From Candidatus Saccharimonadales bacterium (GTDB lineage Bacteria; Patescibacteriota; Saccharimonadia; Saccharimonadales; UBA4665), in contig DASTXH010000017.1 in assembly GCA_035758575.1 (NCBI GenBank), positions 22,945 through 86,944 of the forward strand: DNA of 64,000 nucleotides, read 5' to 3'. Both the position numbers and the translations under genes were made by a program. Positions 1 through 64,000 of the stretch are shown piece after piece. Positions within the stretch are counted from its first letter, which is position 1. Every line of letters begins with the position of its first letter. The notes under the pieces are model-generated. The model made no database searches and was not told the DNA's origin. It worked only from the letters and a program-made list of their open reading frames with translations.

Positions 1-683
1 CCGGTTTCTGCAATCGTGATGGCGCTGGCGATGGTCTCTAGATCACGCATTTCACCGATCAGTACAACGTCCGGGTCTTCACGCAGGGCCGAACGCAGCG
101 CAGCGCTGAATGAATAGGTGTCGTAGTGCACTTCCCGCTGGACAATGACTGACTTATTGGATTTGTGCGTGTATTCGATAGGATCTTCGATGGTAATAAT
201 GTGCGCCGCACGCTCCATATTGATCTTATGGACGAGCGCGGCAAGGCTCGTGGATTTACCTGAACCGGTCGGGCCGGTCACCAGTACCAAACCGCGCGGA
301 TAGTCGGCGAACTTAGCCACTACCTGGGGCAAACCGAGCTGCTCTATGCTCAATATTTCGTTGGGAATAAGACGAAGGGCCGCAGCTAGATTCCCACGTT
401 CGTGAAAGGCGTTCACGCGGAAGCGGCCCATATCGCCGAACGCGAAGCTAAAGTCGAACTCTTTATCTTTTAATAAAATCTGTTTTTGGTCTTCATCCAA
501 CACGGCAAAGATAAGCGCTTCTACAACTTCGTCACTCATGGGTTCGGCGCCGCTAACCGCAGTAAGCTTACCGTCGACGCGCAGCATAGGCGGTAGGCCG
601 ACCTGCAAATGCAAGTCCGACGCTTTGCGCTTCACTACCTCTTCCAACAGTATTTCGATTCTTGGTTGACTCTGCGCTTGCAT
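1..683 (-). CDS. pilT: Type IV pilus retraction ATPase PilT (N-terminal ~227 aa; 3' end runs off the window)
   Basis: Own reverse-strand translation from ATG at 681-683: MQAQSQPRIEILLEEVVKRKASDLHLQVGLPPMLRVDGKL...LVLVTGPTGSGKSTSLAALV...IEDPIEY...REDPDVVLIGEMRD. It has a Walker A and the PilT/GspE Asp-box. GGTGGAG Shine-Dalgarno lies upstream. Absent from the ORF track because it is open at the window edge. Confidence 0.85.
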   Translation of the reverse strand, partial: MQAQSQPRIEILLEEVVKRKASDLHLQVGLPPMLRVDGKLTAVSGAEPMSDEVVEALIFAVLDEDQKQILLKDKEFDFSFAFGDMGRFRVNAFHERGNLAAALRLIPNEILSIEQLGLPQVVAKFADYPRGLVLVTGPTGSGKSTSLAALVHKINMERAAHIITIEDPIEYTHKSNKSVIVQREVHYDTYSFSAALRSALREDPDVVLIGEMRDLETIASAITIAET

Positions 684-707
684 GTTTGTTACTCCACCCT
701 TCTTTGC

Positions 708-2501
708 CTATGCTATATCAGCGGCCGCCACGCGGTTGACTTCATTTAGTGTTGTGAGCCCGGCGAGCACTTTGAGGTATCCATCCTGGCGCATGGTAAT
801 CATGCCTTGCGCCTGCGCCACCTTCTGAATGTCGGCGCTGGTAGATCGCTTTAGGATAAGCTCCTGGATTTCGGTCGTCACGGGAAATACTTCGTATATT
901 CCCATACGGCCGCTATACCCTCCGGGTGTACGAGGACTGTCTGTGCCCTTGCTTAAAGTATAAGCATGTTGGCCACTGAGTGGCAAGTTGTCATAGCCGA
1001 GGTCGGCAATTGCAGCCTTGCGGTGCGCCTCATCTCCGGGCAGTAATCCTGCCAACGTTCTTTCGATTGATTCAGTCTCAGCCGTGGAACTCTGATACGT
1101 CTCCTTCGGCTCGCCATTGCGGCGCACGAGGCGCTGGCCAATGATGACTTTTACGGTGGAGGCGATAAGGAACGGCTCTACGCCCATATCAAGAAGACGC
1201 GGGAGGATACCCGCCGCGGAGTTGGTGTGCAAGGTGGAAAATACCAGATGCCCCGTCAATGCCGCCTGCACTGCCAGCTCAGCAGTTTCACGGTCGCGGA
1301 TTTCCCCCACCATAATTACGTCTGGGTCCTGGCGCAAAATAGAACGTAAGCCCGTGGCAAACGTTAGGCCAACATCGGCATTTACTTGTATCTGGTTGAC
1401 GCCCGGCATCTTGTATTCCACCGGATCTTCAAGAGTAACAATATTGATAGAATCGCTCTTGATCTCCTGGATCAAGGCATACAGGCTCGTGGATTTACCC
1501 GAACCCGTAGGGCCACTCGTAAGAATCATGCCGTTGGTTTGCTTGAGCCCCTCGCGGATCATGCGCAATGAGCGACCGCGATATCCTAAGTCTTCCAAGT
1601 GCATGCTGGTACTGGATTTGTCCAGCAACCGGATAACTACCTGCTCCCCCCATATAACCGGGGAAATAGCAATGCGCAGGTCGATATCTTTATCGCCAAC
1701 GCGGACAGAGAACTCACCGTCCTGTGGGATTCGATGTTCATCTATCTTCAGGCTCGACAAAATCTTGATGCGGCTAACCAGCGGCGGTTCGGAACTTTTA
1801 GGCAACTGCATAACCTCGCGTAGTATACCGTCGACACGGCAGCGGATCTTCAGAGAATCTTGCAGCGGTTCTATATGGATATCGCTCGCCTTGTTATGGG
1901 CTGCATATTCCAATATGGCCGACAGGGCCTTGCTTACGGGCGAGTCCTGTACAAGCGTTTTAATGTTGTTGTCTACTTCAACCGGGGTCCTATCGCTTGC
2001 AGCCGCACTGGGCTCTTTGCCAATTTGCGTGAACTGACCAATGGCAGCCTCCGACAAATGCGCTTGGTACTGCTTCAGCACATTCCGAATCCCCTCCTCG
2101 CTCGCAACGTATACCTTAAGCGGCCGGCCGATCTTATTGCTCAAGAAGTCCACTGCCTGCACGTTGTCCGCGTCTATCATAGCGACGACTAGGCGGTGCT
2201 GCATCTCGCCTAACGGTACTGCCATATACCGTTCGGCGATATCTTGCGGCAACAGTTCTAGTACCTTAGGGTCTATCATTGCCGAAGACAGGTTCACATA
2301 CGGGACCTTCGTTGCCTTGGCAATCGCCTTAGTCAGCTGTTCGTTCGTTACCAGCTTATCACTGACAAGCGCACCGAATACAGAACCGCCGCTTTTGGCG
2401 ACCTTATCCTTTATGTCGGCGAGCTTACGGCTGGTCAGGATGCCTTCGTGGACCAACGCATCCTCAACCTGCTGCTGTGTGGCTGCAGATAAAACACTCA
2501 C
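708..2501 (-). CDS. pilB: Type IV pilus assembly ATPase PilB (GspE family)
   Basis: 597-aa ORF with Walker A SGPTGSGKSTSLYAL, Asp box/Walker B PDVIMVGEIRD and His box LVFSTLHTN. GTG start with GGAGG about 10 nt upstream. Sits immediately upstream of pilT. Confidence 0.9.
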   Translation of the reverse strand: MSVLSAATQQQVEDALVHEGILTSRKLADIKDKVAKSGGSVFGALVSDKLVTNEQLTKAIAKATKVPYVNLSSAMIDPKVLELLPQDIAERYMAVPLGEMQHRLVVAMIDADNVQAVDFLSNKIGRPLKVYVASEEGIRNVLKQYQAHLSEAAIGQFTQIGKEPSAAASDRTPVEVDNNIKTLVQDSPVSKALSAILEYAAHNKASDIHIEPLQDSLKIRCRVDGILREVMQLPKSSEPPLVSRIKILSSLKIDEHRIPQDGEFSVRVGDKDIDLRIAISPVIWGEQVVIRLLDKSSTSMHLEDLGYRGRSLRMIREGLKQTNGMILTSGPTGSGKSTSLYALIQEIKSDSINIVTLEDPVEYKMPGVNQIQVNADVGLTFATGLRSILRQDPDVIMVGEIRDRETAELAVQAALTGHLVFSTLHTNSAAGILPRLLDMGVEPFLIASTVKVIIGQRLVRRNGEPKETYQSSTAETESIERTLAGLLPGDEAHRKAAIADLGYDNLPLSGQHAYTLSKGTDSPRTPGGYSGRMGIYEVFPVTTEIQELILKRSTSADIQKVAQAQGMITMRQDGYLKVLAGLTTLNEVNRVAAADIA

Positions 2502-2516
2502 AGGCGTACGCCTCCG

Positions 2517-2768
2517 TTACTGGCCCGTTCCATTGAATGGATTGGCATTGTTGCTGCCACCGACCACAATAAGTTCAGATGGATCGATGGACTGATTGTT
2601 AAAATACTTTGGGTCCGGCGAGGCAAAAGCCGTGTTTACGGGGCTCACCACGGCAACCTGCTGCTGACGGTTTGCTGGCGTCGCAAAGATAAAATGCGAA
2701 ATGGCATACGAAGCCACCCCGCTCAGCCCGGCTATCAACAAAATGAGCGCTATATCTTTTTGCTTCAT
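2517..2768 (-). CDS. Small membrane-anchored protein of the pilus operon (PilP-position, unknown family)
   Basis: 83-aa ORF with one N-terminal TM helix (IALILLIAGLSGVASYAISHFIF). 4-nt overlap with the upstream ORF. Lies between the pilO-like gene and pilB. Confidence 0.5.
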   Translation of the reverse strand: MKQKDIALILLIAGLSGVASYAISHFIFATPANRQQQVAVVSPVNTAFASPDPKYFNNQSIDPSELIVVGGSNNANPFNGTGQ

Positions 2769-3436
2769 CGTATTACCTCCGTCTGCGTGCCTAGGTCTCG
2801 GGCTGGCTGCCAGTATGTCTGTGCCGAGATAGTTAGTGCCAGTTTGTTCTGATCGCCCGAAAGCTCGATAGTCTGGATTTGGAATGGGCGCACCGAGCGC
2901 TCGAATGCATGTACTACATTTTGTATTGAGGCGTAATCACCCTGCACTACCACCTGAAATGGCATAGTCTGTGGAGCTGGGCTGGACGATGTCTGCTGCT
3001 TCGCCTGATTTGCCGCATCATCCGTACCCGTGATGCTCTGAATCTGCACCGACTGACCGGCGACAATGTTCTCTATGCTTGTTACAAGGGCCGGATAGTC
3101 ATACTTGCTGGGCAGTGCATCTAGAATAATCTTGGTGTTCGTTCCGTCCTGAGGGCCGGTACCGCCCGGATTACCGCCAATAATATTCGTCGGCGTGCTG
3201 GTGAAGGCACTGTAGGAGGTAGCTAGTGTCTGTGCAGCCTGGACGTTTGACTGCAGCTGGCTGAGTGCGTGTTTACTCGCAGTTATGACTCGATTCTGAT
3301 ACGCAAACTGGCTCACGAGCGATACCGAAGCAACCACACTGAATACAACAACAAAACAGGCGGCCGAAGTAACGACAACGATGGTCGTATTAGATTTTGC
3401 TATAAGTGTCCGTTTGAACGATTGTATGCCCGCCAT
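2765..3436 (-). CDS. PilO-like pilus alignment protein (assigned by position and topology)
   Basis: 223 aa with an N-terminal TM helix followed by a Q/A-rich helical segment. Directly follows pilN. No diagnostic motif, so the call rests on synteny. Confidence 0.45.
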   Translation of the reverse strand: MAGIQSFKRTLIAKSNTTIVVVTSAACFVVVFSVVASVSLVSQFAYQNRVITASKHALSQLQSNVQAAQTLATSYSAFTSTPTNIIGGNPGGTGPQDGTNTKIILDALPSKYDYPALVTSIENIVAGQSVQIQSITGTDDAANQAKQQTSSSPAPQTMPFQVVVQGDYASIQNVVHAFERSVRPFQIQTIELSGDQNKLALTISAQTYWQPARDLGTQTEVIR

Positions 3437-3441
3437 ATCAT

Positions 3442-4101
3442 CTACTCACTTTTCTTGAAAATTATCGATGGCTGCTGTGTGGATGTTTGCTGCTGTCCGC
3501 CTACCGTAAGAGTGACTGTCTTGGCGTTGTCGAAGATGGTCGGATCGAAGCCAAGCGTAATAGTATAGGTCGCTGTCTGTTGGTTGCGGCTAAAGCTGGC
3601 AAGCACGACAGTAGAAAATGCAAGGTTCATAGTATTTTGTCCCGTAACGGTATAATTTGTATACTTTAGGCCATCTATGAACGTATTCACGACATCCAGG
3701 CTGGGTGCATTACCGCTGATGCTCATAGTATGCTGGGCATAGTCTACTTTTAGGTCAGAGATAGTTGCCTGTTGCGGCGTCAGCTGCGTAAGGTACCCAA
3801 ACAGCCGTGAAGCGGCCGGCTCTTGCGCGTGCAAACCAGACAACGAGTTCAGCTGGCTTTGTACAGTAAGGATATCGCCGATATTCGCAATATTCTTAAA
3901 CGTGTTGTTTGTGCTTCCAATGTTATTGTTCAGGTCGTGGATACTCTTCCGTTGGACCAGATAGACCGATGAAAGCAGCACTAAAAGCACAAACAGTGCG
4001 GCAGCACTGGCCACGAACGACACGGTCATGACCAGGCGCTTCATGCGCTGGGTCTTGATGTACTCCTGCTTGACGTCTGGTAAAAGGTTGAACTGAATCA
4101 T
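3442..4101 (-). CDS. pilN: PilN-like pilus assembly protein
   Basis: 219 aa. The N-terminus MIQFNLLPDVKQEY matches the conserved INLLP motif of PilN and is followed by a single TM helix. 4-nt overlap with pilM. Confidence 0.7.
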   Translation of the reverse strand: MIQFNLLPDVKQEYIKTQRMKRLVMTVSFVASAAALFVLLVLLSSVYLVQRKSIHDLNNNIGSTNNTFKNIANIGDILTVQSQLNSLSGLHAQEPAASRLFGYLTQLTPQQATISDLKVDYAQHTMSISGNAPSLDVVNTFIDGLKYTNYTVTGQNTMNLAFSTVVLASFSRNQQTATYTITLGFDPTIFDNAKTVTLTVGGQQQTSTQQPSIIFKKSE

Positions 4102-5138
4102 TCGTTTCGCTCCGCCAGGCCTACGGCCACGCCAAACTGATTAGATATTGCCAGGAGTTCATTCTGCCGCTCCGCGCCGAACAGTACATTCCGCCAAGCA
4201 TTACCAATCTCAACATTCAGTACGAATTTGTTCGCCAAAAATAATGGGAACTCCGGCAACACTGATCCGCCACCCGTTACCACAATTCGATCAAAGCTAG
4301 CACTGGCATACCTCGTCTGAAAGAACTTGATGGATTTCTCAACCTCAGATGTAAGCAGTTCCACCGTATTTATGATCGCCTCGTATACTTGCCCTTCCAG
4401 CTTGTCTTTACTAAGGCCAAATTTCATCACGAATTGGCTGGCCTGTTTTTCGTCGATATTCAGGTTCTGCATAGCAGATCGCATGATGGCTTCAATACCT
4501 GTTGGAATAGATCGCGTCAAGCGAGGTAAGCCGCCATACACCGTTACGATATCGGTGCTTTTTTGGCCGACATCCAGTATCATGAACGCGCCGGCGGCAT
4601 CGCTGGGCGCAAGCGAACGAGCAAGTGCCAAGCTGTCGGGCTCAAATGCGATGACGTTCAGCCCTGCATCCTCAACGATGTCCAGACGTCGTTCTACAAA
4701 CTCATTTGGGACTGATGTGAGCAGGATCTCGTTCTTGGTTTTGTCTATAGGAGAATCGCCAAGTACCGCCCAATCGATCTTAGACTCGTTAAGGGGTGTT
4801 GGGATAAGCGCATCCGCCTGATAGCGGATAGATTTTTCTAGCTCATGCGTAGGCAGCCGGTCCACGTCTGCAACCGTCGTGAACACACGGCTGCTGGGAA
4901 TGTTTACGGCAACATTTTTGGTGCTGAACTTCGCCTGCTCGATCAGCTGTACGACTGCCTGGGTTAGTCGCTGCTGATCATTTTTGGAGTCGCTGAGAGC
5001 TATACGGCTATCGATGGGCATATATGCATACTTATACAGTGCTTTCTGTGAGCCAGCTCCGTGCAGCTCAACAGCCCGTAACGCCGAGCTGCCAATGTCT
5101 AGTCCAAAAAAGTTTGACCCACCGCTGAGTAGCCCCAC
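4098..5138 (-). CDS. pilM: PilM, actin-like ATPase of the type IV pilus inner-membrane platform
   Basis: 346 aa. Has the FGLDIGSSALRAVEL phosphate-1 motif of the actin/HSP70 fold and a C-terminal IVVTGGGS motif. GTG start. First gene of the pilMNO block. Confidence 0.85.
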   Translation of the reverse strand: MGLLSGGSNFFGLDIGSSALRAVELHGAGSQKALYKYAYMPIDSRIALSDSKNDQQRLTQAVVQLIEQAKFSTKNVAVNIPSSRVFTTVADVDRLPTHELEKSIRYQADALIPTPLNESKIDWAVLGDSPIDKTKNEILLTSVPNEFVERRLDIVEDAGLNVIAFEPDSLALARSLAPSDAAGAFMILDVGQKSTDIVTVYGGLPRLTRSIPTGIEAIMRSAMQNLNIDEKQASQFVMKFGLSKDKLEGQVYEAIINTVELLTSEVEKSIKFFQTRYASASFDRIVVTGGGSVLPEFPLFLANKFVLNVEIGNAWRNVLFGAERQNELLAISNQFGVAVGLAERNE

Positions 5139-5298
5139 TGTGTTACCGCCCCATTCCTTGTGTTTGTTCCGTCATCTGTTTGAACCCGTATGACTGCCTT
5201 TTCTCTTCATATATACCAAGGCTCTTGTCGGTTCAATTATAGCATAAGCGCTACGATTACAACCGGCGTGCCTCCAAAATTACTGTGTAAAAATGTCC

Positions 5299-7581
5299 CT
5301 ACAACACGGGGGGCAGGCCAGTAATCGCATTGTAGTTACCGGCCGCGACACTTCCTCCACGCGGCAGCCAAAGCTCCGGCGTGTAGTTGATGGCCTCGCC
5401 GGCATGGCTGGCGGCGGGCGTATCGGTTATCTGTGCCTGCCCTACTGAACCATATGTGCGCAGGAAGTGCACTTGGTCGGCCACAAAGGCACCATTTACG
5501 GTCAGTTGTTTGTTGCATTGGGCATAGTAGCCGGGCAGCATGGGGTTTGCTTGCGCACCAAAACCTGAAGCGCACGTATAAATATTGCCGTTCGTACTGA
5601 CGACGCCACCAGCGCCTACAATGGGCTCGGCTACAAATAGGCCATCAAGCTGGGTTACATTGCTGCCAATATATATATTGCCACCGACCACCACAAGCTT
5701 GAAGAATGGTATCTGCCCAACATTCGTCCAGGAGCCGCCGCTGCCGGCGTATACAATATTGCCGTTGATGTACACATCTGCGTTCTTTACATAGCGGATA
5801 TCTTGTGCGCCCACAGCGACAGTGGTCGCACCAATCGTCATATTAGCTGTCGTGGGCGCCGTAGTGAGGTCGCTGGTGAAATCGCAGTCATTGGTGGTCG
5901 CGCCGGCATAGCCGCCAAACAAACCTTGCGATGGATTCAGCTGGCTGGCGTTTGCCGGATTGTAGTAGTTGGCTATGGACAAACCAGCCGGAGTCGTATT
6001 CGTACTGTTTTGCGCCGATGCGAAGTCCTGTATTTGGGCAAGTGCCTGAACGGCGTATTGCGTGCCAGCGCCAGAGAAGTTGGTGGCGTGATTATTCCAG
6101 CTATATATACCAGCTCTCGCGTCGACGTCCATTGAGCAGGCGCCATTTGTGTAATCTGGGCTAGCGCCTACTGTTACATCGCCGCCATAGACACTCATAT
6201 ACGGCAAGTATATTACGGGGAATGTGCTTGAGCAGGTCTTACTGCCAGAACTCCATTGCAGCGTCCACGTAGCCGTGAATACTCCCGCGTTGTTTGTCGG
6301 CCCAACGCCGCTGAATGTCGCCGTGGAAACACTGCCCGAACCACCTGCATTCTGCGTGCCCGTATACGTATAGGTCGCGCCGGCGGGCGGCGTAATCTGC
6401 AACTTCATGGTTGCATTCGGTGGCGTTTGATTGACGCCGTTTGTTACGCTGGCAGCAACAGAAAATGTGTTATACGGATCAATGCGTGATGGTGTAACCG
6501 TCATGCTGCCACATGCCAGCTGCACGCATGGCACAGCCGTACTAGCCGTAGCCACTTGTTGGTATGCCCCCGTCCCTCCGGGCCCGGTGTCCTTCACAAA
6601 CAACGCCACCCCCTGAGGCGTATACGGGTTCGTTGCAGACTGCGGAATGGTAACGGTTGCTGGTCCGGGGGAATTGTAGGTACCGGACGTCCAGCCGCCC
6701 GTCTTTACATACCCCGTCGTAGAGCCGTCTGGGTCCCTAAATGATATGGTGGCCACCTGCTGCTGCAGTGCCATATTACACGACAACGAAATGGTACCGG
6801 TCGGCGGTTGGTTGATGGTGGGTAGCTTTGGCGAATTCCCAACCAGGTTCGAACATCCACGCTGGATCATAAATGAGCCCCCGGGGAAATAGAATCTGAT
6901 AACGGCAATCGGCACGTTGACCGTTTTCCATACCCATCCAGTCGTCGCATCGTCACGGTATGCGCCTCCACATCCATCAACAGTGCAGGCCCATATGTTG
7001 GCGTGCGATATGTCGTCGCTGATGTTGTTGGGGTAACCGCCGTTATTAGCGAACCAGCTGCTGTTGACAGTTGGGTTTTGCAGCGTATTCCATTGGACAC
7101 CGTAAGCAGGATTGCCCGAGCTTGCATATGATTGCACGAGTGCCACCCATGCATTGAATGAACTCTTTGCAGCATTGATACCGGCACCGCACCCGCTTGA
7201 AGATGCGCCACGACCCATCATGGCGTTAATAACGAACGCTGCACCACATGTGTTTTGGCCAGGCCCACCGCTATACAGGTAGCCTTGGTAGATGGATATA
7301 AATGCAGCACAGGCCGAGCCACCGCCACAGCCCGTAGCCGCACCGCCAACATTAACAGGAGTAGATAATACGTTATAGTCATTGCATATATTTGGGATGC
7401 ACCCTGGCTTCTGGTTGGTAAAGTAACCCTTGCAGCCGCCCCATGTCCCTACCGAACAGAAGTGGTTCCAGAAGTCGATTTGCCATGGCGTGGCCGCATG
7501 CGCGGCCGGTTGATTCATAAAAAGCCCCACACCAGCGAAAGAGACAAAAAACAATACGACAATAAGGGTCTTTTTGATCAT
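5299..7581 (-). CDS. Large secreted/cell-surface protein, unknown family (Cys-rich N-terminal part, Gly/Thr/Ser-rich body)
   Basis: 760-aa ORF with signal-peptide-like N-terminus MIKKTLIVVLFFVSFAGVGLFMNQPAAHAA. No prepilin G/FTLxE motif. 4-nt overlap with the upstream TPR gene places it in the pilus operon. Confidence 0.7.
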   Translation of the reverse strand: MIKKTLIVVLFFVSFAGVGLFMNQPAAHAATPWQIDFWNHFCSVGTWGGCKGYFTNQKPGCIPNICNDYNVLSTPVNVGGAATGCGGGSACAAFISIYQGYLYSGGPGQNTCGAAFVINAMMGRGASSSGCGAGINAAKSSFNAWVALVQSYASSGNPAYGVQWNTLQNPTVNSSWFANNGGYPNNISDDISHANIWACTVDGCGGAYRDDATTGWVWKTVNVPIAVIRFYFPGGSFMIQRGCSNLVGNSPKLPTINQPPTGTISLSCNMALQQQVATISFRDPDGSTTGYVKTGGWTSGTYNSPGPATVTIPQSATNPYTPQGVALFVKDTGPGGTGAYQQVATASTAVPCVQLACGSMTVTPSRIDPYNTFSVAASVTNGVNQTPPNATMKLQITPPAGATYTYTGTQNAGGSGSVSTATFSGVGPTNNAGVFTATWTLQWSSGSKTCSSTFPVIYLPYMSVYGGDVTVGASPDYTNGACSMDVDARAGIYSWNNHATNFSGAGTQYAVQALAQIQDFASAQNSTNTTPAGLSIANYYNPANASQLNPSQGLFGGYAGATTNDCDFTSDLTTAPTTANMTIGATTVAVGAQDIRYVKNADVYINGNIVYAGSGGSWTNVGQIPFFKLVVVGGNIYIGSNVTQLDGLFVAEPIVGAGGVVSTNGNIYTCASGFGAQANPMLPGYYAQCNKQLTVNGAFVADQVHFLRTYGSVGQAQITDTPAASHAGEAINYTPELWLPRGGSVAAGNYNAITGLPPVL

Positions 7582-8195
7582 AGCGTACCTCCCTGCTGCA
7601 GCACCTGGATATCGTGCTGATATGTCTGGATAGCGGCGGAGTTAGTATCAGTGCCCTGATAGACCCGGGCAGTATGCCCGTCATTCGACGATTGCTGCAA
7701 GAGGGATATAAGCTCTTGGTACGTGGCAATCGCCTTATCCCGTTGCCCGGCCGACACATACACATAGGCCAATGTATCAAGAACCTGCGGCTTTATAGAA
7801 CTATCAGCAGTTATGGCACTATTGTAGGCAGCGATAGACTGATCGTATTGCTGGTTATTGAAATAGGCCACGCCGAGATCCTTGTAGGCGTTCGCTTTAT
7901 CCGATGCCGTCTTAGCGGAAGCGAGCTCTTGTTGGGCGGCAGTCACCGCTGCGGTCATCTGCTCTTGGATTGTTTGCGCGCCTGTTGTCGCCGTATGGCT
8001 GGTGCTGGCGGGTGCCGCCGGAGACTTACTACTGTAGTGTCGGTATGCTAAAAAAGCCCCCGCTGCAGCTATGGCAACCACAACAAATCCCGCGACAAGG
8101 AACCAGATCCAACGCAAGCTGCCGTGCGGCCGGTAGGCAGCATCGCTCGTTACGATACCATTAGGCATAGTAGAATCTTTTTTGTGCTCACTCAT
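7578..8195 (-). CDS. Membrane-anchored TPR-repeat protein
   Basis: 205 aa with one TM helix (WIWFLVAGFVVVAIAAAGAFLAY) followed by TPR-like repeats (AYKDLGVAYFNNQQYDQSIAAYNSAI...AYVYVSAGQRDKAIATYQELI). Confidence 0.7.
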   Translation of the reverse strand: MSEHKKDSTMPNGIVTSDAAYRPHGSLRWIWFLVAGFVVVAIAAAGAFLAYRHYSSKSPAAPASTSHTATTGAQTIQEQMTAAVTAAQQELASAKTASDKANAYKDLGVAYFNNQQYDQSIAAYNSAITADSSIKPQVLDTLAYVYVSAGQRDKAIATYQELISLLQQSSNDGHTARVYQGTDTNSAAIQTYQHDIQVLQQGGTL

Positions 8196-8262
8196 GATTC
8201 ATTTCCAGTATAGCAAACCATGAGCGGAATAATACACATATAGGACAGAGTGCTGGATTCGA

Positions 8263-9324
8263 TCACCCTGAAAAGACGGCAGATTGATCTCTGTGATAAG
8301 CTATCTCCTCCCCATATCGGCGCCTGTCATATTCGCTAAGATAAGGCTCATCAATAACAGACTCATACCAGGCTTTAGCACATTTGTGCATGTTCCTGCG
8401 CGTATCCACAGATAGTTGCGCCGTAAGTATCGGCCGCAAGTTTCCATCTATACGAAACCCTGATGCGCTCGTATCCCAATAGAGCGCGCCCGGACACAGC
8501 TGCTGTAATTCCTGTACGAGCTGTTGATAAAAAAGTGCATCGTCTTCACCGATCCCAGTAAATTCCTTAATAACGCTTTGTGCTAACAGTAAGTTAAAAC
8601 GCCGAGGTATCGCGAGGGCGGTCATAATATGATGAACACGCTCACGTTCCTCCGGATTTTGCACTCGGGCCAAAAGCACCGCATCTATACTAGCGACAAG
8701 TTCACCTAGCGCATGCGCAGCCCGATCTTTCACGGGTTCACTTCTTCTGCTGGCGATAATCGTCGCGGCAGTCCGTAATCCAAGGGGGTAGCCCCCCGTC
8801 TGTTGAAAAATATCCACCAGTTCACTATTCGGTAGGTCAGGCAAGTGCCGTGCCAGTAGTGCCATGCTTGCTGTTTGATCGAGCGGACTCAGAGAAAAAT
8901 GTGTCGTCTTCCTTGTGATCGTTCTATACGTAAAGTGATCTCCGCCGGCCGACGCCAAAGCTACAAACAGCCTTGAACCGTAGCCGCCATCCAGCAAGCC
9001 AGCCAAATGACGTTCGGCGTCACTCTGGCCCTCGCTACCAAGCTGATCTAATTCCACCGTCATAACGAGCGGTTCATCGCCAAGCCGCTGTTGTATCATG
9101 CCGTCGTTTTGGCACAATGCTTCACCGGCATCAGGCATACACGCTATCGCGCGTTCACGACATAGAGCGTGTATTTCGCGCAACATTGCACTCTTGCCGC
9201 TGCCGACTGGGCCGTTGTACTCAACAATAGGCGTACGGAGCAGGCGTTCTGGATCAACAAGTAGATCAAGTGCGCCCCGCACCAACTCCATCTCCGCGGT
9301 CCGTCCAATAAGACGCTCTTCCAT
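8263..9324 (-). CDS. P-loop NTPase, AAA_16/STAND-like N-terminal domain, short form
   Basis: 353 aa. The pattern LIGRTAEMELVRGAL...EYNGPVGSGKSAMLREI (regulatory-ATPase type Walker A) is followed by a helical C-terminal region. Confidence 0.6.
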   Translation of the reverse strand: MEERLIGRTAEMELVRGALDLLVDPERLLRTPIVEYNGPVGSGKSAMLREIHALCRERAIACMPDAGEALCQNDGMIQQRLGDEPLVMTVELDQLGSEGQSDAERHLAGLLDGGYGSRLFVALASAGGDHFTYRTITRKTTHFSLSPLDQTASMALLARHLPDLPNSELVDIFQQTGGYPLGLRTAATIIASRRSEPVKDRAAHALGELVASIDAVLLARVQNPEERERVHHIMTALAIPRRFNLLLAQSVIKEFTGIGEDDALFYQQLVQELQQLCPGALYWDTSASGFRIDGNLRPILTAQLSVDTRRNMHKCAKAWYESVIDEPYLSEYDRRRYGEEIAYHRDQSAVFSG

Positions 9325-9391
9325 ACCTCCAATGTATGCCGCAATGTATTAGATATCAACTATCGAGCATGAATTTTTATCTATGTACATC

Positions 9392-9400
9392 TGTTATAAT
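9392..9400 (+). promoter_or_regulatory. Extended -10 promoter (TGTTATAAT) for ychF; predicts a leaderless mRNA
   Basis: TGnTATAAT at 9392-9400 lies 8 nt before the ychF ATG (9409). There is no Shine-Dalgarno in between. Confidence 0.45.
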
Positions 9401-9408
9401 AAAAAACT

Positions 9409-10506
9409 ATGAGCTTATCTATAGGTATCGTCGGGCTGCCAAATGTTGGCAAATCTACCCTGTTCAACGCGCTGACCGGCAATGCGGTCTTGGCAGCAAA
9501 CTACCCTTTTGCTACCATCGAGCCCAACACCGGCATCGTGCCGGTACCCGACCCTCGACTCCACGTACTAGGGGATCTCTATAAAACTGAAAAAATCGTA
9601 CCCGCCACGGTAACATTCGTAGACATTGCAGGCCTGGTTGCTGGCGCCAGCCAGGGCGAGGGCCTGGGCAACCAATTTTTAAGCCATATCCGGCAAACCA
9701 ATGCCATCGTACAGGTGGTGCGGGCTTTTGAAGACTCGAACATCGTGCATGTGGATGACCGTCATGATCCCAAGCACGACATTGATGTCATCAATACCGA
9801 GCTGGTTTTAGCCGACCTGCAAACCGTAGAACGCCGCCTGCCCCGGGTAGAAAAAGAGTCACGCGCCGATGCCAAGCTGCGCCCTTACGCTGCGGCGCTC
9901 ACCGAAATAAAAACGGTACTCGACCAGGGCAAGCTTGCGTATGAAGCACTCCACACTCAACCGGCAGAAACCCGCAGCTGGCTGGAACGTGAGTTACAGC
10001 TCCTGACCGCCAAGCCAATCGTCTATTTGTTTAATGTGGACGAGGCCACCCTTACCGATGATGCCAAAAAGCAAAAACTCAGCAGCCTGGTCGCACCGGC
10101 ACATTCCCTGTTCGTATGCGCCAAGCTGGAGAGCGAGCTGCAAGGTCTGGACGAAGCCGATGCGCTGGAGCTGCTGGAGAGCTATGGCGTACATGAATCC
10201 GGCCTGATGCAGCTTATTCATACCGCCTACGATACGTTGGGCCTGCAAAGCTATCTTACCGCCGGAGAGAAAGAGGTACGTGCCTGGACTATCGCCCGCG
10301 GTTCCACCGCCCCGCAAGCGGCCGGTGTGATCCACACCGATTTTGAACGTGGTTTTATTGCAGCGCAAATAGTTGATTATGACGACCTCATAACAGCGGG
10401 CTCTGAAACTGCAGCTAAGGCTGCCGGCAAGATGCGTACCGAAGGCAAAGAGTACATCATGCAGCCCGGCGATGTGGTTGAGTTCCGTTTCAACGTGTCA
10501 AAGTAG
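9409..10506 (+). CDS. ychF: Ribosome-binding ATPase YchF
   Basis: 365 aa. [24 protein letters not shown]1 motif, an Obg-type GTPase core and a C-terminal TGS-like domain (...[10 protein letters not shown]). Confidence 0.95.
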
Positions 10507-10516
10507 CCGCCTTACC

Positions 10517-11230
10517 TTACACTGATGCTATCCCCGGAAAACGCCGGCTCATCCACGGCACGCGGGTGTATGCGCTGATGACGGGCACCACCCGCTTCAT
10601 CGCCGCCATACTTAGTTGGCCAGGCGATAGTTGTGATAGGTGATGGCCGGCATTCAGCCTCGCCCCGGCAATACCCATAAGTGTTGTGGCTGGTGACGCA
10701 ACCGAGGGAGTCAATCCGGCCGGCTGCTGGCCGGTCATTTGCTGGTACTGATACTGCTGGATTGCCAGAAAAAGCTGTATCTGCCGATCCAGATGCGCCA
10801 AATGTGCCTGCTGCGCCTCTTGCCGTACCTGCTGCTGCTTCTTCACCTCTGTTATACGGTATTGTACAAAGCCCAGCAGGCGCCGCAGCCGCGACGCATT
10901 CCAGCTCGTGAAAAGCAGCGTCTTCATGCCGGCGCTAATCTTTACCTCCGCCCCGATAAAGCGGTGGTTGAAGTCGAACTCATTTATCATGTCGAAGCGC
11001 AGGTCTTCAATAGTCAGGAAGCTGAGGGGTTTCTTGTCGACCAGTATCAGGCGCTCGCGCGTGGCGACCAGGAGGGCGAAGCCAGCTTCGTAGAAGCCAT
11101 TGACACATTCGTCAATTTCCTCCTCGGGCATCAAGACGTTGCACAATTCACTCACTTCGCTCCTCCCCCAGCCGCTAGGATTGAAACGAATGTGCTTGAG
11201 CTGCAGTTCCAGATTATTTTTGCTAATCAT
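10517..11230 (-). CDS. Hypothetical protein with bacterial PH-domain-like N-terminus and Q-rich linker
   Basis: 237 aa. The N-terminal ~130 aa resembles YokE-type bPH domains (GFALLVATRERLILVDKKP...TIEDLRFDMI). The rest is low-complexity. Confidence 0.5.
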   Translation of the reverse strand: MISKNNLELQLKHIRFNPSGWGRSEVSELCNVLMPEEEIDECVNGFYEAGFALLVATRERLILVDKKPLSFLTIEDLRFDMINEFDFNHRFIGAEVKISAGMKTLLFTSWNASRLRRLLGFVQYRITEVKKQQQVRQEAQQAHLAHLDRQIQLFLAIQQYQYQQMTGQQPAGLTPSVASPATTLMGIAGARLNAGHHLSQLSPGQLSMAAMKRVVPVISAYTRVPWMSRRFPGIASV

Positions 11231-11382
11231 GGTGCCCTTCCTCCCTCTCTGTATAGGTGCTATAAGCTATAGTAAAACAGCCTACAGAATAAGCCGTAAG
11301 AATGGTTACACCGTCTTGGCGAGCTTTGTCACACGTTCAGGGGTGCTTGCGGAAAATGTGATATAAGCCTATACTACGTATC

Positions 11383-12039
11383 ATGCTGGCTACCTTGCGG
11401 CAAACTGCAGAACTAGTAGACTTCTTCCGAAAAAAGGGCCTCAGGGCATGCTACGAGAAGAATGATTACATAATTAAACCCGGCGAATTCCCGCCGGGTG
11501 TTTTTTATATCGTCGAGGGCCTCGTAAAAGCCTACAACGTCAGCCGGTATAACGAAGAGAATCTGCTGATTATCCGTAAAGAACACGAACTTTTTCCGCT
11601 TATATGGGCCATCACCGGCCGCGAGCGCAAAGTGATATACCAGGCGATTAGCCCGGTGACTACCCTGCGCGTCAGCCGGGAAGATTTTACCGCATTTATG
11701 CGCAGCAACCCTGACACTCTGGCGCCGCTAATGGACATGACACTAGAGATGTACCGGCTGCACAGCGAGCGGCTGATCAACCTGGAATATCGCACGGTAC
11801 GCGAACGTATCATTTCGTTCCTGCTTACCATGGCAACCCGCTTTGGGCGGCAAACCGAAGATGGCGTACTGATTACCGCGCCGCTGCGTCACCAAGACAT
11901 AGCCAGCTCGGTCAACTCATCGCGCGAAACCACCAGCCGCGAGCTGGCCATTATGGTGCGTAAAGGGTTACTGGGCCGCTCATCATCACGTATTGTGCTG
12001 CGCGATATAAAAGCGCTGCGTGCCTATATCAGCAAATAG
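11383..12039 (+). CDS. Crp/Fnr family transcriptional regulator
   Basis: 218 aa with a cNMP-binding beta-barrel N-terminus and a C-terminal HTH (HQDIASSVNSSRETTSRELAIMVRKGLL). Confidence 0.85.
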   Translation: MLATLRQTAELVDFFRKKGLRACYEKNDYIIKPGEFPPGVFYIVEGLVKAYNVSRYNEENLLIIRKEHELFPLIWAITGRERKVIYQAISPVTTLRVSREDFTAFMRSNPDTLAPLMDMTLEMYRLHSERLINLEYRTVRERIISFLLTMATRFGRQTEDGVLITAPLRHQDIASSVNSSRETTSRELAIMVRKGLLGRSSSRIVLRDIKALRAYISK

Positions 12040-12043
12040 GCTC

Positions 12044-12718
12044 TTACGTGGTTGAGGCTGGGCGCCAATCTGCCAACATCCGCTCTATGATCTCTACCAC
12101 CTTCTCGTGCGGCGGCACATCGTGCTGATCGTAATAATGATCTGTAGAGATATAATCTTCGACCACATTCAAACAAAAGATTTCATCGGCAGCCACATGT
12201 AGGCGGTCTACCGCCTTCACACTCGCCAGCGGCGTGGCCACAATCAGCCGTTTGATGGCCACTGGCTTCAGGAATGCGACTGCGACATCAAAGGCAAACC
12301 CGCTCGCCAGGCCGTCTGACACAACGATAACATTCTGTCCTTCGAGTAAACGCTTGTCGATGGTCCGGCCGTTGCCAGTTGCGTGGTTGAGATTACTGAG
12401 ACGCGTCAGCTTTTCCTGTTCGATATACTGATAATATTCACCGATAAGCTCATCGATCTCGCCGGGCGAATACGCCGTGTTGTAGGATAACGACCCGTCT
12501 TGTGAGATGCCAGCAACTGCGTCTGGTTCGCGCGGCAGGGTTATTTCCTCGGTTAGCAGCATGGACAGTACGCAGCGCAGCGCTCCGGCAATTTGCGCCC
12601 CTACCACCGCTCCGCCGTCGCTGAGCGCCACCACAGCACATGGCTGTCCGTGATACTTCGGCGCAATCTGACTGGCGAGCATACGACCAGCCTGCGTTCT
12701 GCTAGCAAAATACATCAC
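12044..12718 (-). CDS. Phosphoribosyltransferase-domain protein
   Basis: 224 aa with a PRPP-loop-like motif NVIVVSDGLASGF. Layout resembles predicted PRTases of unknown substrate. Confidence 0.65.
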   Translation of the reverse strand: MMYFASRTQAGRMLASQIAPKYHGQPCAVVALSDGGAVVGAQIAGALRCVLSMLLTEEITLPREPDAVAGISQDGSLSYNTAYSPGEIDELIGEYYQYIEQEKLTRLSNLNHATGNGRTIDKRLLEGQNVIVVSDGLASGFAFDVAVAFLKPVAIKRLIVATPLASVKAVDRLHVAADEIFCLNVVEDYISTDHYYDQHDVPPHEKVVEIIERMLADWRPASTT

Positions 12719-12747
12719 CTCTAGTGTACCACCCCCGATGGAATGCG

Positions 12748-13482
12748 CTAGTGCTTTGTCGGCTGGGACGCTAGACGTAGCAGGTAGAATCGCTCACGAT
12801 TACCTTTTGCTCCTGGCACAGCCGAATCCGCTTTGTCGATGATCACAAATCGGCCGCGTACCCACTGCTCAAAATCCTGCAGCACATCACGCCGCATTCG
12901 GTCATTCTTGATGACACCATGGTGCTTGATGTTGCTCGCGCCGGCCTCAAATTGGGGTTTCACCATGGCTACTACATCAGTTCGAGGTGTCACTAATGTG
13001 GCGATGTGCGGCAAAATAGCCCGCAAAGAAATAAACGATACATCCATCACCACTGCGTCAATACGCTCATGGGCTACAAAGTCTCGAATATCGGTCTTTT
13101 CATGAAGCTCTATGCGTGGATTTCCATGCAGACTAGAATGTAGCTGGTCGGTGCCTACGTCTACTGCGATAACCTTCTGGGCACCGTGCTGTAATACATA
13201 GTCGGTAAAACCACCAGTAGAACTGCCCACGTCCAGCACAGTTTTCCCCATAAAATCCACATGAAACAGTTGTGCTACGCTCGCCAGCTTCAACCCGGCC
13301 CGGCTCACATATTGCTGGCTGACGTGCAAGGCTACTGTGTCTTCACGCGCCACCAATAGCCCTGTTTTTGTGGCGATTTTGCCATTTACGGTCACTTTAC
13401 CCAACCGGATATAGCTTTCCGCCTGGCTGCGCGTCGGCGTCAGCCCGCGTGCCGTCATCGCCTGGTCAAGCCGCTGTTTCAT
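12748..13482 (-). CDS. tlyA: TlyA-family rRNA 2'-O-methyltransferase
   Basis: 244 aa with an S4 RNA-binding N-terminus (RLDQAMTARGLTPTRSQAESYIRLGKVTVNG) and an FtsJ-type SAM motif VLDVGSSTGGFTD. Confidence 0.85.
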   Translation of the reverse strand: MKQRLDQAMTARGLTPTRSQAESYIRLGKVTVNGKIATKTGLLVAREDTVALHVSQQYVSRAGLKLASVAQLFHVDFMGKTVLDVGSSTGGFTDYVLQHGAQKVIAVDVGTDQLHSSLHGNPRIELHEKTDIRDFVAHERIDAVVMDVSFISLRAILPHIATLVTPRTDVVAMVKPQFEAGASNIKHHGVIKNDRMRRDVLQDFEQWVRGRFVIIDKADSAVPGAKGNRERFYLLRLASQPTKH

Positions 13483-13499
13483 GGCGCTCTCTGTACGCC

Positions 13500-14066
13500 T
13501 TAGTCCTTAACGCGTTCGCGGTAGGTGAAGTTGGTGGTATCAACCGAAATAAGATCACCGGTCTTAATGAATGCTGGCACTTTGATAGTAATACCGGTTT
13601 CGAGCGTAGCGTCCTTTGTAATAGAAGTACTGGTATCACCCTTCACCACGGTTTCAGTGTAGGTTACTTTCAGCGGCACATTCTTTGGCAGTTCAACATT
13701 GATAGGACGGCCCTCGAACAATTGTATGGTTACACGGTCGCCTTCTTTCATAAGGCCGGCACTGTCGCCCACCAATTCCGCAGGCACCTCGAACTGCTCG
13801 AAGGTGTCTTCGTTCATGAAGTAGAATGTAGCGGTATCGCGGTACAGATACTGTACGCCCTGGTTCGACACATCAGCGCTGTCGAGCTGCTCGTTGCCCT
13901 TGAAGGTCTTTTCCAGTACCTTCCCGTCAATCAGGCTCTTGATGCGCACATTCACGATGGAGCCGCCACGGCCCATCACTTTTTGGGCATAGTCCACCAC
14001 CCGATACGGCACGCCGTCCATCTGGAACAGGGCGCCTTTTCGTAGATCAGTGATGCTTAATGCCAT
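13500..14066 (-). CDS. efp: Translation elongation factor P
   Basis: 188 aa, colinear with EF-P over three domains. The tip loop reads VMGRGGS (Arg at the usual Lys position). Confidence 0.95.
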   Translation of the reverse strand: MALSITDLRKGALFQMDGVPYRVVDYAQKVMGRGGSIVNVRIKSLIDGKVLEKTFKGNEQLDSADVSNQGVQYLYRDTATFYFMNEDTFEQFEVPAELVGDSAGLMKEGDRVTIQLFEGRPINVELPKNVPLKVTYTETVVKGDTSTSITKDATLETGITIKVPAFIKTGDLISVDTTNFTYRERVKD

Positions 14067-14075
14067 ATGTCCTCC

Positions 14076-14408
14076 TTAGCTCAGACATTCTATAAGATTA
14101 TCCAGTAATGTAGAAAACTCAACAACTTCTACGGCGCTGAAAACACCGGACTCGCTGGCCGCCAAGACACCCTGTCGTACCGTATCAGCATAGGCATGAG
14201 CCGTTTTAGCGTGCAGTTGCTGGTCGTGCCGGTTCTCGGCATATTCATAATCCCGCGCCTCAAGCCGCAGGTCGATGACCTGCATTTTAAGTGACGACGC
14301 AATGTCGCGCGGGCGGGGCGCCAGTTCCGCCATATCTATGCCGGACAGCGCCCGTAGCATGTAATTTTCCAGTTGCCGAGCAATGCCGTACGGTGATGAA
14401 GATTGCAT
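14076..14408 (-). CDS. Hypothetical protein
   Basis: 110-aa ORF tightly spaced downstream of rpsR. No recognisable motif. Confidence 0.45.
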   Translation of the reverse strand: MQSSSPYGIARQLENYMLRALSGIDMAELAPRPRDIASSLKMQVIDLRLEARDYEYAENRHDQQLHAKTAHAYADTVRQGVLAASESGVFSAVEVVEFSTLLDNLIECLS

Positions 14409-14450
14409 ATCCTCTATTGTACAGGCCTGCCAGCGCCTTTTGGTAGCTGC

Positions 14451-14654
14451 TTAGTTATTAGCCACGAATGCCAAGAGACCGATATGGCGAGCGCGCTTGA
14501 TAGCACGCGCCAAGTGGCGCTGCTGGCTCTCGGTCAGACCCGTCTTCTTGCGGGTCTCAATTTGACCATATACGTTTACATAGCGCTGCAAGGTCTTGAA
14601 GTCCTTGTAGTCAAAATATGCAACATCTGTCCGTGATTTGAAAATCTTTGCCAT
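14451..14654 (-). CDS. rpsR: 30S ribosomal protein S18
   Basis: 67 aa containing ...DYKDFKTLQRYVNVYGQIETRKKTGLTESQQRHLARAIKRARHIGLL, the typical S18 core. Confidence 0.95.
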   Translation of the reverse strand: MAKIFKSRTDVAYFDYKDFKTLQRYVNVYGQIETRKKTGLTESQQRHLARAIKRARHIGLLAFVANN

Positions 14655-14904
14655 AGTAGATAAACGGAGACAAACCCTTGCAGGGTTTTTCTCGTCGGAG
14701 CTGGCGAAATAAATTCGCCTCCGCCTTTCAGGCGGACCGCTCCTGCTCTTTTCCCCGTTTCTTCTCCTTCCTTCAAAAAATATTTAAGTGCCTTGCCTCC
14801 GACGCGCTCCGGGAAGAGCAGCGACCGGTTCGCCTGAAAGGCGAATTCGGATTTACTCCGAAAGGGAGCGATGAGAAACCCGCTTTAGCGGGTGTCTCAT
14901 ATGG
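14655..14904 (-). other. 250-nt helix-dense spacer between ssb and rpsR (candidate structured RNA element or foldback insertion)
   Basis: No ORF. Six local perfect hairpins are present (for example 14703-14719, 14720-14736, 14829-14845, 14871-14900). Two crossing 8-bp long-range helices occur (14693-14700:14797-14804 and 14743-14750:14814-14821). Segments 14720-14736 and 14829-14845 are near-complementary over 17 nt. Confidence 0.4.
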
Positions 14905-15363
14905 CTAAAATGGGATCTCGTCGAGATTGATCGAGCCGTCAACATCATTGATGACGGTATCGTCGTTCGACGCTTTGCCCTTTGGCTGTGATGAGGCACC
15001 ACCACCATTGCCGCCACCCTCACCACCGCGACCATCTACGAAGTTGAAATCCTCAACGATTACTTCGACCTTCGAACGCTTTTGGCCGCTTTCTTTATCT
15101 TCCCAGCTCCGCTGGTCAAGGCGTCCGCTTACCAATATGGCGCGACCCTTGCCCAGGTACTGGGCGATAATTTCACCTGGTTTACCCCATGCCACACAGT
15201 CGATATAGCTGACGCTCTCCTGCTGTGTGCCATCTTGCCCGCGCCATGTACGGTTTACTGCCAGCGAAAAGCTGGTAACGCTTTGGCCGCTTGGCGTGGT
15301 ACGCGTCTCTGGGTCCCTGGTAAGGTTGCCCATGAGAATCACCTTGTTAAATCCCTTTGCCAT
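14905..15363 (-). CDS. ssb: Single-stranded DNA-binding protein
   Basis: 152 aa with an OB-fold N-terminus (FNKVILMGNLTRDPETR), a Gly-rich linker and an acidic tip ending DEIPF. Confidence 0.95.
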   Translation of the reverse strand: MAKGFNKVILMGNLTRDPETRTTPSGQSVTSFSLAVNRTWRGQDGTQQESVSYIDCVAWGKPGEIIAQYLGKGRAILVSGRLDQRSWEDKESGQKRSKVEVIVEDFNFVDGRGGEGGGNGGGASSQPKGKASNDDTVINDVDGSINLDEIPF

Positions 15364-15396
15364 GATTCCCCTCCTGGCTGATGTTATCCGACCGTT

Positions 15397-15774
15397 TTAC
15401 GCTTCCGCGTCTTTTTCTTCCGTAGATTCACCGCGCTCGGCAGCCTTCTTAGCTTTCTCGGCCTTGGCAGCTTCTGCCTTGGCGATAGCTTTCAGGTCCG
15501 GGCGGGTGATCAAGAAACGAATTACCTCATCGGTAATATTGAGCGTGCTTTCTACCTTCTGCACGTTTTCTGACGGCAGCTCTACGGTATAAAACACGTA
15601 GACGGCGTAATCATTCTTCTTGATCGGGTACGCCAGCTTACGCTTGCCCCAGTTATCGGTATTGACGATTTTGGCGCCGTTGTCAGCGAAAATCTTCTCT
15701 ACACGCTTGCTTGCCTTTCCCAGATCAATCTCTAGGTCAGGATGATACAGCACGGCAACTTCGTATTGATGCAC
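15397..15774 (-). CDS. rpsF: 30S ribosomal protein S6
   Basis: 125 aa with an S6 core plus a K/A/E-rich tail. GTG start with AAAGGAG Shine-Dalgarno. Confidence 0.95.
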   Translation of the reverse strand: MHQYEVAVLYHPDLEIDLGKASKRVEKIFADNGAKIVNTDNWGKRKLAYPIKKNDYAVYVFYTVELPSENVQKVESTLNITDEVIRFLITRPDLKAIAKAEAAKAEKAKKAAERGESTEEKDAEA

Positions 15775-15839
15775 GAGGTTCTCCTTTGGTTATAGCCTGC
15801 ACTCACCATGTGGATGCAAACCGAGTTAATGATGGGCTC

Positions 15840-15868
15840 ATTATACTATATTCACCCCTGTTGAGCAA
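15840..15868 (-). promoter_or_regulatory. Candidate sigma-70 promoter of the rpsF-ssb-rpsR operon (TTGCTC-N17-TATAAT)
   Basis: Reverse strand: -35 TTGCTC (15863-15868), 17-nt spacer, -10 TATAAT (15840-15845), about 65 nt upstream of the rpsF start. Confidence 0.4.
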
Positions 15869-15950
15869 GAGGCGCAGATACCGGCATACCGCCTAAGGTT
15901 TTATTTACGACGAAACATTGTTGCCGTTACGTCCCGTCTGCTATGATGCG

Positions 15951-16922
15951 ATGGTGGGTACGCATCCTATCGTTATATCTGGGTCCATCGCCATCGACCG
16001 TATTATGAATTTCCAGGGCCGGTACGCCGACCACATCCGCCCCGAGAAAATTGATTCGCTTTCTATTTCAATCTTTATACAAAATCTGACTGATGCACAT
16101 GGCGGCGTCGGCGCCAACATCGCCTATTCGCTGGCGCTACTGGGTGAAACGCCCATCTTATTGGGCGCCGTCGGCAAGGACGGCTTGCTCTACATGGAAG
16201 AACTGGCCCACCAGGGCGTGGACATCACCCACGTGTTTGAAAGTAAGCTCCCTACCGCTACTTTTACCGTGCTTACCGACAGCGATCAAAACCAAGTGGG
16301 CGGCTTTTACCCCGGCGCGATGTTCGATAGCAGCACGCTTACCCTGGAACATTGGAAAGATGCCGCGCCCATAGTGGTAGTATCGCCCCACGACCCAAAA
16401 GCCATGAAACGCCAGGTTGCCGAGTGCAAAAAATGGTCGCTGCGCTTGTGCTACGACATCGGCCAACAAGTCAGCAACATCCCCGCCGAAGACTTATTAG
16501 CCGGCATGCAGACGGCAGAAATGCTTATCTTGAACGATTATGAGCTGACTACCTTCAGCCAAAAAGTGGGTGTCAGCATCGCAGATATCAAGAAAAAAGT
16601 GCCGGTCGTGATCACCACGCTCGGCAAAGATGGATCTGTTATTGAAGGTGCGCGCATACCTACATCCATCCAGGTAGGCGCTGCAACGGTCAAGCATGTT
16701 GCTGACCCTACTGGTGCGGGCGACGCATATCGCAGCGGGCTTTTGTACGGCCTAGCGCGGGACTGGCCGCTGAAGGCTTGTGCCCAGCTGGGAGCAATTT
16801 GCGGCGCATACGCCGTAGAATCGTTGGGCACTCAAGCGCACAGCTGGACGCCCGCGGAAATTACCGACCGGTACGAGCAGACGTTTTCCGAACCACTACC
16901 AAGTGTATTACACGATAAATAA
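15951..16922 (+). CDS. PfkB-family carbohydrate/nucleoside kinase (adenosine-kinase-like by context)
   Basis: PfkB signature DPTGAGDAYRSGLLYG near the C-terminus. ATG at 15951 is preferred over the TTG at 15918. Immediately upstream of ahcY. Confidence 0.8.
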   Translation: MVGTHPIVISGSIAIDRIMNFQGRYADHIRPEKIDSLSISIFIQNLTDAHGGVGANIAYSLALLGETPILLGAVGKDGLLYMEELAHQGVDITHVFESKLPTATFTVLTDSDQNQVGGFYPGAMFDSSTLTLEHWKDAAPIVVVSPHDPKAMKRQVAECKKWSLRLCYDIGQQVSNIPAEDLLAGMQTAEMLILNDYELTTFSQKVGVSIADIKKKVPVVITTLGKDGSVIEGARIPTSIQVGAATVKHVADPTGAGDAYRSGLLYGLARDWPLKACAQLGAICGAYAVESLGTQAHSWTPAEITDRYEQTFSEPLPSVLHDK

Positions 16923-16935
16923 TTAAGGAGACAGC

Positions 16936-18225
16936 ATGGCTGACTATAAGGTCAAAGACATTGCCCTGGCGGACTGGGGACGCAAAGAAATAACACTCGC
17001 TGAAAAAGAAATGCCGGGCCTCATGAGCCTTCGTGCCGAATACAAGGGCAAGAAGCCGCTACAAGGCGCGCGCATCGTAGGATGTCTGCATATGACCATT
17101 CAGACCGCCGTACTTATTGAAACACTTGTGGAGCTTGGCGCCGACGTACGCTGGTCTTCGTGCAACATTTTCAGCACCCAAGATCATGCCGCAGCCGCCA
17201 TTGCCAAAGCCGGCATACCGGTCTTTGCCTGGAAAGGCGAAACCGAAGAAGAATACTGGTGGTGTGTCGAAGAAAGCCTGAAATACCCCGACGGCAAAGG
17301 TCCAAATCTGCTGTTGGATGACGGCGGCGACCTGACGCAGCTGGTGCACACCAAGCACCCGGAATTATTGAAAGATATAAAAGGTGTCAGCGAAGAAACA
17401 ACTACCGGCGTGCATCATCTGTACCAAATGCTCACCAACAAGAACCTGAAAATCCCCGCTATCAATGTGAATGACTCCGTCACTAAGAGCAAATTCGACA
17501 ACAAATACGGCTGCCGCGAATCACTGGTAGACGGCATCAAGCGCGCTACCGACGTAATGCTGGCTGGCAAAGTTGCCGTAGTCGCTGGCTATGGCGATGT
17601 TGGCAAAGGCTGCGCGCAGTCGCTGGATACCTACGGCTGCCGCGTGCTTGTCACCGAAGTTGACCCCATCTGCGCCCTGCAGGCCATGATGGAAGGCTAC
17701 GAAGTAACCACCATGGAAGAAGCCGTAAAAGAAGGCGATATTTTTGTCACCACCACCGGCTGCAAAGACATTATTACCTTAGAACATATGGAGCGCATGA
17801 AAGATACGGCCATCGTCTGCAACATCGGCCACTTCGATGTCGAAATCCAGGTAGGACGGCTCGAAAAAGCCAAAGGCGTCAAAAAGGAAGAAGTCAAACC
17901 ACAGGTTGATCTGTATACCTTCCCCGACGGCCATCGCATCATCCTGCTGGCGTCCGGCCGGTTAGTGAACCTGGGCTGCGCTACGGGCCACCCATCGTTC
18001 GTGATGAGCAACTCGTTCACCAACCAGGTGTTGGCACAGCTGGAGCTTTGGACAAAGCAATATGATCTCGGCGTACACCGTCTACCCAAAGAACTGGACG
18101 AGAAAGTTGCACGCTTGCATGTAGAGGCACTCGGCGGCAAGCTGACCGCACTGTCGACCGACCAAGCCGAATACCTAGGTCTTGCCAAGGGCGGCCCTTA
18201 CAAGCCAGAGCACTACCGCTACTAG
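16936..18225 (+). CDS. ahcY: S-adenosyl-L-homocysteine hydrolase
   Basis: 429 aa. [19 protein letters not shown]..., NAD-binding [10 protein letters not shown] and C-terminal ...[16 protein letters not shown] Shine-Dalgarno. Confidence 0.95.
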
Positions 18226-18238
18226 AACGGATGCGATG

Positions 18239-18272
18239 AAAAAGAGTGCGCCGAAGTGGCGCACTCTTTTTT
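18239..18272. terminator. Bidirectional rho-independent terminator between ahcY and ftsK
   Basis: aaaaAGAGTGCGCC-gaagt-GGCGCACTCTttttt: a 10-bp GC-rich stem flanked by an A-run and a T-run. Confidence 0.75.
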
Positions 18273-18292
18273 ATGTAGCTTGAATACGTTAA

Positions 18293-20470
18293 TTACATCT
18301 CTGGCTCGGCCGGAGTACTGGCCATCGCCGCCGGACTTTCCGAAAATACTTCGTCCATGCTGCTGATAAGCACGTCGCGCGGGCGGGAGCCATCCGCCGG
18401 GCCCACGATGCCCTGTTCTTCCATGGTTTCGATCAAACGGGCAGCGCGGCCGTAACCAATGCGCAGGCGGCGCTGCAATAAGCTGGTACTTGCCTTACGA
18501 CCTTCAATCACGCAGCGCACGGCATCTTTGAACATATCATCATCACCGTCGCTGGCACCCATATCGGCCACCACACCGCCCTTGCCGTTCAGCACTACCG
18601 GCTGGCTGACCACTTCATCGTTGTATTGCGGCGGCTGCTGCATGCGGATAAAATCGGTTACTTTGGCAGTCTCGTCATCACTGATGAAAGCGCCCTGCAC
18701 ACGCCGGGGTTTCGGCATATCTGCAGTCAGTAGCAACATATCACCCTGCCCCAGTAGCTTCTCGGACCCGATTTGGTCGATGATGGTGCGCGAATCTACC
18801 TGGCTGGCGGTAGTAAAGGCAATGCGTGCGGGCACGTTAGCCTTGATAAGGCCGGTAATAACATCGACACTCGGGCGCTGCGTGGCCAGCACCAGATGAA
18901 TACCCACAGCGCGTGCTTTCTGGGCAATACGCACGATCAGAGCTTCAACGTCGCGGGCGGCCATCATCATAAGGTCGGCAAGCTCGTCGATGACAATCAC
19001 GATATACGGCATGCCTTCTTCTTTTTTGAGCTCGTTGTATTCGCCGATATTACGCTTACCCACCTCGGCCAGTGCCTTGTAGCGGCGTTCCATCTCGGCC
19101 ACTGCCCATTTAAGGGCGCTGATACATTTTTCCGGCTCCGTAATGACCGGCGTAAGCAAGTGCGGCATATCGTCGTACGGCTTGAGCTCTACTTGTTTAG
19201 GGTCAACCAAGATCAGCTTCAGGTCGGCCGGCGAGTTGCGGTATAGCAGGCTCGTGAGGATAGTGTTGATCATCACCGATTTACCGGAGCCGGTCTGTCC
19301 GGCAACCAACAGGTGCGGCATCTTGCCGAGGTCAGCAACTACTGGTACGCCCGATATATCCTTGCCGATTGCAAAGCCTAACTTGCCCTTGATACCCTGC
19401 CATTCGCGTGAGGTAAGGATAGAGCTGAGCCGGACAGTGGCAGACTTGAGGTTGGGGATTTCGATACCGACTGCGCGCTTGCCAGGAATGGGCGCCTCTA
19501 TGCGGATTGACTGAGCGGCCAGATCCAGCGCCAGGTTGTTCTCCAGCGCGGTAATTTTGGTAAGCTTTACACCCGTGGGTGGCTTCAGGGTAAACTGCGT
19601 AACGCGCGGGCCGATATTGGCGCCCTCCATCTCGACATCAATATTGAAGTTGGCAAAGGTGTCGTGGATGGCCTGAGCGTTGGCATTGACGTTGCCTGGG
19701 TCGGCTTTGTCCTGTTTCTGATCCAACAAATCAATACCTGGGAACTTCCAGTTGGGATCGCTGGGCGCCGTGAGCGCTTCGTGGTTTTCGGCTGGTGCGA
19801 GTTTTTGGGCAGTATTCTTGAGCGTGGACAAGCGGGCTGGAGCCGGCTCGTTACCGTGGTGCTCCACCGGCACGCCTTCGTTTAGCTTAAAGTTGCTGGG
19901 CTCGGCCTTAGCCTTTAGCGCTGCCAGCTCATTTTCATCGCGCGGTTCACGCTTGAACAAACCAAATAGCGATAAGATTACCTTCGGCGAGATGGCGAAG
20001 GCAAAGAAAACAGCCAAGACTGTGAGTACCAGGAATAAAATTGCTGCCGGCAGCTTATCGAACGCCATCAGCGCCATATTGCCGAACAGCTCGCCAACTT
20101 TGCCGCCGTTGCCGCCCTGCCAAAGCCCGGCCGCATCCTTTTCGACGAAACTTACGTGCAAAAGCCCTGCGGAAAAGATAAGGATAGCCAGCATGCCGCC
20201 GAACTTACCCACCGAAATACGATGGTCTTCGCTCATAAACTTGGTAACGCCCCAATATGCAAGCGCCAGCGGCATCAGGTATGCCGCCCAACCAAACACG
20301 GCGTAGGCTGCCTTGAATGCATCAATAGGCACTAATCCACCAGTACCAAAACCGCCCAACAAAAAGAACAGTGCACCAAGGCACAACAATGTGGCGCCGG
20401 CAAACGCCCAGAACGGTGACCGTTCGTGGACGGGTTCTACTTTCCTGCGTGATTTTTTATGTTTTGCCAT
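18293..20470 (-). CDS. ftsK: DNA translocase FtsK/SpoIIIE
   Basis: 725 aa with N-terminal TM helices, Walker A VAGQTGSGKSV, Walker B IVIVIDELADLMM and a C-terminal gamma wHTH (LLQRRLRIGYGRAARLIE). Confidence 0.9.
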   Translation of the reverse strand: MAKHKKSRRKVEPVHERSPFWAFAGATLLCLGALFFLLGGFGTGGLVPIDAFKAAYAVFGWAAYLMPLALAYWGVTKFMSEDHRISVGKFGGMLAILIFSAGLLHVSFVEKDAAGLWQGGNGGKVGELFGNMALMAFDKLPAAILFLVLTVLAVFFAFAISPKVILSLFGLFKREPRDENELAALKAKAEPSNFKLNEGVPVEHHGNEPAPARLSTLKNTAQKLAPAENHEALTAPSDPNWKFPGIDLLDQKQDKADPGNVNANAQAIHDTFANFNIDVEMEGANIGPRVTQFTLKPPTGVKLTKITALENNLALDLAAQSIRIEAPIPGKRAVGIEIPNLKSATVRLSSILTSREWQGIKGKLGFAIGKDISGVPVVADLGKMPHLLVAGQTGSGKSVMINTILTSLLYRNSPADLKLILVDPKQVELKPYDDMPHLLTPVITEPEKCISALKWAVAEMERRYKALAEVGKRNIGEYNELKKEEGMPYIVIVIDELADLMMMAARDVEALIVRIAQKARAVGIHLVLATQRPSVDVITGLIKANVPARIAFTTASQVDSRTIIDQIGSEKLLGQGDMLLLTADMPKPRRVQGAFISDDETAKVTDFIRMQQPPQYNDEVVSQPVVLNGKGGVVADMGASDGDDDMFKDAVRCVIEGRKASTSLLQRRLRIGYGRAARLIETMEEQGIVGPADGSRPRDVLISSMDEVFSESPAAMASTPAEPEM

Positions 20471-20537
20471 AATGCTTACTTAAAAAATTATACCCTCGTA
20501 ACTTCTTATGGTCTAGCGTTTGGCGCTATCAAACTAA

Positions 20538-20566
20538 ACTATAGCAATTTTTACTACATTTGTCAA
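20538..20566 (-). promoter_or_regulatory. Candidate sigma-70 promoter of ftsK (TTGACA-N17-TATAGT)
   Basis: Reverse strand: TTGACA (20561-20566), 17-nt spacer, TATAGT (20538-20543), about 70 nt upstream of the ftsK ATG. Confidence 0.5.
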
Positions 20567-20571
20567 AACTG

Positions 20572-21456
20572 CTAGTGCTTTGGGCTGAGCAACTGTAAAT
20601 TTGTTAGCATATCCACTCGGGCGCCTGCCTCACGAGCGGCCAACTGCTGATAATCAACTTGATCTATAGTACAGCGAGCGTTAAATACATCTTCGCACAG
20701 CCGCGAAAATTCGGGATTAAGTGCGTTGAGAAAATCGGGAGTGACGATGCCCAATCCGTCCACGCTCTGTTTCCATTTGGCCGGATAGCCTTCTATACTG
20801 GGATGTGCAACGTCGCGCTGCGCCAGCCTGTCCAATGCCACATAGCCCACACGTTTACCGCGCGCTTCGTAAGCTTCATCCTTTTTAATCATGCCGCCGG
20901 CTACCTCATCGAACGACCCGAAAACGCATTCGTTTATTCCGGTGCCGGGATACTTCCGTTGGTAGTCAGCCAGCGTAACGAAGCAGCGCGGGCACGATTC
21001 GACCGTATAGGCCAAAATTGCGTGCCTGCCTGTGCCCAGTGCCGGCTCTAAGCCGGCGAGCTGGTGCCTGGGCTGGGCATTATAGTCGAGCGGAACTGCC
21101 GGCAACAAATGCTCGCCCAACAGTTTACGTTCCTTGACGGAAAGTTTAGCATATGGACGACGCGACAGTTCATAGAGATCGAGTGCGACACACTCTGCAT
21201 GGGAGGTAAACCGCTGGCCGCTAAAAACCTGATTTCGGGCAGACAGCTTGTACTCTAGGCCCCCTTCGCGATGAACAAGCACCGCCCCCACGCCGTAATC
21301 GCCTGCCTCAAGCGCTAAAATTGCTTGGTCTATGGCAATCGCCATGTACGCTTCGTACGTATGGGGCGTGGCAGCACTTTTCAGTTGTTCAAGTCGGTCT
21401 CTAAACCCTGCAATCAAAGGCGCAGATTCAGGACCAGATGGCAGTTCAGATGCCAT
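20572..21456 (-). CDS. Cytidine/deoxycytidylate-deaminase-fold protein, divergent (long insert between zinc motifs, extra C-terminal domain)
   Basis: 294 aa. TadA-like N-terminus (YMAIAIDQAILALEAGDYGVGAVLV), an HAE motif (TSHAECVALD) and a CxxC (ESCPRC) about 75 aa later. Confidence 0.55.
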   Translation of the reverse strand: MASELPSGPESAPLIAGFRDRLEQLKSAATPHTYEAYMAIAIDQAILALEAGDYGVGAVLVHREGGLEYKLSARNQVFSGQRFTSHAECVALDLYELSRRPYAKLSVKERKLLGEHLLPAVPLDYNAQPRHQLAGLEPALGTGRHAILAYTVESCPRCFVTLADYQRKYPGTGINECVFGSFDEVAGGMIKKDEAYEARGKRVGYVALDRLAQRDVAHPSIEGYPAKWKQSVDGLGIVTPDFLNALNPEFSRLCEDVFNARCTIDQVDYQQLAAREAGARVDMLTNLQLLSPKH

Positions 21457-21467
21457 GGCACATATAC

Positions 21468-23615
21468 TTAATCAACGCGTGGATCCTGAGTAAGCAAGCG
21501 GGCGCGCATCTCCTGGAAGCGGCGCTGTTGCTCGGCAGCGATTTGTTCGGCCGTCTTGGTGTCGCCACCGTTTACAACCGTTGTAGCCTCGGGCCGATCT
21601 CCGCCCTTACCGAGCGAAATGATATTCACCACAGGTATGACTATTGGACTACGCTGCGTGCGGTCAAACAGATAGTGTGTAACGTGATCCTTCAGCTCGG
21701 CCTTGAACCGATCGAGATCAACGCGCTTGAAGCGTTGCTGTACGGCGCGGCGCAGTTCGGCACGCAAGCCGTTCATGATCTCTTCGTTATCACGCATATA
21801 GATGAAGCCGCGGCTGATGATGTCGGGGCTGGTAAGCAAGTTGCCCGACTTCTTGTCAATGGTCAGCACTACTGCCACCAGGCCTTCTTCGCTCAGCAGC
21901 ACGCGGTCCTTTACGACCACATTGCTGACGACAGCGCCGGTTTGGTCAACCAAAATGGTACCATGCGGCACTTCGCCCAAGATCTCCATCTTGTCGGGCG
22001 TAAATGACACTATTTCGCCATTATCCACGTTTGCAGTATTGGCGCGTGGAATACCGTGTTCTACCGCCAGTTCGATATGATACCGCTTCGCAGTAAAGTC
22101 GCCGTAAATAGGGATGAAGAACTTCGGCTTAGTCATCTCAATCATCTCAGCATATTCATCACGCGAGCTATGCCCTGATACGTGCAACGGCCCAACGCCA
22201 TCCAGCGTATGTGTTTCCTGACGGAAAACGTGCACGCCCTTCTTCAACAGCTCGTCCACCATGCTGCGGATAGAGGCATCGTTACCGGTGTACGGAATGG
22301 GCGTGCTAGAAAGCACGACGGTGTCGGATTCCTTCAGCTTGATATGCTTGTGCTCGCCGGTGCTCATGCGCTGTAAGGCGGAGCTGGGCTCGCCCTGTGA
22401 ACCAGTACACACTACGACAAGCTCGTTATCTTTCATGTTTGCTGCCGAAGCAATAGGCACAAAGGTGCCCTTCGGCACGCGCACAAAGCCGTGGCGTACT
22501 GCCATCTCAAGCGTGCTGATCATGCTGCGGCCGTCCATAGCCACCTTGCGGCCGTGGTGCACGGCTGCGTTGATAATCATCTGAACACGGTTCATGTTCG
22601 TGCTGAACAAACCGACGAAGATACGGCCGGGAGCCTGGTCGATAATATCGATAAAGCTTTGTTCGATGGTGCTTTCCGATGGTGTGCGACCCAAGCGCTC
22701 AGTAGTGGTGCTTTCGCTCAGCAGCGCTAGCACGCCTTCATTGCCCAGCTCAATCAAGCGCTCCATATCGGTACGCTCGTGGTCGAGGGGATTTGGGTCA
22801 AACCGGAAGTCACCGGTATTGATGATACGCCCTACTGGGGTATCCACGACCACACAGGTGCTGCCGGGGATTGAGTGCGTCACGCGCACCAGCTCCACAA
22901 AGAATTCGCCGATCTTCAGGCGTTCATGCGTAGCTTCATTCATGGTAATAGTCTTCAGCTCGAAGCCATCAGGCATAGGTAGGCCGAAATTGCCGAAAAT
23001 TTCTTCCACGCGGCCTATAGTGAACTTACTGCCATAAATTGGTGCGGGTACTTTTGGCACGATATGCGGCAGACCGCCGATGTGGTCGAGGTGGCCGTGG
23101 GTAATCACATACGCCCGCAGTTTGTGCCGAATCTGCTCAAGGTAGGAGGTATCGGCAATGCCGTAGTTGATGCCCGGCAAATCGACACCGAGGTCATTGC
23201 CACAGTCGATAACGATGGCATCGTTGATGTACTCGATAAGAATCATGTTCTTGGAACCACCACCGTCGCTGCCGCCGAGTGGAATGATCTTCAGCCGCGG
23301 CTGGTCATCAATCACATTCGCCCGGCGCGGCGCGCGCTCTTCAGGGCGATGCTGCGCTGCCAAATATTGGTTGGCGATACGCTGGGCGTCCATTTGTGAA
23401 CGTTTCTGCGCCCGGACCGCTTGGCTGCGTGAAGTGCTCAGGCTATTGCCGCCCATCTGCTGAGGACGCTGCTGCCTGCGCTGGCCACGTCCATTTTGAC
23501 CGCCTTGATTATTCTGGTTGTTTGCGGGCATATTCTGTCCACCGTTTGTATTGTTCGGATTCCCGCGCCGTGGTGGCCGGTTCCGTTTCTGGTTATTGGT
23601 AGTATCTGGTTGCAT
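21468..23615 (-). CDS. rnj: Ribonuclease J
   Basis: 715 aa with metallo-beta-lactamase motif ITHGHLDHIGG and beta-CASP and C-terminal domains. About 95 aa of N/Q/G/R-rich N-terminal extension. Confidence 0.9.
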   Translation of the reverse strand: MQPDTTNNQKRNRPPRRGNPNNTNGGQNMPANNQNNQGGQNGRGQRRQQRPQQMGGNSLSTSRSQAVRAQKRSQMDAQRIANQYLAAQHRPEERAPRRANVIDDQPRLKIIPLGGSDGGGSKNMILIEYINDAIVIDCGNDLGVDLPGINYGIADTSYLEQIRHKLRAYVITHGHLDHIGGLPHIVPKVPAPIYGSKFTIGRVEEIFGNFGLPMPDGFELKTITMNEATHERLKIGEFFVELVRVTHSIPGSTCVVVDTPVGRIINTGDFRFDPNPLDHERTDMERLIELGNEGVLALLSESTTTERLGRTPSESTIEQSFIDIIDQAPGRIFVGLFSTNMNRVQMIINAAVHHGRKVAMDGRSMISTLEMAVRHGFVRVPKGTFVPIASAANMKDNELVVVCTGSQGEPSSALQRMSTGEHKHIKLKESDTVVLSSTPIPYTGNDASIRSMVDELLKKGVHVFRQETHTLDGVGPLHVSGHSSRDEYAEMIEMTKPKFFIPIYGDFTAKRYHIELAVEHGIPRANTANVDNGEIVSFTPDKMEILGEVPHGTILVDQTGAVVSNVVVKDRVLLSEEGLVAVVLTIDKKSGNLLTSPDIISRGFIYMRDNEEIMNGLRAELRRAVQQRFKRVDLDRFKAELKDHVTHYLFDRTQRSPIVIPVVNIISLGKGGDRPEATTVVNGGDTKTAEQIAAEQQRRFQEMRARLLTQDPRVD

Positions 23616-23645
23616 GTAGGTTTCTCCTTTATATGCAAAATAAAT

Positions 23646-24266
23646 TTAGTTTCGTATGTCGTGCTTCGCTGCTTGCGCCAAGATGCTTGGAATAGTGGCA
23701 AAATCATCAAGAAGCGTCTGGCGAAGCGACCGGTTATATAGTGCCGCAGCCGGATGGAACAACGGCAGGATAACCAGGACAAGCGGATCGGCCGCCGCAC
23801 CTTGCGCAGACTCCAGCGTATACTGCTGAGGCTGACCATGTACGGCGCCTATTTGCAAGTCCGGCAAGAAGCAATTCAGGCCGTGGCGGCCAAGGGTAGC
23901 CACTATTTTCGGCCGAATTACTTCTAGCTGAGCCTGCAAGTATGGCAGGGACTCCTGTTTTTCCGCTGGGAGCGGATCGCGGTTCTTGGGCGGGCGGTAT
24001 TTCAGGATACTGGTAATGTAAATGTCTTCGCGTTTCATGCCAATGCTTGCCAGCAGCTCATCCAAAAACTTGCCTGACGCACCTACGAACGGCCTTCCCT
24101 GTTCATCTTCGAAGCGACCCGGTGCTTCGCCTACAAACACAACGTCGGCATCAGCGTTACCCTCGCCGAATACAATGTTGGCGGCCTGAGCGGCCAGCAC
24201 CGGCGTAACGTTATTGCCGATCATTCGCTGCTTGATGTCGTCAAGCTTTTGCTGTTTTGTGGTCAT
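23646..24266 (-). CDS. Uracil-DNA glycosylase, family 4/5 type
   Basis: 206 aa with motif A VFVGEAPGRFEDEQGRPFVGASGKFL and a motif B region HPAAAL. Confidence 0.85.
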   Translation of the reverse strand: MTTKQQKLDDIKQRMIGNNVTPVLAAQAANIVFGEGNADADVVFVGEAPGRFEDEQGRPFVGASGKFLDELLASIGMKREDIYITSILKYRPPKNRDPLPAEKQESLPYLQAQLEVIRPKIVATLGRHGLNCFLPDLQIGAVHGQPQQYTLESAQGAAADPLVLVILPLFHPAAALYNRSLRQTLLDDFATIPSILAQAAKHDIRN

Positions 24267-24459
24267 GATGGAACAAATTCCGTATAAACTTCACGATATT
24301 ACGGACGCCGCCGATAAGGAATAGTATGCCAAGCACGTATTCCCAAAGCGCCCCGCTGTTAATCGCCAGACTAGCGATGACGTAGGTAGCGGCTAGCTCC
24401 ACCACACCAAAGGTGAGGAGCCCCCACCTTGTTTGATGCCATATCGCTAGCCGTTCCAT
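24241..24459 (-). CDS. Small two-TM membrane protein (hypothetical)
   Basis: ATG at 24459 gives about 72 aa with two hydrophobic helices. Sits between pnp and the UDG gene and overlaps the UDG start by 26 nt. Confidence 0.35.
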   Translation of the reverse strand: MERLAIWHQTRWGLLTFGVVELAATYVIASLAINSGALWEYVLGILFLIGGVRNIVKFIRNLFHHDHKTAKA

Positions 24460-24466
24460 ATGTATG

Positions 24467-26608
24467 TTACTTTTTACCTTCAAGCTCTCGAGCAGCCGCC
24501 TTCATGCTGAGCTGCAACCGTCCGCGATCGTCGATAGCAAGTAACTTCACCGTCACTTTGTCACCCTCATGCACGACGTCGCTTGGTTTGTTCACGCGCT
24601 CTTCGCTCAGTTCGCTGACGTGTACCAGGCCTTCTTTACCCGGCAGAATTTCGACGAATGCACCAAATTCTAACACGCTTACGACACGGCAGTCGTAATA
24701 TATTTTACCCACTTCAGGCACAGCCGTCAGCCGACGGATATAAGCGATAGCGCCGTCGATAGACTCCTTGTTTGGGCTGGCAATCAGCACGGTGCCGTCG
24801 TCCTTGATGTCGATCTCGGCACCTGTTTCGGCGATAATCTTATTGATGGTTTCGCCGCCCTTGCCGATGACCTCGCGGATTTTGTCTGGGCTGATCTGGA
24901 TAGCCTCTACGCGTGGGGCGTACGGGCTCATCTCGCTGCGTGGGCCTGCCAGCGTCTCAAGCATATGCGCCAGAATGAAGGCACGGCCTTCCTTCCCCTG
25001 CATGATTGCCTGCTTCAATGTTTCTACTGGTAAGCCGTGTACTTTCATGTCCATCTGCAGTGCGGTAATACCCTCGCTAGTACCGGCAACCTTGAAGTCC
25101 ATATCACCGGCAAAATCTTCGGCGTCAGCTATGTCGCTCAGTACATATGCCTTGTCACCTTCCAGCATTAACCCCATAGCGATGCCGCTCACCGGACGCT
25201 TCAGCGGTACACCCGCGTCCATAAGCGCCAAACAGCTGGAACACGTTGCAGCCATGCTGGTACTGCCGTTTTGGCTCATAATTTCGGTGACTGAACGGAT
25301 AGTGTATGGAAACTCGGCTTCATCGGGAATTACTGGCAACAGTGCACGCTCCGCCAGGTAGCCATGGCCGATTTCGCGGCGGCCGGGGCTGCCCAGACGT
25401 TTCACTTCACCAACGGTGTAGCCCGGCGCATTGTAGTGGTGCATATAGCGGCGTTCGCCCGACTTCTCCATGGTGTCGACCAGCTGCACATACGACAGCG
25501 GTGCCAACGTAACAATGTTCAGACCCTGAGTAACGCCGCGGGTAAACAGGCTTGAGCCGTGCGCGCGCGGCAAAACGCCAACTTCGCTGGACAACGGACG
25601 TATTTCGGTAAGCTGGCGGCCATCAGGGCGGATATTCTCTTCTACGATACCTTTGCGCACATCTTTGTGGATAGCCATCTGAAAAGCGTCTTCGAATTCA
25701 CGCTTGACCTGTGCAAAACCATCTTCGCCAAGTTCTTCCGTAAAATGAGCGTGCATGCTGTCGCGCAAGACCTTCACCATCGCATTGCGCTCTGGGTACG
25801 GTGCGCGCAAGTCCGCGCCCAACTTACCTTCCAGCCAGGTTTCTACGCGCTGTTGGATGTCGCTATCCGGCAGCATCAGCTCATATGGCAATGGGGTCAC
25901 GCCTACCTTTTCGACCAATTCCTTCTGCAGGGCAATTGCGGGCTGCATAGCCTGAAAAGCATATTCCAGCGCGGCCACCACCTGATCTTCGCTGACTTCT
26001 TTGGCGCCAGCTTCCACCATAGTAATGGCGTGCTCGGTACCGGCGACTACAAGGTCGAGCGTACCGGCAGCCAATTCGTCTGCCGACAGGAACGCCTGTG
26101 GCTTGCCGTCTACCAGGCCAACGCGAAGGCCTGCAACCGGACCGTCGAACGGCGCACCGGTCAGCATAAATGCTGCGCTCATGGCAATCATGGCAATGAC
26201 GTCGGGGCGGAAGGCTGGGTCCATACTGAGCACCGTGGCCACACCCTGTACTTCATGCCGATAGCCCTTGGGCCACAGCGGCCGGATGGGGCGATCGATG
26301 AGGCGGCCGATAAGCACTGCTTCGTCGGATGGTTTGCCTTCACGCTTGATGAAGCGGCTGCCGCTGATCTTGCCGGCGGCATAAAAGCGTTCTTCGTAGT
26401 CGATACTCAGCGGAAAATAATCCAATCCGCTCACCTGGTTTTCGCTCATCATAGCGGTGCCTAGGACGACCGTGTCGCCGTAGGTAGCAAGGACTGAAGC
26501 CGTGGTGCGGAAGCCCACGCGGCCAACCTCTAGGGTTAGCGTGCGGCCGCACAGCTCAGTCGAAACGCGAATAATTTTTTTGCCGTATGGGTTAATGGTT
26601 TGTCCCAT
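24467..26608 (-). CDS. pnp: Polyribonucleotide nucleotidyltransferase (PNPase)
   Basis: 713 aa with two RNase PH domains plus KH and S1 domains (…GKIYYDCRVVSVLEFGAFVEILPGKEGLVHVSEL). Confidence 0.95.
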   Translation of the reverse strand: MGQTINPYGKKIIRVSTELCGRTLTLEVGRVGFRTTASVLATYGDTVVLGTAMMSENQVSGLDYFPLSIDYEERFYAAGKISGSRFIKREGKPSDEAVLIGRLIDRPIRPLWPKGYRHEVQGVATVLSMDPAFRPDVIAMIAMSAAFMLTGAPFDGPVAGLRVGLVDGKPQAFLSADELAAGTLDLVVAGTEHAITMVEAGAKEVSEDQVVAALEYAFQAMQPAIALQKELVEKVGVTPLPYELMLPDSDIQQRVETWLEGKLGADLRAPYPERNAMVKVLRDSMHAHFTEELGEDGFAQVKREFEDAFQMAIHKDVRKGIVEENIRPDGRQLTEIRPLSSEVGVLPRAHGSSLFTRGVTQGLNIVTLAPLSYVQLVDTMEKSGERRYMHHYNAPGYTVGEVKRLGSPGRREIGHGYLAERALLPVIPDEAEFPYTIRSVTEIMSQNGSTSMAATCSSCLALMDAGVPLKRPVSGIAMGLMLEGDKAYVLSDIADAEDFAGDMDFKVAGTSEGITALQMDMKVHGLPVETLKQAIMQGKEGRAFILAHMLETLAGPRSEMSPYAPRVEAIQISPDKIREVIGKGGETINKIIAETGAEIDIKDDGTVLIASPNKESIDGAIAYIRRLTAVPEVGKIYYDCRVVSVLEFGAFVEILPGKEGLVHVSELSEERVNKPSDVVHEGDKVTVKLLAIDDRGRLQLSMKAAARELEGKK

Positions 26609-26766
26609 GGGTAATGTTTGACCTTTCTACCGCGGGTGGCTTGACCGGCATGGTTCACACACAGGGAGCAAATATCCAGCTGCCTTGTGCGAAAAAGCTG
26701 GTATATCTGGTGCTCTGTAAGCGAACGCCGGTAAGCCTCTAGCGTGCTGTTAATGTGCACAAGCGT

Positions 26767-26790
26767 GCTTTCTCGATGACTCGAGAAAGC
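26767..26790 (-). terminator. Perfect 10-bp hairpin just after rpsO (rpsO attenuator / pnp leader processing-site candidate)
   Basis: GCTTTCTCGA-gtca-TCGAGAAAGC lies 13 nt after the rpsO stop. There is no U-tract, so partial termination or RNase III-type processing is more likely than a strong terminator. Confidence 0.35.
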
Positions 26791-26802
26791 TGGTCTATGC
26801 AC

Positions 26803-27069
26803 TTAGCGGCGGATGCCGAGCTTCTGGATGAGGCTCAGGTATGCGCTACTGTCGTTTTTGGCAACGAATGCCAACAGGCGGCGGCGGCGACCGACCAGCT
26901 GCAGCAAGCCGCGGCGGGCTGCAAAGTCTTTGCTGTGTACCTTCAGGTGCTCAGTAAGTTCTTTGATGCGCTCGGTGGCTACGGCGACCTGTGTGGCAGC
27001 GCTACCGGTATCGGTTTTGTGTGCCTGCACGCTAGCGATGGCGGGCTGTTTTTTCTCACTTGTAATCAT
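26803..27069 (-). CDS. rpsO: 30S ribosomal protein S15
   Basis: 88 aa containing ...TGSAATQVAVATERIKELTEHLKVHSKDFAARRGLLQLVGRRRRLL. Confidence 0.95.
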   Translation of the reverse strand: MITSEKKQPAIASVQAHKTDTGSAATQVAVATERIKELTEHLKVHSKDFAARRGLLQLVGRRRRLLAFVAKNDSSAYLSLIQKLGIRR

Positions 27070-27116
27070 ACTCGAGTATTTTACCAGATGGGCTATCAGA
27101 TTACAAGCAGCTCACT

Positions 27117-29009
27117 CTAGAAATACGATGGCGGTGTCATGGGTGGAGGCACCGGCGGCGGGCTGTTTGGCGCGATATTTTGCTGGGCGGGCGCGGCACT
27201 TTGCTGAGGCATCGCAAATGGTGGCGGCGTCGGCTGGTTGTTCACGGATGGCTGGGGTATAGCGGGCATAGACGCTAAGTGCGGCTGCTGTACCAGATTG
27301 CCATCAGCATCAACGCTAATAGGCGCCGAGGCAGCAGGTACGGATGGCGGCGCGATGGTAGCGGCGTCAGTATGAGGATGCAGGCCATCGCCAAGCGGGC
27401 TGGCGTTCAGCGACTGCAACGGCTCAAACCGGGAGCCAGCCGAAGCCAAGGCATCCATCACCTGGTCACGCGCGGCCGTAATGTCACGGGCTGGCGCCAC
27501 AGGCGTACCGACGTGTGGGCTATGTACTGATTCTTCAATCTGGCTCAGCGTCTGGCTACTGGGTGGCGTACTGGGTGCGGGCATACTAGGCATCGTTGGC
27601 ATGGCTGGTGCGGACATAGACGGCGGCATGGGTGCCATAGGGGCCGGCAACGGCACGTCTACCTGAGGCACCGATGGCTGTACAACCGGGGGTTCGGGAA
27701 TGGCAGGCTGCGCTGGCGGCATCATGGGTGCATCGCGTTGCAACAGCGGCATAGCTGGTTCGCTGGCAGGCATGGCCGTAGGTGCGGACGGTTGCGGCAC
27801 AGTCGGTGCTTCGGCTGGGTGCACCTCAGGACGGTCTACTAGGTACGAACGGCTAGCGGCTGGGGCGTCTTCGAACTCACCGGTAAACGGCGTTTCACGA
27901 AGTGACGATCCGTCGGTAGCAGCCTGCGCCGGACTTGGCGTTGGCAGCATTGGCCGATTCGTCGTAATAATCTTGGGGAGCTCTTGCTCTTGTGGTTTGA
28001 TAACCTGCGATGGTTCTGGTGCTGGCACCGCCTCTTCCTCTGCCTCGGGTTTTGGTGCCGGTTGAGCCTTTGGTTCAGGCGCCTCCAGTGGACGCTTCTC
28101 TTCCGGCGACTCTTTACCGTGATCTATTTCGAGCGTACCATCGTCGCTTACCCTGATGGGCGCGATGCCGCTGGGCTGGCTATCGTCGTTGTTACTTGCC
28201 GGAGCGTCATTGACCGGCGCCGACACTTCATTTGCGTGCTGTGCGGCGGCCTGCAGCGATGTTGCTACCAGTTGCTGGTTGGCGCCAGCAGTCATAAGCT
28301 CACCCGCCACGGCCATGGTACGCGGGGTAGTTTTGTCGTTGCTGAAACGTTCGGTTTCGGCAACAACACCGGTAAGAAGCGCAGTAGCGATCTGGCTGTC
28401 TAACGCATCCTTTTGCAAATCAGCCACCAGCTCGGCTACCATTTCAGAGATGGAGCTGGCGCCGATTTCCTGCCATGCGAGCGCGCCAAGGTTGCCGTTG
28501 GGCGTGTTGTTGACACTAATAATAGTGGCATCGTGCAGGATGCGGCCGTGAACGGTAATCGCCTGGTCAAGCTCTTGCTGCTCGTGAGCACCTAGTGCCA
28601 CCACAACATCGACGTTAAAATCACCCTGACTGAACTCTAGGTCGGCCTGACTTAGGCTGGTTTTGTACGGTGTGATAAAAATGCGCACGACCGTATCTTC
28701 TACCTTGTAGCGCAGCTTGTCGGCTTTGGATTTATCGAGCGCGATGATGAAATCGCGCAAGGAATCCGGCGTTTGTTCGATGGTATCCTCGGGTTTCAGG
28801 AACTCCATGGCACTGGGCACCTTACCACTGAAGACGGCGGCGGCGTGCTTGTCCATTTTGTCGAGCACCAAAGATAAACCTATGCAGGCGCTCAAGAGGT
28901 CAACGGTTGGGTCATTCCGTACGGTAACGAGGATATTATTCGCTTGCCTGAGCCGCTCAACGATTTGTTTCTTGATGTCATCCATAGTTTTTATTTTAAC
29001 CTTTACCAT
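27117..29009 (-). CDS. DHH-family (NrnA-like) domain protein with degenerate catalytic motifs and a long Pro/Ala-rich C-terminal region
   Basis: 630 aa. The N-terminal ~200 aa is colinear with NrnA-type DHH domains, but the motifs read TVRNDPTVD, ALGA and VNN instead of HxxPDxD, DT and DHH. The C-terminal ~400 aa is Pro-rich low complexity. Confidence 0.7.
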   Translation of the reverse strand: MVKVKIKTMDDIKKQIVERLRQANNILVTVRNDPTVDLLSACIGLSLVLDKMDKHAAAVFSGKVPSAMEFLKPEDTIEQTPDSLRDFIIALDKSKADKLRYKVEDTVVRIFITPYKTSLSQADLEFSQGDFNVDVVVALGAHEQQELDQAITVHGRILHDATIISVNNTPNGNLGALAWQEIGASSISEMVAELVADLQKDALDSQIATALLTGVVAETERFSNDKTTPRTMAVAGELMTAGANQQLVATSLQAAAQHANEVSAPVNDAPASNNDDSQPSGIAPIRVSDDGTLEIDHGKESPEEKRPLEAPEPKAQPAPKPEAEEEAVPAPEPSQVIKPQEQELPKIITTNRPMLPTPSPAQAATDGSSLRETPFTGEFEDAPAASRSYLVDRPEVHPAEAPTVPQPSAPTAMPASEPAMPLLQRDAPMMPPAQPAIPEPPVVQPSVPQVDVPLPAPMAPMPPSMSAPAMPTMPSMPAPSTPPSSQTLSQIEESVHSPHVGTPVAPARDITAARDQVMDALASAGSRFEPLQSLNASPLGDGLHPHTDAATIAPPSVPAASAPISVDADGNLVQQPHLASMPAIPQPSVNNQPTPPPFAMPQQSAAPAQQNIAPNSPPPVPPPMTPPSYF

Positions 29010-29138
29010 GAAGGTATCACAAATTGCCTATGCTTGTCTACTGGCGTACCCCCGTTAGCTGCCGGTGCATAACTTTACAAATGGGTACCATATCTGTTAT
29101 AGTCACTGGGAAATTATAAAAAATTACGAGGAAGATAC

Positions 29139-29495
29139 ATGCCCATCATCAAGTCAGCCAAAAAGCGCGTTCGTGTTGCCACCAAGGCCGCCATACGCAA
29201 CAGCAAAACCAAGCGTGCCCTGAAGAGCGCTCTGAAGATCTTTACGCGCAAGAGCGATGCCGCTACACACAGCAGCGCCCAAAGCGCCCTGGACAGGGCC
29301 GTCAAAAAGGGCGTGATGCATAAGAACAAGGCTGCCCGCATGAAGAAACAGATGGCTGCCACCGCCAAAGCCGCTGGCACCGCCAGCACAAAGGCTGCCG
29401 CCAAGCCAAAGGCCGCTACTGCTAAGGCGCCCGCCAAGAAAGCCGCACCGAAGAAAGCTGTTGCTAAGAAGCCGGCTGCTAAGAAAAAGGCCTAA
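29139..29495 (+). CDS. rpsT: 30S ribosomal protein S20 with Lys/Ala/Pro-rich C-terminal tail
   Basis: 118 aa. MPIIKSAKKRVRVATKAAIRNSKTKRALKSALK is the S20 core. GAGGAAG Shine-Dalgarno. Tail is AKPKAATAKAPAKKAAPKKAVAKKPAAKKKA. Confidence 0.95.
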   Translation: MPIIKSAKKRVRVATKAAIRNSKTKRALKSALKIFTRKSDAATHSSAQSALDRAVKKGVMHKNKAARMKKQMAATAKAAGTASTKAAAKPKAATAKAPAKKAAPKKAVAKKPAAKKKA

Positions 29496-29511
29496 ATAAC
29501 CCCCCTTCACC

Positions 29512-29538
29512 AAAACCGCCCTCCCGGGCGGTTTTTTT
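29512..29538 (+). terminator. Rho-independent terminator of rpsT (usable in both directions)
   Basis: aaaaCCGCCC-tccc-GGGCGGttttttt: a 6-bp GC stem with 7 T downstream and 4 A upstream. Confidence 0.85.
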
Positions 29539-29556
29539 ATTCCCTAAACGCTATCA

Positions 29557-30155
29557 CTGTTTCTTCTGCCTTGTTCCCTCTATCAAGAATCGAGCCGCCT
29601 TCTTTGCTACGCATACAAACACTAACAACACCTTCCGCTGTGCCTAACAGGCACAGCGTGCTACGCTAGGCCGAGCTCCCCCGTCCTCAGGCACCTGTTG
29701 TAAAGCCTGACAACCAGCCCAACGACTCGTCACTATCGTTCCTCAGGCAGAGTTGGGCTGCCCCTTCCAGGGGAAGTTGTCAGTTCCACCAACAGGTTCG
29801 CCGGGTACGCTCCTCCGCATGGCCGAGGCTGCAAGTGCAGCGGTAGTTTGGTGGTGTGCAGTAATAAACTACCAATACAGCTATGGTCAGTAGCAAGGGT
29901 TGGGCTACGCGGTGCACTGGTGGTTATACGGCATGCGGAGCCCTCACGGTGGAGCTGTTGTGGCAGCGACAATTTCCTTCGGCGGCTCGGCCTGTCTGAG
30001 GCGCTAACTCGCCGAGTCCCGAGCCGATTGTCGCTGTGACAACTGCAACCAGAGAGGTGGAGCTAGCCTTGATCTTTTGGATACTTTTGCATCAAGAGAA
30101 AAGTATCTGGTCGGTTCCTGACAGCAGGAACAAGGCAACAAACACAGAAGAACAG
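29557..30155. ncRNA. Candidate large (~600 nt) structured non-coding RNA of unknown class (alternative: foldback MITE)
   Basis: No credible ORF. The termini pair (29557-29577 with 30127-30155). At least ten nested perfect 8-10-bp helices are present (coordinates in findings). Flanked by convergent genes. The transcribed strand is not resolved. Confidence 0.5.
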
Positions 30156-30201
30156 AAACGGTTGCCGAAGGTACAGCGGAACACGGTAAAACAAAAAAGG
30201 A

Positions 30202-31125
30202 CTAAACGTCCGCTAGACGCAGAAGATAATTTTGCAGGGCTTCGTCTACATCAATCCGCTCGCGCTTGGAGCGCGCGTCAATGACAAGCAAATCAGCCAC
30301 AAGCCGTCTTAGATGATTCATATTCAAGCGATTGGCAATGGGCTGTGCTTTGCGCGCGACAAACGGACTCAGCCTGGCGGCAGCAGCAACATCCTGCGCC
30401 GAACGGCCACCTGCGGCCTTCAGCAGCGCCAACACCCGTAGCTGCCAGGTAAGCATAGCAATGATCTGGGCGGTATCTACCTTTTGCGCGCGTTGGTCGG
30501 CATATAAGCTTAGTACCCTGGCAGTATTGCCCATAAAAGCTGCTTCGAGCAACTCAAAAATACTACCTTGTGGGGTTTGGTCAGTCAGCAGCTCGATAGT
30601 CTCCCGCGTGACAGACGGGCTATACAGCAACAGTTTCTCCAGTTCAAGCGCCAACAATTGTTGCCGGGCGCCGATACGCCCCATCAGATAACGCGCATCG
30701 GCCAGCGAAATACTTCCGCCGGCTGCTTTCGCAGTCGCTACCAGCCACGGTGCCATACCGGCTTCGTCGGGTTCGGTAAAATCGCGGACCTCGGCCAGCT
30801 TCTTAAGCGACTTATAGTAACTTCCCCGTTTGTCAGGCTTTGGTTCAACGATTAAAACATCGGTAGTATCGGGCAGTTCTTTGAACAATTGTTCGGCACG
30901 CTCGGTAAATTGTTTGTTCGCGCTAGGCGTGCGTAGCACCACCAGCTTGCGGTCGGCCAAAAACGGGACGCTCTGCAGACTTTCCTGCAGGCGCTCAAAA
31001 CTGGCTGTTTCGCCGTCCAGACGCTCCAGAGCCATATCGCCATGCGCTGACACAAACGCGGCTACCAGCGAGTCCAATTCACGTTGCAATAAAAAGCTGT
31101 TTTCGCCGGTCAAAACGGTGATCAT
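30202..31125 (-). CDS. holA: DNA polymerase III delta subunit
   Basis: Start is taken at ATG 31125 (MITVLTGENSFLLQRELDSL...), which forms an ATGA overlap with the mutM stop. The ORF-track N-terminal extension lies inside mutM. Confidence 0.8.
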   Translation of the reverse strand: MITVLTGENSFLLQRELDSLVAAFVSAHGDMALERLDGETASFERLQESLQSVPFLADRKLVVLRTPSANKQFTERAEQLFKELPDTTDVLIVEPKPDKRGSYYKSLKKLAEVRDFTEPDEAGMAPWLVATAKAAGGSISLADARYLMGRIGARQQLLALELEKLLLYSPSVTRETIELLTDQTPQGSIFELLEAAFMGNTARVLSLYADQRAQKVDTAQIIAMLTWQLRVLALLKAAGGRSAQDVAAAARLSPFVARKAQPIANRLNMNHLRRLVADLLVIDARSKRERIDVDEALQNYLLRLADV

Positions 31126-32015
31126 AGTACTACGCCACCTGGATAGTCTACCTGCTGGCACTGCGGACATACATGCGTACCCCGCCCGGCCACCTTGATC
31201 TTTATAATGATGGTACCGCAGCGCGGACACGGTTGCCCTTCGCGACGAAATACATTGGCGAAGCTGAGGTAGCTGCCCCTGCGCCCTTCGGCATCTACGT
31301 ATGTCCTGCTAGTGGAGCCGCCCTTTTCTATGGACAGCTTCAGGATGTCAACGATTGCCTGGTGCAATCCTTCTGCCGCGCGTTTGGGTATGCTCTGCAC
31401 TGACGTTCGCGGGTGGATATGTGCGCCCCACAGCGATTCATCGGCGTAGATGTTGCCCACGCCGGCCAGCACGCTTTGGTCGAGCAGCGCTGCCTTGATG
31501 TTGGTTTTCTTGCGCCGCTGCAAACGATCCCATAAGGTATCGGCCGTAAAACTGGCATCAAGCGGTTCAGGCCCAACCGTTTTGAAGAAGTCTATCTGCG
31601 GCACTGCGGCGGTAGGCAACAGACGCATCCAGCCGAACTTGCGCTGGTCGTTGAAAAACAGGCGGCTGCCATCGGTAAAGGTAATGATAACTCGCGTGGA
31701 TTTGTCGGGCAGCTCCCCGACCAGGCTCCCGCTAGGATGCCCGGCGCCGAACTGGACTGCCCTACCACGGAAGACCAGCTGGCCGGTCATCTTCAGGTGC
31801 ACCACCAATGAGTACTTGGTGGAAAACTCTATCAGCAACACTTTGGCACGACGGTCTACACTCACTACTGATGCGCCAACCAAAAACGCGTCCGTGTCGG
31901 CCTGGGCATTGGGAAAACTCTTGGGGTTATCAGAAAAAACCGAAGCAACCACCAGGCCCGGCAACAGCCGGCTCAGGCCACGCTTTACGGTCTCTACCTC
32001 GGGTAACTCTGGCAT
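31122..32015 (-). CDS. mutM: Formamidopyrimidine-DNA glycosylase
   Basis: 297 aa with MPELPEVETV catalytic N-terminus, H2TH and a C-terminal zinc finger CPRCG...CPQC. Confidence 0.9.
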   Translation of the reverse strand: MPELPEVETVKRGLSRLLPGLVVASVFSDNPKSFPNAQADTDAFLVGASVVSVDRRAKVLLIEFSTKYSLVVHLKMTGQLVFRGRAVQFGAGHPSGSLVGELPDKSTRVIITFTDGSRLFFNDQRKFGWMRLLPTAAVPQIDFFKTVGPEPLDASFTADTLWDRLQRRKKTNIKAALLDQSVLAGVGNIYADESLWGAHIHPRTSVQSIPKRAAEGLHQAIVDILKLSIEKGGSTSRTYVDAEGRRGSYLSFANVFRREGQPCPRCGTIIIKIKVAGRGTHVCPQCQQVDYPGGVVL

Positions 32016-32045
32016 TACCCTTTATTATACCTGTAAAATAAGTGG

Positions 32046-32285
32046 ATGGCAGATTCACTCTTCGACATTTTAGCGCGCAAAGACTACGACGAACCGCCGG
32101 AGATTGCCGCCATCAAAAAATACGTTAGCGACCAGTTCGGTGAGGCAGTAGAAGTCGTAATCCGCGAGCGCGACATCACCATTACCGCCTCAAGTGCCGG
32201 CCTGGCGAGTACACTACGATATCATGTGCGGCATCTGCAAAAAGCGGCAGATACTAAAAAACGTTTTATCTTCCGTATTCGGTAG
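32046..32285 (+). CDS. DUF721/DciA-like small protein
   Basis: 79 aa. The pattern ...VEVVIRERDITITASSAGLASTLRYHVRHLQKA resembles the DciA (DUF721) core. Assignment is tentative. Confidence 0.45.
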   Translation: MADSLFDILARKDYDEPPEIAAIKKYVSDQFGEAVEVVIRERDITITASSAGLASTLRYHVRHLQKAADTKKRFIFRIR

Positions 32286-32289
32286 CTGA

Positions 32290-32847
32290 TTACAGGCTAA
32301 TGTTTTGGGTCTGCGTGCTGTAGTCGGGGAACTGTTTCACGAATAGGCTGCGGATAATGGAGACATTACCCTTGAAGGTGCCAGTACCGCACGAGCTGTA
32401 CCAATAGCGTTGCAGGTCGTTGCCACTGCCGTCAATTACCTCATAGATATAGCGGTCGCCTTGGGCACAGTGACCCCGCTCGTCAGCAATGCTCGAGTCG
32501 ACAGCGCCCTTAGTAAAGCCGTTATACGCCAGCGCCTTCAGAAATACGCCATATGCACTGGCGGTCATGGGATAGTTTTTCATACTGACGACTTCGCTGT
32601 CGTAGCCCTTTGTAACCATCAGGCTGGACTGATCGCTGCCGACAGTAAGGATGATGTCGTGGTGCGTATCGGGAGAGGTAACAGGGGAATCAATGGTCAG
32701 CTGCACGCGGACATCGCTATTTGCATAGCTCGGCAGGTCCAACGGCGTTGGGCCTTTGTGGGTGCCTGTCAGCGCTTTGATGATAAGAATCACCACTACC
32801 ACAATGAGGCCGACAGCTAGTAAAAATCCTATAAAATATCGAGCCAT
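32290..32847 (-). CDS. Membrane-anchored extracytoplasmic protein (hypothetical)
   Basis: ATG at 32847 gives MARYFIGFLLAVGLIVVVVILIIK..., a signal anchor, followed by a ~150-aa soluble domain. The upstream extension in the ORF track has no support. Confidence 0.55.
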   Translation of the reverse strand: MARYFIGFLLAVGLIVVVVILIIKALTGTHKGPTPLDLPSYANSDVRVQLTIDSPVTSPDTHHDIILTVGSDQSSLMVTKGYDSEVVSMKNYPMTASAYGVFLKALAYNGFTKGAVDSSIADERGHCAQGDRYIYEVIDGSGNDLQRYWYSSCGTGTFKGNVSIIRSLFVKQFPDYSTQTQNISL

Positions 32848-32941
32848 ACCATTGTCTCTCTTACAGACAATCTTATTTGTAACATAAACGGTCTGTTTTT
32901 GCAAGAAGTATGACCGTAGTAAAAAGGAGTACAATGGGTGC

Positions 32942-33385
32942 ATGCGTGTACGATACGAAACTGGCGTGGCTACCCTGGTACAGTTTGCGGCCGGTACACT
33001 TTTGGCAATCCTCAGCGGCGGCGCATCGGTAGTTGGCGGCTGTTTTCACCAGCCGGGCGTGGACTGTGCCACTAATACCTTTGTTACCCTGCTGCTTATT
33101 ATCCTTACTGCCGGGGCGTTGGCCGTACTGGCGATACTAGGCTACACGGTGCAAGCCCGCCGGAGCCCGAAGTTGGCATATATCCTAATGATGGTCGAAG
33201 CTGGTGCGGCATTGATCTATCTGTTTGATGCCAAACAGGCGCCAGGCTTTGTAGACCGGGCAGCCAACTTTCTGTCATTTGTACTTGCCGCCTGGGTACT
33301 ATGGGTAGCATGGCAATTGGCACGGGCTAAGGGCGGCCGGATCGTGAAGCCGCAGCCGCGGCATCGCCGTGCAGCAAAGCGCTGA
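32942..33385 (+). CDS. Integral membrane protein (4 predicted TM helices), hypothetical
   Basis: 147 aa with four hydrophobic stretches and a basic tail. The 3' end overlaps the convergent HAD gene by 59 nt. Confidence 0.45.
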   Translation: MRVRYETGVATLVQFAAGTLLAILSGGASVVGGCFHQPGVDCATNTFVTLLLIILTAGALAVLAILGYTVQARRSPKLAYILMMVEAGAALIYLFDAKQAPGFVDRAANFLSFVLAAWVLWVAWQLARAKGGRIVKPQPRHRRAAKR

Positions 33386-33938
33386 GCTGGGTTTTCATCT
33401 GGGTGAAGTCGGCATACTGGATAGCGCGCATGCCCACACCTTGGGCGCCCATGCAGTATTCTTCACGGTCATCAATCAATACACAGGCATTCAGACGCAC
33501 GCCTAGCCGCTGCGCAGTAATCTCATAGGCCTGGGGCTCCGGCTTGGCATAGCCGATTTCACCCGAGGTAATAATAAGGTCAAACGACTGCTCCAGTTCA
33601 CCGGGACTAAAGCGGCGTGCGAGACCGCCGGGGCTGACGTTGCTAAGAAGAGCCGTCTTGTACGCGCCACGTAATTCTTTCGCGTAGTCGAGTATCCGTT
33701 GATCTTTTACCTCGCCTGCCGTCAGGTAAGCGCGGTATTGTTCCAAAGACAAACCAAAAATAGCGGCCAGCTGTTGCTGGTATACATCGCGTTCCAACAT
33801 ACCCCGATTTCCCGCGGCTACTATGTCTAGGACTTCCTGCACACGGTCAGGATCGGTATTGCTCAACTGCTGGACGAGCATTTCCAGCGCGTCGGTTATG
33901 ACCACGCCGAAACAGTCAAAAATAACAGCCTCTATCAT
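33327..33938 (-). CDS. HAD-superfamily hydrolase
   Basis: 203 aa with motif I IFDCFGVV, and motif III/IV regions (KPEPQAY, LIDDRE). Confidence 0.8.
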   Translation of the reverse strand: MIEAVIFDCFGVVITDALEMLVQQLSNTDPDRVQEVLDIVAAGNRGMLERDVYQQQLAAIFGLSLEQYRAYLTAGEVKDQRILDYAKELRGAYKTALLSNVSPGGLARRFSPGELEQSFDLIITSGEIGYAKPEPQAYEITAQRLGVRLNACVLIDDREEYCMGAQGVGMRAIQYADFTQMKTQLSALLHGDAAAAASRSGRP

Positions 33939-33940
33939 CC

Positions 33941-36625
33941 CTATAGTTCGCCCCAGTTGCTGGCGATGGAGGTGTCCACGGTGAGTTTTATGGGCAGATC
34001 GGGATAGATGTGTTCCATGGTGTCGTCGAGTAACTTGGCGACCGCCTCGGCCTTGTCAGCCGGACACTCCACTAAAATGGAGTCGTGGATTTGTAGCAAT
34101 TGCTTGCAATCATTACCCAGTTCCTTGAGGCGCTCATCTACTTTGATCATTGCTAGTTTCATAAGATCGGCTTCGGTGCCCTGGATGGGCATGTTGATGG
34201 CGGCCCGCTCGGCAGCAGCGCGCACGGCGAAATTGCTGGAATGGATATCGGGCATGGGGCGCCGCCGGCCAAACAATGTGGCAATGTAGCCGTCCTTGCG
34301 TGCCCTGCTCTTCAGCTCGTCTAGATAGCCGATGAGTGGCTTGCGGAAGGCCATGTATTCCTTGATGAACGCCCCGGCCTGCTCGTACGTCATGCCGGTG
34401 GCGATAGACAGGCCGTGCGGACTCATGCCGTAAATGATACCGAAATTGACTGCCTTGGCACGGCGGCGCATCTCTTTTGTGACCTCTTCGGGCTTACAGT
34501 GGTATACCTGTGCTGCGGTGGCGGTGTGCACGTCTTCGTCACGGTTGAACATGGCCATCAGGTCATCGTCGTGGCTGAGCGCAGCGCTTAGGCGCAGTTC
34601 GAACTGGCTATAGTCTGCACTGACCAGCTTTTTGCCGGGCGCAGCCACGAAGGCGGTACGGATTTTACGCCCCAGTTCGGTACGTACCGGAATGTTTTGC
34701 AGGTTGGGGTCGGTGCTGCTGAGCCTCCCTGTTTGAGCAATGGTAAGGTTAAAGGTAGTATGGACGCGCGACTGTTCGTCCACAAGCAATGGCAAGGTAT
34801 CTACATAGGTGTTTTTCAGCTTGGTTACTTCGCGCCACTGGGTGATGAGGTCGATAATGGCGTGCTGGCCACGCAATTTGTCTAGCTCGCTGGCAGCTGT
34901 GCTATAGCCAGTCTTACCTTTTTTGATGCCCAACGTGGACAAACCCAGGTGCAGCTTATCGAACAGGATGTTTGCAAGCTGAGACGGGCTGCCGATATTG
35001 AATTCGGTGCCGGCCTGTTGATATATTTGTGCTTCAATGTCGGCGATAGTTTTCGTGAAGTCGCCGCTCATTTGGTGCAGGTACGTTGTATCCAGCTGGA
35101 TGCCTTCATATTCCATACGTGCCAGCACGGGGATAACCGGCCACTCGATGGTTTCTGCCAATTCAGGCAACTGCGGTAGTGCGTGCAGCGCGGTATGTTG
35201 TTGTTCATACAACGCCTTGATAATGGCAATTACTTTAGGTGCCCGCGCGAGCGCACCGGCAGTATCCAGGTTCTCGAACGGCTCACCCTGGTAGTGCAAA
35301 TCGGCGCCAGCCAGCTCACTCAGGGTTTGTTCACGCCGCAGGCTATTCAGCAGAAATGCGCCGATCAGCACGTCGTGGGCCGGCCGCGGTATGTCGGTAT
35401 AGCCCAACTCCAGCAGCACTTTAAGGGTTGATTTTACGTCGTAACCAATGAGCTGGGGGATTTTCGGCAGTGCCGTTCGCACCTGCTCTGCAGTAAGCTT
35501 GGTAAGGTCAAGCATATACACCATTTCTCCGTGCGTGCTAAAGGCCAGCATTTGCGGATCGCGGCCATGCCGGCCGTTGGCCCGTGAATGTGCAAACCAT
35601 GGCTCATCAGCAGGCAGGTGCAGTTTCTGCAAACCCGCAGGGTCGTCAATCAGCACTTGGGTGCCGATAGCCAATGCGGCGGCTTCAGGCATAGGTGTTG
35701 CTGTCAATCCGGCCATATGGTCGCTGATGGCAGATTGCATTACTTCGGGCAATTGGCGAGCCAGCGTGCGAAACTCCAGCTTTTGGAATAGTTCTAATAT
35801 CCTGGCGGGCTGGATGTCGTTCCTGGCGTCCACTGCCGGCAGGTCCAGCGGCAGGGGTGCGTCCGTCCAGATCCGCGCCAGTTCTTTACTGAGGTATGCC
35901 AGTTTCTTGCCTGCTTCAAGTTTCTTACGCATGCTCTCTTTGATAAGCGCCAGGTTTTCGTACACGCCATCCAGCGTTTCGTATTGCTGCAATAACTCTA
36001 CGGCTGTCTTTTCGCCGATGCCCGGCACACCGGGTATGTTGTCCGATGAGTCGCCTTTCAGCGATTTCAGATCAAGGTATTGATCGACGCGCAGGCCGTA
36101 CTTGGCTTCAAACGTTTTGTTGGAATACAGCTCAATGTCTGTCAGACCGCGCTTCAGCGCGTAGACATGCACATTGCCGTTCACCAGCTGCAACATATCC
36201 AGGTCAGAGGTAACCAACAGCGTGTTCAGGCCTTTTTCGCGTGCCTGCACCGCCAGGGTGCCCATGATGTCATCGGCTTCATAATCGTCCAGCTCGTACA
36301 GCGGCCAGCCGAAGGCGTGGAGGAGGTCATGCAAAATGGGAATCTGCTCGTAAAAGTCCGGCGGTGCGGGCTTGCGGCCGGCTTTGTATTCGGGATACAG
36401 CGCCAGACGCCGCCGGATGTTGGTCTTGGGCTTGTCCCACGCCACGGCCACATAGTCCGGCTTCAGCCGCTTAATTACCTCAAGAGCCATCACCGCAAAA
36501 CCGTATACACCGCCGGTGGGTATGCCGTCTTTGGTGCTGAGGTTGGGCATGGCGTAGTACCCGCGGTAGAATACGCTTTTCCCATCAATAATAACGAACT
36601 TCTTTGCTGCTTCCGGCGTTTCCAT
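33941..36625 (-). CDS. polA: DNA polymerase I
   Basis: 894 aa with a 5' nuclease domain, a central domain and a family A polymerase (motif A LVSADYSQFELRL; motif C LQIHDSILVE). Confidence 0.95.
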   Translation of the reverse strand: METPEAAKKFVIIDGKSVFYRGYYAMPNLSTKDGIPTGGVYGFAVMALEVIKRLKPDYVAVAWDKPKTNIRRRLALYPEYKAGRKPAPPDFYEQIPILHDLLHAFGWPLYELDDYEADDIMGTLAVQAREKGLNTLLVTSDLDMLQLVNGNVHVYALKRGLTDIELYSNKTFEAKYGLRVDQYLDLKSLKGDSSDNIPGVPGIGEKTAVELLQQYETLDGVYENLALIKESMRKKLEAGKKLAYLSKELARIWTDAPLPLDLPAVDARNDIQPARILELFQKLEFRTLARQLPEVMQSAISDHMAGLTATPMPEAAALAIGTQVLIDDPAGLQKLHLPADEPWFAHSRANGRHGRDPQMLAFSTHGEMVYMLDLTKLTAEQVRTALPKIPQLIGYDVKSTLKVLLELGYTDIPRPAHDVLIGAFLLNSLRREQTLSELAGADLHYQGEPFENLDTAGALARAPKVIAIIKALYEQQHTALHALPQLPELAETIEWPVIPVLARMEYEGIQLDTTYLHQMSGDFTKTIADIEAQIYQQAGTEFNIGSPSQLANILFDKLHLGLSTLGIKKGKTGYSTAASELDKLRGQHAIIDLITQWREVTKLKNTYVDTLPLLVDEQSRVHTTFNLTIAQTGRLSSTDPNLQNIPVRTELGRKIRTAFVAAPGKKLVSADYSQFELRLSAALSHDDDLMAMFNRDEDVHTATAAQVYHCKPEEVTKEMRRRAKAVNFGIIYGMSPHGLSIATGMTYEQAGAFIKEYMAFRKPLIGYLDELKSRARKDGYIATLFGRRRPMPDIHSSNFAVRAAAERAAINMPIQGTEADLMKLAMIKVDERLKELGNDCKQLLQIHDSILVECPADKAEAVAKLLDDTMEHIYPDLPIKLTVDTSIASNWGEL

Positions 36626-36695
36626 ATCTTTTAGTATACCGTAGCTCTGGATATACGGTGGGTAATTAGCGCGCCAAATAGTATAATAATGGCCA

Positions 36696-39524
36696 ATGGA
36701 ACCGGTGGGGTCAAAATTACCATACTACCGCATGGCGCCGGAAGACGCCGTGGCGCAGCTGCACGGCCACAAGATGGGGCTTACCAACCCAGAGGCGGCA
36801 CGGCGGCTGCAAACAGACGGGGCCAACGCGCTACACCGCGGCAAGCATGTTTCGATGCTGGGTACGCTGCTACGACAATTTAAAAGCCTGTTTGTACTGT
36901 TGTTAGTAGTGAGTGCGGCCTTTGCAGTGTATTTGCAGGATGACAAGACTGCCGTCATCCTGGTAGTCATTGCCCTGGTGAATACGGCTGTAGGCTTTGT
37001 GCAGGAATACAAAGCCGAGACACTAATGCACCGGCTGGAGCAGCTGCTGGAGCCGCGTGCGAAGGTACTACGCAATGGGACCTTGCATGATGTAGATTCT
37101 GCTACGTTGGTTCCGGGTGATATTGTCACCCTCACAGAAGGGGATTCCATACCAGCGGATATCCGCATACTTGAAGAAGACGAGCTGTCCACCAACGATT
37201 TTGCGCTCACCGGCGAAAGCAACCCCAGCCGCAAATTTGTCCATGCAATAGGTACGACTGTTCCGCTGGCTGCGCGCGACAACATAGCTTTCATGGGTAC
37301 TACCGTTGCTACCGGTACTGCCCGCGGCATTGTGATCGCCACCGGTATGCGCACCGAACTAGGCCGCATTGCTTCGCTAAGCCAAATTGCCCGGGCCGGT
37401 GATTCACCCTTGCAGCGCGAAATGAATAACTTGGCGGTACGCCTTACCCAGGGTACGGTTGCGCTAGGCGCACTCCTGGCGCTTATCGCACTGCAGGCGC
37501 ACTTTGGCGTCAAAGACGCCCTGTTGTTCGCCATAGGCATCAGCGCCGCTATGATACCGAATGGCCTGATAGCAGAGGTAAACATCAACCTGGCCCAAAC
37601 CGCCAGCCGCATGGCCAAAGCCCGCACACTTATCAAAAAACTATCTGCCGTGGAAACCCTGGGCGCCACCAATGTCATCCTGACCGACAAAACCGGCACA
37701 CTCACTAAAAATGAGATGACCATCACCAGTTTCCTGATTGGCCGCAGCAAATACACCGTGTCTGGCACCGGTTACGAGCCGGCGGGGCACGTACTGGATG
37801 CACGGGGCAAAGTGCTGCCAAAAAACGCCTTGCAAGAGATTGGCCTGTTCTTTATGACCGGCGCCATGGCCAGTAATGCCAAAGTATGCCAGCCGGACAG
37901 CCAGCACGCCACCTGGTACACCCTGGGCGATCCCACCGAAGGGGCCATCATCACCCTGGCGCGCAAAAGCGGTCTGAACACCGAAAAGCTGGACCTGCGC
38001 TACCCAGAAGTAAAAGAGTTTCAGTTTGACTCCGGCCGCAAACTGATGAGTTCGGTACGCAAATTTGAGGACGGCAGCATAGCCGTCTTCGTAAAAGGCG
38101 CGCCCGAAGCAGTACTGCAGCGCAGTACACACCTATGGGATCACACACTCAACCGCAAACTGTCGAGCCGCGACCGGACGTTCTTTGCAGAGCATAATGA
38201 CACAAATGCCGCAAAAGCTCTTCGCAACCTGGCATTCGCCTACCGCATTCTGCCCAAGAACACCGACCTCAAAAAACTGGACATGGCAAAAGTGGAGCAA
38301 AACCTCACCTTCTTGGGAATCGTCAGCATGGAAGACCCGCTGCGGGAAGACGTGCCGGCAGCCATGGCGGCCGCCCGCCAGGCGCACGTGCGGGTATCGG
38401 TGATTACCGGTGACTATCCGGCCACCGCCAAAGCCATTGCAGCCAAGGCCGGCCTGGCCGACCACCCCGATCACATAAAAATCGTCCTGGCGGATGATCT
38501 GGCCGGGTTATCAGACGCCCAAATCCTGCAGCTGGTTGCCGAAGGCGGCACGGTATTCTCGCGCGTATCGCCCGAGGATAAAATGCGCATCGTAGAAATT
38601 GCTAAGGCCAGCGGCCTAGTAGTGGCCGTTACTGGCGACGGTATCAATGATGCGCCAGCATTGAAACGCGCCGACATCGGCGTGGCCATGGGCAAAACCG
38701 GCACTGATGTTGCCAAGGAGGCGGCAGATATCGTCCTCTTGGACGACAGCTTCGGTACGCTGGTAGGCGCCATCGAGCAAGGCAGACTCACGTTCCAAAA
38801 CATCAAGAAAGCCGCCCGCTGTGCCCTAACCGATAATGCCGGCGAGCTGTTTGCCATACTTATCAGCGTAGCCGCACAGGCACTTTTCCATGTGCCGCTG
38901 GCCATTACGGTCGTGCAGATCTTGGCCATAGATATCGTTGCCGAAATGCTCCCTATTACGGCCCTAGGCTGGGACAAAGCCCAAGGACGACTGATGCACG
39001 ACAAGCCACGCCGGTTGGGCGACCATATACTCAACATGGGCACCGTAAAAGAATTTGTTGGCTACGGCTTGCTGGCTGCTATCTTAGCCACAGGCAACTT
39101 CTTTCTGTTTTTCCTACGCCACGGCACCAGCCCGGAGCACATCGACAGCACCAGTCTCATCTACGCCCAGGCTACTACCCTCACCTATGTCACCCTGGTC
39201 TTCTGCCAGTTCATCAATCTATTACTGGTGCGCACTGCCGAGCACGCGCAGTTCTTTACGGCGTATCTGTGGAGCAACAAACGGTTACTAATGGCCTTTG
39301 CAGCATCGTTGTTTTGCATCCTGAACCTGGCATACAACCCCATTGTTCAGCCATACTTTAGAACCGGCGCACTGCAAGTTAGTGACTGGCTGATGGCACT
39401 CACGATGGCCGGGGTATACTTGGTTCTACGTCTGCTGCAGCGTCACAGCCGCAAATACTCACGCCGCGCCGTCGTGCAGCTGCACCGAGATATCCACGGC
39501 GCTGCGTCGCCCTCGAAGCTATAG
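36696..39524 (+). CDS. Cation-transporting P-type ATPase (P2-type, Ca2+/Mg2+-like)
   Basis: 942 aa with TGES, phosphorylation motif ILTDKTGTLT, the hinge TGDGINDAPALKRADIGVAMG and about 10 TM helices. Confidence 0.9.
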   Translation: MEPVGSKLPYYRMAPEDAVAQLHGHKMGLTNPEAARRLQTDGANALHRGKHVSMLGTLLRQFKSLFVLLLVVSAAFAVYLQDDKTAVILVVIALVNTAVGFVQEYKAETLMHRLEQLLEPRAKVLRNGTLHDVDSATLVPGDIVTLTEGDSIPADIRILEEDELSTNDFALTGESNPSRKFVHAIGTTVPLAARDNIAFMGTTVATGTARGIVIATGMRTELGRIASLSQIARAGDSPLQREMNNLAVRLTQGTVALGALLALIALQAHFGVKDALLFAIGISAAMIPNGLIAEVNINLAQTASRMAKARTLIKKLSAVETLGATNVILTDKTGTLTKNEMTITSFLIGRSKYTVSGTGYEPAGHVLDARGKVLPKNALQEIGLFFMTGAMASNAKVCQPDSQHATWYTLGDPTEGAIITLARKSGLNTEKLDLRYPEVKEFQFDSGRKLMSSVRKFEDGSIAVFVKGAPEAVLQRSTHLWDHTLNRKLSSRDRTFFAEHNDTNAAKALRNLAFAYRILPKNTDLKKLDMAKVEQNLTFLGIVSMEDPLREDVPAAMAAARQAHVRVSVITGDYPATAKAIAAKAGLADHPDHIKIVLADDLAGLSDAQILQLVAEGGTVFSRVSPEDKMRIVEIAKASGLVVAVTGDGINDAPALKRADIGVAMGKTGTDVAKEAADIVLLDDSFGTLVGAIEQGRLTFQNIKKAARCALTDNAGELFAILISVAAQALFHVPLAITVVQILAIDIVAEMLPITALGWDKAQGRLMHDKPRRLGDHILNMGTVKEFVGYGLLAAILATGNFFLFFLRHGTSPEHIDSTSLIYAQATTLTYVTLVFCQFINLLLVRTAEHAQFFTAYLWSNKRLLMAFAASLFCILNLAYNPIVQPYFRTGALQVSDWLMALTMAGVYLVLRLLQRHSRKYSRRAVVQLHRDIHGAASPSKL

Positions 39525-39525
39525 G

Positions 39526-40638
39526 TCATGGGTTACCAGCATGACGGATAATATACAGATCCTGAACGGCTTTGTCTTTTTCGGGATCGCCACGGCTGAA
39601 TTCATTTTTCCGGGCAAATAGCTGCGCCTCCTCAGGCAGCGATACATGTATGTATTCTCCTGGAATGTCTAAGTCATACAGCGCCTGAGCAACGTGACTA
39701 AGCATGGCGGCGCGCAGACGCAGGCGCCAACCTGTACGCACAAACTTTTCACTGCAACCGTGCGCAGTTGTCACTGCTTGGTTGTACATGAGTCCGTCTC
39801 CGTACCATCCCGGAAAACGTCTTTCCCTATCATCCTCGCTGCTGAACATCCGCTTCACCTCGGGAGGCGCAGCAAAGAGATGCATATATACCCGCGCCGG
39901 ATCGATGCCATAGTGGCGCTGAGCCATCAGCAGCGCGTGCGACACTGGCGAATATAATTTGCCTGGCACGCCATTTGCCTGAAATACATGAGGGCGAGGA
40001 AAGCTTTGCATAGACATTGATAAGAGACCGATGATTGCACGACCGTCCTGGCCATGTAGCTCAAACCCCAACTGCATTGCGCTCATAGTACTCCGGCAAA
40101 ATATTGCACCGTAGGTGTCTGCAGGCACGAAGCATACATTAAAATTCTGCAAGACGTGCTGTCCGGCCGGGCCCTGGCTCAGCAATCCATGCCGTTCGTA
40201 AAATCCAAACCTATCAGCAAAGCCCGTATGGTACGCTTGCTGTTCTACCGGCAATTTGCCGGTATGAGGCACGATTTCTACGGTGCGCCGATTTTCTAAC
40301 CCATAGGCGGCCAGGGCGCGCCCTACGTTCTGATCCGCACAGTCGTCTGCATTACGCACCCCCTCAGGCAGCTGACATACTGTTTGGCATGCCAACAGCC
40401 CAGCAGTTTTGCAGGCCGTGGGCGACATATTACCACTCCGCTCCAGATATCTCGGCGCCTTACCAGAACGGGTAATGATTGCCAGTGTCTCTTCACCTAT
40501 GCAATCAACAATACCCGGCCCCTGCTCCAATGCCATACGCGCCAAAAGCTGCCGCTCGTAAACGCTCGCGGTTGGCGTAGCAACAAGTGGCTTTTCTTCA
40601 CGGCGCATCCATTCTGCGTCCACCGTGCGATGATGCAC
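39526..40638 (-). CDS. Hypothetical protein (370 aa)
   Basis: Long ORF that ends 2 nt from the convergent ATPase gene. No motif I can assign. Last gene of the dnaG-rpoD transcription direction. Confidence 0.55.
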   Translation of the reverse strand: MHHRTVDAEWMRREEKPLVATPTASVYERQLLARMALEQGPGIVDCIGEETLAIITRSGKAPRYLERSGNMSPTACKTAGLLACQTVCQLPEGVRNADDCADQNVGRALAAYGLENRRTVEIVPHTGKLPVEQQAYHTGFADRFGFYERHGLLSQGPAGQHVLQNFNVCFVPADTYGAIFCRSTMSAMQLGFELHGQDGRAIIGLLSMSMQSFPRPHVFQANGVPGKLYSPVSHALLMAQRHYGIDPARVYMHLFAAPPEVKRMFSSEDDRERRFPGWYGDGLMYNQAVTTAHGCSEKFVRTGWRLRLRAAMLSHVAQALYDLDIPGEYIHVSLPEEAQLFARKNEFSRGDPEKDKAVQDLYIIRHAGNP

Positions 40639-40685
40639 GATTTACATGATACCTTCAATAGAAATTTCTGCAATGTAGCTAAAAG

Positions 40686-41339
40686 CTACAAAGACAGCTC
40701 TGAAGCAGCGGCAGCTTTGAATGCGGCTATGTCGTTGCCGTCGTTTTGAATACGGATGTCGGCCATAGCAATCACGGCAGCCATGCCGAACTTGGTAGGA
40801 TCGGTAGCGCCAGCAGCCATTTCGGCGGCTTCTTTGGCTTGGAATTGTTCGAAAGTATCAGTGTCGTCGGCACGGCCGCGGCCGGTGAGGCGTGCAAAAC
40901 GCACGTGCGGGTCAGCGTCTACCACGATGAGTTTACCGCCGACTGCCCTGAGTCGAGACGCTTCGCCGGTGCCACGGATACTGCCAATCACCAGGCCTCT
41001 TGGCTGTAAATCCTCCGATAGCACGCTGCATTGCAGCCACCAGCTCAACAAACCCAACTCTACCATACCTCCAGGGTATGCCGTACGGAACGCATTACCT
41101 ACGCGACCCATAGGTGTTTCATTGCCACCGCGGGCAGTCGATTGGAATACTGCATTGGATATTTGGCGCAAAGCGGCGCTGGTGTTAAAGCAATAGAAGC
41201 CTTTCTCTACCAGCAGCTCCATCAGCGAGTCTTTGCCGCTGCCGTTGGTTCCGGCCACACCGTAGACGGTGACGCCCTTAAAGGCATCCAGATAGCGTTG
41301 GTCTTGTACAATTGCTTGCTGCAGTGCGTCGTCTGCCAT
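40686..41339 (-). CDS. P-loop nucleoside/nucleotide-kinase-like protein
   Basis: Start taken at MADDALQQ (41339). Walker A VYGVAGTNGSGKDSL, with a small-kinase size and layout. Confidence 0.6.
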   Translation of the reverse strand: MADDALQQAIVQDQRYLDAFKGVTVYGVAGTNGSGKDSLMELLVEKGFYCFNTSAALRQISNAVFQSTARGGNETPMGRVGNAFRTAYPGGMVELGLLSWWLQCSVLSEDLQPRGLVIGSIRGTGEASRLRAVGGKLIVVDADPHVRFARLTGRGRADDTDTFEQFQAKEAAEMAAGATDPTKFGMAAVIAMADIRIQNDGNDIAAFKAAAASELSL

Positions 41340-41410
41340 GGCTGTTCCTCTGGTTACTGACCGGTATTCTACTGGAGTTCGGTATCTTTCGCAACGGGTA
41401 GCGGCAATCA

Positions 41411-42313
41411 TTAAGCCCCGCTGCGAAAAATCAGCCGACCGACCTGCAACGCTAATTGAGGCGCCAAACGCTCAGCCACGTCATCTTCCAACCGGCATTT
41501 TCCTTGAAACGTCGTGTCGTACACAAGCGACTCAACGATTGCCACACCCTCGGATGTCACCAATGCAGTGTCATCTTCGTACACGACGCTTTCGGGCACG
41601 CCACTACGGCTACGGTACTCTTTCAATGATGGCACAACGGTTAGGCCGAGGTACGGGATAGAATCCCCATCATCTTGGGGCCTCGCCCAAAAATCTATGC
41701 CATAGTGGGCGTCATCCAATGTAGCCTGCTCGAACGTATAAGAACGAACCCTGCGCGCAATCTGCCCATACGCAGTCCTGTGACGAATACCATTCACCAG
41801 CCTGTCCATATCACGCTCGAGATAATATGGGCTGGCCGCGACCTTTGATCCTTTGGCTTCTACGATTGCCGCAACTAGATGGTTGGCCACCTTTGCCATA
41901 GCAATATCCGGCATACTTGCAAGCGTCATGCTCAAAAATTGCCGATAGCGTACCGTGAAGTCATGTAGCTCCCCCGCCGGCACGTCGCCCTGTCTTCGAT
42001 ACTGCGCCAGCTGCTGCTGTGCCTCGTAATAATACGGGGCGGCGGCGGTTATCCACCCGGCGGCAGCCTGACCGGGATTGCTATGTTCGCGGATGGCTGC
42101 TTGTGTTTTGAGCCCGCTAAACTCGGCTACCGAGCGCCAATATTCGTCGTACGGTATAGTGCCCCCGGCATCACGACCAGTCTGTTGAACAAGATAATCT
42201 CTAAAACCCAAAGAGGTTACATAGCTCTTTATCACTTCAGACGGATCAGGTAAGTACGGCATACCTGTAGGCGGCGTCTCGTACGGACGACCAGAGGCGG
42301 TATTGTAGTTCAT
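41411..42313 (-). CDS. Hypothetical protein (300 aa)
   Basis: ORF begins 35 nt downstream of the rpoD stop. No recognisable motif. Confidence 0.55.
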   Translation of the reverse strand: MNYNTASGRPYETPPTGMPYLPDPSEVIKSYVTSLGFRDYLVQQTGRDAGGTIPYDEYWRSVAEFSGLKTQAAIREHSNPGQAAAGWITAAAPYYYEAQQQLAQYRRQGDVPAGELHDFTVRYRQFLSMTLASMPDIAMAKVANHLVAAIVEAKGSKVAASPYYLERDMDRLVNGIRHRTAYGQIARRVRSYTFEQATLDDAHYGIDFWARPQDDGDSIPYLGLTVVPSLKEYRSRSGVPESVVYEDDTALVTSEGVAIVESLVYDTTFQGKCRLEDDVAERLAPQLALQVGRLIFRSGA

Positions 42314-42347
42314 TTGAGTACTCGAAAGTTGGGCGTAAAGAGGGGCG

Positions 42348-43481
42348 TCAACCTTTTATGTAGTCGTGGAGCTTCTTGGCGTCGCGGTGTTTGCGAAGCT
42401 TGGCCAGCGCCTTGGCCTCGATTTGGCGAATGCGCTCACGGGTTACTTGGAACTCACTGCCCACTTCCTCCAGCGTATGGCTCTTGCCGTCTTCCAAACC
42501 GAAACGCAGACGGATAATTTTCTGTTCACGCTCAGTCAGCACGTTCAACATATCCTTCACCTGCTCTTTCAGCAGCTGGCTGGTAGCGGATTCTTCAGGC
42601 GTTACGGTGTCTTCATCTTCGATAAAGTCGGCAAGGACGGAATCGTCTTCGTTGTCGCGGATAGAGGCATCGAGACTGGAGATGTCTTGCTTGATCTTCA
42701 TGATGTGCTCTACCTTGTCCACCTCGATGTCCATGGCGCCGGCAATTTCTTCGTTAGTCGGCTCGCGGTTCAATTCTTGCGTCAGGCGGCGCTGGGTGCG
42801 CAGCAGCTTGTTGATAGTCTCAACCATGTGCACCGGAATACGGATAGTGCGTGCCTGGTCGGCAATGGCGCGCGTAATAGCCTGGCGGATCCACCAGGTA
42901 GCGTAGGTACTGAACTTGAACCCCTTGTCTGGGTCAAACTTTTCTACGGCACGAAGCAGGCCGGTGTTGCCCTCTTGGATGAGGTCGAGCAGGTCGAGAC
43001 CGCGGCCCACGTAACGCTTGGCGATGGACACCACCAGACGCATATTTGCCTCCGCCATCTTATCTTTGGCTTCTTTGTCGCCGGCGGATACGCGCTTGGC
43101 CAATTCCAACTCTTCGTCGCCCGACAGCAGCGGAATCTTACCGATCTCGCGCAGGTACAGGCGCACTGAGTCGTCGTGCACATCGTCGTCGTATGCCGAA
43201 GTATCTACCAGCGGCTCATCCTCTTCTTCGTCGGGTAACCATTCGTCGGTAAAATGCTCGGGATCCGGCTCGGCAGTTGCCACCGCTACGCCGGCGTCAG
43301 CCAGCTCGGTATACAGCTGGTCGAGCAATTCGGCATTCTCGGGCTTGTCTGCAATTGCCGCAAATACATCTTTTTGGCTGATCTGCCCCGCCTTCTTGGC
43401 CTTTTCAACCACCCAGGCCTTACGTGCCTGCAGGTCTTCCGGCATCGTTTCTACGGGTGCTGCTTTCTTTGGTTTTGCCAT
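42348..43481 (-). CDS. rpoD: RNA polymerase primary sigma factor (sigma-70 family)
   Basis: 377 aa with regions 1.2-4.2 ([27 protein letters not shown]; [15 protein letters not shown]...TLEEVG). Confidence 0.95.
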
Positions 43482-43484
43482 ACG

Positions 43485-45242
43485 CTATATTCCTCCCTTA
43501 GTTTGCCGTAATAGTGCATCAAGCTGCGCGGCACGTGTCAAAAGCGCCTGTGTCGTTGCCTCATCTGCCGTCTCAAGCTGTGCCGCCAATGCTACTTTTT
43601 GTTGTTTTACGTATTTCTCGATATGCCGTGCTGCTAGCCGTGCCACTTCATACTGAAGTTCGGTCGAGTCGAGGTCTTGGTATAGCTCCTCGTACTGCAA
43701 TCCCAAGATTTTAACATAATCCGCGAGCGGCCGCAACAGATCAATCGCATCCGAAGGCCGGCCGGCAAAATCCGGATGCTCACGCAAGAATAACAACAAT
43801 TGGCGGCTCTCGTCCCTACCCAGCATTTCTAGTTCGATAGGCGCAGCATACGGACGTAGCAACGGCTGCATGAGCAACAGTGTCATAAAGTGTTCTTCGG
43901 CCTTGGCATCCTCCGCCGATTGCTTGTCTATCGGTGGCAGCTCGCGCCGCTGGCGCACGATTTTCGGTGCATCGGCGGGCGTTTTTTCTAGCTTGGCAGT
44001 CAGCGCCTGGCGCGACGTGTCGGTAGCTGCGGCAATTGCTGCCATATAGTGGTCTTGTTCCACCGGATCGCTCAGGCGGCGCACGATAGGCAGCAAAATA
44101 TCGCTATACTCGCGTTTGCCTTGCGCGCTTGTCAGGTCAAGCTGGCGCGCATAACGATCCATCAGCCAGTCAAGTGCGTAGCGATGTTTCGTGATGGTCT
44201 CGTGCCAAACGGCCGGATCGTGGCGGATGAGCTCATCAGGGTCTTTGCCACTAGGGATATCGATGACACTCAAGGACACGCCGATTTTCCCGGCCAGCGG
44301 AATAGCGCGCTCGGTGGCAGCCACTCCTGCGCGGTCGGCATCGAAACACAGCCGGATATCGCCGGTAAAGCGGCTCAGTGCTTTGAGATGCTGCTCGGTT
44401 AATGCAGTGCCTGCTACTGCGATTGTTTGCTTCACCCCAGCCTGGTGGCTGGCAATAACGTCTAGGTTGCCTTCCGTAACTACCACAAACTTGGATTTTC
44501 GGATGCCCTCTTTGGCGTGATGCAGGCCAAACACATGCCGCGATTTGTCGTACAGCACAGTTTGCGGCGTATTGATGTATTTCGGCGCATTTTTGTCATC
44601 GGTCAACAAACGCGCAGTGAAGCCGATAACCCGTCCCTGCGGGTCACACAGCGGCACCATCAGCCGTCCACGAAACATATCCCACAGGCCCGTACGACGC
44701 TGTGATGTTACGCCAGCCTGACGCATTTCATCTGCTGTAAAACCGCGCGTTTTTAGAAAGTCCACTAGCGCCGTACCATTATTTGGCGAGTATCCCAGCC
44801 GCCAAGCCAGCGCCGTCTCTTTGGTAAATTGCCGCTTCTTAAACACATACGCCAGTGCCACCCGGTTATTCGAAAACTGCACCTGGTAAAACTTCGTCGC
44901 TAGCTCCAACAGTTCGTGCAGGCGCTCTTTGTTGGGGCCGCCGCCGCGCGAGTGGGTACGGTATCGATCCAGGTCAACGCCCGCTTTGCGCGCCAGGTGT
45001 TCCAACGCTCCCTTGAAATCCAGTCCCTCCATCTCCATCACAAAACTAAACATATTGCCGCCCTTGCCGCTGCTGAAATCATGCCAGATCTGTTTTTCGG
45101 GGCTTACTACGAAGCTGGGCGTACGTTCGCTGGTAAACGGGCTCAGTCCCTTGAAGTTCCGGCCGGCACGCTTCAACTGGACGTATTCGCTGATAACGTC
45201 TTCGATGCTCAAACGAGCCTTGACTTCCTCAATTCCATCCAT
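43485..45242 (-). CDS. dnaG: DNA primase
   Basis: 585 aa with a zinc-binding-domain homolog lacking the ligands (SPFTSERTPSF...WHDFSSG), a TOPRIM domain (VVVTEGNLDVIA...FDADRAG) and a C-terminal helical domain. Confidence 0.95.
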   Translation of the reverse strand: MDGIEEVKARLSIEDVISEYVQLKRAGRNFKGLSPFTSERTPSFVVSPEKQIWHDFSSGKGGNMFSFVMEMEGLDFKGALEHLARKAGVDLDRYRTHSRGGGPNKERLHELLELATKFYQVQFSNNRVALAYVFKKRQFTKETALAWRLGYSPNNGTALVDFLKTRGFTADEMRQAGVTSQRRTGLWDMFRGRLMVPLCDPQGRVIGFTARLLTDDKNAPKYINTPQTVLYDKSRHVFGLHHAKEGIRKSKFVVVTEGNLDVIASHQAGVKQTIAVAGTALTEQHLKALSRFTGDIRLCFDADRAGVAATERAIPLAGKIGVSLSVIDIPSGKDPDELIRHDPAVWHETITKHRYALDWLMDRYARQLDLTSAQGKREYSDILLPIVRRLSDPVEQDHYMAAIAAATDTSRQALTAKLEKTPADAPKIVRQRRELPPIDKQSAEDAKAEEHFMTLLLMQPLLRPYAAPIELEMLGRDESRQLLLFLREHPDFAGRPSDAIDLLRPLADYVKILGLQYEELYQDLDSTELQYEVARLAARHIEKYVKQQKVALAAQLETADEATTQALLTRAAQLDALLRQTKGGI

Positions 45243-45343
45243 CTACCAGATATTGTACGCTATTCCTCCCCTATTCCCGATGCCTTACATTGCCAAGGCA
45301 GCACTGGCATGGCTAAGGCTCTTGTGGTTAAATACGTACATAT

Positions 45344-46006
45344 ATGCCCCCGACTCAGCAAACACCGAACTATGGGCCAACGATGCCCATCCCGACCGGT
45401 CCGCAAGATACCAGCCAGTTTGATTTCATTATGGGCGGTTCAGGCCAAAAACATGCGCCGACCGCTGGGTTTGGTGGTAGCTCATCGGCCGCGAAACGCG
45501 TTGGGCTGGTAGCAGGCGGCTTTGCTGTCCTTGGCATACTCGTATGGGTGTTCGTCTCGGTACTCATGAAACCAGCGGGCATCGATGCCACCGCCCTGCT
45601 TGCCATTGCGCAAAAGCAAACAGAGCTGGCACGCATATCCCAAACCCCAGCGCTCAATGCCGTGCAACAGCCCACGCAGAACTTCGCCGAGACAACCTAT
45701 CTGACTATGCTGACAAACCAAGCAACATTTGTTGCGTACATTGCGAACCACGGCACGCCCAAGCCAACCAGCAAAACGCTCAGCGCAACAAAAAATACGC
45801 AGACGGACACAAGCCTCCAAAATGCTCAGGCGGCTGGCACCTATGACACTACCTATATAACTACTGCGAAAAACCAACTGACAGCGTACTCACAAGCGCT
45901 CGCGCAAGCCTATGCATCCAGCAAACGCACCAGCGAACGCCAGTTGTTGCAGGACGCATACAACCAGGCACAGCTGCTCGTCACGATGAGCGCGCAGCAA
46001 GAGTAG
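45344..46006 (+). CDS. Membrane-anchored hypothetical protein
   Basis: 220 aa with a Pro/Gly-rich N-terminus, one TM helix (VGLVAGGFAVLGILVWVFVSVLM) and an Ala/Thr/Gln-rich ectodomain. Confidence 0.5.
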   Translation: MPPTQQTPNYGPTMPIPTGPQDTSQFDFIMGGSGQKHAPTAGFGGSSSAAKRVGLVAGGFAVLGILVWVFVSVLMKPAGIDATALLAIAQKQTELARISQTPALNAVQQPTQNFAETTYLTMLTNQATFVAYIANHGTPKPTSKTLSATKNTQTDTSLQNAQAAGTYDTTYITTAKNQLTAYSQALAQAYASSKRTSERQLLQDAYNQAQLLVTMSAQQE

Positions 46007-46016
46007 GCGCCGGCTA

Positions 46017-46373
46017 CTATATCTGTGGTACCGTCGACTCGCCCGTAACCAGCAAGTATGAATGCCTGATAAGATCTTGCACCTCTTCCCAGCCCAATTG
46101 TCCGCTGAGCACAATGGTGTTCCAGTGCTTTTTGTTCAGATGGTAGCCCGGCATCACACTCTCGTAACGTTCCCGCAGCACTTTGGATAGCTGCGGGTCG
46201 CATTTGAGGCTCAGGTTTACCGGCGTCTTCTCTTCGCTCATCAACGCGAACATTTTGTCGCCAACTTTATACACCGCTACGCCCTCTCCAAACGGATATT
46301 CCCGTACTGCATTGGGCATACTCAAAATATACATTTCTACGGTCAGTCTATCGATTACAGCAGCCTCGCTCAT
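46017..46373 (-). CDS. MmcQ/YjbR family DNA-binding protein
   Basis: 118 aa. The pattern ...YPFGEGVAVYKVGDKMFALM...LKCDP...PGYHLNKKHWNTI is typical of the YjbR fold. Confidence 0.75.
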   Translation of the reverse strand: MSEAAVIDRLTVEMYILSMPNAVREYPFGEGVAVYKVGDKMFALMSEEKTPVNLSLKCDPQLSKVLRERYESVMPGYHLNKKHWNTIVLSGQLGWEEVQDLIRHSYLLVTGESTVPQI

Positions 46374-46921
46374 CTGTCATGCTCCTTTAGCCATTGCATG
46401 TAGTATTCCCATTCGGCAATGCTTGCCTGTATATCGTCTGCCGCGCGGTGGGTATCGGCCTTTTTAAACTCTACCCCATATCTACCCTGCATATATATCT
46501 TCAGGGTGCTGACATCGAACATCCGGTAGTGCAGTAATGCCTCTACCTCCGGCCACCACTGTTTGATAAATTTGCGGTCGGAATGGATGGAGTTACCTGC
46601 CAAAACCGCCGGCTCATCACCGAAATGCTGGCGTATAAGCGCCGCCATACCTGCGATTACTTCGCGCTCGGATTTGCCGTGGGTGCGCACCCGCTGCGTC
46701 AGGCCGCTGGCGGCATGCTGGGCTTTTGGCCATTCGTCGGCAGCCTCTAAAATCTCCTCGGTTTGATGAATAACGGCTTCGTAACGCGCAAATTCTTTGA
46801 ACGAAAAATCTGTGACAATTGCCGCCACCTCTACGATGACGTGTTTAGAAGGGTCAAGGCCGGTCATTTCTAGGTCAACCCAAAGCAGTTTGGTTGGCAA
46901 ACGCTGTTTGTCTATATGCAT
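46370..46921 (-). CDS. orn: Oligoribonuclease
   Basis: Start at ATG 46921 (MHIDKQRLPTKLLWVDLEMTGLDP...). DEDDh exonuclease motifs are present. 4-nt overlap with the downstream gene. Confidence 0.9.
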   Translation of the reverse strand: MHIDKQRLPTKLLWVDLEMTGLDPSKHVIVEVAAIVTDFSFKEFARYEAVIHQTEEILEAADEWPKAQHAASGLTQRVRTHGKSEREVIAGMAALIRQHFGDEPAVLAGNSIHSDRKFIKQWWPEVEALLHYRMFDVSTLKIYMQGRYGVEFKKADTHRAADDIQASIAEWEYYMQWLKEHDR

Positions 46922-46985
46922 GGCTTTAGTATACGCTACCGCCGCCCCTGGCGGACAGGGCGGCGGTAGCAGTGCAGTAGGATTG

Positions 46986-47567
46986 CTATTTACGAGCCGC
47001 GGCAAGGGCGTCGCTATACCATTTGGTCTCGTCCAGCATTCGCTTCAGCGCGGCATGTGGGCCGTAGGGATTTTGCTTCATTTCTGCCTGCATCTCCCCC
47101 GTCTCATCTATTGCCTCCGCGGCGCGGCCCAGGAAGAACGTCGCCTGCGGCACGCTTACCGCCAGAACGCCAGGCAGAATACCCCGCAGTTGCGCTACGG
47201 CTTGCGCGCCGCCGGTGCTGCCATGCGCAACGATGGCTACTGGTTTACGGGAAAACTGGAAATCTATATAATCGAGCGCGTTTTTGAGAACCGCCGACGT
47301 CGACCGGTTGTATTCGGGGGTCACCAGCACGTAGGCGTCAGCCTCGGCCAGCTTATCCAACCACTTCTTTACTTCGGGCTTAGGTGTACGGGCCGGATTA
47401 TACTGTGGCGAGATGGCTTCGTCGAAAAACGGCATCGGATACTCTTTCAGGTCAACCACCTCTACGATAGTATCAGCTAAGTTACGTGCCACTGTAGCTA
47501 CCCACGCCGCAATACGGTCGGTTACGCGGTCGTCCCGCGTGCTGCCTACGATTACCTGTAGTTTCAT
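46986..47567 (-). CDS. NAD(P)H-dependent FMN reductase family protein
   Basis: 193 aa with MKLQVIVGSTRDDRV... and a flavodoxin-like fold (YVLVTPEYNRS). Confidence 0.8.
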   Translation of the reverse strand: MKLQVIVGSTRDDRVTDRIAAWVATVARNLADTIVEVVDLKEYPMPFFDEAISPQYNPARTPKPEVKKWLDKLAEADAYVLVTPEYNRSTSAVLKNALDYIDFQFSRKPVAIVAHGSTGGAQAVAQLRGILPGVLAVSVPQATFFLGRAAEAIDETGEMQAEMKQNPYGPHAALKRMLDETKWYSDALAAARK

Positions 47568-47618
47568 ATCTGTTCCTCCTATGGTATACTTTATATATTA
47601 TTAGCCTACATGCATAGC

Positions 47619-47635
47619 TATACTTTGTAAAGTAT
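47619..47635. promoter_or_regulatory. Palindromic operator candidate in the FMN-reductase / hxlR-like divergent spacer
   Basis: ATACTTT-gt-AAAGTAT (47620-47635) overlaps the regulator ATG. A further TATACTTT half-site lies at 47585-47592. Confidence 0.3.
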
Positions 47636-47981
47636 GAACGATACATCCACTTCTCTTGACCTTGAACCCCGCGTGGGTTGTATTGCTGCCGCCATGGAAA
47701 TTATTGGCAGCAAATGGACCGCACTCATCCTGCGTGACCTGGCAAGCGGCCCAAAGCGCTTCTGCTTGCTCGAAAAATCCGTGGGCAACATAAACCCGCG
47801 CACCCTGTCCAAACGTCTGGACGATCTAGAAAACCAAGGAATTATCACCAAAAAAAGCTTTGCCGAGGTGCCACCGCGCATCGAATATACCCTGACCCCC
47901 AAGGGCCAAGACCTTATCCCCATCCTGCAGCAGATGGCTGCCTGGGGCGATAAATACCCCACTGCCGAATCCGACTGCTAG
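47634..47981 (+). CDS. HxlR-family winged-helix transcriptional regulator
   Basis: 115 aa containing CIAAAMEIIGSKWTALILRDL...RFCLLEKSVGNINPRTLSKRLDDLENQGII. Confidence 0.85.
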   Translation: MNDTSTSLDLEPRVGCIAAAMEIIGSKWTALILRDLASGPKRFCLLEKSVGNINPRTLSKRLDDLENQGIITKKSFAEVPPRIEYTLTPKGQDLIPILQQMAAWGDKYPTAESDC

Positions 47982-47986
47982 CGCAT

Positions 47987-48379
47987 CTATTTCTTCTCGA
48001 AACACAGCGCACCGGAATTGATGCAATAGCGGTTGCCGGTAGGCTGGTCGGCTGCATCGTGGAACAAATGGCCTAGATGACCGCCGCAGTTGGTACAAGT
48101 CACCTCGGTGCGTACTTCGGGCAAGCTATGATCTTCTTCCAGTTTTACCGCACCTGCCTGGGCCAGATCATAAAAGCTGGGCCAGCCACTGCCGGAATCA
48201 AATTTGTGTTCACTTTTGAATAATATCGCACCGCAGGCCGCGCATGTATACACGCCATGCTCAGCATTGTGCAGCAATGCGCCAGTAAACGGCGCTTCGG
48301 TATGCTTGTTGCGCAAGATAGCATACTGTTCTGGCGTCAGACGCGCCTTCCACTCCTCATCGCTATGCTGCTTTGCCAT
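47987..48379 (-). CDS. msrB: Peptide-methionine (R)-S-oxide reductase
   Basis: 130 aa with two CxxC zinc motifs and the catalytic region RYCINSGAL. Confidence 0.95.
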
Positions 48380-48415
48380 ACCCCCACCTTTCTGCCGGCT
48401 CCCTAGGGCAACCGG

Positions 48416-48880
48416 CTACTTTTGCTTATCGAGCTTATCCAGCTGGAATATACGGATAACAAGATAGATCGCACCGGCAACAACCAGAAAATCCAACAAC
48501 GCGTATGCTAATGCGCCCCAGCCAAAATCGGCATGCCGCCCGTCGAAACTGAGCGTAAAGGTACGTTGGCTCAAAGATTTATTGCCTGGAAATGCCAGCA
48601 AAAATAACGGATCAATAAAGCCGGATATAAACGCCTTTACCACCGTTTGCACTTGCGTACCAAGTACAAAGCCTACTGCCAGGCCCACTATGGCGTGCTC
48701 ACGCAAAAAGTTTACAAAGCCGGTAACCGGCTTGCCCATCACATCATTTACTAGGGTAGCAGCAGATACCGGATCCATCCGTTTTAGCCGGGCGCGGGCT
48801 TCGCGTTTCAGCTCGGCGTCGCTTTTCTTGGACAGCGGTTTGCTGTCGCCATTGTTGGTTTGGGTTGGTTGGTTACTCAT
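48416..48880 (-). CDS. mscL: Large-conductance mechanosensitive channel with ~45-aa N-terminal extension
   Basis: MscL core GFVNFLREHAIVGLAVGFVLGTQVQTVVKAFISGFIDPL plus a second TM helix. A polar basic N-terminal extension precedes it. Confidence 0.85.
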   Translation of the reverse strand: MSNQPTQTNNGDSKPLSKKSDAELKREARARLKRMDPVSAATLVNDVMGKPVTGFVNFLREHAIVGLAVGFVLGTQVQTVVKAFISGFIDPLFLLAFPGNKSLSQRTFTLSFDGRHADFGWGALAYALLDFLVVAGAIYLVIRIFQLDKLDKQK

Positions 48881-48933
48881 ATACTACTCACATTCCATTT
48901 TAGCACCGGCCTACTAGCCGTGTTTTCTAAAAA

Positions 48934-50619
48934 TCACATTGCGTCGGGGGCGGTAATACCCAAGAGGCCCAACCCTTTTTTCAGCGTATCCGCATACAGC
49001 TCAACCAATCGCAGGCGCTGCAGCTGCCGCTCGCTGCCAATCACTCGGTTGTGCTCGTAAAAATGATTGAACACCTGCGCCAATTCGTACAAATAAGTGC
49101 AGATGTAGTGCGGCATATATTCTTCGGTTGCCCGCTCCACCGTTTCAGCAAACTCCGCTACCTTGCGCAACAACAATCGTTCTGCGGGCTGGAACGCCTG
49201 GTCGGGCGTAATAGCCATGTCCATACCCTCAGCTTTTGCAAGGATGCTCCTGGCCCTGGCATGTGCATACTGTAAGTATGGCCCGCTGTTGCCTTCCAAG
49301 GCAATGGATTCTTTAGGATCGTACACAATATCTCCGCCCATGCGGTTCTTTGCCAAAGCATACTTCACTGCCGCCAATACGGTTTCTTCGGATGGATTCG
49401 TGCCGGTTTCGGCACCGGCAACACGCGCTGCCGCCAGGATATCCAGTGCGGATACAATGTTGCCCTTGCGTGAACTCATTTTTACCCCGCCCTGCAGCTT
49501 CACCACACCATGCGTCAGATGTACCGTGTGTTCGGCCGGCTCAGGCGCAAACTGCCTGATACTGGCAATAACTACCTGCATGTACTGTGCCTGCTCGTTG
49601 GCGGTAATGATGATAGACTTGTCGAAGTTGGGATATTCTTTCCACTTAGTCAGACTCAGGCCGACATCTTTGGTTTCATACGTCGGCAGGCCTTCGCTGT
49701 TTATGAACACCCGTGTGTGCAGCCCGAACGGCTCGCCCTCGAACACCACGGCATCACCAGACTTTTTATACACGCCCTTGGCTAGCTGCTCCCGTACCGT
49801 CGCCACACCCAGCAGTGTTACATCACTTTCGGGAATGAAGCGGTCAAACGGCGTCACCTGCAGCTGCGTATACAATGTAGCGAAATAATCATAGCTCCAC
49901 TGACGGCATGTCCAGTATATGTGCGCAAAGGGTGAGGTGTGATCATTATCGGCATGCAGCTGGTACACCCGCTTGTTCACGGCAATAATTTCCTGCTTTG
50001 CCGACTCATTATCTTCGTATGCGTTATTGCCTTCTACGTACCGCGCGCCCAACCACGACGGGCGGTCGGCTTCGGCTATTTGGGTGAGCGCCTCAGGATG
50101 TTCACCGCCCAAATGTTTGACGATTGCCCACATGCTTTTGCCCACATGCAGCCCAACGTCGCCGCCATAATTCAGCCGAACTGTCTTAGCACCAGCGCGT
50201 TCAACCAGGCGGGCAATCATATCCCCCACTAGTGTCGTATACAGGTGGCCTGCATGCAAGGGCTTGAACGGATTGGGATCGGAGTACTCCACCAGTACGG
50301 TTTTGCCCGCAAACGACGCCGCCGGCTCTTCGCTGGCCGCACGCGCCAGCGCCGCGTCCGAAAGCCGGATATTCAAAAAACCCGGGCCGGCCACCGACAC
50401 TTCGCTGGCCGTGTCGCATAACACCGCACGCAACTTGTCGGCAAGCGCATTGGCCACCTCGCGCGGATTTTTGTGCAATGCGCCCGCCAGCCGCATTGCC
50501 ACGTTGGTGGCGTAGTCGCCAAATTGTTCGTCTGGGCGCGTCAGCACAACCGTCTGATCATCAACACCAAATACATCAGCGCACGCGGCTTGCACCGCCA
50601 AGGCGATATCCTGTTTCAT
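48934..50619 (-). CDS. argS: Arginine--tRNA ligase
   Basis: 561 aa with a class I HIGH-type motif (PLHAGHL) and the C-terminal anticodon-binding DALR domain. Confidence 0.95.
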   Translation of the reverse strand: MKQDIALAVQAACADVFGVDDQTVVLTRPDEQFGDYATNVAMRLAGALHKNPREVANALADKLRAVLCDTASEVSVAGPGFLNIRLSDAALARAASEEPAASFAGKTVLVEYSDPNPFKPLHAGHLYTTLVGDMIARLVERAGAKTVRLNYGGDVGLHVGKSMWAIVKHLGGEHPEALTQIAEADRPSWLGARYVEGNNAYEDNESAKQEIIAVNKRVYQLHADNDHTSPFAHIYWTCRQWSYDYFATLYTQLQVTPFDRFIPESDVTLLGVATVREQLAKGVYKKSGDAVVFEGEPFGLHTRVFINSEGLPTYETKDVGLSLTKWKEYPNFDKSIIITANEQAQYMQVVIASIRQFAPEPAEHTVHLTHGVVKLQGGVKMSSRKGNIVSALDILAAARVAGAETGTNPSEETVLAAVKYALAKNRMGGDIVYDPKESIALEGNSGPYLQYAHARARSILAKAEGMDMAITPDQAFQPAERLLLRKVAEFAETVERATEEYMPHYICTYLYELAQVFNHFYEHNRVIGSERQLQRLRLVELYADTLKKGLGLLGITAPDAM

Positions 50620-50663
50620 GCCTTACATTATACAGATATAGCAACAGAGGTGCGACAAAAACC

Positions 50664-51338
50664 CTACTTTCTAGCTCGCAACAATTTGCTTCCCTGCCAC
50701 GCTACTGCATACAGCATACAAAGCAGCACGAAAAACGGCGCCACCACCGCTAATATCGCACCATAGTTCGATGGGTTCATCAGCCGCATCGACACATCAA
50801 ACAGCATACCAGCAGGATCAACCAATAGATCCCACGTATTCCACCGCAGGTCGCGGCCAATATAAATCGCGATACTACAGATAAGGATGATGCCGGCCAC
50901 CGAAAGCGCTGCAAACCGGGATGACAGCCGCTTCTTCAGCTCATGGTGCACGAGATACAGACTGCTCATGCCCAACACCACGCCGGTAGCGATAAACGCC
51001 ATAAACATCACCGCACTAAACAGCAGCTGTGATGAATCGGCAATTTCATTCAAATGGATAAAATCGCTGACCATGTAGAAACTATTTGGCAGGAATGCCA
51101 GCCAAACCACCGTCAGCAGCGTCGGCAGCCACTCCGACCAAGCATGATGGCGCACATAGCGCACCAGTCCCAGCGCCAACACAAACGGTACCCAGGCAAG
51201 AAACAGGTTCCACGCCATATACCAGGGAATATTTACGTGGTATAGCGCCGCATCGGCGCCCAAAAGCGCACAACTCACCACAGTTGCCGCCAGCAACGAT
51301 GCTATGTACTGCGTTCCCGGTGCCACCTGTATGCGCAT
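50664..51338 (-). CDS. Polytopic membrane protein (DUF1361-like)
   Basis: Start taken at ATG 51338 (MRIQVAPG...). About 6 TM helices. Motif WNLFLAWVPF. The ORF-track extension overlaps the upstream gene. Confidence 0.55.
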   Translation of the reverse strand: MRIQVAPGTQYIASLLAATVVSCALLGADAALYHVNIPWYMAWNLFLAWVPFVLALGLVRYVRHHAWSEWLPTLLTVVWLAFLPNSFYMVSDFIHLNEIADSSQLLFSAVMFMAFIATGVVLGMSSLYLVHHELKKRLSSRFAALSVAGIILICSIAIYIGRDLRWNTWDLLVDPAGMLFDVSMRLMNPSNYGAILAVVAPFFVLLCMLYAVAWQGSKLLRARK

Positions 51339-51373
51339 CTTGGATTCTATTATAGCAACAAGCCGCGTCTCAA

Positions 51374-51826
51374 CTACGCCGACAGTGGCTCGCCACGTTC
51401 TATAGCGCGCTGCTCGGGCGTTTCGTGCGGCCGCGCGTAATCGTCTTCCAGTCGCCAAGTAGTGCCTTTTTCGGGCGTCGATACCTCAATGATGTCGCAG
51501 CCGCCCTTCAGCCCCTTCAGCCGGTGTTTCTGCCCTACTTTTGTGCTGTAGCCGACACCCGGTTGCAGTTCGGTTTCTACCAGCTGGCCCAGGCTACCTT
51601 CCCAGATAACCGATCCCTTACCGCCGATGATAAACCAGCTCTCTTGCTTTTCGTCGTGTACCTGCAGGCTCAGCCGACAGCCTTCGTTGATATGTAGAAG
51701 TTTACCTATATACGGCGCATCGGCGGGCACCCAATGCAGCTCATAACCCCACGGCTTTTCCACCCGCTTAACATAGGAATCCGTACTAAAAGAACTAACG
51801 TCAAAGGCCGGCACTTGGTCGGACAT
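51374..51826 (-). CDS. Cupin-domain protein (type II phosphomannose-isomerase-like)
   Basis: 150 aa. WGYELHW...GKLLHINEGCRLSLQVHDEKQESWFII is a cupin metal-site pattern. Confidence 0.7.
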   Translation of the reverse strand: MSDQVPAFDVSSFSTDSYVKRVEKPWGYELHWVPADAPYIGKLLHINEGCRLSLQVHDEKQESWFIIGGKGSVIWEGSLGQLVETELQPGVGYSTKVGQKHRLKGLKGGCDIIEVSTPEKGTTWRLEDDYARPHETPEQRAIERGEPLSA

Positions 51827-51840
51827 GGTCTTCTCCTTGT

Positions 51841-52875
51841 TTATGCGTCCAGGGCTTTTTTGAACTTCTCTACCAGCTCCACCGGCGCCGGGTTCAAGCC
51901 GTTCAAAAGCGCCAGGTAGATAGTCACAAAATCACCGAACAGCACACACCATAGCAGGTGTTCAAGCACCGTAGTGCCCTCGGCAGTAACCACAATAGGA
52001 CTCGGGCGCATGCCGGATAGTAGCCGCTCGGTTACCACGAACCGTTTTTGTACTCGCTCATGCTCAAAACTGCTGCGTAGTTCTACCACCGCATACGGCT
52101 TGTCTACGGGTTGCTTGCTCCAGCCGATGAACTCGTTGTGGTTGAGCTCAGGATACTGGTTTGCCCAGGCGATGTGCTTGGCGTTTTCGTTGCAGCTGAT
52201 CTTCCACTTGTACGCCGCCGGGTACATATTTGGCCCGCCGTACACCACCACCGACTTCCCTACCAGCTCCTGCGCGATCTGTTTGGCGGGGTTGCTGGCG
52301 GTTGGCACATCAGGTCGCCAGGCGTGCACTGCAGTGTTCAAAAACTGCGCAGTCGAGGCCATAATCGGTCGGTAATCTTCATGCAATACGCCAGCAGCCT
52401 CCAATACTTGTAGTAAGGCGCGGAAGTTGTACAGCACCGCGTAGCGCGGTTGTTCGGCCTTGGGCAGCTGTGCAAACAAATAGCCTCTCTCCTCGGCAAT
52501 TTGCTGCAGCTTGCCCCCGCCGGCAATCACGGCAATTTGCGCACCCTTGGCCTCAGCCTCGGCAATAGCACCGATTGTCTCTTCGGTGTTACCCGAATAG
52601 CTGGCAGCGATGAATAGCGTTCGTTCACTTACGTATGCAGGAATAGAATAATTGCGCACCACCTCAAATGGCAGCATCAGGTGCGGCCAAGTATGCAGCA
52701 GCAGTGCGGCCAAGGCGGATCCACCCATGGCGCCATATACAACGTTTTGAATGTCGCGGAATTCACTTGAGCCAGTCAGCGCAAATTCGTGCACTAGCTG
52801 CTCGCCCTCTTTTTCGGCAATGCCCAAAGCGTCTTGTTGGTCTAATTCGTGGATCTTCTTCAAATCGTCAAGCAT
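51841..52875 (-). CDS. Bifunctional phosphoglucose/phosphomannose isomerase (SIS domain)
   Basis: Start at ATG 52875 with GGAGG Shine-Dalgarno. SIS motif (FIAASYSGNTEET). Confidence 0.8.
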   Translation of the reverse strand: MLDDLKKIHELDQQDALGIAEKEGEQLVHEFALTGSSEFRDIQNVVYGAMGGSALAALLLHTWPHLMLPFEVVRNYSIPAYVSERTLFIAASYSGNTEETIGAIAEAEAKGAQIAVIAGGGKLQQIAEERGYLFAQLPKAEQPRYAVLYNFRALLQVLEAAGVLHEDYRPIMASTAQFLNTAVHAWRPDVPTASNPAKQIAQELVGKSVVVYGGPNMYPAAYKWKISCNENAKHIAWANQYPELNHNEFIGWSKQPVDKPYAVVELRSSFEHERVQKRFVVTERLLSGMRPSPIVVTAEGTTVLEHLLWCVLFGDFVTIYLALLNGLNPAPVELVEKFKKALDA

Positions 52876-52933
52876 AGTTCCTCCGTACGCACATTGTACG
52901 CCATTTCGCTTGAGCAGCATAAGCAACATCTAA

Positions 52934-53164
52934 TTATTGCGCATGCCCTTGCAATTCTTCATATCTCGTACAATCAGATGGAATATCTGCAAGTATACTG
53001 TTCACCTCTTGTTTTAGGCTGTCGTCAGCAGGATATCTGACCAGCAGTGCTTCCTTCAAAAGGATACGGGACAGCGCCGTGCAGTACGCCGCGTTATAGC
53101 AGCTCCCGCCAGCATACGAACACGCAACATCATTACCAGAATTAAACTCGTTGTGTCTTTTCAT
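52934..53164 (-). CDS. Small Cys-containing hypothetical protein
   Basis: 76-aa ORF 5 nt upstream of the isomerase ORF-track end. No motif. Weak call. Confidence 0.3.
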   Translation of the reverse strand: MKRHNEFNSGNDVACSYAGGSCYNAAYCTALSRILLKEALLVRYPADDSLKQEVNSILADIPSDCTRYEELQGHAQ

Positions 53165-53298
53165 CTTTTATATTTACCAGCTGTACTTGTCTACGTCATT
53201 GACACTGCGCACACAGCTGACATCCAGAAGGAGTACTTGCATTTAGCGGGGTTTTCTCTATAGTAGTACGCAAAGACATAAGTGTTTTAGGGGGTAAC

Positions 53299-53814
53299 AT
53301 GATGTTTGGGCACCACGACGACAATTCACAAGATCAAGGTATGACGCCGCCGCAGCCTATGGGCGATACTATGTCGCAGAACTTGCCCATGCCCGAAAAC
53401 GAAGATGCCATGATGCCCATGGAGCTCAGTGGCGCGGTCAACGACAACGGCATGGCTATGCCTCAGACTTTCCGCCAGCAAACCAGCGATGATACCACGC
53501 TGTCAATGTCATCAGACACGTCCAGCACCGCCACCTCATCGGCGCCAGCACCCACAGCGGCAAATACGCCAGATGACCTCATCAACATCAAGCAGGAAGC
53601 CCTGCAGAGCCTGAAGCCGCTGGTCGGCCACCTGGAACAAACACCTGAAGAAAAGTTCCGTACTACCATGATGATGATCCAGGCATCAGACGACCAAAGC
53701 CTTATCCCTGAAGCATTCGAAGCCGCCAAAGGTATCAGCGATGAGAAAGTACGCGCCCAAGCCCTGCTGGATGTAGTGAACGAAATAAACTACTTTACCC
53801 AACACAACGCATAA
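53299..53814 (+). CDS. Acidic hypothetical protein
   Basis: 171 aa. GGGGGT Shine-Dalgarno-like sequence. TTGCAT-N16-TATAGT promoter-like sequence about 45 nt upstream. Met/Asp/Ser/Thr-rich N-terminal half and a helical C-terminal half. Confidence 0.5.
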   Translation: MMFGHHDDNSQDQGMTPPQPMGDTMSQNLPMPENEDAMMPMELSGAVNDNGMAMPQTFRQQTSDDTTLSMSSDTSSTATSSAPAPTAANTPDDLINIKQEALQSLKPLVGHLEQTPEEKFRTTMMMIQASDDQSLIPEAFEAAKGISDEKVRAQALLDVVNEINYFTQHNA

Positions 53815-53871
53815 CCAACAACTAGTTGCATAGAACAGGTGGCCATACGGCCGCTTGTTTTTTGTTACGGC

Positions 53872-54402
53872 TTACTTTACCGCGCGGCGTTGGCGAACAT
53901 GAAAGCCAATCATAGCAATAGCGCCCATCGCCACCGCTACAACGGCTATGGTTTCCCCAGGGCCAGTATTCGGAATGTTGACGCTCGAAGCTGGAGGTGT
54001 AGTGGTGTCCGTTGTTTGCGAAGGCGTGCTAGCCGACGGAGAAGGTAAAACCGTAGACGGGCCAGGTGGTGGCGTTTGCTGGGTCGTGCTGCTGGAGGAA
54101 TTATTATTTGTTGCCGGGGGTGTAGGATTTGTACTCGTCGAGCCGTTGCCGGTTTGATTTTGTGCGACCTGCGAACTATTCACTGTATTTGAAGAATCAT
54201 TTTTCTTTGGTTTCATGTGGTTCAGCCACAGCCACAATCCGCCCGCGCCAATGATCACGATGATCATAAATATAAGCATAAAACGCAGTGCCGTACGGCG
54301 GGCGTGAGCCGCCACCGCCTGCTCACGGTAATACGGCCGCAGTTCAGGTGGAACGTCGGCCATTTCAGGCTGTGTATTTGATCTTTTGCCAAATAAACGC
54401 AT
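53872..54402 (-). CDS. Ser/Thr/Pro/Asn-rich surface protein with LPXTG-like sorting signal (IPNTG)
   Basis: 176 aa with an N-terminal TM anchor. The C-terminus reads NIPNTGPGE, then a hydrophobic helix (IAVVAVAMGAIAMIGF), then RQRRAVK, which is a sortase-substrate architecture. Confidence 0.65.
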   Translation of the reverse strand: MRLFGKRSNTQPEMADVPPELRPYYREQAVAAHARRTALRFMLIFMIIVIIGAGGLWLWLNHMKPKKNDSSNTVNSSQVAQNQTGNGSTSTNPTPPATNNNSSSSTTQQTPPPGPSTVLPSPSASTPSQTTDTTTPPASSVNIPNTGPGETIAVVAVAMGAIAMIGFHVRQRRAVK

Positions 54403-54475
54403 ATCTATAGTGTACCTCTAGCATGCTCTGATGCAAAGCATAGCCACTTTGCTTTCTACGCTAAATAATATCCAA

Positions 54476-54504
54476 CATCGTCCTGAATTCACTCCAGGAC
54501 GATG
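54476..54504 (-). terminator. groEL-distal hairpin terminator candidate
   Basis: CATCGTCCTG-9 nt-CAGGACGATG is followed by UUGGAUAUUAUUU on the reverse strand. It is the third of three hairpins after groEL. Confidence 0.4.
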
Positions 54505-54594
54505 CTGACTTTTTCGGGGAGAGCAGCCCGAGCAAATGTATTCCATTTGCCCGGCGCGATGAGAGGGGGGCATGCCCCCCCCCTCTCATGCGGC

Positions 54595-56241
54595 CTACAT
54601 CATTCCCATTCCGCCCATGTCCGGCGCCCCACCGCCGCCCTTCTCTTCTTTTGGCACTTCCACTACCAATGCACCCATGGTCATGCTGGTGCCGGCAATG
54701 CTCACGGCATTCTGCACGGCTTCCTTGGTTACGCGGGTTGGGTCAACCACGCCGCTAGCCTTTAGGTCTACCAGCTTGGTTGCGTCATTGACGTTGACAC
54801 CGTGGCCCGGCTTAGCAGCGCGTACTTGCGGCAGCCACTCGTCAGCATTCAGGCCAGCGTTAGTGAGCAGAATGCGGAATGGCTGTTCCAGCGCCTTGAT
54901 GAGCAACTGGCGGCCAGCGGCAACAGAGGTATCGTCGTCGGTTGCGGCAATGGCAGTGGTCAGATTGATGAGCGTTACGCCACCGCCAGGCACGATACCG
55001 TCGGCCAAGGCGGCCTTTACAGCAGCTACGGCGTCATCGACACGGTACTTCTTCTCTTCAATTTCGGTTTCAGTAGCGCCACCAACCTTGATGACAGCTA
55101 CCTTGCCGCTGAGTGCAGCGCGGCGCTTCTCGAGGTTTTCTTTATCATACTCGCTCTTGGCAGCATCAATCTGTTGGTTGATCTGCTTGATTCGGGCATT
55201 TACCTCGGCCGGCGAACCACCACCTTCGATGATGGTTGTCTCGTCTTTGGTAACGATCACCTTGCGGGCAGAACCAACCACGCCTAGGTCGACGTTCTCG
55301 AACGTCATACCGCGGTCTTCGGTGATTACCTCAGCGCCCGTCAGGATAGCGATGTCGTTCAGCATGTCCTTGCGGCGGTCACCGAAGGCAGGCGCCTTGA
55401 CGGCAACCGTATTGAACACACCCTTTAGACGATTAAGGATCAGTGTACCGAGCGCCTCGCCGTCAACATCTTCGGCAATCAGCACCAGATCTTTCTTACC
55501 GCTTTGGGCGATTTTCTCAAGCAGCGGCAGGAATTCCTGGATACTGGATACCTTCTTGTCGGTCACCACGATGGCCGGCTTGTCGTAGACAGCTTCCATG
55601 CGACCGGTGTCGGTAACCATGTAGGCACTAACGAAACCACGGTCGAAGGTAAAACCCTCTACCACTTCGCTTTCCAGCGCCAAACCCTGGCCTTCTTCTA
55701 CCGTGACCACACCGTCTTTGCCGATGGCTTCCATGACATCAGCAATCAGATTGCCGATTTCAGCATCACCCGCGGAGATAGTAGCGACCTCGGCCACGCG
55801 GCTCTTCTTGCCGGCGATGTCTTCGGTCATGGTGCTAAGCTTGGCGATTACTTCCTGCGCGGCAGCCTCAAGGCCCTTGCGCAGCAGCATCGGGTTATGG
55901 CCGGCGGCAATCAGCTTGTTAGCTTCGTTCAGGATGTGGTAGGTCAGCACCGTTACGGTAGTGGTACCGTCGCCAGCTACATCGTTCATCTTACTGGCAG
56001 CTTGCTTTATCAGCTCGGCGCCAACTTTGTAGCCCAACGTTTCGTCGTCTACGTCGCCCAGCTCTACGCCTTTGGCAACGGTAACACCATCATGCGTAAC
56101 GGTCGGTGCGCCATAGCTTTTGCTAATGACCACATTACGACCCTTCGGACCCATAGTGGTCTTTACCGCATCGTACAGAATCTTGGCGCCGGCCAGTACG
56201 CGGCGGCGGGCGTCGTCATCATAAAAGACTTTTTTTGCCAT
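54595..56241 (-). CDS. groL: Chaperonin GroEL
   Basis: 548 aa with AKKVFYDDDARRRVLAGAKILYDAVKTTMGPKGRNVV... and a GGM-type tail (GGMGMM). Confidence 0.97.
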   Translation of the reverse strand: MAKKVFYDDDARRRVLAGAKILYDAVKTTMGPKGRNVVISKSYGAPTVTHDGVTVAKGVELGDVDDETLGYKVGAELIKQAASKMNDVAGDGTTTVTVLTYHILNEANKLIAAGHNPMLLRKGLEAAAQEVIAKLSTMTEDIAGKKSRVAEVATISAGDAEIGNLIADVMEAIGKDGVVTVEEGQGLALESEVVEGFTFDRGFVSAYMVTDTGRMEAVYDKPAIVVTDKKVSSIQEFLPLLEKIAQSGKKDLVLIAEDVDGEALGTLILNRLKGVFNTVAVKAPAFGDRRKDMLNDIAILTGAEVITEDRGMTFENVDLGVVGSARKVIVTKDETTIIEGGGSPAEVNARIKQINQQIDAAKSEYDKENLEKRRAALSGKVAVIKVGGATETEIEEKKYRVDDAVAAVKAALADGIVPGGGVTLINLTTAIAATDDDTSVAAGRQLLIKALEQPFRILLTNAGLNADEWLPQVRAAKPGHGVNVNDATKLVDLKASGVVDPTRVTKEAVQNAVSIAGTSMTMGALVVEVPKEEKGGGGAPDMGGMGMM

Positions 56242-56255
56242 GTCCTCTTATCTCC

Positions 56256-56522
56256 TTATTTTACGGTCGCAAGTACATCTTCCTCTTTGACGAGGATATA
56301 CTCTTCCGTACCCATTTTTACATCGGTAGTGCTGTAGCTCTTGTAGATAATGCGGTCGCCGACCTTAATTTGCTTGGCGTCTTTACCTACGGCTACTACT
56401 TTAGCAACTTTCGGCTTCTCAGCGGCTTTTTCCGGCAGATATAAACCACTGGCCGTTTTGGTCTCGGGTTCTTCGCTTTGTGCGACCACGTAGTCACCGA
56501 GCGGTTGAATATGAACACTCAT
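56256..56522 (-). CDS. groS: Co-chaperonin GroES
   Basis: 88 aa with IQPLGDYVVAQ...GLYLPEKA... and the mobile loop. Confidence 0.95.
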   Translation of the reverse strand: MSVHIQPLGDYVVAQSEEPETKTASGLYLPEKAAEKPKVAKVVAVGKDAKQIKVGDRIIYKSYSTTDVKMGTEEYILVKEEDVLATVK

Positions 56523-56555
56523 TGCGGGTGATTCCTCCGTTATGGTTATATTCGG

Positions 56556-56582
56556 CTAGCACTCATGAAGTGGTAGTGCCAG
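56556..56582 (-). promoter_or_regulatory. CIRCE-like inverted repeat 1 (degenerate) in the groES 5' UTR
   Basis: Reverse strand CTGGCACTA-N9-GAGTGCTAG against consensus TTAGCACTC-N9-GAGTGCTAA (6/9 and 8/9). Confidence 0.45.
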
Positions 56583-56585
56583 CCA

Positions 56586-56612
56586 TCAGCACTCAATATA
56601 GCCAAGTGCTAA
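56586..56612 (-). promoter_or_regulatory. CIRCE operator (HrcA site) overlapping the groES promoter
   Basis: Reverse strand TTAGCACTT-N9-GAGTGCTGA against consensus TTAGCACTC-N9-GAGTGCTAA (8/9 and 8/9). Confidence 0.7.
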
Positions 56613-56623
56613 CCGCGGGTCAA
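56595..56623 (-). promoter_or_regulatory. Candidate groES promoter (TTGACC-N17-TATATT)
   Basis: The -35 TTGACC (56618-56623) overlaps the stop of the upstream gene. The -10 TATATT (56595-56600) lies in the CIRCE spacer. Confidence 0.5.
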
Positions 56624-57345
56624 GAGGGAAGCATGCGGTTAAGCGTATCCATAAGCTGTAGCGCCTCTTGGTCCCGTTCTCTAGTACTAACGAAATTATG
56701 TCGTGTCTTGTTGTAGACCTTCGACTGGTGACGCGTGAGGACGATAAGTTCAAATGGCACTTGTCGGTTGCCTACTGTCGTGTGTAGTTTCGCCTGTAAT
56801 ATACCTTGTCGAACGAACCGTGGGTCACTAGCGCCGTTCGCAAGCGGGCTGATCTCACCTCCTTCGAACTCGCAGCATGCATGCTCTAACACACGCCGCG
56901 GAAGTACATCATTGGGCGTTCGGACCAAAAAAGCATATAAATCACTGATTCTATCTGTCGAGGCAGCGTTTTCCCGACGCTTGACCTTACCAAGGATGCT
57001 GCTGATCTCTTTCGTGCGCCCAGCCAGTTCCAGAACGTTCGCCTCGAACGGCGAATTGCACAGCATTTTAAGCACGTGTTCACCGATGGCATACCCCACT
57101 TCTTTCATCTCGCTCTGGATTCTCTCGTGCTCGTACACCAGTCCTGGAATGAAGCAAGAGGCTTCAGCGCCGCAGCCAAGCGCACCTATAGTTCGAGCAA
57201 TCTCCTGCCGCCACCGGATAATATCCATGACTTCAGGCTGCTCGAGATATGTTTCTGGCGGCTTCAGCTCAGCTTCATAAGAAGACCACGGGTAGTACTC
57301 ACCTGTGGGGGGCGTCATTATGAGTGATTCGTATGGGTTAATCAT
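56620..57345 (-). CDS. Hypothetical protein (unit 3 of the leader-controlled orphan cluster)
   Basis: 241 aa from ATG 57345 (247 aa from TTG 57363). No recognisable motif. Preceded by leader copy 1. Confidence 0.55.
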   Translation of the reverse strand: MINPYESLIMTPPTGEYYPWSSYEAELKPPETYLEQPEVMDIIRWRQEIARTIGALGCGAEASCFIPGLVYEHERIQSEMKEVGYAIGEHVLKMLCNSPFEANVLELAGRTKEISSILGKVKRRENAASTDRISDLYAFLVRTPNDVLPRRVLEHACCEFEGGEISPLANGASDPRFVRQGILQAKLHTTVGNRQVPFELIVLTRHQSKVYNKTRHNFVSTRERDQEALQLMDTLNRMLPS

Positions 57346-57361
57346 AAATACTTTCTGTAAC

Positions 57362-57392
57362 AAAAATCTCCCTCGGGATTCGAGGGAGATTT
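57362..57392 (-). terminator. Intrinsic terminator of leader copy 1
   Basis: Reverse strand AUCUCCCUCG-aaucc-CGAGGGAGAU followed by UUUUUG. It ends about 20 nt before ATG 57345. Confidence 0.7.
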
Positions 57393-57435
57393 GTAGTGTT
57401 GTTCCTTATTTCGTGATGCGTTTTTTTACGCTACG

Positions 57436-57492
57436 CTACAATCTCCCTCTTGCTTGAGGAAAATGACCATGTGGTCGAGAATGTATTGGCAT
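57436..57492 (-). CDS. Candidate 18-aa leader peptide MPIHSRPHGHFPQARGRL (copy 1)
   Basis: ATG at 57492 and TAG at 57436-57438 inside antiterminator arm A. The only two substitutions against copy 2 are synonymous. No Shine-Dalgarno seen. An alternative overlapping 24-aa frame exists. Confidence 0.3.
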   Translation of the reverse strand: MPIHSRPHGHFPQARGRL

Positions 57493-57528
57493 AAAGACAT
57501 CGTTATATGCGCTCCCTGGTTTAAGTAA

Positions 57529-58503
57529 TTACCGTTTGTTAGCGTCACCATACCGCGCTCCTCTGCCACTATCTATCTCGCGCAATGCGGCCTCTGGGTC
57601 TTCGAGAAATAAATGTGCGTTGAGATGGTTTGCGTGGAAAAAGTCTGCCATATCATTAGCGCGCAACATACGGATTATGCGCGCCGCACTCCCTAGGTCC
57701 AGCGCCGGCATACCCTCTGATTGCCTTAGGTTTCGCTCGCGCAAAATATGAGCCAAGCCCACGAGCGCCATCTTACCCTCAAATGTGGTTCTTATAGAAA
57801 AAGCTTCAAGGGTTGCCGTCGCAGGTCCGTCTATTGCTTGGTCGCGCCACGTCCATTTACCTTCGCGCCAACGGTTATCGTGTGCCGTACCCAACACCGT
57901 AACTCGTGGATGTCCAATAAGCTCTTCCACGAGCGGCTGGAATGTCCGGGCATATTCCTCAGCCGCACTGCGGGAGCGCGCCTTGCCACTACTGCCCTTA
58001 TAGCCAAGGTAGTCAACATTATCTAGAATCACCACACCGCCCGCATACTGGGCATGCTCCATGAAACGCACAAGAGGCTCGCGAATGTTTTCGACACCAG
58101 TACGCTTGCCAGCATTCACATGTGTCGATAATGCGAACGTCGGAACGTTATGGACGACTGCCGCTACCTGCAGATCACGCACAAGGTGACTTTTGCCACT
58201 GACAGGCGCCCCCTCCACGAGTACAGATCCGCTAGTCTTTAATCCTTGGGCTATTCCACCTACTTCTGTAAAGCTGCTTTCATCGGGTAAGGATTCTAAT
58301 AAATCACCTAGATCCCCGGGCGTTTCAGGTGTAAACAGCCAGTATCCTCGTCCATTCGCTGAATTTTGTTCGATCTCATTTGGCCGAGCAGCTAGAGGGT
58401 AATTATTTACTGACGTCATAGATGCATATTTAAACACACCAATACCAGACCATCCCATATTTGGGCCATTTGCCGTAGATGTATCGTGTAATTCCAGACT
58501 CAT
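57529..58503 (-). CDS. P-loop ATPase (AAA-like), N-terminal unknown domain (unit 2 of the cluster)
   Basis: 324 aa with Walker A VEGAPVSGKSHL, a Walker B-like GGVVILDNVD and a sensor-like VTVLGTAHD. Confidence 0.7.
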   Translation of the reverse strand: MSLELHDTSTANGPNMGWSGIGVFKYASMTSVNNYPLAARPNEIEQNSANGRGYWLFTPETPGDLGDLLESLPDESSFTEVGGIAQGLKTSGSVLVEGAPVSGKSHLVRDLQVAAVVHNVPTFALSTHVNAGKRTGVENIREPLVRFMEHAQYAGGVVILDNVDYLGYKGSSGKARSRSAAEEYARTFQPLVEELIGHPRVTVLGTAHDNRWREGKWTWRDQAIDGPATATLEAFSIRTTFEGKMALVGLAHILRERNLRQSEGMPALDLGSAARIIRMLRANDMADFFHANHLNAHLFLEDPEAALREIDSGRGARYGDANKR

Positions 58504-58516
58504 ATAATTTCTTTAT

Positions 58517-58548
58517 AAAAAATCTCCCCCGGTATTCGAGGGAGATAT
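58517..58548 (-). terminator. Intrinsic terminator of leader copy 2
   Basis: Reverse strand AUCUCCCUCG-aauac-CGGGGGAGAU followed by UUUUUU. One U-A pair of copy 1 is U-G here. It ends 14 nt before ATG 58503. Confidence 0.7.
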
Positions 58549-58663
58549 GTAGGTGTTACTTTAACTTCGTGATGCGTTTTTTACGCTACGCTACAATCTC
58601 CCTCTTGCTTGAGGAAAATGACCGTGTGGCCGAGAATGTATTGGCATGAAAACGTAGACATCG
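58518..58663 (-). promoter_or_regulatory. Conserved leader/attenuator element, copy 2
   Basis: Same architecture as copy 1: arm A 58591-58605, arm B 58537-58552, arm C 58522-58532. Confidence 0.6.
58591..58647 (-). CDS. Candidate 18-aa leader peptide MPIHSRPHGHFPQARGRL (copy 2)
   Basis: Peptide identical to copy 1 despite two nucleotide changes (CGA/CGG and CAT/CAC). Confidence 0.3.
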   Translation of the reverse strand: MPIHSRPHGHFPQARGRL

Positions 58664-58669
58664 TGGGCG

Positions 58670-58697
58670 ATTATATATACTTTTATAGGAAAGTCAA
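58670..58697 (-). promoter_or_regulatory. Candidate sigma-70 promoter of leader copy 2 (TTGACT-N16-TATAAT)
   Basis: The -35 (58692-58697) starts right after the stop of the kinase-like gene. The -10 (58670-58675) lies 8 nt upstream of an ATG (58659-58661) that opens the alternative 26-aa leader frame. Confidence 0.5.
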
Positions 58698-58698
58698 A

Positions 58699-59502
58699 CT
58701 AGGCAGGCTTCTCTACCGTGAGAAGCCACTCAGGCTTAAAACGAGCATCATTGGTCCACCGCTCGACAATCTTCGGCTGGTCCTTATAAGACACAGGCAG
58801 GTGAGGCTGATAGCCCAGCGCATCGAAATACGGTTCGAGCAGCACAGTGCTTAACTCATTAGCGCGTACCCGATTATCCTTTATGTCTCCCAGGTAACCG
58901 CTCCACAACGCAGAGACGCCCATGCTATACAAGTCGTGACATATACGAACACCAAATTCGCTCTCGGTGACATTCTCGTTGAATACTGTTTTTTCGGCAT
59001 CAAAGTATATGAACGAACCATCGGCTGCGAATGCCATATTCCAGATTTTGAGGTCGCCGTGGGAAATGCCGCGGTCATGAAGCGCTGCTGCGACCGTCGC
59101 CATGCGTCCAAAGGTCTTCGTCAGTCGATCCTGACGTACTCTGTCTTCAGAGCTTGGAGTCCAATCCAGATGAGATAAAGGCCGGATGTCTTCACGATAC
59201 GTCAATAGAATATGCCTATCATAGCTGCTCACTACACCTATAGGCTCTACCACTTTCAAGCCCGGCATATTCTCCTCAGCAACGCTTTCAAGGTTGTCGA
59301 GCTCCGCATGGGCATACCTACGCGCGGCATGGGGCTTTGCGACGACTGGGCCATATTGTGTCAAAACACCCGGAACTACGCCGTGTGCCGACTGGCGCAT
59401 GCCCGCTGCGAGGTGCGTAGCATCAGGAATAAACGTCAAACCCATCACAGAATGGATATCTTCTGCGACTTGCTTAGCATGCATTTCGTACGCTTGGCTC
59501 AT
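58699..59502 (-). CDS. Protein-kinase-like fold protein (APH/ChoK/Kdo/RIO-type catalytic loop)
   Basis: 267 aa with catalytic loop ISHGDLKIWNMAF (HxDxxxxN) and downstream metal-binding Asp in IYFDAEK. No clear Gly-rich loop. Confidence 0.65.
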   Translation of the reverse strand: MSQAYEMHAKQVAEDIHSVMGLTFIPDATHLAAGMRQSAHGVVPGVLTQYGPVVAKPHAARRYAHAELDNLESVAEENMPGLKVVEPIGVVSSYDRHILLTYREDIRPLSHLDWTPSSEDRVRQDRLTKTFGRMATVAAALHDRGISHGDLKIWNMAFAADGSFIYFDAEKTVFNENVTESEFGVRICHDLYSMGVSALWSGYLGDIKDNRVRANELSTVLLEPYFDALGYQPHLPVSYKDQPKIVERWTNDARFKPEWLLTVEKPA

Positions 59503-60071
59503 TGTTTCATTCCTTGGGTAATTTCAGACTGCAAACTTGTAACTACCGATCTTTCAAATAGAGACTTGAACGTATGGGCGATAGATTTCTTCATCCACAG
59601 TTCGTAGGCAGCGGTAGTCACCTCTGCTTGAGTAAAAATGACAGGCGGGACGTAGTACAGCTCGTTCGTCCTCATGTCTATAGCCACATCATCCACTCGA
59701 ACTACCGGAGGACGGATTGGCTGCTGCGCAGCCTCATACAGCAGTTGTCCAATGGCGCGATATATCGGCTTCAAATCCTCAATTCCGGCCGCCCCAAATT
59801 CACGCGTCACTGCCGCCACTGACGCAAGATAGGGCGGCACCTCGTATGTCGAGAAGTCCCCGCCTTCCACGACGCGCTGCAGCGTATGCGGCGTATCGTC
59901 TGACGCTTCGCCATACCCATTCGTATCTCGTACGGCTATATATTCCCGGCCGCCACGCACGTATTGCACCACATCATCAGCTAATGGACGTAGCTCGTGC
60001 GTTGGGTCTACGGGCGTCGGGTTTTCCGCCATGAGGTTTGACCAGGTTTCTGTTGAAATCATCTGGCACAT
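59499..60071 (-). CDS. Hypothetical protein (unit 1, translationally coupled to the kinase-like gene)
   Basis: 190-aa ORF with a 4-nt ATGA overlap with the downstream kinase-like gene. Start uncertain (alternative Met codons at residues 4 and 14). Confidence 0.5.
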   Translation of the reverse strand: MCQMISTETWSNLMAENPTPVDPTHELRPLADDVVQYVRGGREYIAVRDTNGYGEASDDTPHTLQRVVEGGDFSTYEVPPYLASVAAVTREFGAAGIEDLKPIYRAIGQLLYEAAQQPIRPPVVRVDDVAIDMRTNELYYVPPVIFTQAEVTTAAYELWMKKSIAHTFKSLFERSVVTSLQSEITQGMKQ

Positions 60072-60133
60072 ACGATATACGAAATATATCTTTCCTGCAA
60101 TTAAGGTTTTGCTTTAATAGCTTTACTAGTACA

Positions 60134-60164
60134 AATAAAATCTCCCTCGTGTTGAGAGAGATTC
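60134..60164 (-). terminator. Intrinsic terminator of the degenerate third leader copy
   Basis: Reverse strand AUCUCUCUC-aaca-CGAGGGAGAU-UUUAUUUGU. The stem mismatch is a U-G wobble only on the reverse strand. Confidence 0.6.
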
Positions 60165-60255
60165 TGTCATCTAGCGTAATGCTCTTGTCTACAACATCAT
60201 TCTCTCGGGCGACAATTGAGAAAAATCTCTATAAGCGTGTAGAACATGGCTATTA

Positions 60256-61563
60256 TTATAACACTTTACTATATTTAGTCAACAGTTGCCTCGTCAAAAC
60301 AATTTCGTCCCAAGGATGCTCGCCGTCGGCACGCTCTATGGTTTTTTCATGGCCTTTGCCCAGCAGCAATACCGTATCGCCTTTTTGTGCACGTTTTAAG
60401 GTAAAGGCTATAGCCTGCTTACGGTCGTGCACCAAGAACAAATTTTTATCACGAGTTTTGCCCGCCGCCTCGGCGCCACTGGCGATCTGGTTCAGAATTT
60501 GCATGCCATCGATATCTCGGTCGTCTTCTTCGGTCAGGATCACTTCGTCGGCATACTCGCCGGCCAGCCTGCCCTGTACTGCCCGTTTTGCTTCGTCGCG
60601 CCGGCCGGCGCTGCCGAACATCACGATCATTCTGCCCTTTACGACCGGCCGTAAATCTTTGAATAATTTTTCGAAGCTGTCCGGAGTATGCGCATAGTCC
60701 ACGATCACGTCGAAATCCTGACCCTCGTCTATCGTCGTCATACGTCCTGCAACGCCCTGTAAAGCGGCAATCCCCTGCTCTATCTGCTTTTTGTTCAAGC
60801 CCAGCGCCCGGCCTACACAGACTGCCGCCAAGCTGTTCTGCACATAAAACTCACCAGGAATGTGGCATACGATGTCGTAGCTGTCGCTCCCGGCTACGGC
60901 CGTATACCGGCTGCCACTTGGCGTACATTTAACGTCCTTTGCACGCACATCGCCGCCGTGCACACCATACAGTATCGGATGCGGGGTGGTATGCGCAAAG
61001 CGCTCGCCCTGCGTATCATCTGCATTGGCAATGCCTGTTTGCAAACCTTTCTTGTTTGCCGCCACCAGTCTGAACAAACGTCGCTTCGCCTCACTGTAGC
61101 GCTCAAATGTCTTGTGATAATCAAGGTGCTCGTGAGTGATATTGGTGAGTACGCCTACAGAAAAAGGTACGCCCCACACCCTGTACTGCGCCAAAGCCTG
61201 GCTCGTCACTTCCAACACCAGCCAATCTATTTTCTGCTCACGCATCCATTGCAGCCGGCGCATCAGCTCCGGCACTGGCACATTGGTGTAGTGATGAACC
61301 TGCTGGCGAATATCGTCGTCCACACCATACGACACGGTGGTCATAATGCCAGTCTTATAGCCGGCGCTGACCAGCATACGGTGAATAAAAAAGGCAGTCG
61401 ATGTTTTACCGTTTGTGCCCGTTACGCCAATCACCTTCATATCCCGCCCCGGGAAACCATGCATAGTATTCAACAATACAGCCTCGCCGAGATGGCCGTA
61501 GGGCTCAATTGCATGGAATGCGCTAGCAGGGATGACTTTTTTAACAACTCTACGGATATTCAT
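60256..61563 (-). CDS. murE: Mur ligase family protein (MurE-like UDP-MurNAc-tripeptide synthetase, short N-terminus)
   Basis: 435 aa with VIGVTGTNGKTSTAFF P-loop, the central domain motif NITHEHLDYH and a C-terminal domain. The P-loop is at residue ~50 instead of ~110. Confidence 0.8.
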   Translation of the reverse strand: MNIRRVVKKVIPASAFHAIEPYGHLGEAVLLNTMHGFPGRDMKVIGVTGTNGKTSTAFFIHRMLVSAGYKTGIMTTVSYGVDDDIRQQVHHYTNVPVPELMRRLQWMREQKIDWLVLEVTSQALAQYRVWGVPFSVGVLTNITHEHLDYHKTFERYSEAKRRLFRLVAANKKGLQTGIANADDTQGERFAHTTPHPILYGVHGGDVRAKDVKCTPSGSRYTAVAGSDSYDIVCHIPGEFYVQNSLAAVCVGRALGLNKKQIEQGIAALQGVAGRMTTIDEGQDFDVIVDYAHTPDSFEKLFKDLRPVVKGRMIVMFGSAGRRDEAKRAVQGRLAGEYADEVILTEEDDRDIDGMQILNQIASGAEAAGKTRDKNLFLVHDRKQAIAFTLKRAQKGDTVLLLGKGHEKTIERADGEHPWDEIVLTRQLLTKYSKVL

Positions 61564-61609
61564 ATCCTTAGTATACGTCTAAGAATATCCGAACTCTAGA
61601 TGGAAACTG

Positions 61610-62638
61610 TTAGGCGGTCTTGGCCGTCTTGATAATTGTGGCCGTCATGTCATCTGCCCGCTTGCCGCCCATTCCTTGGGCGCCGCGCACACGCATGTCA
61701 TCTGTTTGAGATGTGCGAGCATATGCGGCATGCACGATCACTTTCGCACCCAGCGCCGGGTTGCCAAGATCTGCGAACAGCTCGGCCACAGCTGCAGTGA
61801 ACTGGCCGTCACCGTCAAGGGATTGATCATGTTTCAACAGTTCGCGTATCCTGCTATCTTTAGGCAACCGACCCGTCTCTGCCATCGTCATAAGGTCTAA
61901 TAGTTCCGGGTCAGTTAGGAGATCGTGGATGCCGTCAGTACAGAGCAATAGCCTATCCCCAGGCAACATCCTAAAAGAATGCAGCTCCAAAGCCGGTTCC
62001 TTCTCGTAGCTATGATACCCAACAGCTCGGTTGCGAATCGCAAACTGGCCAAGGAATTGGCCTAAGTCGGCCGTCTTTGTGGCATCGGCCATTACTACCT
62101 GCGCCTCTTTGGTATGTGTTTTGCCACCGTTGTCGAGGGTAAGCACCTGGAACGTATCGCCTCTCATAGGGCTGTCTAGGTAGGCCCGCGTGTCACCAAC
62201 GTTAAAAACCGTAACGTGTGTCTGCTCTGGCTGGTGCCGCCCATTGGGTAGAGCATGTGCAGGCACGTCATAAAACCTTGCACCCACCACAACAGATCCT
62301 ATGCCTCGCTTATTTGGATCAGCTTTTACTATATCCGCATACGTCTGTGCACCTGCAGCCTTTATCGCGTTGGTAACGTCCTGATCGGTTGTTTGCCAGC
62401 GCGGAACGTCAAGGTAATTACTCATGCTTTTTATCACCTGCGCAGAAGCAACTTCACCGCTAGCTTCACCACCCATACCATCGGCTACAATAAAAGTATA
62501 CGTTCCTTCGAAATGAGCATCCTCATTGCGATGCGGATGATCTTCACTGGCAAGGCTATACGACCCCGCAACGGGGTGTAGTGCTAATCGCTCGTAGTGC
62601 TGTTTTGGCGCATTAAGCTGTTCTTCGTGCATAACCAC
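61610..62638 (-). CDS. PP2C-family Ser/Thr protein phosphatase with C-terminal extension
   Basis: 342 aa with FIVADGMGGEASGEVAS (motif II) and LLLCTDGIHD. Confidence 0.85.
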   Translation of the reverse strand: MVMHEEQLNAPKQHYERLALHPVAGSYSLASEDHPHRNEDAHFEGTYTFIVADGMGGEASGEVASAQVIKSMSNYLDVPRWQTTDQDVTNAIKAAGAQTYADIVKADPNKRGIGSVVVGARFYDVPAHALPNGRHQPEQTHVTVFNVGDTRAYLDSPMRGDTFQVLTLDNGGKTHTKEAQVVMADATKTADLGQFLGQFAIRNRAVGYHSYEKEPALELHSFRMLPGDRLLLCTDGIHDLLTDPELLDLMTMAETGRLPKDSRIRELLKHDQSLDGDGQFTAAVAELFADLGNPALGAKVIVHAAYARTSQTDDMRVRGAQGMGGKRADDMTATIIKTAKTA

Positions 62639-62681
62639 ACATTAGCATATTATGCATTTTTATGCAATAATATACATACAT

Positions 62682-62999
62682 TCAACGCTGGGCCGGTGTA
62701 CGTCGGTTAGACACTATTTCTTCTGCAGCATCCAACATGGTTGCTTCAAAAAGCTCACGATATTTTACAGGAAGCGCGGCTTCGGCCCATTGCATGATCT
62801 CTTCCGGTGTTTTGCCTGCACTTTGCATATCAACGATGTGTTCTGCCTGATCATCGGTCAGCAAGCTTGGAACTACGGAAGCCAACCGACTCTGCGTAAG
62901 CCGCACCATCTGCTGCACTGTCGCCACTTTCACTTCCTTGCTCTCCTTGTCGAGCCCAAGAATAGTCAGTGCCTGTTCGTACAACTGCGTATCGGTCAT
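62682..62999 (-). CDS. Small helical hypothetical protein
   Basis: 105-aa ORF between the PP2C gene and the upstream ORF. No motif. Confidence 0.45.
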   Translation of the reverse strand: MTDTQLYEQALTILGLDKESKEVKVATVQQMVRLTQSRLASVVPSLLTDDQAEHIVDMQSAGKTPEEIMQWAEAALPVKYRELFEATMLDAAEEIVSNRRTPAQR

Positions 63000-63026
63000 A
63001 CCTGAATCCTTTTTTTATTTTCTACG

Positions 63027-64000
63027 TTATTTACCAAATGTAAGTTCGGCCGCATCAAACAGCTTCTGCAGTGCAGGGCTCAGCTGATGACCGTCCATAG
63101 TGACTTGCTGGTAGCCATTGATCTCAGCTATGGCGAAATGGTGACCCGCTAAGTCCGGGAAAAGTCGCTGAACATTACCGCCGTCTAAATTAAGGATGTC
63201 GACGGTACGTTGCACGGGCACCATAGGCTGCTGTGGGTTTAGCTGTGCGCCGATATTTGCTGGGTAGCCACCGTCGTTCTTAGGGCCACTCGTTACGCCG
63301 GAACCTACTTCAGATCCCTTTGTTGGCTGAGGGGTTTGCGGCTTCTGCTGCTGGACATTGATGTTCGTGCTGCCGTTATTAGCGTGTGTTGTTTGGGCCG
63401 AGGGTGTTTGGTGCCCAAGATCATAGGCCACTGTATGGCCGATTTCACCGGCAGCTACCGCACCGCCGAAGACTGCGGCGCCAGTCCTTGCGGACGCATT
63501 ACGACGGTTTTTGTTCGTTTCAATTGCCTGACGTCGAACCTCTGCGATATTGGATGTGATGTTTGGCACGTCACCATCTTGTTCATGCTGTAGGTTGTTG
63601 TTGAACTGCTCCACCTGCTCGATCTGTCTCTCTGATCTGTCTAAAATACGGCGGCGGTTCGTTCTAACTTCCAGTCGGTTGGCGTCCTCTGCCATACGAG
63701 CGCCGGCTTGGTAGCCAACGACACTGGCAACGGCGGGCATGATAACGTTACTGCCCGCGCCGCCGCTTACGACATTTTCAAGCCAGCCTGCACCGAATCC
63801 GACTGCCGCAGTTACGGCGACCATACCGAGCCGCACTGCGCGGCCGCGGTTTGTCTCGTCATTCATTTGCTGCGCCAGGATATTACGACCTTGTGCAGCT
63901 CGCAAACTTGTAGGATCAACTAGCTCAGCCTGCCGCGAGATAATGGCATTCTCGATGTCGATAAGCTCGTTGTACCTGAACGTTACTTCCGAATGCCAGC
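63027..64000 (-). CDS. Hypothetical membrane-associated protein, 5' end outside the window
   Basis: The frame stays open to the window end (…WHSEVTFRYNELIDIENAIISRQAELVDPTSLRAAQGRN…), so the TTG at 63905 in the ORF track is probably not the start. It has Gly/Ala-rich hydrophobic segments and a Q/N/T-rich linker. Confidence 0.5.
   Translation of the reverse strand, partial: WHSEVTFRYNELIDIENAIISRQAELVDPTSLRAAQGRNILAQQMNDETNRGRAVRLGMVAVTAAVGFGAGWLENVVSGGAGSNVIMPAVASVVGYQAGARMAEDANRLEVRTNRRRILDRSERQIEQVEQFNNNLQHEQDGDVPNITSNIAEVRRQAIETNKNRRNASARTGAAVFGGAVAAGEIGHTVAYDLGHQTPSAQTTHANNGSTNINVQQQKPQTPQPTKGSEVGSGVTSGPKNDGGYPANIGAQLNPQQPMVPVQRTVDILNLDGGNVQRLFPDLAGHHFAIAEINGYQQVTMDGHQLSPALQKLFDAAELTFGK

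Follow-up and report, generated by a model that had tools for sequence, protein, structure and literature searches.

A palindromic ~480-nt intergenic element in the rpsT/holA spacer of a soil Saccharimonadales genome and its homologue downstream of atpC in a sister species

Saccharibacteria have genomes of roughly 1 Mb with very short spacers, so a noncoding stretch of 700 nt in such a genome needs explaining. Analysis of 64,000 nt from a metagenome-assembled genome (MAG) of a soil Saccharimonadales bacterium (this whole stretch is called the window here) revealed such a spacer between rpsT and holA. An earlier sequence-only reading had proposed that the spacer encodes a large structured noncoding RNA of a class that it could not name. 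What does this spacer contain, and is it an RNA gene?

Coding content and folding of the rpsT/holA spacer

The spacer without an ORF comprises positions 29496 to 30201 (706 nt) and lies between two convergent genes, whose identification as rpsT and holA in the sequence-only reading was correct. The flanking features are as follows (strand is given where a feature has one).

29139-29495, plus strand: rpsT (ribosomal protein S20, 118 aa, Lys/Ala-rich C-terminal tail), an ORF with orthologues carrying PF01649
29512-29535: rpsT intrinsic terminator hairpin, a 10-bp stem followed by T7 on the plus strand; an upstream A-run makes it potentially bidirectional
30161-30182, minus strand: candidate holA terminator; what is left of the hairpin D 3' arm (see below) now forms a weak hairpin with a T-rich tract after it, and the terminator role is putative
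30202-31125, minus strand: holA (DNA polymerase III delta, 307 aa), an ORF with PF06144 and PF21694

The exact rpsT product was also found on Logan contigs L090 to L092, and the holA product is 100% identical to NCBI entry HEU4966239.1. The rpsT terminator hairpin is conserved in the related contigs L082, L086, L089, and L001, and its description as bidirectional holds as a potential. The candidate holA terminator contains a 13-nt segment (30169-30181) that complements 29633-29645 with one G-T pair; contig L085 carries a perfect complement at this site. An invertible segment bounded by this 13-nt repeat was rejected because the positions of contig ends do not fit.

No ORF starting in the spacer exceeds 79 aa, and the longest stop-free frames have 111 and 109 codons. 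A six-frame search of the spacer against 5.8 billion proteins gave zero matches. Comparison with the homologue described below revealed indels of 1, 30, 1, 3, 1, 1, and 2 nt and of 1, 2, 3, 2, 37, and 1 nt, which are not multiples of three. These results confirm that the region is noncoding, and they rule out a decayed protein gene, since the concatenated six-frame query had no match and the frames are not kept in the homologue.

Searches for known RNA families were likewise negative. With all models of Rfam 15, no hit reached the gathering threshold in the 64-kb window. In E-value mode, positions 29300 to 30400 gave only subthreshold terminator-like matches at 29435-29555 and a 12-bit proV match, and the homologue (L105, 900-1700) gave only matches of at most 17 bits to eukaryotic or viral families. 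ARAGORN detected neither tRNA nor tmRNA. OLE, ROOL, GOLLD, HEARO, raiA, RNase P, tmRNA, and 6S were therefore rejected by Rfam and ARAGORN, and the impression that the region fits no known RNA class stood up to the comparison. Group II introns, retrons, omega RNA, integron attC sites, and single-stranded DNA (ssDNA) origins are unlikely as well, given no Rfam match and no adjacent reverse transcriptase, nuclease, or integrase gene. A phage or plasmid origin was rejected after blastn against both collections returned only one 41-nt hit at chance level; two conserved motifs of the element were absent from viral contigs. A tandem repeat of ~152 nt, hinted at by direct repeat D3, was found neither by TRF nor by forced alignment.

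Of maximal perfect Watson-Crick inverted repeats, the spacer contains 17 with 8 bp or more, compared to 3.15±1.77 (maximum, 9) in 500 dinucleotide shuffles, and 9 with 9 bp or more, compared to 0.78±0.90 (maximum, 4), so that the excess of helices over random expectation was confirmed. In inverted-repeat count, the two richest 661-nt tiles of the window are the two that overlap the spacer region. The minimum free energy (MFE) of the spacer is -267.1 kcal/mol on the plus strand (z = -6.5) and -262.4 kcal/mol on the minus strand (z = -4.0; 100 shuffles). In a GC-corrected sliding-window scan of the window, positions 14191-15350 and 26401-27400 scored equal to or above the spacer. Other short spacers of the window, at 14655-14904, 54403-54594, and 57364-57528, are extremely hairpin rich.

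All helices listed in the sequence-only reading exist at their coordinates, with small corrections. The helix 29557-29568/30145-30155 has one bulged T and adjoins an 11-bp helix (29567-29577/30127-30137), the hairpin at 29636 has 10 bp (29636-29645/29649-29658), and the tetraloop motif reported as ccUUCGgg is C(UUCG)G at 29977-29982. The listed helices had been taken as mutually compatible; the repeats are not all so, because several use the same bases. The spacer contains more complementary segments than one fold can use, and the motifs GCCGAG/CTCGGC and GACAA/TTGTC recur in it in both orientations.

Anatomy of the element and of its scaffold palindrome

Homology to contigs L093 and L105 of a sister species, similarity to its own reverse complement, and folding support a conserved noncoding element within the spacer. 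Its parts and surroundings are as follows.

29557-29609: left arm of an older scaffold palindrome, comprising modules C' and B' with the 5' arm of A'; it repeats 30080-30155 in inverted orientation
29610-29632: junction of ~23 nt, not conserved between homologues in the alignments
29633-30110: conserved ~480-nt noncoding element, a palindrome of palindromes
29636-29658: hairpin D, 10-bp stem; a T-rich tract comes after it in relatives (beside holA in L082, 72 nt after atpC in L105)
29668-29679: 5' half of the closing helices J1/J2, pairing with 30059-30069; invariant between the two homologues
29682-29809: domain 1, a long hairpin of two inverted ~55-nt arm modules; the L105 domain folded alone has the same architecture
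29813-29940: domain 2, the central palindrome; basal helix 29813-29821/29932-29940 with a conserved core, apical part variable (37 nt shorter in L105)
29943-30054: domain 3, a long hairpin of an arm module pair as in domain 1; basal stem 29964-29973/30027-30036
30080-30107: hairpin A, 9-bp stem; present also in relatives without the element, which lies within its loop
30111-30160: right arm of the scaffold palindrome, consisting of hairpin B (30114-30131) and motif C (30145-30155)

The element consists of four ~55-nt arm modules arranged in alternating orientation around the central palindrome, with hairpins D and A as caps. In both species, the four arm modules align to one consensus in alternating orientation. 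An nhmmer comparison of the element with its own reverse complement gave E values of 3.2e-19 in the window and 5.7e-24 in L093, and the self-alignment score was 84, compared to 32.6±6.2 in shuffles (170 in L093). The core helices are perfect Watson-Crick helices without G-U pairs on both strands. The GC content is ~56%, and the folding z scores of the element are -6.4 on the plus strand and -4.6 on the minus strand. Domain 1 is built from the helices 29693-29700/29790-29797, 29707-29714/29776-29783, and 29715-29723/29752-29760, with a side hairpin at 29761-29773. An alternative rod conformer, in which domain 3 pairs with domain 1, is in competition with the three-domain fold; in L093 this rod is the MFE structure.

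The outer palindrome is the older part. Its left arm (29557-29609) contains perfect helices of 8 and 11 bp and is homologous to the B'-A-B palindrome of the relative L001 and to a stretch just after atpC in L093 and L105. The pairing described earlier as a terminal helix is formed by this older flanking palindrome, which is present in L001 without the element. Hairpin B stays paired in L082 through a C-G to T-A change. An imperfect direct repeat of 7 to 9 nt bounds the element in the window (CTTCTTTGC at 29601-29609 and TACTTTTGC at 30083-30091). Although the element as a whole is quasi-palindromic, its ends at this repeat are not inverted repeats of each other: TACGCATACAAAC... and ...CTTGATCTTTTGGA, which lie just inside it, show no complementarity.

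Signals for transcription of the element itself were sought with a simple consensus scan, which yielded no sigma-70-like site in either homologue and is a weak negative. The element lies between two predicted terminators, that of rpsT and the candidate terminator of holA, and has none of its own. In the window, the plus strand of the element folds better than the minus strand by 19 kcal/mol, while the strands are equal in L105 (-233.1 on plus and -233.2 on minus); the weak preference for the plus strand that had been suggested is thus inconsistent between the homologues.

The orthologous site in relatives and the homologue downstream of atpC

Analysis of the rpsT/holA site in relatives with 89%, 78%, 76%, and 71% holA identity revealed spacers of 239, 205, 257, and 212 nt, respectively, which lack the central ~480 nt. 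Absence from close relatives is an outcome that the sequence-only reading had itself named as evidence against a structured RNA; another, many near-identical copies, was not seen within the 64 kb. The window spacer without 29610-30091 is collinear with the L001 spacer at 67% identity. Across 80 Saccharimonadales genomes, the rpsT/holA spacer ranges from 0 to 1859 nt and contains unrelated ORFs or unrelated long palindromes in some of them, while most have 0 to 65 nt with the terminator only (a single 10-bp hairpin).

The sole homologue found lies 9 nt past the stop codon of atpC on contigs L093 and L103 to L109, that is, at a different locus in the sister species. These contigs share JGI samples with the 89% holA relative. 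In blastn, the two elements are 73% identical over 455 nt, and 349 of 432 aligned positions (80.8%) are identical, compared to 49 to 64% (about 60%) at four-fold sites of neighboring genes. Conserved blocks extend to 29 nt, and the substitutions fall into block-like clusters (variance test, P < 0.0005). In the sister species, a 465-nt segment bounded by TACTTTTGC and TACTTTTCT (L105) is present at atpC only and absent from the rpsT/holA spacer, which has the short "empty" form with an "empty" hairpin A. The two spacers of that species have AAGCCACTTACTTTTGC in common exactly, and A plus X' are 82% identical over 49 nt. An identical element occurs in the sister species with two different right flanks, and the X-A' orientation in the atpC spacer of the window species is opposite to that in the sister species. 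Both known sites of the element lie between convergent genes.

The modules occur at two loci per genome in three species, and the element was not found at the atpC locus of the species with 78% and 76% holA identity. Modules D, A, X, and B and the core did not recur in the 64-kb window, which holds one copy of the element, or at ~100 other loci. High-copy REP-like hairpins were rejected on this basis, since the lack of recurrence speaks against a REP-like abundance of tens to hundreds per genome.

Some paired stems are kept through double changes in the homologue. In L105, TTGTACAAC/GTTGTACAA replaces the basal stem of domain 3, and after re-registering both bases differ in 5 of the 9 pairs; double changes also retain pairing in H7, in H3b, and in the apical pair of hairpin D (T-A in the window, C-G in L105). 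Each L105 domain folded alone gave the same three-domain architecture. In a fixed alignment of the two sequences, four double changes were counted, a number reached by 18 of 500 shuffles, and 20 cells were unpaired. RNAalifold, applied to only two sequences, returned a mixed structure that is not trustworthy.

Explanations of the element and comparison with known systems

We assign a probability of about 0.5 to the reading that 29633-30110 is a palindromic intergenic element, dispersed in low copy number, of the MITE/REPIN/BIME type. This reading is based on the missing RNA and protein matches, the absence at the orthologous site together with a homologue at another locus, the self-reverse-complement similarity, the arms with one consensus, the G-U-free core helices, the inconsistent strand preference without a promoter-like site, and the rearrangements around the element (X-A' inverted between species, two right flanks). 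The element and the modules X, A, B, C, and D would then form a low-copy family in a narrow clade of soil Saccharimonadales, found in two or more convergent-gene spacers (rpsT/holA and atpC/next gene), with the long element at rpsT/holA in the window species and downstream of atpC in the sister species. It sits in the loop of the older and smaller palindrome B'-A-B, between the predicted rpsT terminator and the candidate holA terminator, and would be gained, lost, or exchanged at the 7- to 9-nt direct repeat in the arm of hairpin A. One route would be insertion into the hairpin loop, comparable to the targeting of REP hairpins by IS elements; deletion between the repeats would fit as well. The element would act as a DNA-level foldback repeat, with arms that coevolve either because hairpin formation is selected or through template switching. 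Its main effect would be exerted on transcripts that run in from either side: folded into very stable hairpins, they would be blocked from further read-through and protected from 3' decay. Against a MITE/REPIN/BIME-type element stand the single copy in 64 kb, where a high copy number would be typical, the noninverted ends at the direct repeat, the nonconserved ~23-nt junction, the lack of an identified transposase, a GC-rich rather than AT-rich composition, and the 19-kcal/mol advantage of the plus strand in the window. So does the identity of 80.8% compared to 49 to 64%, which together with the clustered substitutions suits a molecule under functional constraint at least as well as it suits a mobile copy in decay.

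A new lineage-restricted large structured RNA, as first proposed, is unlikely in our judgment, yet several observations speak for it. It would be a molecule of ~480 nt with three hairpin domains closed by J1/J2, made from one strand, probably plus; a small clade of Saccharimonadales would carry it, with one or two loci in each genome. The region is noncoding and strongly self-complementary with a very strong predicted structure, its identity to the homologue exceeds that at neutral sites, the domains refold singly, and stems survive double changes; the variable apical region of domain 2 is of a kind often seen in peripheral RNA domains, the window element favors the plus strand, and a change at 30172 is G-U compatible on that strand. 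However, the element is not a conserved gene at its locus: close relatives lack it at the orthologous site, and the sister species has it elsewhere. Neither a promoter nor a terminator belonging to the element was found, it lies between the terminators predicted for the flanking genes, it is globally palindromic with helices perfect on both strands, and the homologue shows no strand preference. The competing rod conformer and the weak formal covariation of two sequences also argue against an RNA gene. It is similarly doubtful, though worth considering, that the element represents a new class of functional nucleic-acid machine, which is restricted to a clade of soil Saccharibacteria and kept by selection at 81% identity, compared to about 60% at neutral sites. 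Such a machine might be a three-domain RNA that switches between cloverleaf-like and rod forms or an ssDNA-active palindrome that controls its own movement from one convergent-gene spacer to another.

A selected cis-acting barrier between convergent units (a bidirectional superterminator, an RNA-stabilizing 3' structure, or a cruciform or protein-binding site), for which the spread to a second spacer would be secondary, appears distinctly improbable. The location of both known sites between convergent genes, the T-rich tracts after hairpin D in L105 and L082 with a terminator-like score in L105, the equally strong structure on both strands of L105, and the conservation above neutral are consistent with a barrier. 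Most Saccharimonadales, however, manage with the single 10-bp terminator hairpin in 40 to 65 nt at the same site, and close relatives without the element show no visible replacement. We give slightly less weight to a passive hairpin-rich spacer, that is, nonfunctional DNA at a tolerant site that grew by local inverted duplications and template switching, processes that would generate perfect stems and keep them uniform, with neither mobility nor a selected role. Perfect stems are expected after template switching (PMC8794818), the left arm at 29557-29609 repeats older neighboring sequence in inverted form, short motifs recur in both orientations, the complementary segments exceed what one fold uses, and perfect hairpins abound in other spacers of this genome and its relatives. 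Neutral local growth would not produce a conserved element flanked by unalignable junctions, given the 480-nt homologue at a different locus of another species with an identity far above that of four-fold sites.

An assembly artifact, either a chimeric or a fold-back misassembly of the MAG contig, is hardly credible. No independent contig spans the whole region, and all nine Logan contigs (k = 31) of these species end inside these spacers. Nevertheless, 29496-29662 is covered by L090 (100% identical), L091, and L092 and 30067-30201 by L081 (97%), and contigs of the sister species in JGI and ENA, which were assembled independently, match the interior (29666-30110) collinearly. It is possible that the breaks in the Logan contigs reflect coverage loss related to the hairpins. 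A multicopy repeat as the cause of the breaks was rejected; both loci of the sister species are fully known, and no common 31-mer explains the break at hairpin D.

No report of MITEs in Saccharibacteria turned up in a literature search. If the element is a palindromic repeat, its family would be the first of this kind that we have found described for the phylum, and it would mark sites of strain-level rearrangement and of metagenome assembly failure, which is relevant to MAG quality. A transcribed structured RNA, by contrast, would represent a new large-RNA class in an episymbiotic lineage, the noncoding RNA repertoire of which is, to our knowledge, essentially unexplored. Under either reading, a strong folding score and nested perfect helices alone do not indicate an RNA gene.

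Among known systems, the large ornate RNAs (OLE, GOLLD, ROOL, HEARO, and raiA) resemble the element in size range, multidomain fold, strong folding z score, patchy distribution, and some stems with double changes. In contrast to them, the element matches no Rfam family, is globally palindromic with no consistent strand preference, lacks its own promoter and terminator, and is confined to one narrow clade at a nonconserved locus. Hairpins that arise and persist by template switching in replication (PMC8794818), like the inverted repeats of Proteobacteria (PMC5941160), show long perfect stems, whole-stem "compensatory" replacement, and inverted adjacent copies. Template switching would explain the perfection of the stems but not the second locus of a 480-nt unit or its above-neutral conservation.

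MITEs and other small palindromic elements (ERIC, Correia/NEMIS, RPE, and QMITE) are intergenic and free of ORFs, form very stable stem-loops, and vary in presence at orthologous sites of close relatives while occupying different loci in related genomes (PMC10969869, PMC3184786). The element shares these properties; it contains neither a transposase nor an ORF and is found at different sites. The short direct repeat at its boundaries (7 to 9 nt, imperfect; TACTTTTGC/TACTTTTCT in L105 and CTTCTTTGC/TACTTTTGC in the window) may be a target-site duplication as in MITEs, although deletion between the repeats would leave the same trace; rearranged flanks lie next to it. Unlike MITEs, it is larger (~480 nt), GC rich, present in one copy per 64 kb at two known loci, not bounded by mutual inverted repeats, without a known cognate transposase, and conserved above neutral in blocks. 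REP, REPIN, and BIME sequences (PMC3116915, PMC2817692, PMC3333891) likewise consist of palindromic units in alternating orientation, of which inverted pairs form hairpins, and lie between convergent genes beside terminators. Such units, alternating and hairpin forming, were found in both species; they measure ~55 nt instead of 20 to 40 nt, the 64 kb gave no sign of hundreds of copies, and no RAYT/Y1 transposase of the kind associated with REP sequences was identified. The location of a long element in the loop of a smaller hairpin resembles the IS1397-type insertion into REP hairpins (PMC1525189).

Inverted repeats in the rpsT/holA spacer

The stop codons of the convergent genes rpsT and holA are separated by a 706-nt spacer (29496-30201), in which an ORF scan revealed no ORF of more than 79 aa starting inside.

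29139-29495, + strand: rpsT
30202-31125, - strand: holA

The encoded S20 protein (29139-29495, +) has a Lys/Ala-rich C-terminal extension of ~40 aa, and the C-terminal half (~380 aa) of the neighboring DHH-family protein (27117-29009, -) is a Pro/Ala-rich, low-complexity region.

The sequence-only reading had described a gene-free, helix-packed region, and this observation was confirmed. All listed helices were found at the locus, with corrections in detail: the outer helix contains a one-base bulge, the 29567-29577/30127-30137 helix measures 11 bp, and the stem of the 29636 hairpin measures 10 bp. The proposed excess above chance held, with 17 perfect inverted repeats of at least 8 bp versus 3.15±1.77 in 500 dinucleotide shuffles (maximum, 9) and nine of at least 9 bp versus 0.78±0.90. 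The two 661-nt tiles of the 64 kb richest in inverted repeats are the two that overlap the region. The minimum free energy (MFE) was -267.1 kcal/mol (z -6.5) for the + strand and -262.4 kcal/mol (z -4.0) for the - strand. Contrary to what had been proposed, the helices are not all mutually compatible; several repeats compete for the same bases.

Hairpin-dense spacers were also found elsewhere in the same genome:

14655-14904: 250-nt spacer between ssb (14905-15363, -) and rpsR (14451-14654, -, 67 aa), with dense nested perfect inverted repeats (e.g., TTCGCCTCCGCCTTTCAGGCGG... with ...CGCCTGAAAGGCGAA); fold z for 14409-14904, -5.2 (- strand) and -7.2 (+ strand); without a match in Rfam and dissimilar in sequence to the rpsT/holA element
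26609-26754: pnp/rpsO spacer, possibly with the leader hairpin of pnp; - strand z, -4.7
54403-54594: 192-nt spacer with four perfect hairpins, one stem on long G/C runs (GAGAGGGGGGGGGCATGCCCCCCTCTC); strongest z in the window, -9.1 (- strand)
57364-57528: 12-bp perfect hairpin (AAATCTCCCTCG...CGAGGGAGATTT), z -5.7

Searching the entire 64 kb with Rfam 15 models revealed no hit at gathering thresholds, which agrees with the claim that the region belongs to no known RNA class; near the region, only subthreshold terminator look-alikes (29435-29555) appeared. ARAGORN predicted neither tRNA nor tmRNA across the 64 kb. The concatenated six-frame translation of the region had no relative among 5.8 billion proteins, and phage and plasmid collections gave no noteworthy match.

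The locus in Saccharimonadales

The holA relatives belong to Saccharimonadales (Saccharibacteria/TM7), and the window holA is identical to NCBI HEU4966239.1 on a 95-kb metagenome-assembled genome (MAG) contig. The gene order holA-rpsT-DHH-family gene is kept in 80 genomes, with holA-rpsT spacers of 0 to 1859 nt. In most of them the spacer spans 0-65 nt, essentially one bidirectional terminator hairpin, and the long spacers hold unrelated ORFs or unrelated long palindromes. Since length and contents vary in this way, the spacer is a variable hot spot. Accessory ORFs in the spacers of loci L001-L080 reach 451 aa; long perfect palindromes occur, e.g., in L060 (25-bp perfect arms), L047, and L074. 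In the 76% relative, a gene for an rve-family integrase (PF00665; L089:283-1068) is located upstream of fpg/holA, where L081, L085, and L086 have a HAD-hydrolase gene and a 147- to 149-aa ORF.

The closest relatives with a complete spacer (percent holA identity to the window; rpsT/holA spacer) are as follows:

L082/L083: 89%; 239 nt
L086: 78%; 205 nt
L089: 76%; 257 nt
L001: 71%; 212 nt

The central part of the window spacer is missing from all of these, which contradicts a conserved RNA gene at this locus. Only the rpsT terminator and small holA-side modules are shared with the window:

hairpin A: GATACTTTT...AAAAGTATC
hairpin B: GTTCYTG...CARGAAC, pairing kept through a C-G to T-A change
motif C: AGAAGAACAG
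hairpin D: GCTGTGCC...GGCACAGC

Hairpin X is additionally present in L082 and L086. The L001 spacer contains B'-A-B (primes denote inverted forms), a palindrome with A at its center, whose B' side corresponds to the left flank in the window (29557-29609). What had been assigned to the new structure as a "terminal helix" (29557-29577 with 30127-30155) therefore belongs to this older scaffold palindrome.

A homologous element downstream of atpC

JGI metagenome contigs were scanned with the 20-mer CTGACAACCAGCCCAACGAC, and one contig (L093) matched. Homology to window 29557-30110 covers the first 569 nt of this contig (blastn, 73% over 455 nt; 349/432 aligned positions identical). The element starts 9 nt past the atpC stop codon, at the end of an atpG-atpD-atpC operon. 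Look-up with this atpC gave complete loci (L105-L109), with an ORF-free spacer of 676-683 nt between atpC and a convergent gene. Because these contigs share JGI samples 3300005327 and 3300009551 with the 89% holA relative and carry an X module identical to that of L082, we infer that they represent one species. This sister species would thus have the long element at atpC and only a short form at rpsT/holA. Its rpsT/holA site reads AAGCCACT-TACTTTTGC-loop-GCAAAAGTA-TCAG-X' without interruption ("empty"); at atpC, the same string is broken after TACTTTTGC by 465 nt ending in TACTTTTCT ("filled"). The window arrangement matches the filled site (CTTCTTTGC at 29601-29609, TACTTTTGC at 30083-30091).

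At atpC, the element is absent from the 78% and 76% species, and the left end of such an element is present in the 87% species. In the window species, the contigs stop at an X-A' that follows atpC in the opposite orientation. Within the sister species, an identical element has two different right flanks, as seen by comparing L105:1533-2287 with L107:1447-1848. One is a gene for a 209-aa surface-like protein, and the other is an orthologue of the 342-aa gene following atpC in L095/L099; this strain-level rearrangement lies directly at the element end, after hairpin X'.

Each of the nine Logan (k=31) contigs, which come from three related species, breaks off in a spacer, either at rpsT/holA (L081, L085, L090, L091, and L092) or at atpC (L094, L100, L101, and L102), often within or just past hairpin D or A; JGI, ENA, and Megahit contigs run through. 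The breaks were rejected as a sign of a multicopy repeat: both loci are known in the sister species, and comparing them revealed no shared 31-mer that would explain the break at D. The public MAG holding the window (locus tags VFT53_) carries a pair of atpC genes with 93% identity on separate contigs (products P0242 and P0243; NCBI HEU4966532.1 and HEU4966900.1). One matches the type of the window species and the other that of the sister species with 87% holA identity, and by these sequences the bin appears to combine two related species.

Palindromic element or structured RNA

The conserved unit has the following parts:

29633-30110: whole unit, comprising hairpin D, J1/J2, three hairpin domains, and hairpin A
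29668-29679 with 30059-30069: closing helices J1/J2
29682-29809: hairpin domain 1
29813-29940: hairpin domain 2
29943-30054: hairpin domain 3

The element resembles its own reverse complement end to end (nhmmer E 3.2e-19 in the window and 5.7e-24 in L093; self-alignment score 84 in the window versus 32.6±6.2 in shuffles, and 170 in L093). In both species, domains 1 and 3 together have four arms, which alternate in orientation and fit a single consensus of ~55 nt; the element is thus a palindrome of palindromes. The predicted MFE fold consists of three local hairpins in the window and, in L093, of a single long rod formed by pairing between domains 1 and 3.

Identity of the element between the two species is 0.81, compared with 0.64 (holA), 0.61 (rpsT), 0.56 (DHH gene), 0.60 (atpD), and 0.49 (atpC) at four-fold sites. 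The junction and outer flanks are not alignable, and substitutions are clustered (p<0.0005). The element is therefore under constraint or postdates the split of the two species. In a two-species MAFFT alignment, 90.7% of the cells of helices of the originally listed type pair, four pairs changed on both sides (reached by 18/500 shuffles), and 20 homologue cells are unpaired, which is weak support for pairing. Folded one by one, the domains have the same architecture in both species. The domain 3 basal stem (AGCGACAAT/ATTGTCGCT in the window, TTGTACAAC/GTTGTACAA in L105) changed on both sides in 5/9 pairs, helix H1 is kept with a shifted register, and the apical pair of hairpin D changed from T-A to C-G. 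These results indicate that hairpin formation is maintained, by selection or by template switching (PMC8794818).

The region is neither a known RNA nor a broadly conserved new RNA gene. A lineage-restricted structured RNA would be consistent with the retained stems, with conservation in blocks, and with the + strand of the window element folding 19 kcal/mol better. However, the L105 element folds equally on either strand (-233.1 and -233.2 kcal/mol), the core helices are without G-U pairs, and scanning of the window element and its homologue revealed no promoter-like site. Moreover, the element is bordered by the rpsT terminator on one side and a candidate holA terminator (30161-30182) on the other; in L105, it lies downstream of D, which scored as a terminator. 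With respect to neighboring genes, the modules are found in either orientation. Such an RNA is possible but unlikely. The preferred reading, with a probability of about one half, is a palindromic, non-coding element of the MITE/REPIN/BIME kind that is dispersed at low copy number (PMC10969869, PMC3116915, PMC2817692, PMC1525189); it would be lodged in the loop of the older hairpin, between convergent terminators. Of the features that define MITE and REP, among them copy number, terminal repeats, and a transposase, the element shows only part.

Follow-up and report, generated by a model that had tools for sequence, protein, structure and literature searches.

Between a Mur ligase gene and groES, a Candidatus Saccharimonadales MAG (soil Saccharibacteria, CPR) carries four co-directional minus-strand ORFs, and similar terminator-bearing spacers recur in front of them. 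What does the recurring element do, and does it bind the genes into one functional module, as the initial annotation proposed? We examined the window, a stretch of 64 kb (64,000 nt), and related loci. The ORF coordinates were confirmed (Table 1), as were the ATGA by which orfA and orfB overlap, the motifs HGDLKIWN, FDAEK, GAPVSGKSH, and VVILDNVD, and the PP2C gene. If started at ATG 60062, orfA would encode 187 aa, agreeing with the 187-aa neighbor of P0035. The open frame of orfD reaches TTG 57363 (56620-57363, 247 aa in the mechanical ORF list), and its start is most likely ATG 57345 (241 aa, compare homolog P0002), not the TTG within the U-tract.

Table 1 Features of the locus, by descending coordinate
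Feature	Position	Strand	Description
PP2C	61610-62638		above Pfam cut-off
Mur ligase	60256-61563		flanks the four-gene cluster
Promoter P1	60255..60282	(-)	TTGACT-16 nt-TGtTATAAT, 11/12 matches
IG1 short leader ORF	60197..60247	(-)	16 codons, MFYTLIEIFLNCRPRE then stop; ATG 7 nt after -10 box
IG1 intrinsic terminator	60133..60165	(-)	AGAAUCUCUCUC-AACAC-GAGGGAGAUUUU
orfA	59499..60071	(-)	190 aa, orphan protein
orfB	58699..59502	(-)	267 aa, minimal protein-kinase-like enzyme
Promoter P2	58670..58697	(-)	TTGACT-16 nt-TATAAT, 11/12 matches
IG2 leader ORF	58581..58661	(-)	26 codons, MSTFSCQYILGHTVIFLKQEGDCSVA then stop; ATG 8 nt after -10 box
IG2 region 2	58591..58604	(-)	GAGGGAGAUUGUAG, putative antiterminator 5' arm within last ORF codons
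IG2 region 3, terminator	58517..58552	(-)	region 3 (CUACAUAUCUCCCUCG), terminator hairpin, U6 tract
orfC	57529..58503	(-)	324 aa, single-module classic AAA+ ATPase
IG3 leader ORF	57426..57516	(-)	24 codons, MSLCQYILDHMVIFLKQEGDCSVA then stop; ATG 57500; GGGAG 11 nt upstream
IG3 structures	57362..57449	(-)	region 2, 57436-57449; region 3, 57381-57396; terminator and U-tract, 57362-57390
orfD	56620..57345	(-)	241 aa from ATG 57345; divergent RelA/SpoT (small alarmone synthetase-like) fold
groES promoter	56586..56623	(-)	TTGACC-17 nt-TATATT, with CIRCE-like inverted repeat TTAGCACT-N9-GAGTGCTGA
groES	56256-56522		other flank of the cluster

The spacers before orfC and orfD (IG2 and IG3) are true repeats of an element of about 145 nt, with identities of 95% in a 77-nt stretch and 86% in one of 49 nt, and a covariance model scores them at 155 and 166 bits. 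The spacer before orfA (IG1) is related but far diverged (21.9 bits, E about 0.02), recognizable by sequence in the terminator core alone, so that the proposal of a homologous element before each unit stands for two units and holds loosely for the third. IG1 has the architecture of the other copies, namely a strong promoter, whose -10 box shares bases with the stop codon of the Mur ligase gene, a short ORF, an ORF end in a terminator-competing helix, and a terminator; the last codons and stop of its ORF lie within GAGAGAAUGA, which is able to pair with the terminator 5' arm, and its antiterminator is weak. Likewise, a terminator right before the start codon, as first described, is found at orfC (13 nt) and orfD (16 nt, from ATG 57345) and not at orfA (65 nt). 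Motifs of the GAGGGAGATT type are confined to the three spacers in the window (8 versus 2.1 expected), where the covariance-model scan matched IG2, IG3, and IG1 and no further copies. A dispersed repeat had been named among the findings that would undo the initial reading, and the leader is not one; pattern scans of GTDB genomes and IMG/VR gave no further leader copies, and those of JGI metagenomes matched the leader at the syntenic locus only. Homologous leaders lie upstream of orfD-like genes in L002, L007, L006, and L014. Leader identity between the window and L002 is 92% (171 nt), compared with 78-82% for the flanking coding DNA, and L014 keeps the leader ORF, its frame, and the helices though its orfD shares only 28% identity. 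The recurring non-coding sequence is thus a real terminator-containing leader, and "attenuator", the term first used for it, is its best reading.

We compared seven leader copies from about five lineages, six of them full copies. All six preserve an intact frame-1 ORF, indels are all multiples of three, and replacements are conservative (L/F, H/Y, V/L, I/V, D/E); the competing frame-2 ORF is missing its ATG both in L007 and in L017 (3' copy). P2 is conserved ahead of the leader in L002, L007, L014, and L009. In the promoter-proximal full copies (4/4), the ATG follows TATAAT by 8-9 nt, and the still shorter distance in IG1 suggests a leaderless mRNA. The two promoter-less internal copies have a GGAG or GGGAG at a distance of 9-11 nt from the downstream ATG; a sigma70 promoter was sought for the IG3 copy and not found. 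As the -10-N7-10-ATG geometry also occurs at at least seven window ORFs of 224 aa or more, leaderless starts appear to be common here. Judged from its conservation, the short leader ORF is probably translated. One could also imagine that each leader is a self-contained small gene for a hydrophobic 24-26 aa peptide, with downstream expression arising from leaky, unregulated termination, as promoter, ORF, and terminator form a complete transcription unit and the peptide is conserved with conservative replacements. This is very improbable, since orfC and orfD are themselves promoterless (none was found between the terminator and either gene) and start 13-16 nt past the U-tract, and since a simple small gene would not need a conserved 14-bp terminator-competing helix with compensatory changes.

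That antiterminator (region 2:3) helix pairs in 98% of cells of the leader comparison, against 34-63% in slid-register controls, and three of its pairs show compensatory changes, all three contributed by one sequence (L014). The terminator and region 1:2 helices also pair in 98% of cells, with changes that are wobble-compatible only. The 2:3 helix is predicted at -22 to -27 kcal/mol versus -14 to -18 for the terminator. Constrained folds gave the 2:3 helix in four of the six copies when region 1 was blocked and the terminator every time when the stop-codon region was blocked, but in full-length equilibrium with a ribosome modeled on region 1 the terminator was still preferred in 2/6 copies. 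The 2:3 helix is the minimum-energy fold of the nascent RNA even without a ribosome, and the OFF state would therefore depend on kinetics or on ribosome occupancy.

Our preferred reading, held with slightly more confidence than doubt, is a ribosome-dependent (leader-peptide) attenuator that gates orfC and orfD, with orfA-orfB as a separate unit behind a decayed copy. The sigma70 promoter would give a transcript starting at the AUG of the 16-26-codon ORF, or 1-2 nt before it, so that the leader would be translated as a leaderless mRNA; internal copies would initiate from GGAG instead. Region 2 (GAGGGAGAUUGUAG), which is the final five ORF codons, could pair backward with region 1 (UCUC..CCUC, within the ORF) or forward with region 3 (CUACAnAUCUCCCUC). 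The forward pairing would make a 14-bp antiterminator predicted to sequester the terminator's 5' arm; between the end of the terminator (AUCUCCCUCG/CGrGGGAGAU-U5-7) and the gene there are 13-16 nt. With a ribosome at the stop codon, region 2 would be covered and the terminator would form (OFF); a ribosome stalled earlier in the ORF would free region 2 for the antiterminator, and RNA polymerase would read into the gene (ON). The switch would act on orfC (AAA+ ATPase) and then on orfD in series and, as no terminator was found between orfD and groES, transcription would continue into groES-groEL, which would make the locus a translation-stress-responsive unit. Such a role, among those first suggested, is plausible. 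The orfA-orfB pair would be a separate, fast-turning-over bicistron (orphan protein and Bud32/Kdo/RIO-like kinase) with a decayed switch copy upstream.

The 26-nt core AGCAAGAGGGAGATTGTAGCGTAGCG is invariant in 6/7 copies, third-codon and synonymous positions included, which a constraint at the RNA level or from protein binding would explain as well as coding. IG2 and IG3 differ at two ORF positions, both structure-neutral (a G-U to A-U pair and a loop change), and the leader peptide shows neither a run of identical "regulatory" codons nor a rare-codon cluster. These features would also suit a peptide-independent attenuator, in which binding of a metabolite (as in a riboswitch) or of a protein to the core and to the hairpin that separates regions 2 and 3 shifts the balance of terminator and antiterminator, the ORF being incidental. 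We consider this unlikely. Conservation is lowest between regions 2 and 3, where sequence and length vary among copies, unlike in an aptamer; an Rfam search up to E = 10 returned nothing except one match at E = 4.2, which depends mostly on the terminator hairpin; and this explanation does not predict that the ORF, its frame, and its spacing to the -10 box are conserved, or that GGAG appears in the promoter-less copies.

Synteny bears on whether the putative attenuator serves one module. The four genes are tightly packed and co-directional, and the three spacers share one architecture. Small-protein/kinase pairs like orfA-orfB accompany leader-orfD at the same site in L002-L005 and L007 and, judged by gene sizes and spacing, on the P0022 contig, and the order leader-orfC-leader-orfD is found again in one other genome (L017+L006), all four gene types being together in two genomes. 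An obligate four-gene module co-regulated by three attenuator copies is nevertheless unlikely. In L009-L013, the Mur ligase and groES are separated by an orfC homolog alone, L002-L005 and L007 have the pair and orfD but lack orfC, and in L014 leader-orfD lies beside unrelated neighbors, without the pair. The pair itself has no leader in L002 and L007, where it follows the Mur ligase after a 36 nt gap, and IG1 is a weak leader relative only. The small sample points to co-occurrence no higher than the separate frequencies predict. The four genes are separable units that occupy a single variable locus and do not make up a fixed module. PP2C has no counterpart in L002, the sole relative with sequence spanning that position.

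The last gene, orfD, had been listed as encoding an unknown protein; profile, AlphaFold2, and Foldseek comparisons instead point to a RelA/SpoT-fold pyrophosphokinase-like domain. Top matches of the family profile in the PDB are RSH/(p)ppGpp synthetases only (E = 6e-4), and weak Pfam RelA_SpoT matches occur in 11/15 family members, orfD itself scoring under the cut-off (17.9 versus 27 bits). With the AlphaFold2 model (pLDDT 86), every one of the best 50 Foldseek matches is an SAS, Rel, CapRel, FaRel2, or Tas1 structure. Invariant in the family are K118 (GRxK motif), K126, R129-R130, D141, and F204-E205, with S122 nearly so and R116 invariant among closer members. However, the G-loop Tyr and the Gln and Arg of the EvQiRT motif are not conserved (QAKLH, ELIVLT), which, with the sub-cut-off score, makes the activity and acceptor uncertain. 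By its fold, orfD is a strongly diverged, pyrophosphokinase-like member of the RelA/SpoT type, and the substrate of such an enzyme is presumptive.

Alternatively, orfD could be a toxin of the toxSAS kind (an alarmone synthetase that arrests growth, or a pyrophosphokinase acting on tRNA), with the fast-evolving orfA/orfB pair and possibly orfC as antitoxin or sensor, which would make the locus a toxin-antitoxin or defense island. orfD is small and RSH-only, with CapRel and FaRel2 among its Foldseek matches (1e-4), and the family is extremely rare and patchy (13 matches in 1.84 billion representatives). The A/B pair is swapped for a 23-25% identical version between genomes with 97% identical orfD, a turnover typical of conflict systems. 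We nonetheless hold this interpretation to be doubtful. The housekeeping enzymes SAS1 and RelP are better structural matches than toxSAS structures; orfD lies directly upstream of groES at identities from 97% down to 28%, a constancy that argues for vertical inheritance and not mobility; no gene overlaps or abuts it, and it has its own promoter and attenuator; and in L014 it has no kinase-like neighbor. Searches of phages and plasmids found no homologs, and viral contigs held no leader copies. PADLOC models did not match orfA, orfC, or orfD, so that of the defense-like system also suggested earlier there remains a weak kinase-domain match of orfB to MkoA, and no defense model fits.

The other early suggestion, an antibiotic-type phosphotransferase, fits orfB less well, as it is nearer to Bud32/Kdo/RIO-type protein-kinase-like enzymes than to APH/MPH, with all matches below curated cut-offs. 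Its catalytic residues are conserved in the family (K56, E67, H148-x-D150-x4-N155, D168). orfC has Walker A (GAPVSGKSH) and Walker B (VVILDN, without the usual Glu) motifs, and its profile matches classic AAA+ proteins (best E = 5.6e-6).

The window comes from a metagenome-assembled genome of Candidatus Saccharimonadales, a member of the CPR, and its other large ORFs encode housekeeping proteins of the chromosome (PilB-type ATPase, FtsK, RNase J, PNPase, PolA, DnaG, and ArgRS). Four co-directional genes, orfA to orfD, lie between the genes for a Mur ligase and GroES, and the spacers IG1, IG2, and IG3 precede orfA, orfC, and orfD, respectively. All the protein motifs quoted for these genes in the initial annotation are present in the window, and orfC is 100% identical to the NCBI entry ‘MAG TPA: hypothetical protein VFT53_02175’ on a 95-kb contig. 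On balance, we lean toward reading the locus as a series of ribosome-dependent attenuators that would couple the progress of the ribosome on a mini-ORF to the transcription of genes for a probable AAA+ ATPase (orfC) and a novel RSH-fold enzyme (orfD). A role in translation stress or proteotoxic stress fits this gene content.

Coordinates of the genes and regulatory elements in the window
Feature	Coordinates	Strand	Remark
105-aa protein gene	62682-62999		upstream of PP2C
PP2C	61610-62638	-	passes Pfam PP2C_2 cut-off
Mur ligase	60256-61563	-	
IG1 promoter	60282-60255	-	strong, extended -10, overlaps Mur ligase stop codon
IG1 spacer	60072-60255	-	
IG1 leader ORF (MFYTLIEIFLNCRPRE)	ATG 60247, 7 nt after promoter	-	16 codons
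IG1 terminator	60165-60133	-	
orfA	59499-60071	-	
orfB	58699-59502	-	ATGA overlap with orfA
IG2 spacer	58504-58698	-	
orfC	57529-58503	-	
IG3 spacer	57364-57528	-	
orfD	56620-57345 (frame open to 57363)	-	
groES promoter and CIRCE-like repeat	56586-56623	-	
groES	56256-56522	-	
groEL	54595-56241	-	
176-aa ORF	53872-54402	-	downstream of groEL
Examples of ORF starts close to a -10-like hexamer	36682 (+), 28998 (-), 45257 (-), 50632 (-), 9395 (+), 32029 (-), 51354 (-)		

The spacers IG2 and IG3 are true copies of one element: they match at 95% of positions in one stretch of 77 nt and at 86% in another of 49 nt. When the 64 kb window was scanned with a covariance model derived from seven copies, IG3 scored 166 bits, IG2 155 bits, and IG1 21.9 bits (E about 0.02), and no further copy was found there except reverse-strand matches of palindromic terminators. 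The GAGGGAGATT-type motif occurs eight times in the window, versus 2.1 expected, and always inside one of the three spacers. The possibility raised in the initial annotation that the leader copies are a dispersed repeat was not borne out: structured DNA pattern scans gave no match in GTDB genomes or in IMG/VR, and the sole match in JGI metagenomes was the already known syntenic contig L002, so the element is locus-specific. Between the window and L002, the leaders are 92% identical and the flanking coding DNA only 78–82%. Rfam returned no match at gathering thresholds over the whole window; for the locus, with E allowed to reach 10, it gave only the rimP leader (E = 4.2), a match resting mostly on the terminator hairpin. 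Short-read assemblies break inside the repeated leader, as seen in the Logan contigs L001 (1168 nt) and L017 (1169 nt), where orfC appears as an isolated contig of ~1.17 kb flanked by leader halves, and at the start of the orfD contig L006, which begins at the invariant 26-nt leader core. The linkage of orfC to orfD will be under-counted in metagenome surveys, and a repeat that breaks assemblies precisely at the locus is a practical warning.

The promoter upstream of the IG2 leader (TTGACT-16-TATAAT) matches at 11 of 12 positions, and promoters of this type also precede the leader in L002, L007, L014, and L009, all loci related to the window. A short ORF starts with an ATG 8–9 nt after the -10 box and is kept in all six full leader copies, in which every indel is a multiple of three and replacements are conservative. 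The predicted peptides read MSTFSCQYILGHTVIFLKQEGDCSVA in IG2 and L002, MSSFSSQYILGHTVIFLKQEGDCSVA in L007, MSLCQYILDHMVIFLKQEGDCSVA in IG3, MIRQYIFGHMVFILKQEGDCSVA in L017-3′/L006, and MTYMQSHIFGYTLVLKSEGEYVAV in L014. Judged by this geometry, translation of the leader ORF would start on a leaderless mRNA. In the window, at least seven long ORFs (224–942 aa) have their ATG 7–10 nt after a TATAAT-like hexamer, and the orfC homolog of L013 has its apparent start 9 nt after TATAAT; leaderless initiation therefore seems normal in this lineage, and the spacing suggests that leaderless mRNAs are widespread in this Saccharimonadales genome. Other genes, groES and groEL among them, have clear GGAGG Shine-Dalgarno sites. 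The two promoter-less copies, IG3 and the L017 3′ copy, both follow orfC and carry GGGAG or GGAG 9–11 nt before the ATG in place of the promoter, which is what a translated internal ORF would need. A codon-usage test of the leader ORFs for rare or regulatory codons was uninformative, with neither regulatory-codon runs nor rare-codon clusters found. We also considered a His/Arg/Pro-rich ORF in frame 2 of the leader (MPIHSRPHGHFPQARGRL), which was initially appealing because both IG2/IG3 differences are synonymous there; it was rejected because its ATG is lost in L007 and in the L017 3′ copy.

Three RNA segments of the leader can form alternative helices. In the IG2 copy, region 2 (GAGGGAGAUUGUAG) lies within codons 19–23 of the ORF, 8 nt ahead of the stop codon, and it can pair either with region 1 (UCUC and CCUC, within the ORF) or with region 3 (CUACAnAUCUCCCUC). 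In the terminator (AUCUCCCUCG-N5-CGrGGGAGAU-U5-7), region 3 forms the 5′ arm; this terminator has a 10-bp GC-rich stem and a U5-7 tract and ends 13 nt before the ATG of orfC and 16 nt before that of orfD. No promoter was found between the terminator and either gene; hence, orfC and orfD must be expressed by read-through. In the seven-copy alignment, the 14-bp antiterminator (2:3), whose 5′ arm is made of the last codons of the ORF, pairs in 98% of cells, versus 34–63% in slid-register controls. The terminator and 1:2 helices also pair in 98% of cells, with wobble-compatible changes only. Three antiterminator pairs have changes on both sides, all from L014, so that in this small sample the compensatory changes come from one lineage. 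As predicted from these pairings, the leader architecture is the logic of a ribosome-mediated attenuator. Constrained folds with a ribosome footprint on region 1 gave the antiterminator in four of six copies, and a footprint at the stop codon gave the terminator in all of them. Efficient translation to the stop codon would allow the terminator to form and transcription to end, and a ribosome stalled inside the ORF would lead to read-through.

The 2:3 helix (-22 to -27 kcal/mol, versus -14 to -18 kcal/mol for the terminator hairpin) is already thermodynamically preferred in a nascent RNA without a ribosome, so the OFF state would depend on ribosome occupancy or on kinetic trapping by the 1:2 helix. 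A riboswitch or protein-binding attenuator that acts independently of the peptide, a reading set against the reading frame kept through every full copy, we consider unlikely. That the element is a plain small-peptide gene with a leaky terminator, a reading that shares the conserved ORF and has to be set against the paired antiterminator, we hold to be very improbable.

Returning to ribosome-mediated attenuation, IG1 keeps the architecture of the leader, with a promoter, a short ORF, a competing helix, and a terminator, and its nucleotide-level likeness to the other leaders is recognizable solely in the terminator core. The end of its ORF (GAGAGAAUGA) can pair with the UCUCUC of the terminator 5′ arm (-12.5 kcal/mol, versus -11.4 for the terminator), its 1:2 pairing is UUCUC/GAGAA, and the distance to orfA is 65 nt. 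We regard IG1, from this comparison, as a diverged and possibly decayed paralog of the leader. An analogous, barely alignable leader was seen in L009 (5820-5990), upstream of a lone orfC homolog (49% identical). It has a TTGACA-17-TATAAT promoter, an ATG 9 nt further on that opens a leaderless ORF (MIMVYTQRKFIIVCLFPNGRGAVE), and a terminator (AAATCTCCC-N11-GGGAGATTTTTTT); its covariance-model score is 22 bits, and the search for an antiterminator in it gave nothing convincing.

Leader-peptide attenuators are classically found in amino-acid operons, as with the trpL, hisL, ilv, thr, and pheA leaders. The elements described here are like these leaders in their short ORF, in the mutually exclusive pairings 1:2, 2:3, and 3:4, in the intrinsic terminator just before the gene, and in an ORF stop that lets the ribosome mask region 2. 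However, they have no run of cognate regulatory codons and precede genes that are not biosynthetic, the ORF is seemingly leaderless, the copies stand in series at one locus, and the host is a member of the CPR/Saccharibacteria. With no regulatory codon run in it, the leader peptide looks more like a sequence-specific arrest peptide. Translation-stress or antibiotic-responsive uORF attenuators form another class, which includes the ermK, vmlR, bmrCD, and msr/lsa-type ABCF leaders. By analogy with this class, stalling on a short hydrophobic sequence-specific peptide would favor the antiterminator, and the output genes would likewise be stress-related rather than biosynthetic; unlike in those systems, no resistance gene lies downstream, and no known arrest motif was found in the leader peptide.

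The product of orfD, initially listed as a 247-aa unknown protein, was predicted by structural modeling to have a RelA/SpoT synthetase fold. Its AlphaFold2 model (pLDDT 86) shows a long two-helix N-terminal extension, and the top 50 Foldseek matches in the PDB were all RSH synthetase domains (SAS1, RelP, CapRel, FaRel2, Rel, and Tas1), with a best E of 1.3e-5, TM of 0.4–0.5, and identities of 9–18%. When the family profile was compared with the PDB, the top of the list contained solely Rel and SAS enzymes (E = 6e-4), and the motifs LAGRTKEISSILGKVKRRE, ISDLYAF, and VPFELIVLT resemble RelA/SpoT synthetase motifs. The score against Pfam PF04607 RelA_SpoT is 17.9 bits, below the cut-off of 27, and 11 of the 15 family members give sub-threshold matches to this Pfam family. 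The family is very rare: only three clusters of close homologs were found among 5.8 billion proteins, and the profile had 13 matches among 1.84 billion representatives. None of the homologs is functionally named, and two are labeled ‘hypothetical protein’ only.

Across the 15-member family, K118, K126, R129, R130, D141, and E205 are invariant and S122 nearly so, with R116 invariant among the seven closer members, and the region of the GRxKxxxSxxxKxxRR motif aligns to Thermus thermophilus Rel. The protein keeps the ATP-binding motif GRxKxxxSxxxK and the catalytic Asp (ISD) and Glu (FE). At the acceptor site, orfD reads QAKLH and ELIVLT, with other residues in place of the G-loop Tyr and of both Gln and Arg in EvQiRT, as judged from motif position and predicted strand order rather than by residue-level structural superposition. 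Because the ATP-binding and catalytic residues are kept and the acceptor residues are not, the donor chemistry (pyrophosphate transfer) is probably kept and the acceptor may differ; with its changed acceptor site, this new branch of the RelA/SpoT fold, which the leader would gate, may make a product other than (p)ppGpp. Compared with SAS1/YjbM/RelQ, SAS2/YwaC/RelP, and the synthetase domains of long RSH enzymes, orfD is alike in fold, profile matches, and ATP-binding motif, but its identity is low, its Pfam score lies under the cut-off, its acceptor residues are replaced, and it is set apart by its N-terminal extension and rarity. No canonical long RSH was found among the 10 large window ORFs scanned. 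Most Saccharibacteria have an annotated (p)ppGpp synthetase, and the soil member T. rhizospherense is without one (PMC6031116). In L006, ~150 nt separate the leader terminator from the called orfD start (114-254), and this stretch contains a 46-codon ORF (MTERQLDTDADLPHCW...) absent from the other loci; either it is a real gene or the start of orfD was miscalled.

Like the toxSAS enzymes FaRel2, CapRel, and PhRel and the T6SS effector Tas1, orfD encodes a small stand-alone RSH-fold protein of rare and patchy distribution, and toxSAS/Tas1 structures are among its Foldseek matches at 1e-4 to 2e-3. The locus could on these grounds be a toxSAS-type toxin-antitoxin system or defense island, which we nonetheless find rather improbable. 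In toxSAS systems, the cognate antitoxin gene is adjacent and usually overlapping, whereas orfD has no adjacent partner, antitoxin, or immunity gene, being preceded by its own promoter and a ~200-nt leader and followed by groES, and its protein has no fused pseudo-ZFD. Its chromosomal position by groES is fixed and vertically inherited, while its neighbors vary between lineages. PADLOC gave no match for orfD, nor did tblastn searches against phages and plasmids. A defense-like system, one of the options in the initial annotation, also gains little from the other proteins: PADLOC-DB gave no match for orfA or orfC, and the sole match for all four was that of the orfB kinase domain, which resembles MkoA weakly (5e-5). 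Searches of PADLOC, PHROGs, and NCBIfam left orfC and orfD without a meaningful assignment.

The orfC product is probably a classic AAA+ ATPase made of one module of about 300 aa. It has an intact Walker A motif of the GAPGSGKSH type and a Walker B motif (hhhLDN) that has LDN rather than DE and is without Glu. Its family profile matches AFG2 (5.6e-6), RFC3 (1e-4), ClpX, and FtsH in an alignment that runs from Walker A to sensor 1, and its Pfam AAA score is 15.9 bits (cut-off 21.2). This stretch is what it shares with AFG2/SPATA5L1, Cdc48, FtsH, ClpX, and RFC; unlike them, it has the LDN Walker B and no protease or substrate-recognition domain. The family has so far been found in Saccharibacteria only, and a GTDB scan with its profile gave only two distant loci (33–35% identity), with other upstream regions and no leader. 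As for orfB, it keeps every protein-kinase-like catalytic residue (Lys, alpha-C Glu, HxDxxxxN, and the DxE/DFG-equivalent Asp), and K56, E67, H148, D150, N155, and D168 are invariant in four sequences that are 23–63% identical. It shares these catalytic residues with Bud32, RIO, KdkA/WaaP, the LanKC kinase domain, and APH but scores under the cut-offs, its best matches (Kdo kinase, Bud32, RIO, and LanKC-type) all lying below the curated values. The suggestion of an antibiotic-type (APH/MPH) phosphotransferase did not hold, as the APH model gave 12.4 bits for orfB and 20.9 bits for the related protein P0035 (cut-off 23.2) and Kdo kinase, Bud32, and protein-kinase structures score equally well or better. 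Among 5.8 billion proteins, orfB has two homolog clusters, one the identical sequence and one 64% identical, and its AlphaFold2 model, built from a two-sequence alignment, is unusable (pLDDT 36.6). No match was found for orfA in PADLOC, PHROGs, NCBIfam, or any search made. BLASTP and hhalign comparisons of orfA with the 167/169-aa proteins at its position in L002 and L007 were negative, as were those with kinases, which leaves the idea of a pseudokinase unsupported.

The gap between the Mur ligase and groES is a variable locus in a conserved backbone (ValRS, TsaD, ..., Mur ligase, [gap], groES, groEL, PGI, ArgRS). In L009–L013, it contains orfC alone (45–54% identical), preceded in L009 by an analogous promoter, a leaderless ORF of 24 codons, and a terminator, and lacking a leader in L010–L013. 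In L002–L005 and L007, genes for a 167/169-aa protein and a 323/325-aa kinase-like protein are followed by promoter, leader, and orfD; in L014, two unrelated opposite-strand genes come before the same promoter-leader-orfD arrangement (orfD 28% identical). The contig of the related protein P0022 (orfD 32% identical) has overlapping 197-aa and 272-aa genes, a 234-nt gap, orfD, and groES, as described by gene sizes and spacing. Both the window and the organism of SRR33230361 (L017 + L006) have leader-orfC-leader-orfD. The window has orfA-orfB upstream, which is not assembled in L017 + L006; these two contigs are split at the repeat, where 26 nt are common to both and match exactly. These gap contents contradict the proposal in the initial annotation that the four genes form one functional module, and an obligate four-gene module is accordingly doubtful, about as improbable as the toxSAS reading. 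The PP2C gene noted there just upstream is present in the window and unmatched in L002, the sole relative whose retrieved DNA covers the position. Two genes upstream of its Mur ligase, L002 has an 887-aa protein where the window has a 292-aa ORF and PP2C, and the 105-aa protein upstream of PP2C is conserved in L002 at 29% identity.

Between L007 and the window, the Mur ligases are 93% and the orfD proteins 97% identical, but the L007 kinase shares just 25% identity with orfB, and the small protein of L007 bears no relation to orfA. The corresponding cassettes (orfA-orfB of the window versus L007 986-2469 and L002 8319-9799) encode kinases 23–25% identical and small proteins that are unrelated, and the L002 and L007 pairs share 63–72% identity with each other. 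With flanks 93–97% identical and A/B not, the A/B cassette was swapped in the lineage of the window, and the A/B site is, by this comparison, a local hot spot of gene turnover. We conclude from the synteny that leader-orfD beside groES is the old, vertically inherited unit, that orfC occupies the gap either instead of this unit or besides it and can carry a leader of the same kind, and that A/B is a fast-turning-over neighbor often but not always with orfD. Such a fixed unit upstream of groESL with cassette-like turnover of its neighbors is a clear example of the way in which a stress locus can be assembled and reshaped in a small genome.

Leader-peptide attenuation as a mechanism class and the protein folds are known. 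What is new, as judged from the comparisons made here, is a leader family without an Rfam match, the leaderless mini-ORF design and its serial arrangement in a CPR bacterium, and the conserved coupling of the leader, beside groESL, to an RSH family that is divergent and very rare. Our literature searches brought up no description of the leader/RSH arrangement, no paper in which Patescibacteria and toxSAS are joined, and no account of small alarmone synthetases under attenuator control. To our knowledge, little cis-regulatory RNA has been described in CPR/Saccharibacteria, which have tiny genomes, obtain amino acids and nucleotides from their hosts, and are rarely cultured. A conserved attenuator that seemingly follows the ribosome along a leaderless mini-ORF would give a concrete example of translation-stress sensing in the CPR. 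As a long shot, one could imagine that some soil Saccharibacteria carry an unrecognized translation-stress circuit, in which leaderless arrest-type peptides would switch on the AAA+ ATPase and the new RelA/SpoT-fold family in series and, further on, GroES/GroEL. Such a circuit, specific to the CPR, would replace or supplement the stringent response of ribosome-bound RelA. The new enzyme family would make a nucleotide second messenger or else a modified tRNA, the hypervariable kinase pair would act as input or antagonist, and amino-acid scarcity or host-made translation inhibitors would cause the stalling.

Downstream of orfD, the groES promoter (TTGACC-17-TATATT), which begins at the orfD stop codon, and a CIRCE-like inverted repeat (TTAGCACT-N9-GAGTGCTGA), which we take to be of the HrcA operator type, are interleaved. 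The promoter and repeat point to groESL being under its own heat-shock control besides any orfD read-through. Since no terminator was found between orfD and groES, transcription past orfD would continue into the CIRCE-controlled groESL operon. The 176-aa ORF beyond groEL has a Pro/Thr/Ser/Asn-rich low-complexity region and, at its C-terminus, an IPNTG motif, a hydrophobic stretch, and the basic tail RQRRAVK, and thus looks like a sortase-anchored surface protein.

Follow-up and report, generated by a model that had tools for sequence, protein, structure and literature searches.

A Saccharimonadales genome carries, on its minus strand, one leader of about 150 nt in two near-identical copies (57362-57502 and 58518-58663 of the window, the whole 64,000-nucleotide stretch of DNA that was analysed). 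Each copy is probably a ribosome-mediated transcription attenuator, in which the progress of a ribosome along a short ORF would decide whether RNA polymerase reaches the gene downstream.

Two copies of one leader

Both copies share one design. An ORF of 24-26 codons (MS..QYILGH.VIFLKQEGDCSVA, then a stop) overlaps a 5' hairpin domain that sequesters GAGGGAGAUUGUAG; the same segment pairs alternatively with CUACAnAUCUCCCUC; and a terminator of 10-12 bp, followed by a U-run, ends 13-20 nt before the downstream start codon. The parts of copy 2 and the gene that follows it are listed below.

58692..58697, minus strand: -35 hexamer TTGACT of the copy 2 promoter (TTGACT-16-TATAAT, 11/12 matches)
58670..58675, minus strand: -10 hexamer TATAAT, separated from the leader ATG by 8 nt; the 5' UTR is predicted at 0-3 nt
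58581..58661, minus strand: leader ORF, 26 codons plus stop, translated as MSTFSCQYILGHTVIFLKQEGDCSVA; the ORF occurs in 7/7 leaders
58601..58647, minus strand: anti-antiterminator domain (region 1 side) from MFE folds, helices 1-3 100% paired; in order AUGC, UACAUUCUC, GGCC-ACAC-GGUC (58620-58631) and CCUC-AAGCAA-GAGG (58601-58614)
58591..58604, minus strand: region 2, GAGGGAGAUUGUAG, which includes GAGGGAGAU; inside the leader ORF, and the strand common to anti-antiterminator and antiterminator
58574..58586, minus strand: small hairpin GCGU-A6-ACGC, including the leader stop UAA (58581-58583)
58538..58552, minus strand: region 3, CUACAUAUCUCCCUC, partner of region 2 (antiterminator, one bulged U) or of region 4 (terminator)
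58517..58546, minus strand: intrinsic terminator AUCUCCCUCG-AAUAC-CGGGGGAGAU plus U-run (terminator scan, fold, pair counts)
57529..58503, minus strand: gene 1, a 324-aa AAA+ ATPase with the Walker A motif GAPVSGKS (profile against PDB)

In MFE folds the anti-antiterminator domain of copy 2 sequesters region 2 by pairing. The AAA+ start codon follows the end of the terminator by 13 nt. Copy 1 is located 3' of the AAA+ stop codon, lacks a properly spaced -10 box, and has a terminator that ends 16 nt before the start codon of the next gene, ORF241.

57512..57516, minus strand: GGGAG, resembling a Shine-Dalgarno motif, with 11 nt between it and the leader ATG
57426..57500, minus strand: leader ORF, 24 codons plus stop, translated as MSLCQYILDHMVIFLKQEGDCSVA
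57446..57492, minus strand: anti-antiterminator domain (folds, pair counts); in order AUGC, UACAUUCUC (57477-57485), GACC-ACAU-GGUC (57465-57476) and CCUC-AAGCAA-GAGG (57446-57459)
57436..57449, minus strand: region 2, GAGGGAGAUUGUAG
57382..57396, minus strand: region 3, CUACAAAUCUCCCUC, with a bulged A
57362..57392, minus strand: intrinsic terminator AAAUCUCCCUCG-AAUCC-CGAGGGAGAUUU plus U-run (folds, pair counts)
56620..57345, minus strand: gene 2, ORF241, a putative 241-aa divergent RelA/SpoT-type (small-alarmone-synthetase-like) protein, from a weak Pfam match

The original prediction, made from the letters of the window, had described the two copies and their differences, and alignment, a repeat finder and a core probe confirmed them as described. 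The repeat finder paired 57422-57498 with 58577-58653 at 95% over 77 nt and 57348-57396 with 58504-58552 at 86%, and a 30-nt core probe matched at the two leader copies alone (shuffles expect 0). Within the 82-nt core (ttcgtgatgcg...gtattggcat) the differences were T7 versus T6, a->g and t->c. Elsewhere, comparing copy 1 with copy 2, the terminator loop was AAUCC versus AAUAC and the bulged base of the antiterminator A versus U. One terminator pair was U-A versus U-G (CGAGGGAG versus CGGGGGAG; alignment columns 160/171), the linker sequence diverged, and the A-run loop of the small hairpin had 7 nt in one copy and 6 in the other. The minus-strand RNAs of the two copies folded far better than their shuffles (z = -6.8 and -4.3), and the plus strand gave z = -3.7 and -2.4. 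This stronger fold agrees with the earlier assignment of function to the minus strand.

Conservation of the helices and of the leader ORF

A search for further copies, as the original prediction had advised, recovered at least five more leaders in related Saccharimonadales contigs. The set compared here comprised seven leaders from five genomes (the two window copies, L024, L021, L008, L134 and L135), and in 7/7 the leader lay directly upstream of a co-oriented gene. Most matches of a metagenome pattern scan were other attenuators; among the matches listed, L021/L026 and L024 were in the family. Identity over a 65-nt core was 91-100% among leaders, compared with third-codon identities of 65%, 77% and 58% for groEL, 54% for the AAA+ gene, and 44% and 37% for ORF241. 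Core identity above that of groEL third positions (58-77%) indicates that selection is acting, rather than recent neutral duplication. The same contrast had been claimed from the two window copies; duplication by itself was insufficient proof, and the claim stands with the further leaders from other genomes.

Variation avoided the helices, as had also been predicted: 4/59 paired columns were variable across leaders, versus 38/80 unpaired columns (Fisher p = 8e-8). The four helix changes were C->U opposite G or A->G opposite U, which form valid pairs on the minus strand only. Uncompensated helix breaks in further copies had been named as evidence that would count against a functional RNA; all four paired changes kept a wobble pair. 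Compensatory double substitutions were absent from the helices of the close-family alignment. The bulged base occurred as A, U, C and G, terminator loops varied freely, and the A-run of the small hairpin ranged from 5 to 8. Region 2 was 100% identical in six close leaders and in a partial upstream copy in L008 (alignments A3, A5). In the distant leader L135, region 2 departs after GAGGGAGA, the hairpin GRCC-ACAY-GGUC is absent and the 5' fold is rearranged, but the switch logic is kept with changed distal arms (UGUAG/CUACA to UAC/GUA). L135 was left out of column-wise covariation, as the register of its helices differs.

The three helices, 1:2, 2:3 and 3:4, which exclude one another, were paired in 96-99% of alignment cells, and the alternative pairing of region 2 with region 3 was kept in 98.9%. 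The MFE structure of the full leader was anti-antiterminator plus terminator in 5/5 leaders folded, and a transcript ending after region 3 folded into the region 2:3 helix in 5/5. Taken together, these comparisons support a functional minus-strand RNA under selection, built as a terminator/antiterminator leader. Folding also showed that the antiterminator is already thermodynamically preferred in the intermediate transcript without a ribosome; the choice must therefore be kinetic. When region 1 was masked, the terminator still tied or won in copy 1, L021 and L134, which counts against an attenuator.

The ORF in frame B (ATG TCT...) has its ATG in 7/7 leaders, and its start signals are conserved. 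A -10 box lies 8-9 nt before the ATG in 5/5 promoter-proximal copies (copy 2, L024, L021, L134 and L135), and GGAG lies 9-11 nt before it in 2/2 copies that follow an AAA+ gene (copy 1 and the internal leader of L008, where the distance is 9 nt). Judged by promoter spacing, the promoter-proximal copies appear to be leaderless, with a predicted 5' UTR of 0-3 nt. We know of no demonstration of leaderless translation in Saccharibacteria so far, which counts against the attenuator model. N-terminal indels in the ORF were of 3, 6 or 9 nt. The ORF of L135 has 24 codons (MTYMQSHIFGYTLVLKSEGEYVAV), and its codon count after GGA is equal despite different bases; that of L008 was also called by an independent gene caller.

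The original prediction held further that differences between the copies avoid coding positions. This is true for the frame A ORF (MPIHSRPHGHFPQARGRL) alone and fails for frame B, the frame that relatives keep: both core substitutions change an amino acid there (D/G and M/T), and the 6-nt indel also lies inside the frame B ORF. The frame A peptide was rejected, as its ATG is replaced by ACG, ACG and ATC in L021, L008 and L134 with no alternative start. It is His-rich, and both core substitutions are silent in it.

Over codons 6-16 of the leader ORF substitutions were mostly non-synonymous (five, three and one at codon positions 1, 2 and 3), and 9/10 of the residues in common with L135 use the identical codon. 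Together these indicate constraint on RNA sequence and ORF geometry and not on the peptide; the pattern would be no different for an RNA-only switch. No regulatory codon run was found in MSTFSCQYILGHTVIFLKQEGDCSVA, where no codon is repeated in series, and a codon-usage test for rare regulatory codons on the leader was unremarkable and uninformative. The targets of the leaders are not amino-acid genes.

A model of attenuation and its alternatives

From these elements we infer where transcription starts, that the ORF is translated, how translation is coupled to termination and what is sensed. Transcription would begin at, or no more than 3 nt from, the leader AUG in copy 2 and in the promoter-proximal copies of relatives; copy 1, inside the operon after the AAA+ gene, would use the GGAG ribosome-binding site instead. 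The ribosome would then translate across region 1 (AUGC..UACAUUCUC..CCUC) and region 2 (GAGGGAGAUUGUAG) to a stop 8 nt past region 2. With no ribosome, or with a fast ribosome that reaches the stop and covers region 2, regions 3 and 4 would pair, and the resulting terminator would halt RNA polymerase 13-16 nt short of the next gene. A ribosome lagging or stalled on region 1 (codons about 7-16, QYILGHTVIF) would free region 2, which could then form 14 bp with region 3, with one bulge, and block the terminator. Read-through would allow transcription of the AAA+ gene (copy 2) or of the alarmone-synthetase-like gene (copy 1). As no single codon is repeated in series, the likeliest signal, at a guess, would be generally slow translation and not one amino acid. 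Ribosome inhibitors could cause it, and so could a lack of several amino acids, mainly branched-chain or hydrophobic ones. The original prediction described a functional terminator/antiterminator RNA and left out the ribosome dependence proposed here.

The same switch could be operated by a ligand, protein or tRNA binding the 5' domain, as in a riboswitch or protein-dependent attenuator, with the ORF incidental. We consider this unlikely, even though it would suit the nucleotide-level conservation that includes third codon positions while amino-acid changes are frequent, the compact multi-hairpin 5' domain, in which bases of loops and junctions (CCAAUACAU, AAGCAA) are invariant, and a leader without a codon run. 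It does not explain why the start signal follows context, which is sensible only with a translated ATG, why indels 5' of the fold are multiples of 3, or why L135 keeps the ORF length although its 5' fold is rearranged. Known RNA families likewise offered no counterpart. Rfam 15, which the original prediction had proposed to search, gave 0 matches at gathering score in the 64-kb window, and at E <= 10 over 56400-59800 the sole match was a sub-threshold rimP leader (E = 3.5; 21 bits versus a threshold of 47). ANTAR targets are two adjacent hairpins whose hexaloops begin with A and have G as the fourth base. An ANTAR-type antiterminator was rejected, as one loop here, ACAU/ACAC, has 4 nt and the other, AAGCAA, has C in fourth place. 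CIRCE, T-box and type III antitoxin repeats were also rejected on anatomy. The CIRCE/HrcA operator is the usual groESL control element; its inverted repeat (TTAGCACTC-N9-GAGTGCTAA) is absent from the leaders, and groES is preceded by a separate site resembling CIRCE (56586-56612). A search of viral contigs gave no match.

It seems quite improbable that the leader is an intergenic repeat whose terminator acts constitutively, never allowing conditional read-through, and which is perhaps a recombination or cassette-boundary sequence in the variable murE-groES island. Island gene content does vary between strains with 98-99% identical GroEL, the L134 leader is a hybrid of copy 2 (5') and copy 1 (3'), as recombination between copies predicts, and assemblies break at the leader locus, within the repeat, because the element is repeated there. 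Such a terminator, however, would silence a gene 13-16 nt downstream despite the strong promoter of its own, would leave no role for the well-maintained 14-bp pairing of regions 2 and 3, and does not fit the distant L135, which keeps the logic with altered distal arms. It is more improbable still that the leader serves to make a product of its own, either the ~140-nt terminated RNA as a trans-acting small RNA or the hydrophobic peptide of 24-26 aa as a small protein, with downstream regulation secondary. The leader has its own promoter and terminator, and there are precedents in rnTrpL and peTrpL of Sinorhizobium, an attenuator-derived small RNA and a leader peptide with trans functions (PMC6614838, PMC7298713); nevertheless, the invariable position upstream of a co-oriented gene and the weak constraint on the peptide sequence argue against it.

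The proposed attenuator has counterparts elsewhere. The trpL, hisL, ilvL and pheL leaders of E. coli (Rfam Trp_leader and His_leader, among others) likewise place a short ORF over region 1, form exclusive 1:2, 2:3 and 3:4 helices and terminate before the operon. The present leader differs in lacking a cognate codon run and a match to an Rfam leader model, in its targets (an AAA+ ATPase and an alarmone-synthetase-like gene instead of biosynthetic genes), in an ORF that extends over region 2 as well and ends beyond it, and in a start predicted to be leaderless. The leaderless three-hairpin attenuator of Corynebacterium glutamicum ilvBNC combines, as proposed here, a leaderless ORF with anti-antiterminator, antiterminator and terminator and a transcriptional read-out, but IlvL is rich in Ile/Val/Leu codons and serves branched-chain synthesis, whereas the codon signal here is diffuse and the host a member of the Saccharimonadales (PMC11857589). 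In the mycobacterial 'Cys ribulon', leaderless sensory polycysteine ORFs begin at the 5' AUG of the transcript and a stalled ribosome remodels the downstream RNA, much as would happen here; there a Cys tract leads to unmasking of a ribosome-binding site, in contrast to an intrinsic terminator and no tract here (bioRxiv 10.1101/834739). Parallels for the missing codon run are two multipurpose translation-stress uORFs, toiL (topAI-yjhQ, E. coli; PMC12121999) and the bmrB leader (bmrCD, B. subtilis; PMC4191407), where the RNA structure is altered by a ribosome that stalls at any point along a stretch of the leader. The product regulated by toiL is a growth-arresting toxin, which a toxic alarmone synthetase would parallel; toiL acts through ribosome-binding-site occlusion and Rho, unlike the intrinsic terminator here (PMC12121999). 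These leaders share no sequence similarity with the present one.

Putative target genes and a possible wider class

The AAA+ ATPase matched Afg2/Spaf, RFC, ClpX, FtsH and Cdc48 in a profile comparison with PDB. It has 18 homologues, located in relatives between murE and groES, and most orthologues lack the leader; a protein-guided genome scan with the AAA+ alignment found two distant loci and nothing else. ORF241 matched Pfam RelA_SpoT weakly (E = 0.0038, 17.9 bits against a cut-off of 27 bits), and 6/10 of its remote homologues gave the same sub-threshold match. Foldseek comparison of its low-confidence AlphaFold model (pLDDT only 50.6) with PDB returned almost exclusively Rel/SAS synthetases as top scores (TM 0.36-0.44). 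Homologue searches returned 3 proteins for ORF241 and 1 for ORF253 of L021, and hhalign of the protein downstream of L067 against ORF241 was not significant.

Similar designs occur beyond the family. Leaders whose arms are likewise GGGAGAU/AUCUCCC contain WW codons and are followed by tRNA-Trp and trpB, or by trpS. Of the GGGAGAU/AUCUCCC matches listed, 31/89 combine a -10 box with an ATG 6-10 nt further on and an ORF that runs to region 2 (2.9 in shuffles). The window itself holds a possible third, divergent element, whose sequence resembles the family weakly (nhmmer E = 0.04).

60137..60260, minus strand: possible third element before ORF190; TATAAT, 7 nt, ATG, ORF MFYTLIEIFLNCRPRE, terminator AGAAUCUCUCUC-AACAC-GAGGGAGAUUUU

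The mechanism type is classical; the family, host group and target genes are new relative to Rfam and the literature searched, in which we found no description of them. A doubtful extension is that the leaders sense translation stress in general and induce two genes separately, one for a RelA/SpoT-type enzyme that is toxic or arrests growth and one for an AAA+ ATPase. Both genes would belong to a hypervariable, defence-island-like cassette region by groESL in an amino-acid-auxotrophic episymbiont, attenuation would provide a stringent or abortive route replacing ribosome-bound RelA sensing, and the leaders would double as recombination sites for cassette shuffling.

To our knowledge, almost nothing is known of how genes are regulated in Saccharibacteria and in the Candidate Phyla Radiation at large. 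If the attenuator model is true, ribosome-coupled and apparently leaderless attenuation is at work in Saccharibacteria, where it governs two genes beside the chaperonin operon, one alarmone-synthetase-like and the other for an AAA+ ATPase. Metagenome relatives that share the design and carry Trp- or Phe-codon runs suggest a whole unannotated class, which could be modelled and used to read the regulons of uncultivated bacteria.

The leader repeat and its alternative folds

All relevant genes at the locus lie on the minus strand, in the order murE, ORF190, ORF267, leader copy 2, AAA+ gene, leader copy 1, ORF241, groES and groEL.

61563..60256, minus: murE
59502..58699, minus: ORF267, kinase-like
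58518-58663, minus: leader copy 2
58661..58581, minus: copy 2 leader ORF (ATG TCT...), 26 codons, starting 8 nt past the -10 box
58503..57529, minus: AAA+ ATPase gene, between the two copies
57362-57502, minus: leader copy 1
57345..56620, minus: ORF241, between copy 1 and groES

The two leaders form a true repeat (repeat finder, 95% identity over 77 nt and 86% over 49 nt), and a 30-nt core probe matched only at these two sites, with no matches in shuffled sequences. Alignment reproduced every difference listed in the original prediction: two substitutions and a T7/T6 change in the 82-nt core, a terminator loop of AAUCC or AAUAC, one pair that is U-A or U-G, a bulged A or U, a divergent linker, and a loop of seven or six A. 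Minus-strand RNA folded far more stably than shuffles (z = -6.8 and -4.3), and the plus strand did so to a lesser degree.

Copy 2 has a near-consensus promoter predicted on the minus strand (TTGACT-16-TATAAT). Its 5' domain, inside the ORF, comprises AUGC, UACAUUCUC and the hairpins GGCC-ACAC-GGUC and CCUC-AAGCAA-GAGG, and base-pairs with region 2 (GAGGGAGAUUGUAG) as an anti-antiterminator. Alternatively, region 2 pairs with region 3 (CUACAUAUCUCCCUC) over 14 bp with one bulge as an antiterminator, and region 3 doubles as the 5' arm of a 10-12 bp terminator with a U-run behind it. Between the end of this terminator and the start codon of the downstream gene lie 13 nt in copy 2 and 16 nt in copy 1. 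In all five leaders folded, the minimum free energy (MFE) structure of the whole leader was anti-antiterminator plus terminator, and that of a transcript ending after region 3 was the 2:3 helix. The leader ORF stops inside a small hairpin, GCGU-A6-ACGC in copy 2. Its A-run, after the stop (window 57419-57425 and 58575-58580), ranges from 5 to 8 A across seven leaders, which suggests a slippage-prone, unconstrained length.

Conservation of the RNA and of its reading frame

Further leaders came from a close AAA+ relative (L008, with partial copies at both contig ends, continued by L133), from a metagenome DNA pattern scan (L021, identical to L026, and L024, among the matches listed) and from ORF241 homologues (L134 and the distant L135). 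In total, seven full leaders from five genomes were aligned. Every leader precedes an AAA+ gene or an ORF241-family member adjoining groES; in L021 this gene is a paralogue, 31% identical. AAA+ orthologues usually lie between murE and groES, and there they lack this leader. One orthologue of another lineage has a different leader (L003, 3813-3992: TTGACA...TATAAT, ORF MIMVYTQRKFIIVCLFPNGRGAVE, terminator AAAUCUCCC/GGGAGAUUUUUUU); its ORF is similar to those of a second leader family (L031, L114, L067 and L092; ..TQRxxFMLNL..), and its fold was no better than shuffles.

Identity to the window: third codons of neighbouring genes, then the 65-nt leader core
L021: groEL 65%; core 94%
L134: groEL 77%; core 95-98%
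L008/L133: groEL 58%, AAA+ 54%, ORF241 37%; core 91%
L024: ORF241 44%; core 97-100%

The core is thus 91-100% identical against 37-77% for third codons in neighbouring genes, which supports the predicted functional minus-strand RNA. In the six close leaders, variation reached 4 of the 59 columns that pair in either structure and 38 of the 80 that do not (Fisher p = 8e-8). The four paired changes were C to U opposite G or A to G opposite U, wobble-compatible on the minus strand only. All four nucleotides occur as the bulged base in one copy or another, and all terminator loops differ. Uncompensated helix breaks, the counter-evidence named in the original prediction, were absent from the main helices, so the prediction withstands its own test. 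No compensatory double changes occurred within the close family, and support for a selected structure remains conservation plus these one-sided changes. In L135, the distal antiterminator arms changed on both strands (UGUAG/CUACA to UAC/GUA) with complementarity kept, the hairpin GRCC-ACAY-GGUC is absent, and the anti-antiterminator is rebuilt in another register. Sequence comparison supports selection on the repeat over neutral duplication.

Two frames, A and B, are open in the window leaders. Both core substitutions are silent in frame A (MPIHSRPHGHFPQARGRL, then stop), which is probably what the original prediction meant in claiming that differences avoid coding positions. As a leader peptide, frame A was rejected: L021 and L008 have ACG and L134 has ATC at the position of its ATG, and none of the three offers another start. 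All seven leaders retain frame B, with N-terminal length differences of 3, 6 and 9 nt.

Frame B peptides, each followed by a stop
Copy 1: MSLCQYILDHMVIFLKQEGDCSVA
Copy 2 and L024: MSTFSCQYILGHTVIFLKQEGDCSVA
L134: MSSFSSQYILGHTVIFLKQEGDCSVA
L021: MSTFSRQYILGHMVILLKQEGDL
L008/L133: MIRQYIFGHMVFILKQEGDCSVA
L135: MTYMQSHIFGYTLVLKSEGEYVAV

Five promoter-proximal leaders have a -10 box 8-9 nt 5' of the frame B ATG and no Shine-Dalgarno motif, and the two that follow an AAA+ stop codon have GGGAG or GGAG 11 nt (copy 1) and 9 nt (L008) 5' of it. This change of start signal with genomic context is our strongest argument that the frame B ATG is used. Substitutions in frame B are mostly non-synonymous, and where a residue is shared with L135 its codon is unchanged. 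Contrary to the claim, the differences do affect coding positions of the ORF that is conserved. The peptide is weakly constrained, and selection acts on the RNA and ORF geometry, as in other attenuator leaders.

Downstream genes and variability of the interval

The 324-aa protein is an AAA+ ATPase, with profile matches to Afg2/Spaf, RFC, ClpX, FtsH and Cdc48. Its sequence matches a protein from a metagenome-assembled 'Candidatus Saccharimonadales bacterium' genome at 100% identity. ORF241 probably encodes a divergent synthetase of the RelA/SpoT type: its GRTKEISSILGKVKRRE segment has a sub-threshold Pfam match, the same weak match recurs in 6 of 10 remote homologues, and the best-scoring Foldseek PDB matches, from a low-confidence model, are almost all Rel/SAS enzymes. 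The groES promoter (TTGACC-17-TATATT) is overlapped by a CIRCE-like inverted repeat (window 56586-56612; TCAGCACTC-N9-AAGTGCTAA, 2 mismatches). Therefore, groESL is predicted to have its own HrcA-type control apart from the leaders, which do not control groES from the groES promoter.

The murE-groES interval (window 56620-60256, compared with L134, L024, L021, L133 and L135) is hypervariable though GroEL is 98-99% identical between strains. Some strains have the AAA+ gene and others lack it, kinase-like proteins share only 25% identity, SAS-like paralogues differ, and ORF190 had no match in the compared intervals. The L134 leader is copy 2-like in its 5' half and identical to copy 1 in its 3' half, as if the AAA+ cassette had been lost or gained through recombination between the two copies. 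L008 (1-30 and 1140-1169) and L133 (1-26), contigs of sample SRR33230361, end within an identical 26-nt leader core; short-read assemblies break here because of the repeat. ORF267 (minus strand) is protein-kinase-like (HGDLKIWN motif), with weak matches to Kdo/WaaP, Bud32 and the defence-system protein MkoA (PADLOC E = 5e-5), a hint at a possible defence or toxin role of the island.

Proposed attenuation and related leaders

No Rfam family matched the leaders in the search proposed originally, and the literature searched held no description of attenuators in Saccharibacteria or Candidate Phyla Radiation bacteria. The closest analogues are classical leader-peptide attenuators, the leaderless, three-hairpin ilvBNC attenuator of C. 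glutamicum (PMC11857589), mycobacterial leaderless Cys short ORFs (bioRxiv 10.1101/834739), which exert translation control, and toiL (PMC12121999), a uORF that has no codon run, responds to many ribosome inhibitors and precedes a toxin gene.

Many unrelated leaders with GGGAGAU/AUCUCCC arms were found in the metagenome scan (loci L013-L132, e.g. L042, L054, L033, L043, L051, L053, L066 and L086), on contigs that we suspect to be from Candidate Phyla Radiation bacteria. They begin with an apparently leaderless short ORF. Among the matches listed, 31 of 89 had a -10 box followed after 6-10 nt by an ATG whose ORF ends at region 2 (2.9 in shuffles), and 49 of 89 had a perfect GGGAGAU complement just upstream (16.5 in shuffles). 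Several contain tandem Trp codons (MSLIKLSLWWRS...) before tRNA-Trp and a TrpB-like PLP-dependent enzyme, or before a class I Trp/Tyr-type tRNA synthetase, read as TrpS behind these WW leaders; others are Phe-rich (..YFFFYFFK..). Trp-codon leaders before Trp genes indicate that in these bacteria the design serves for classical attenuation, and the group looks like an unannotated attenuator class. A possible third element, divergent but built alike, precedes ORF190 (window 60137-60260, minus: TATAAT, 7 nt, ATG, ORF MFYTLIEIFLNCRPRE, stop; terminator AGAAUCUCUCUC-AACAC-GAGGGAGAUUUU); its alternative helices are plausible yet weak (z = -1.6).

The window leaders have the 1:2 / 2:3 / 3:4 arrangement of ribosome-mediated attenuation, the sole departure being an ORF that spans regions 1 and 2. 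Termination would be the default, without translation or with fast translation through to the stop codon; a ribosome lagging at about codons 7-16 would free region 2 for the antiterminator. The predicted architecture agrees with that of ribosome-mediated attenuation, and the leader lacks the cognate codon run and biosynthetic operon. It is very probably a terminator/antiterminator attenuator, and mediation by the ribosome is the likelier mode. As the ORF has no codon run and unremarkable codon usage, the role we propose is to sense translation speed or stress in general; any particular signal is doubtful. The results support the first reading as a selected minus-strand regulatory RNA, correct it on coding and extend it to an attenuator that would depend on the ribosome.
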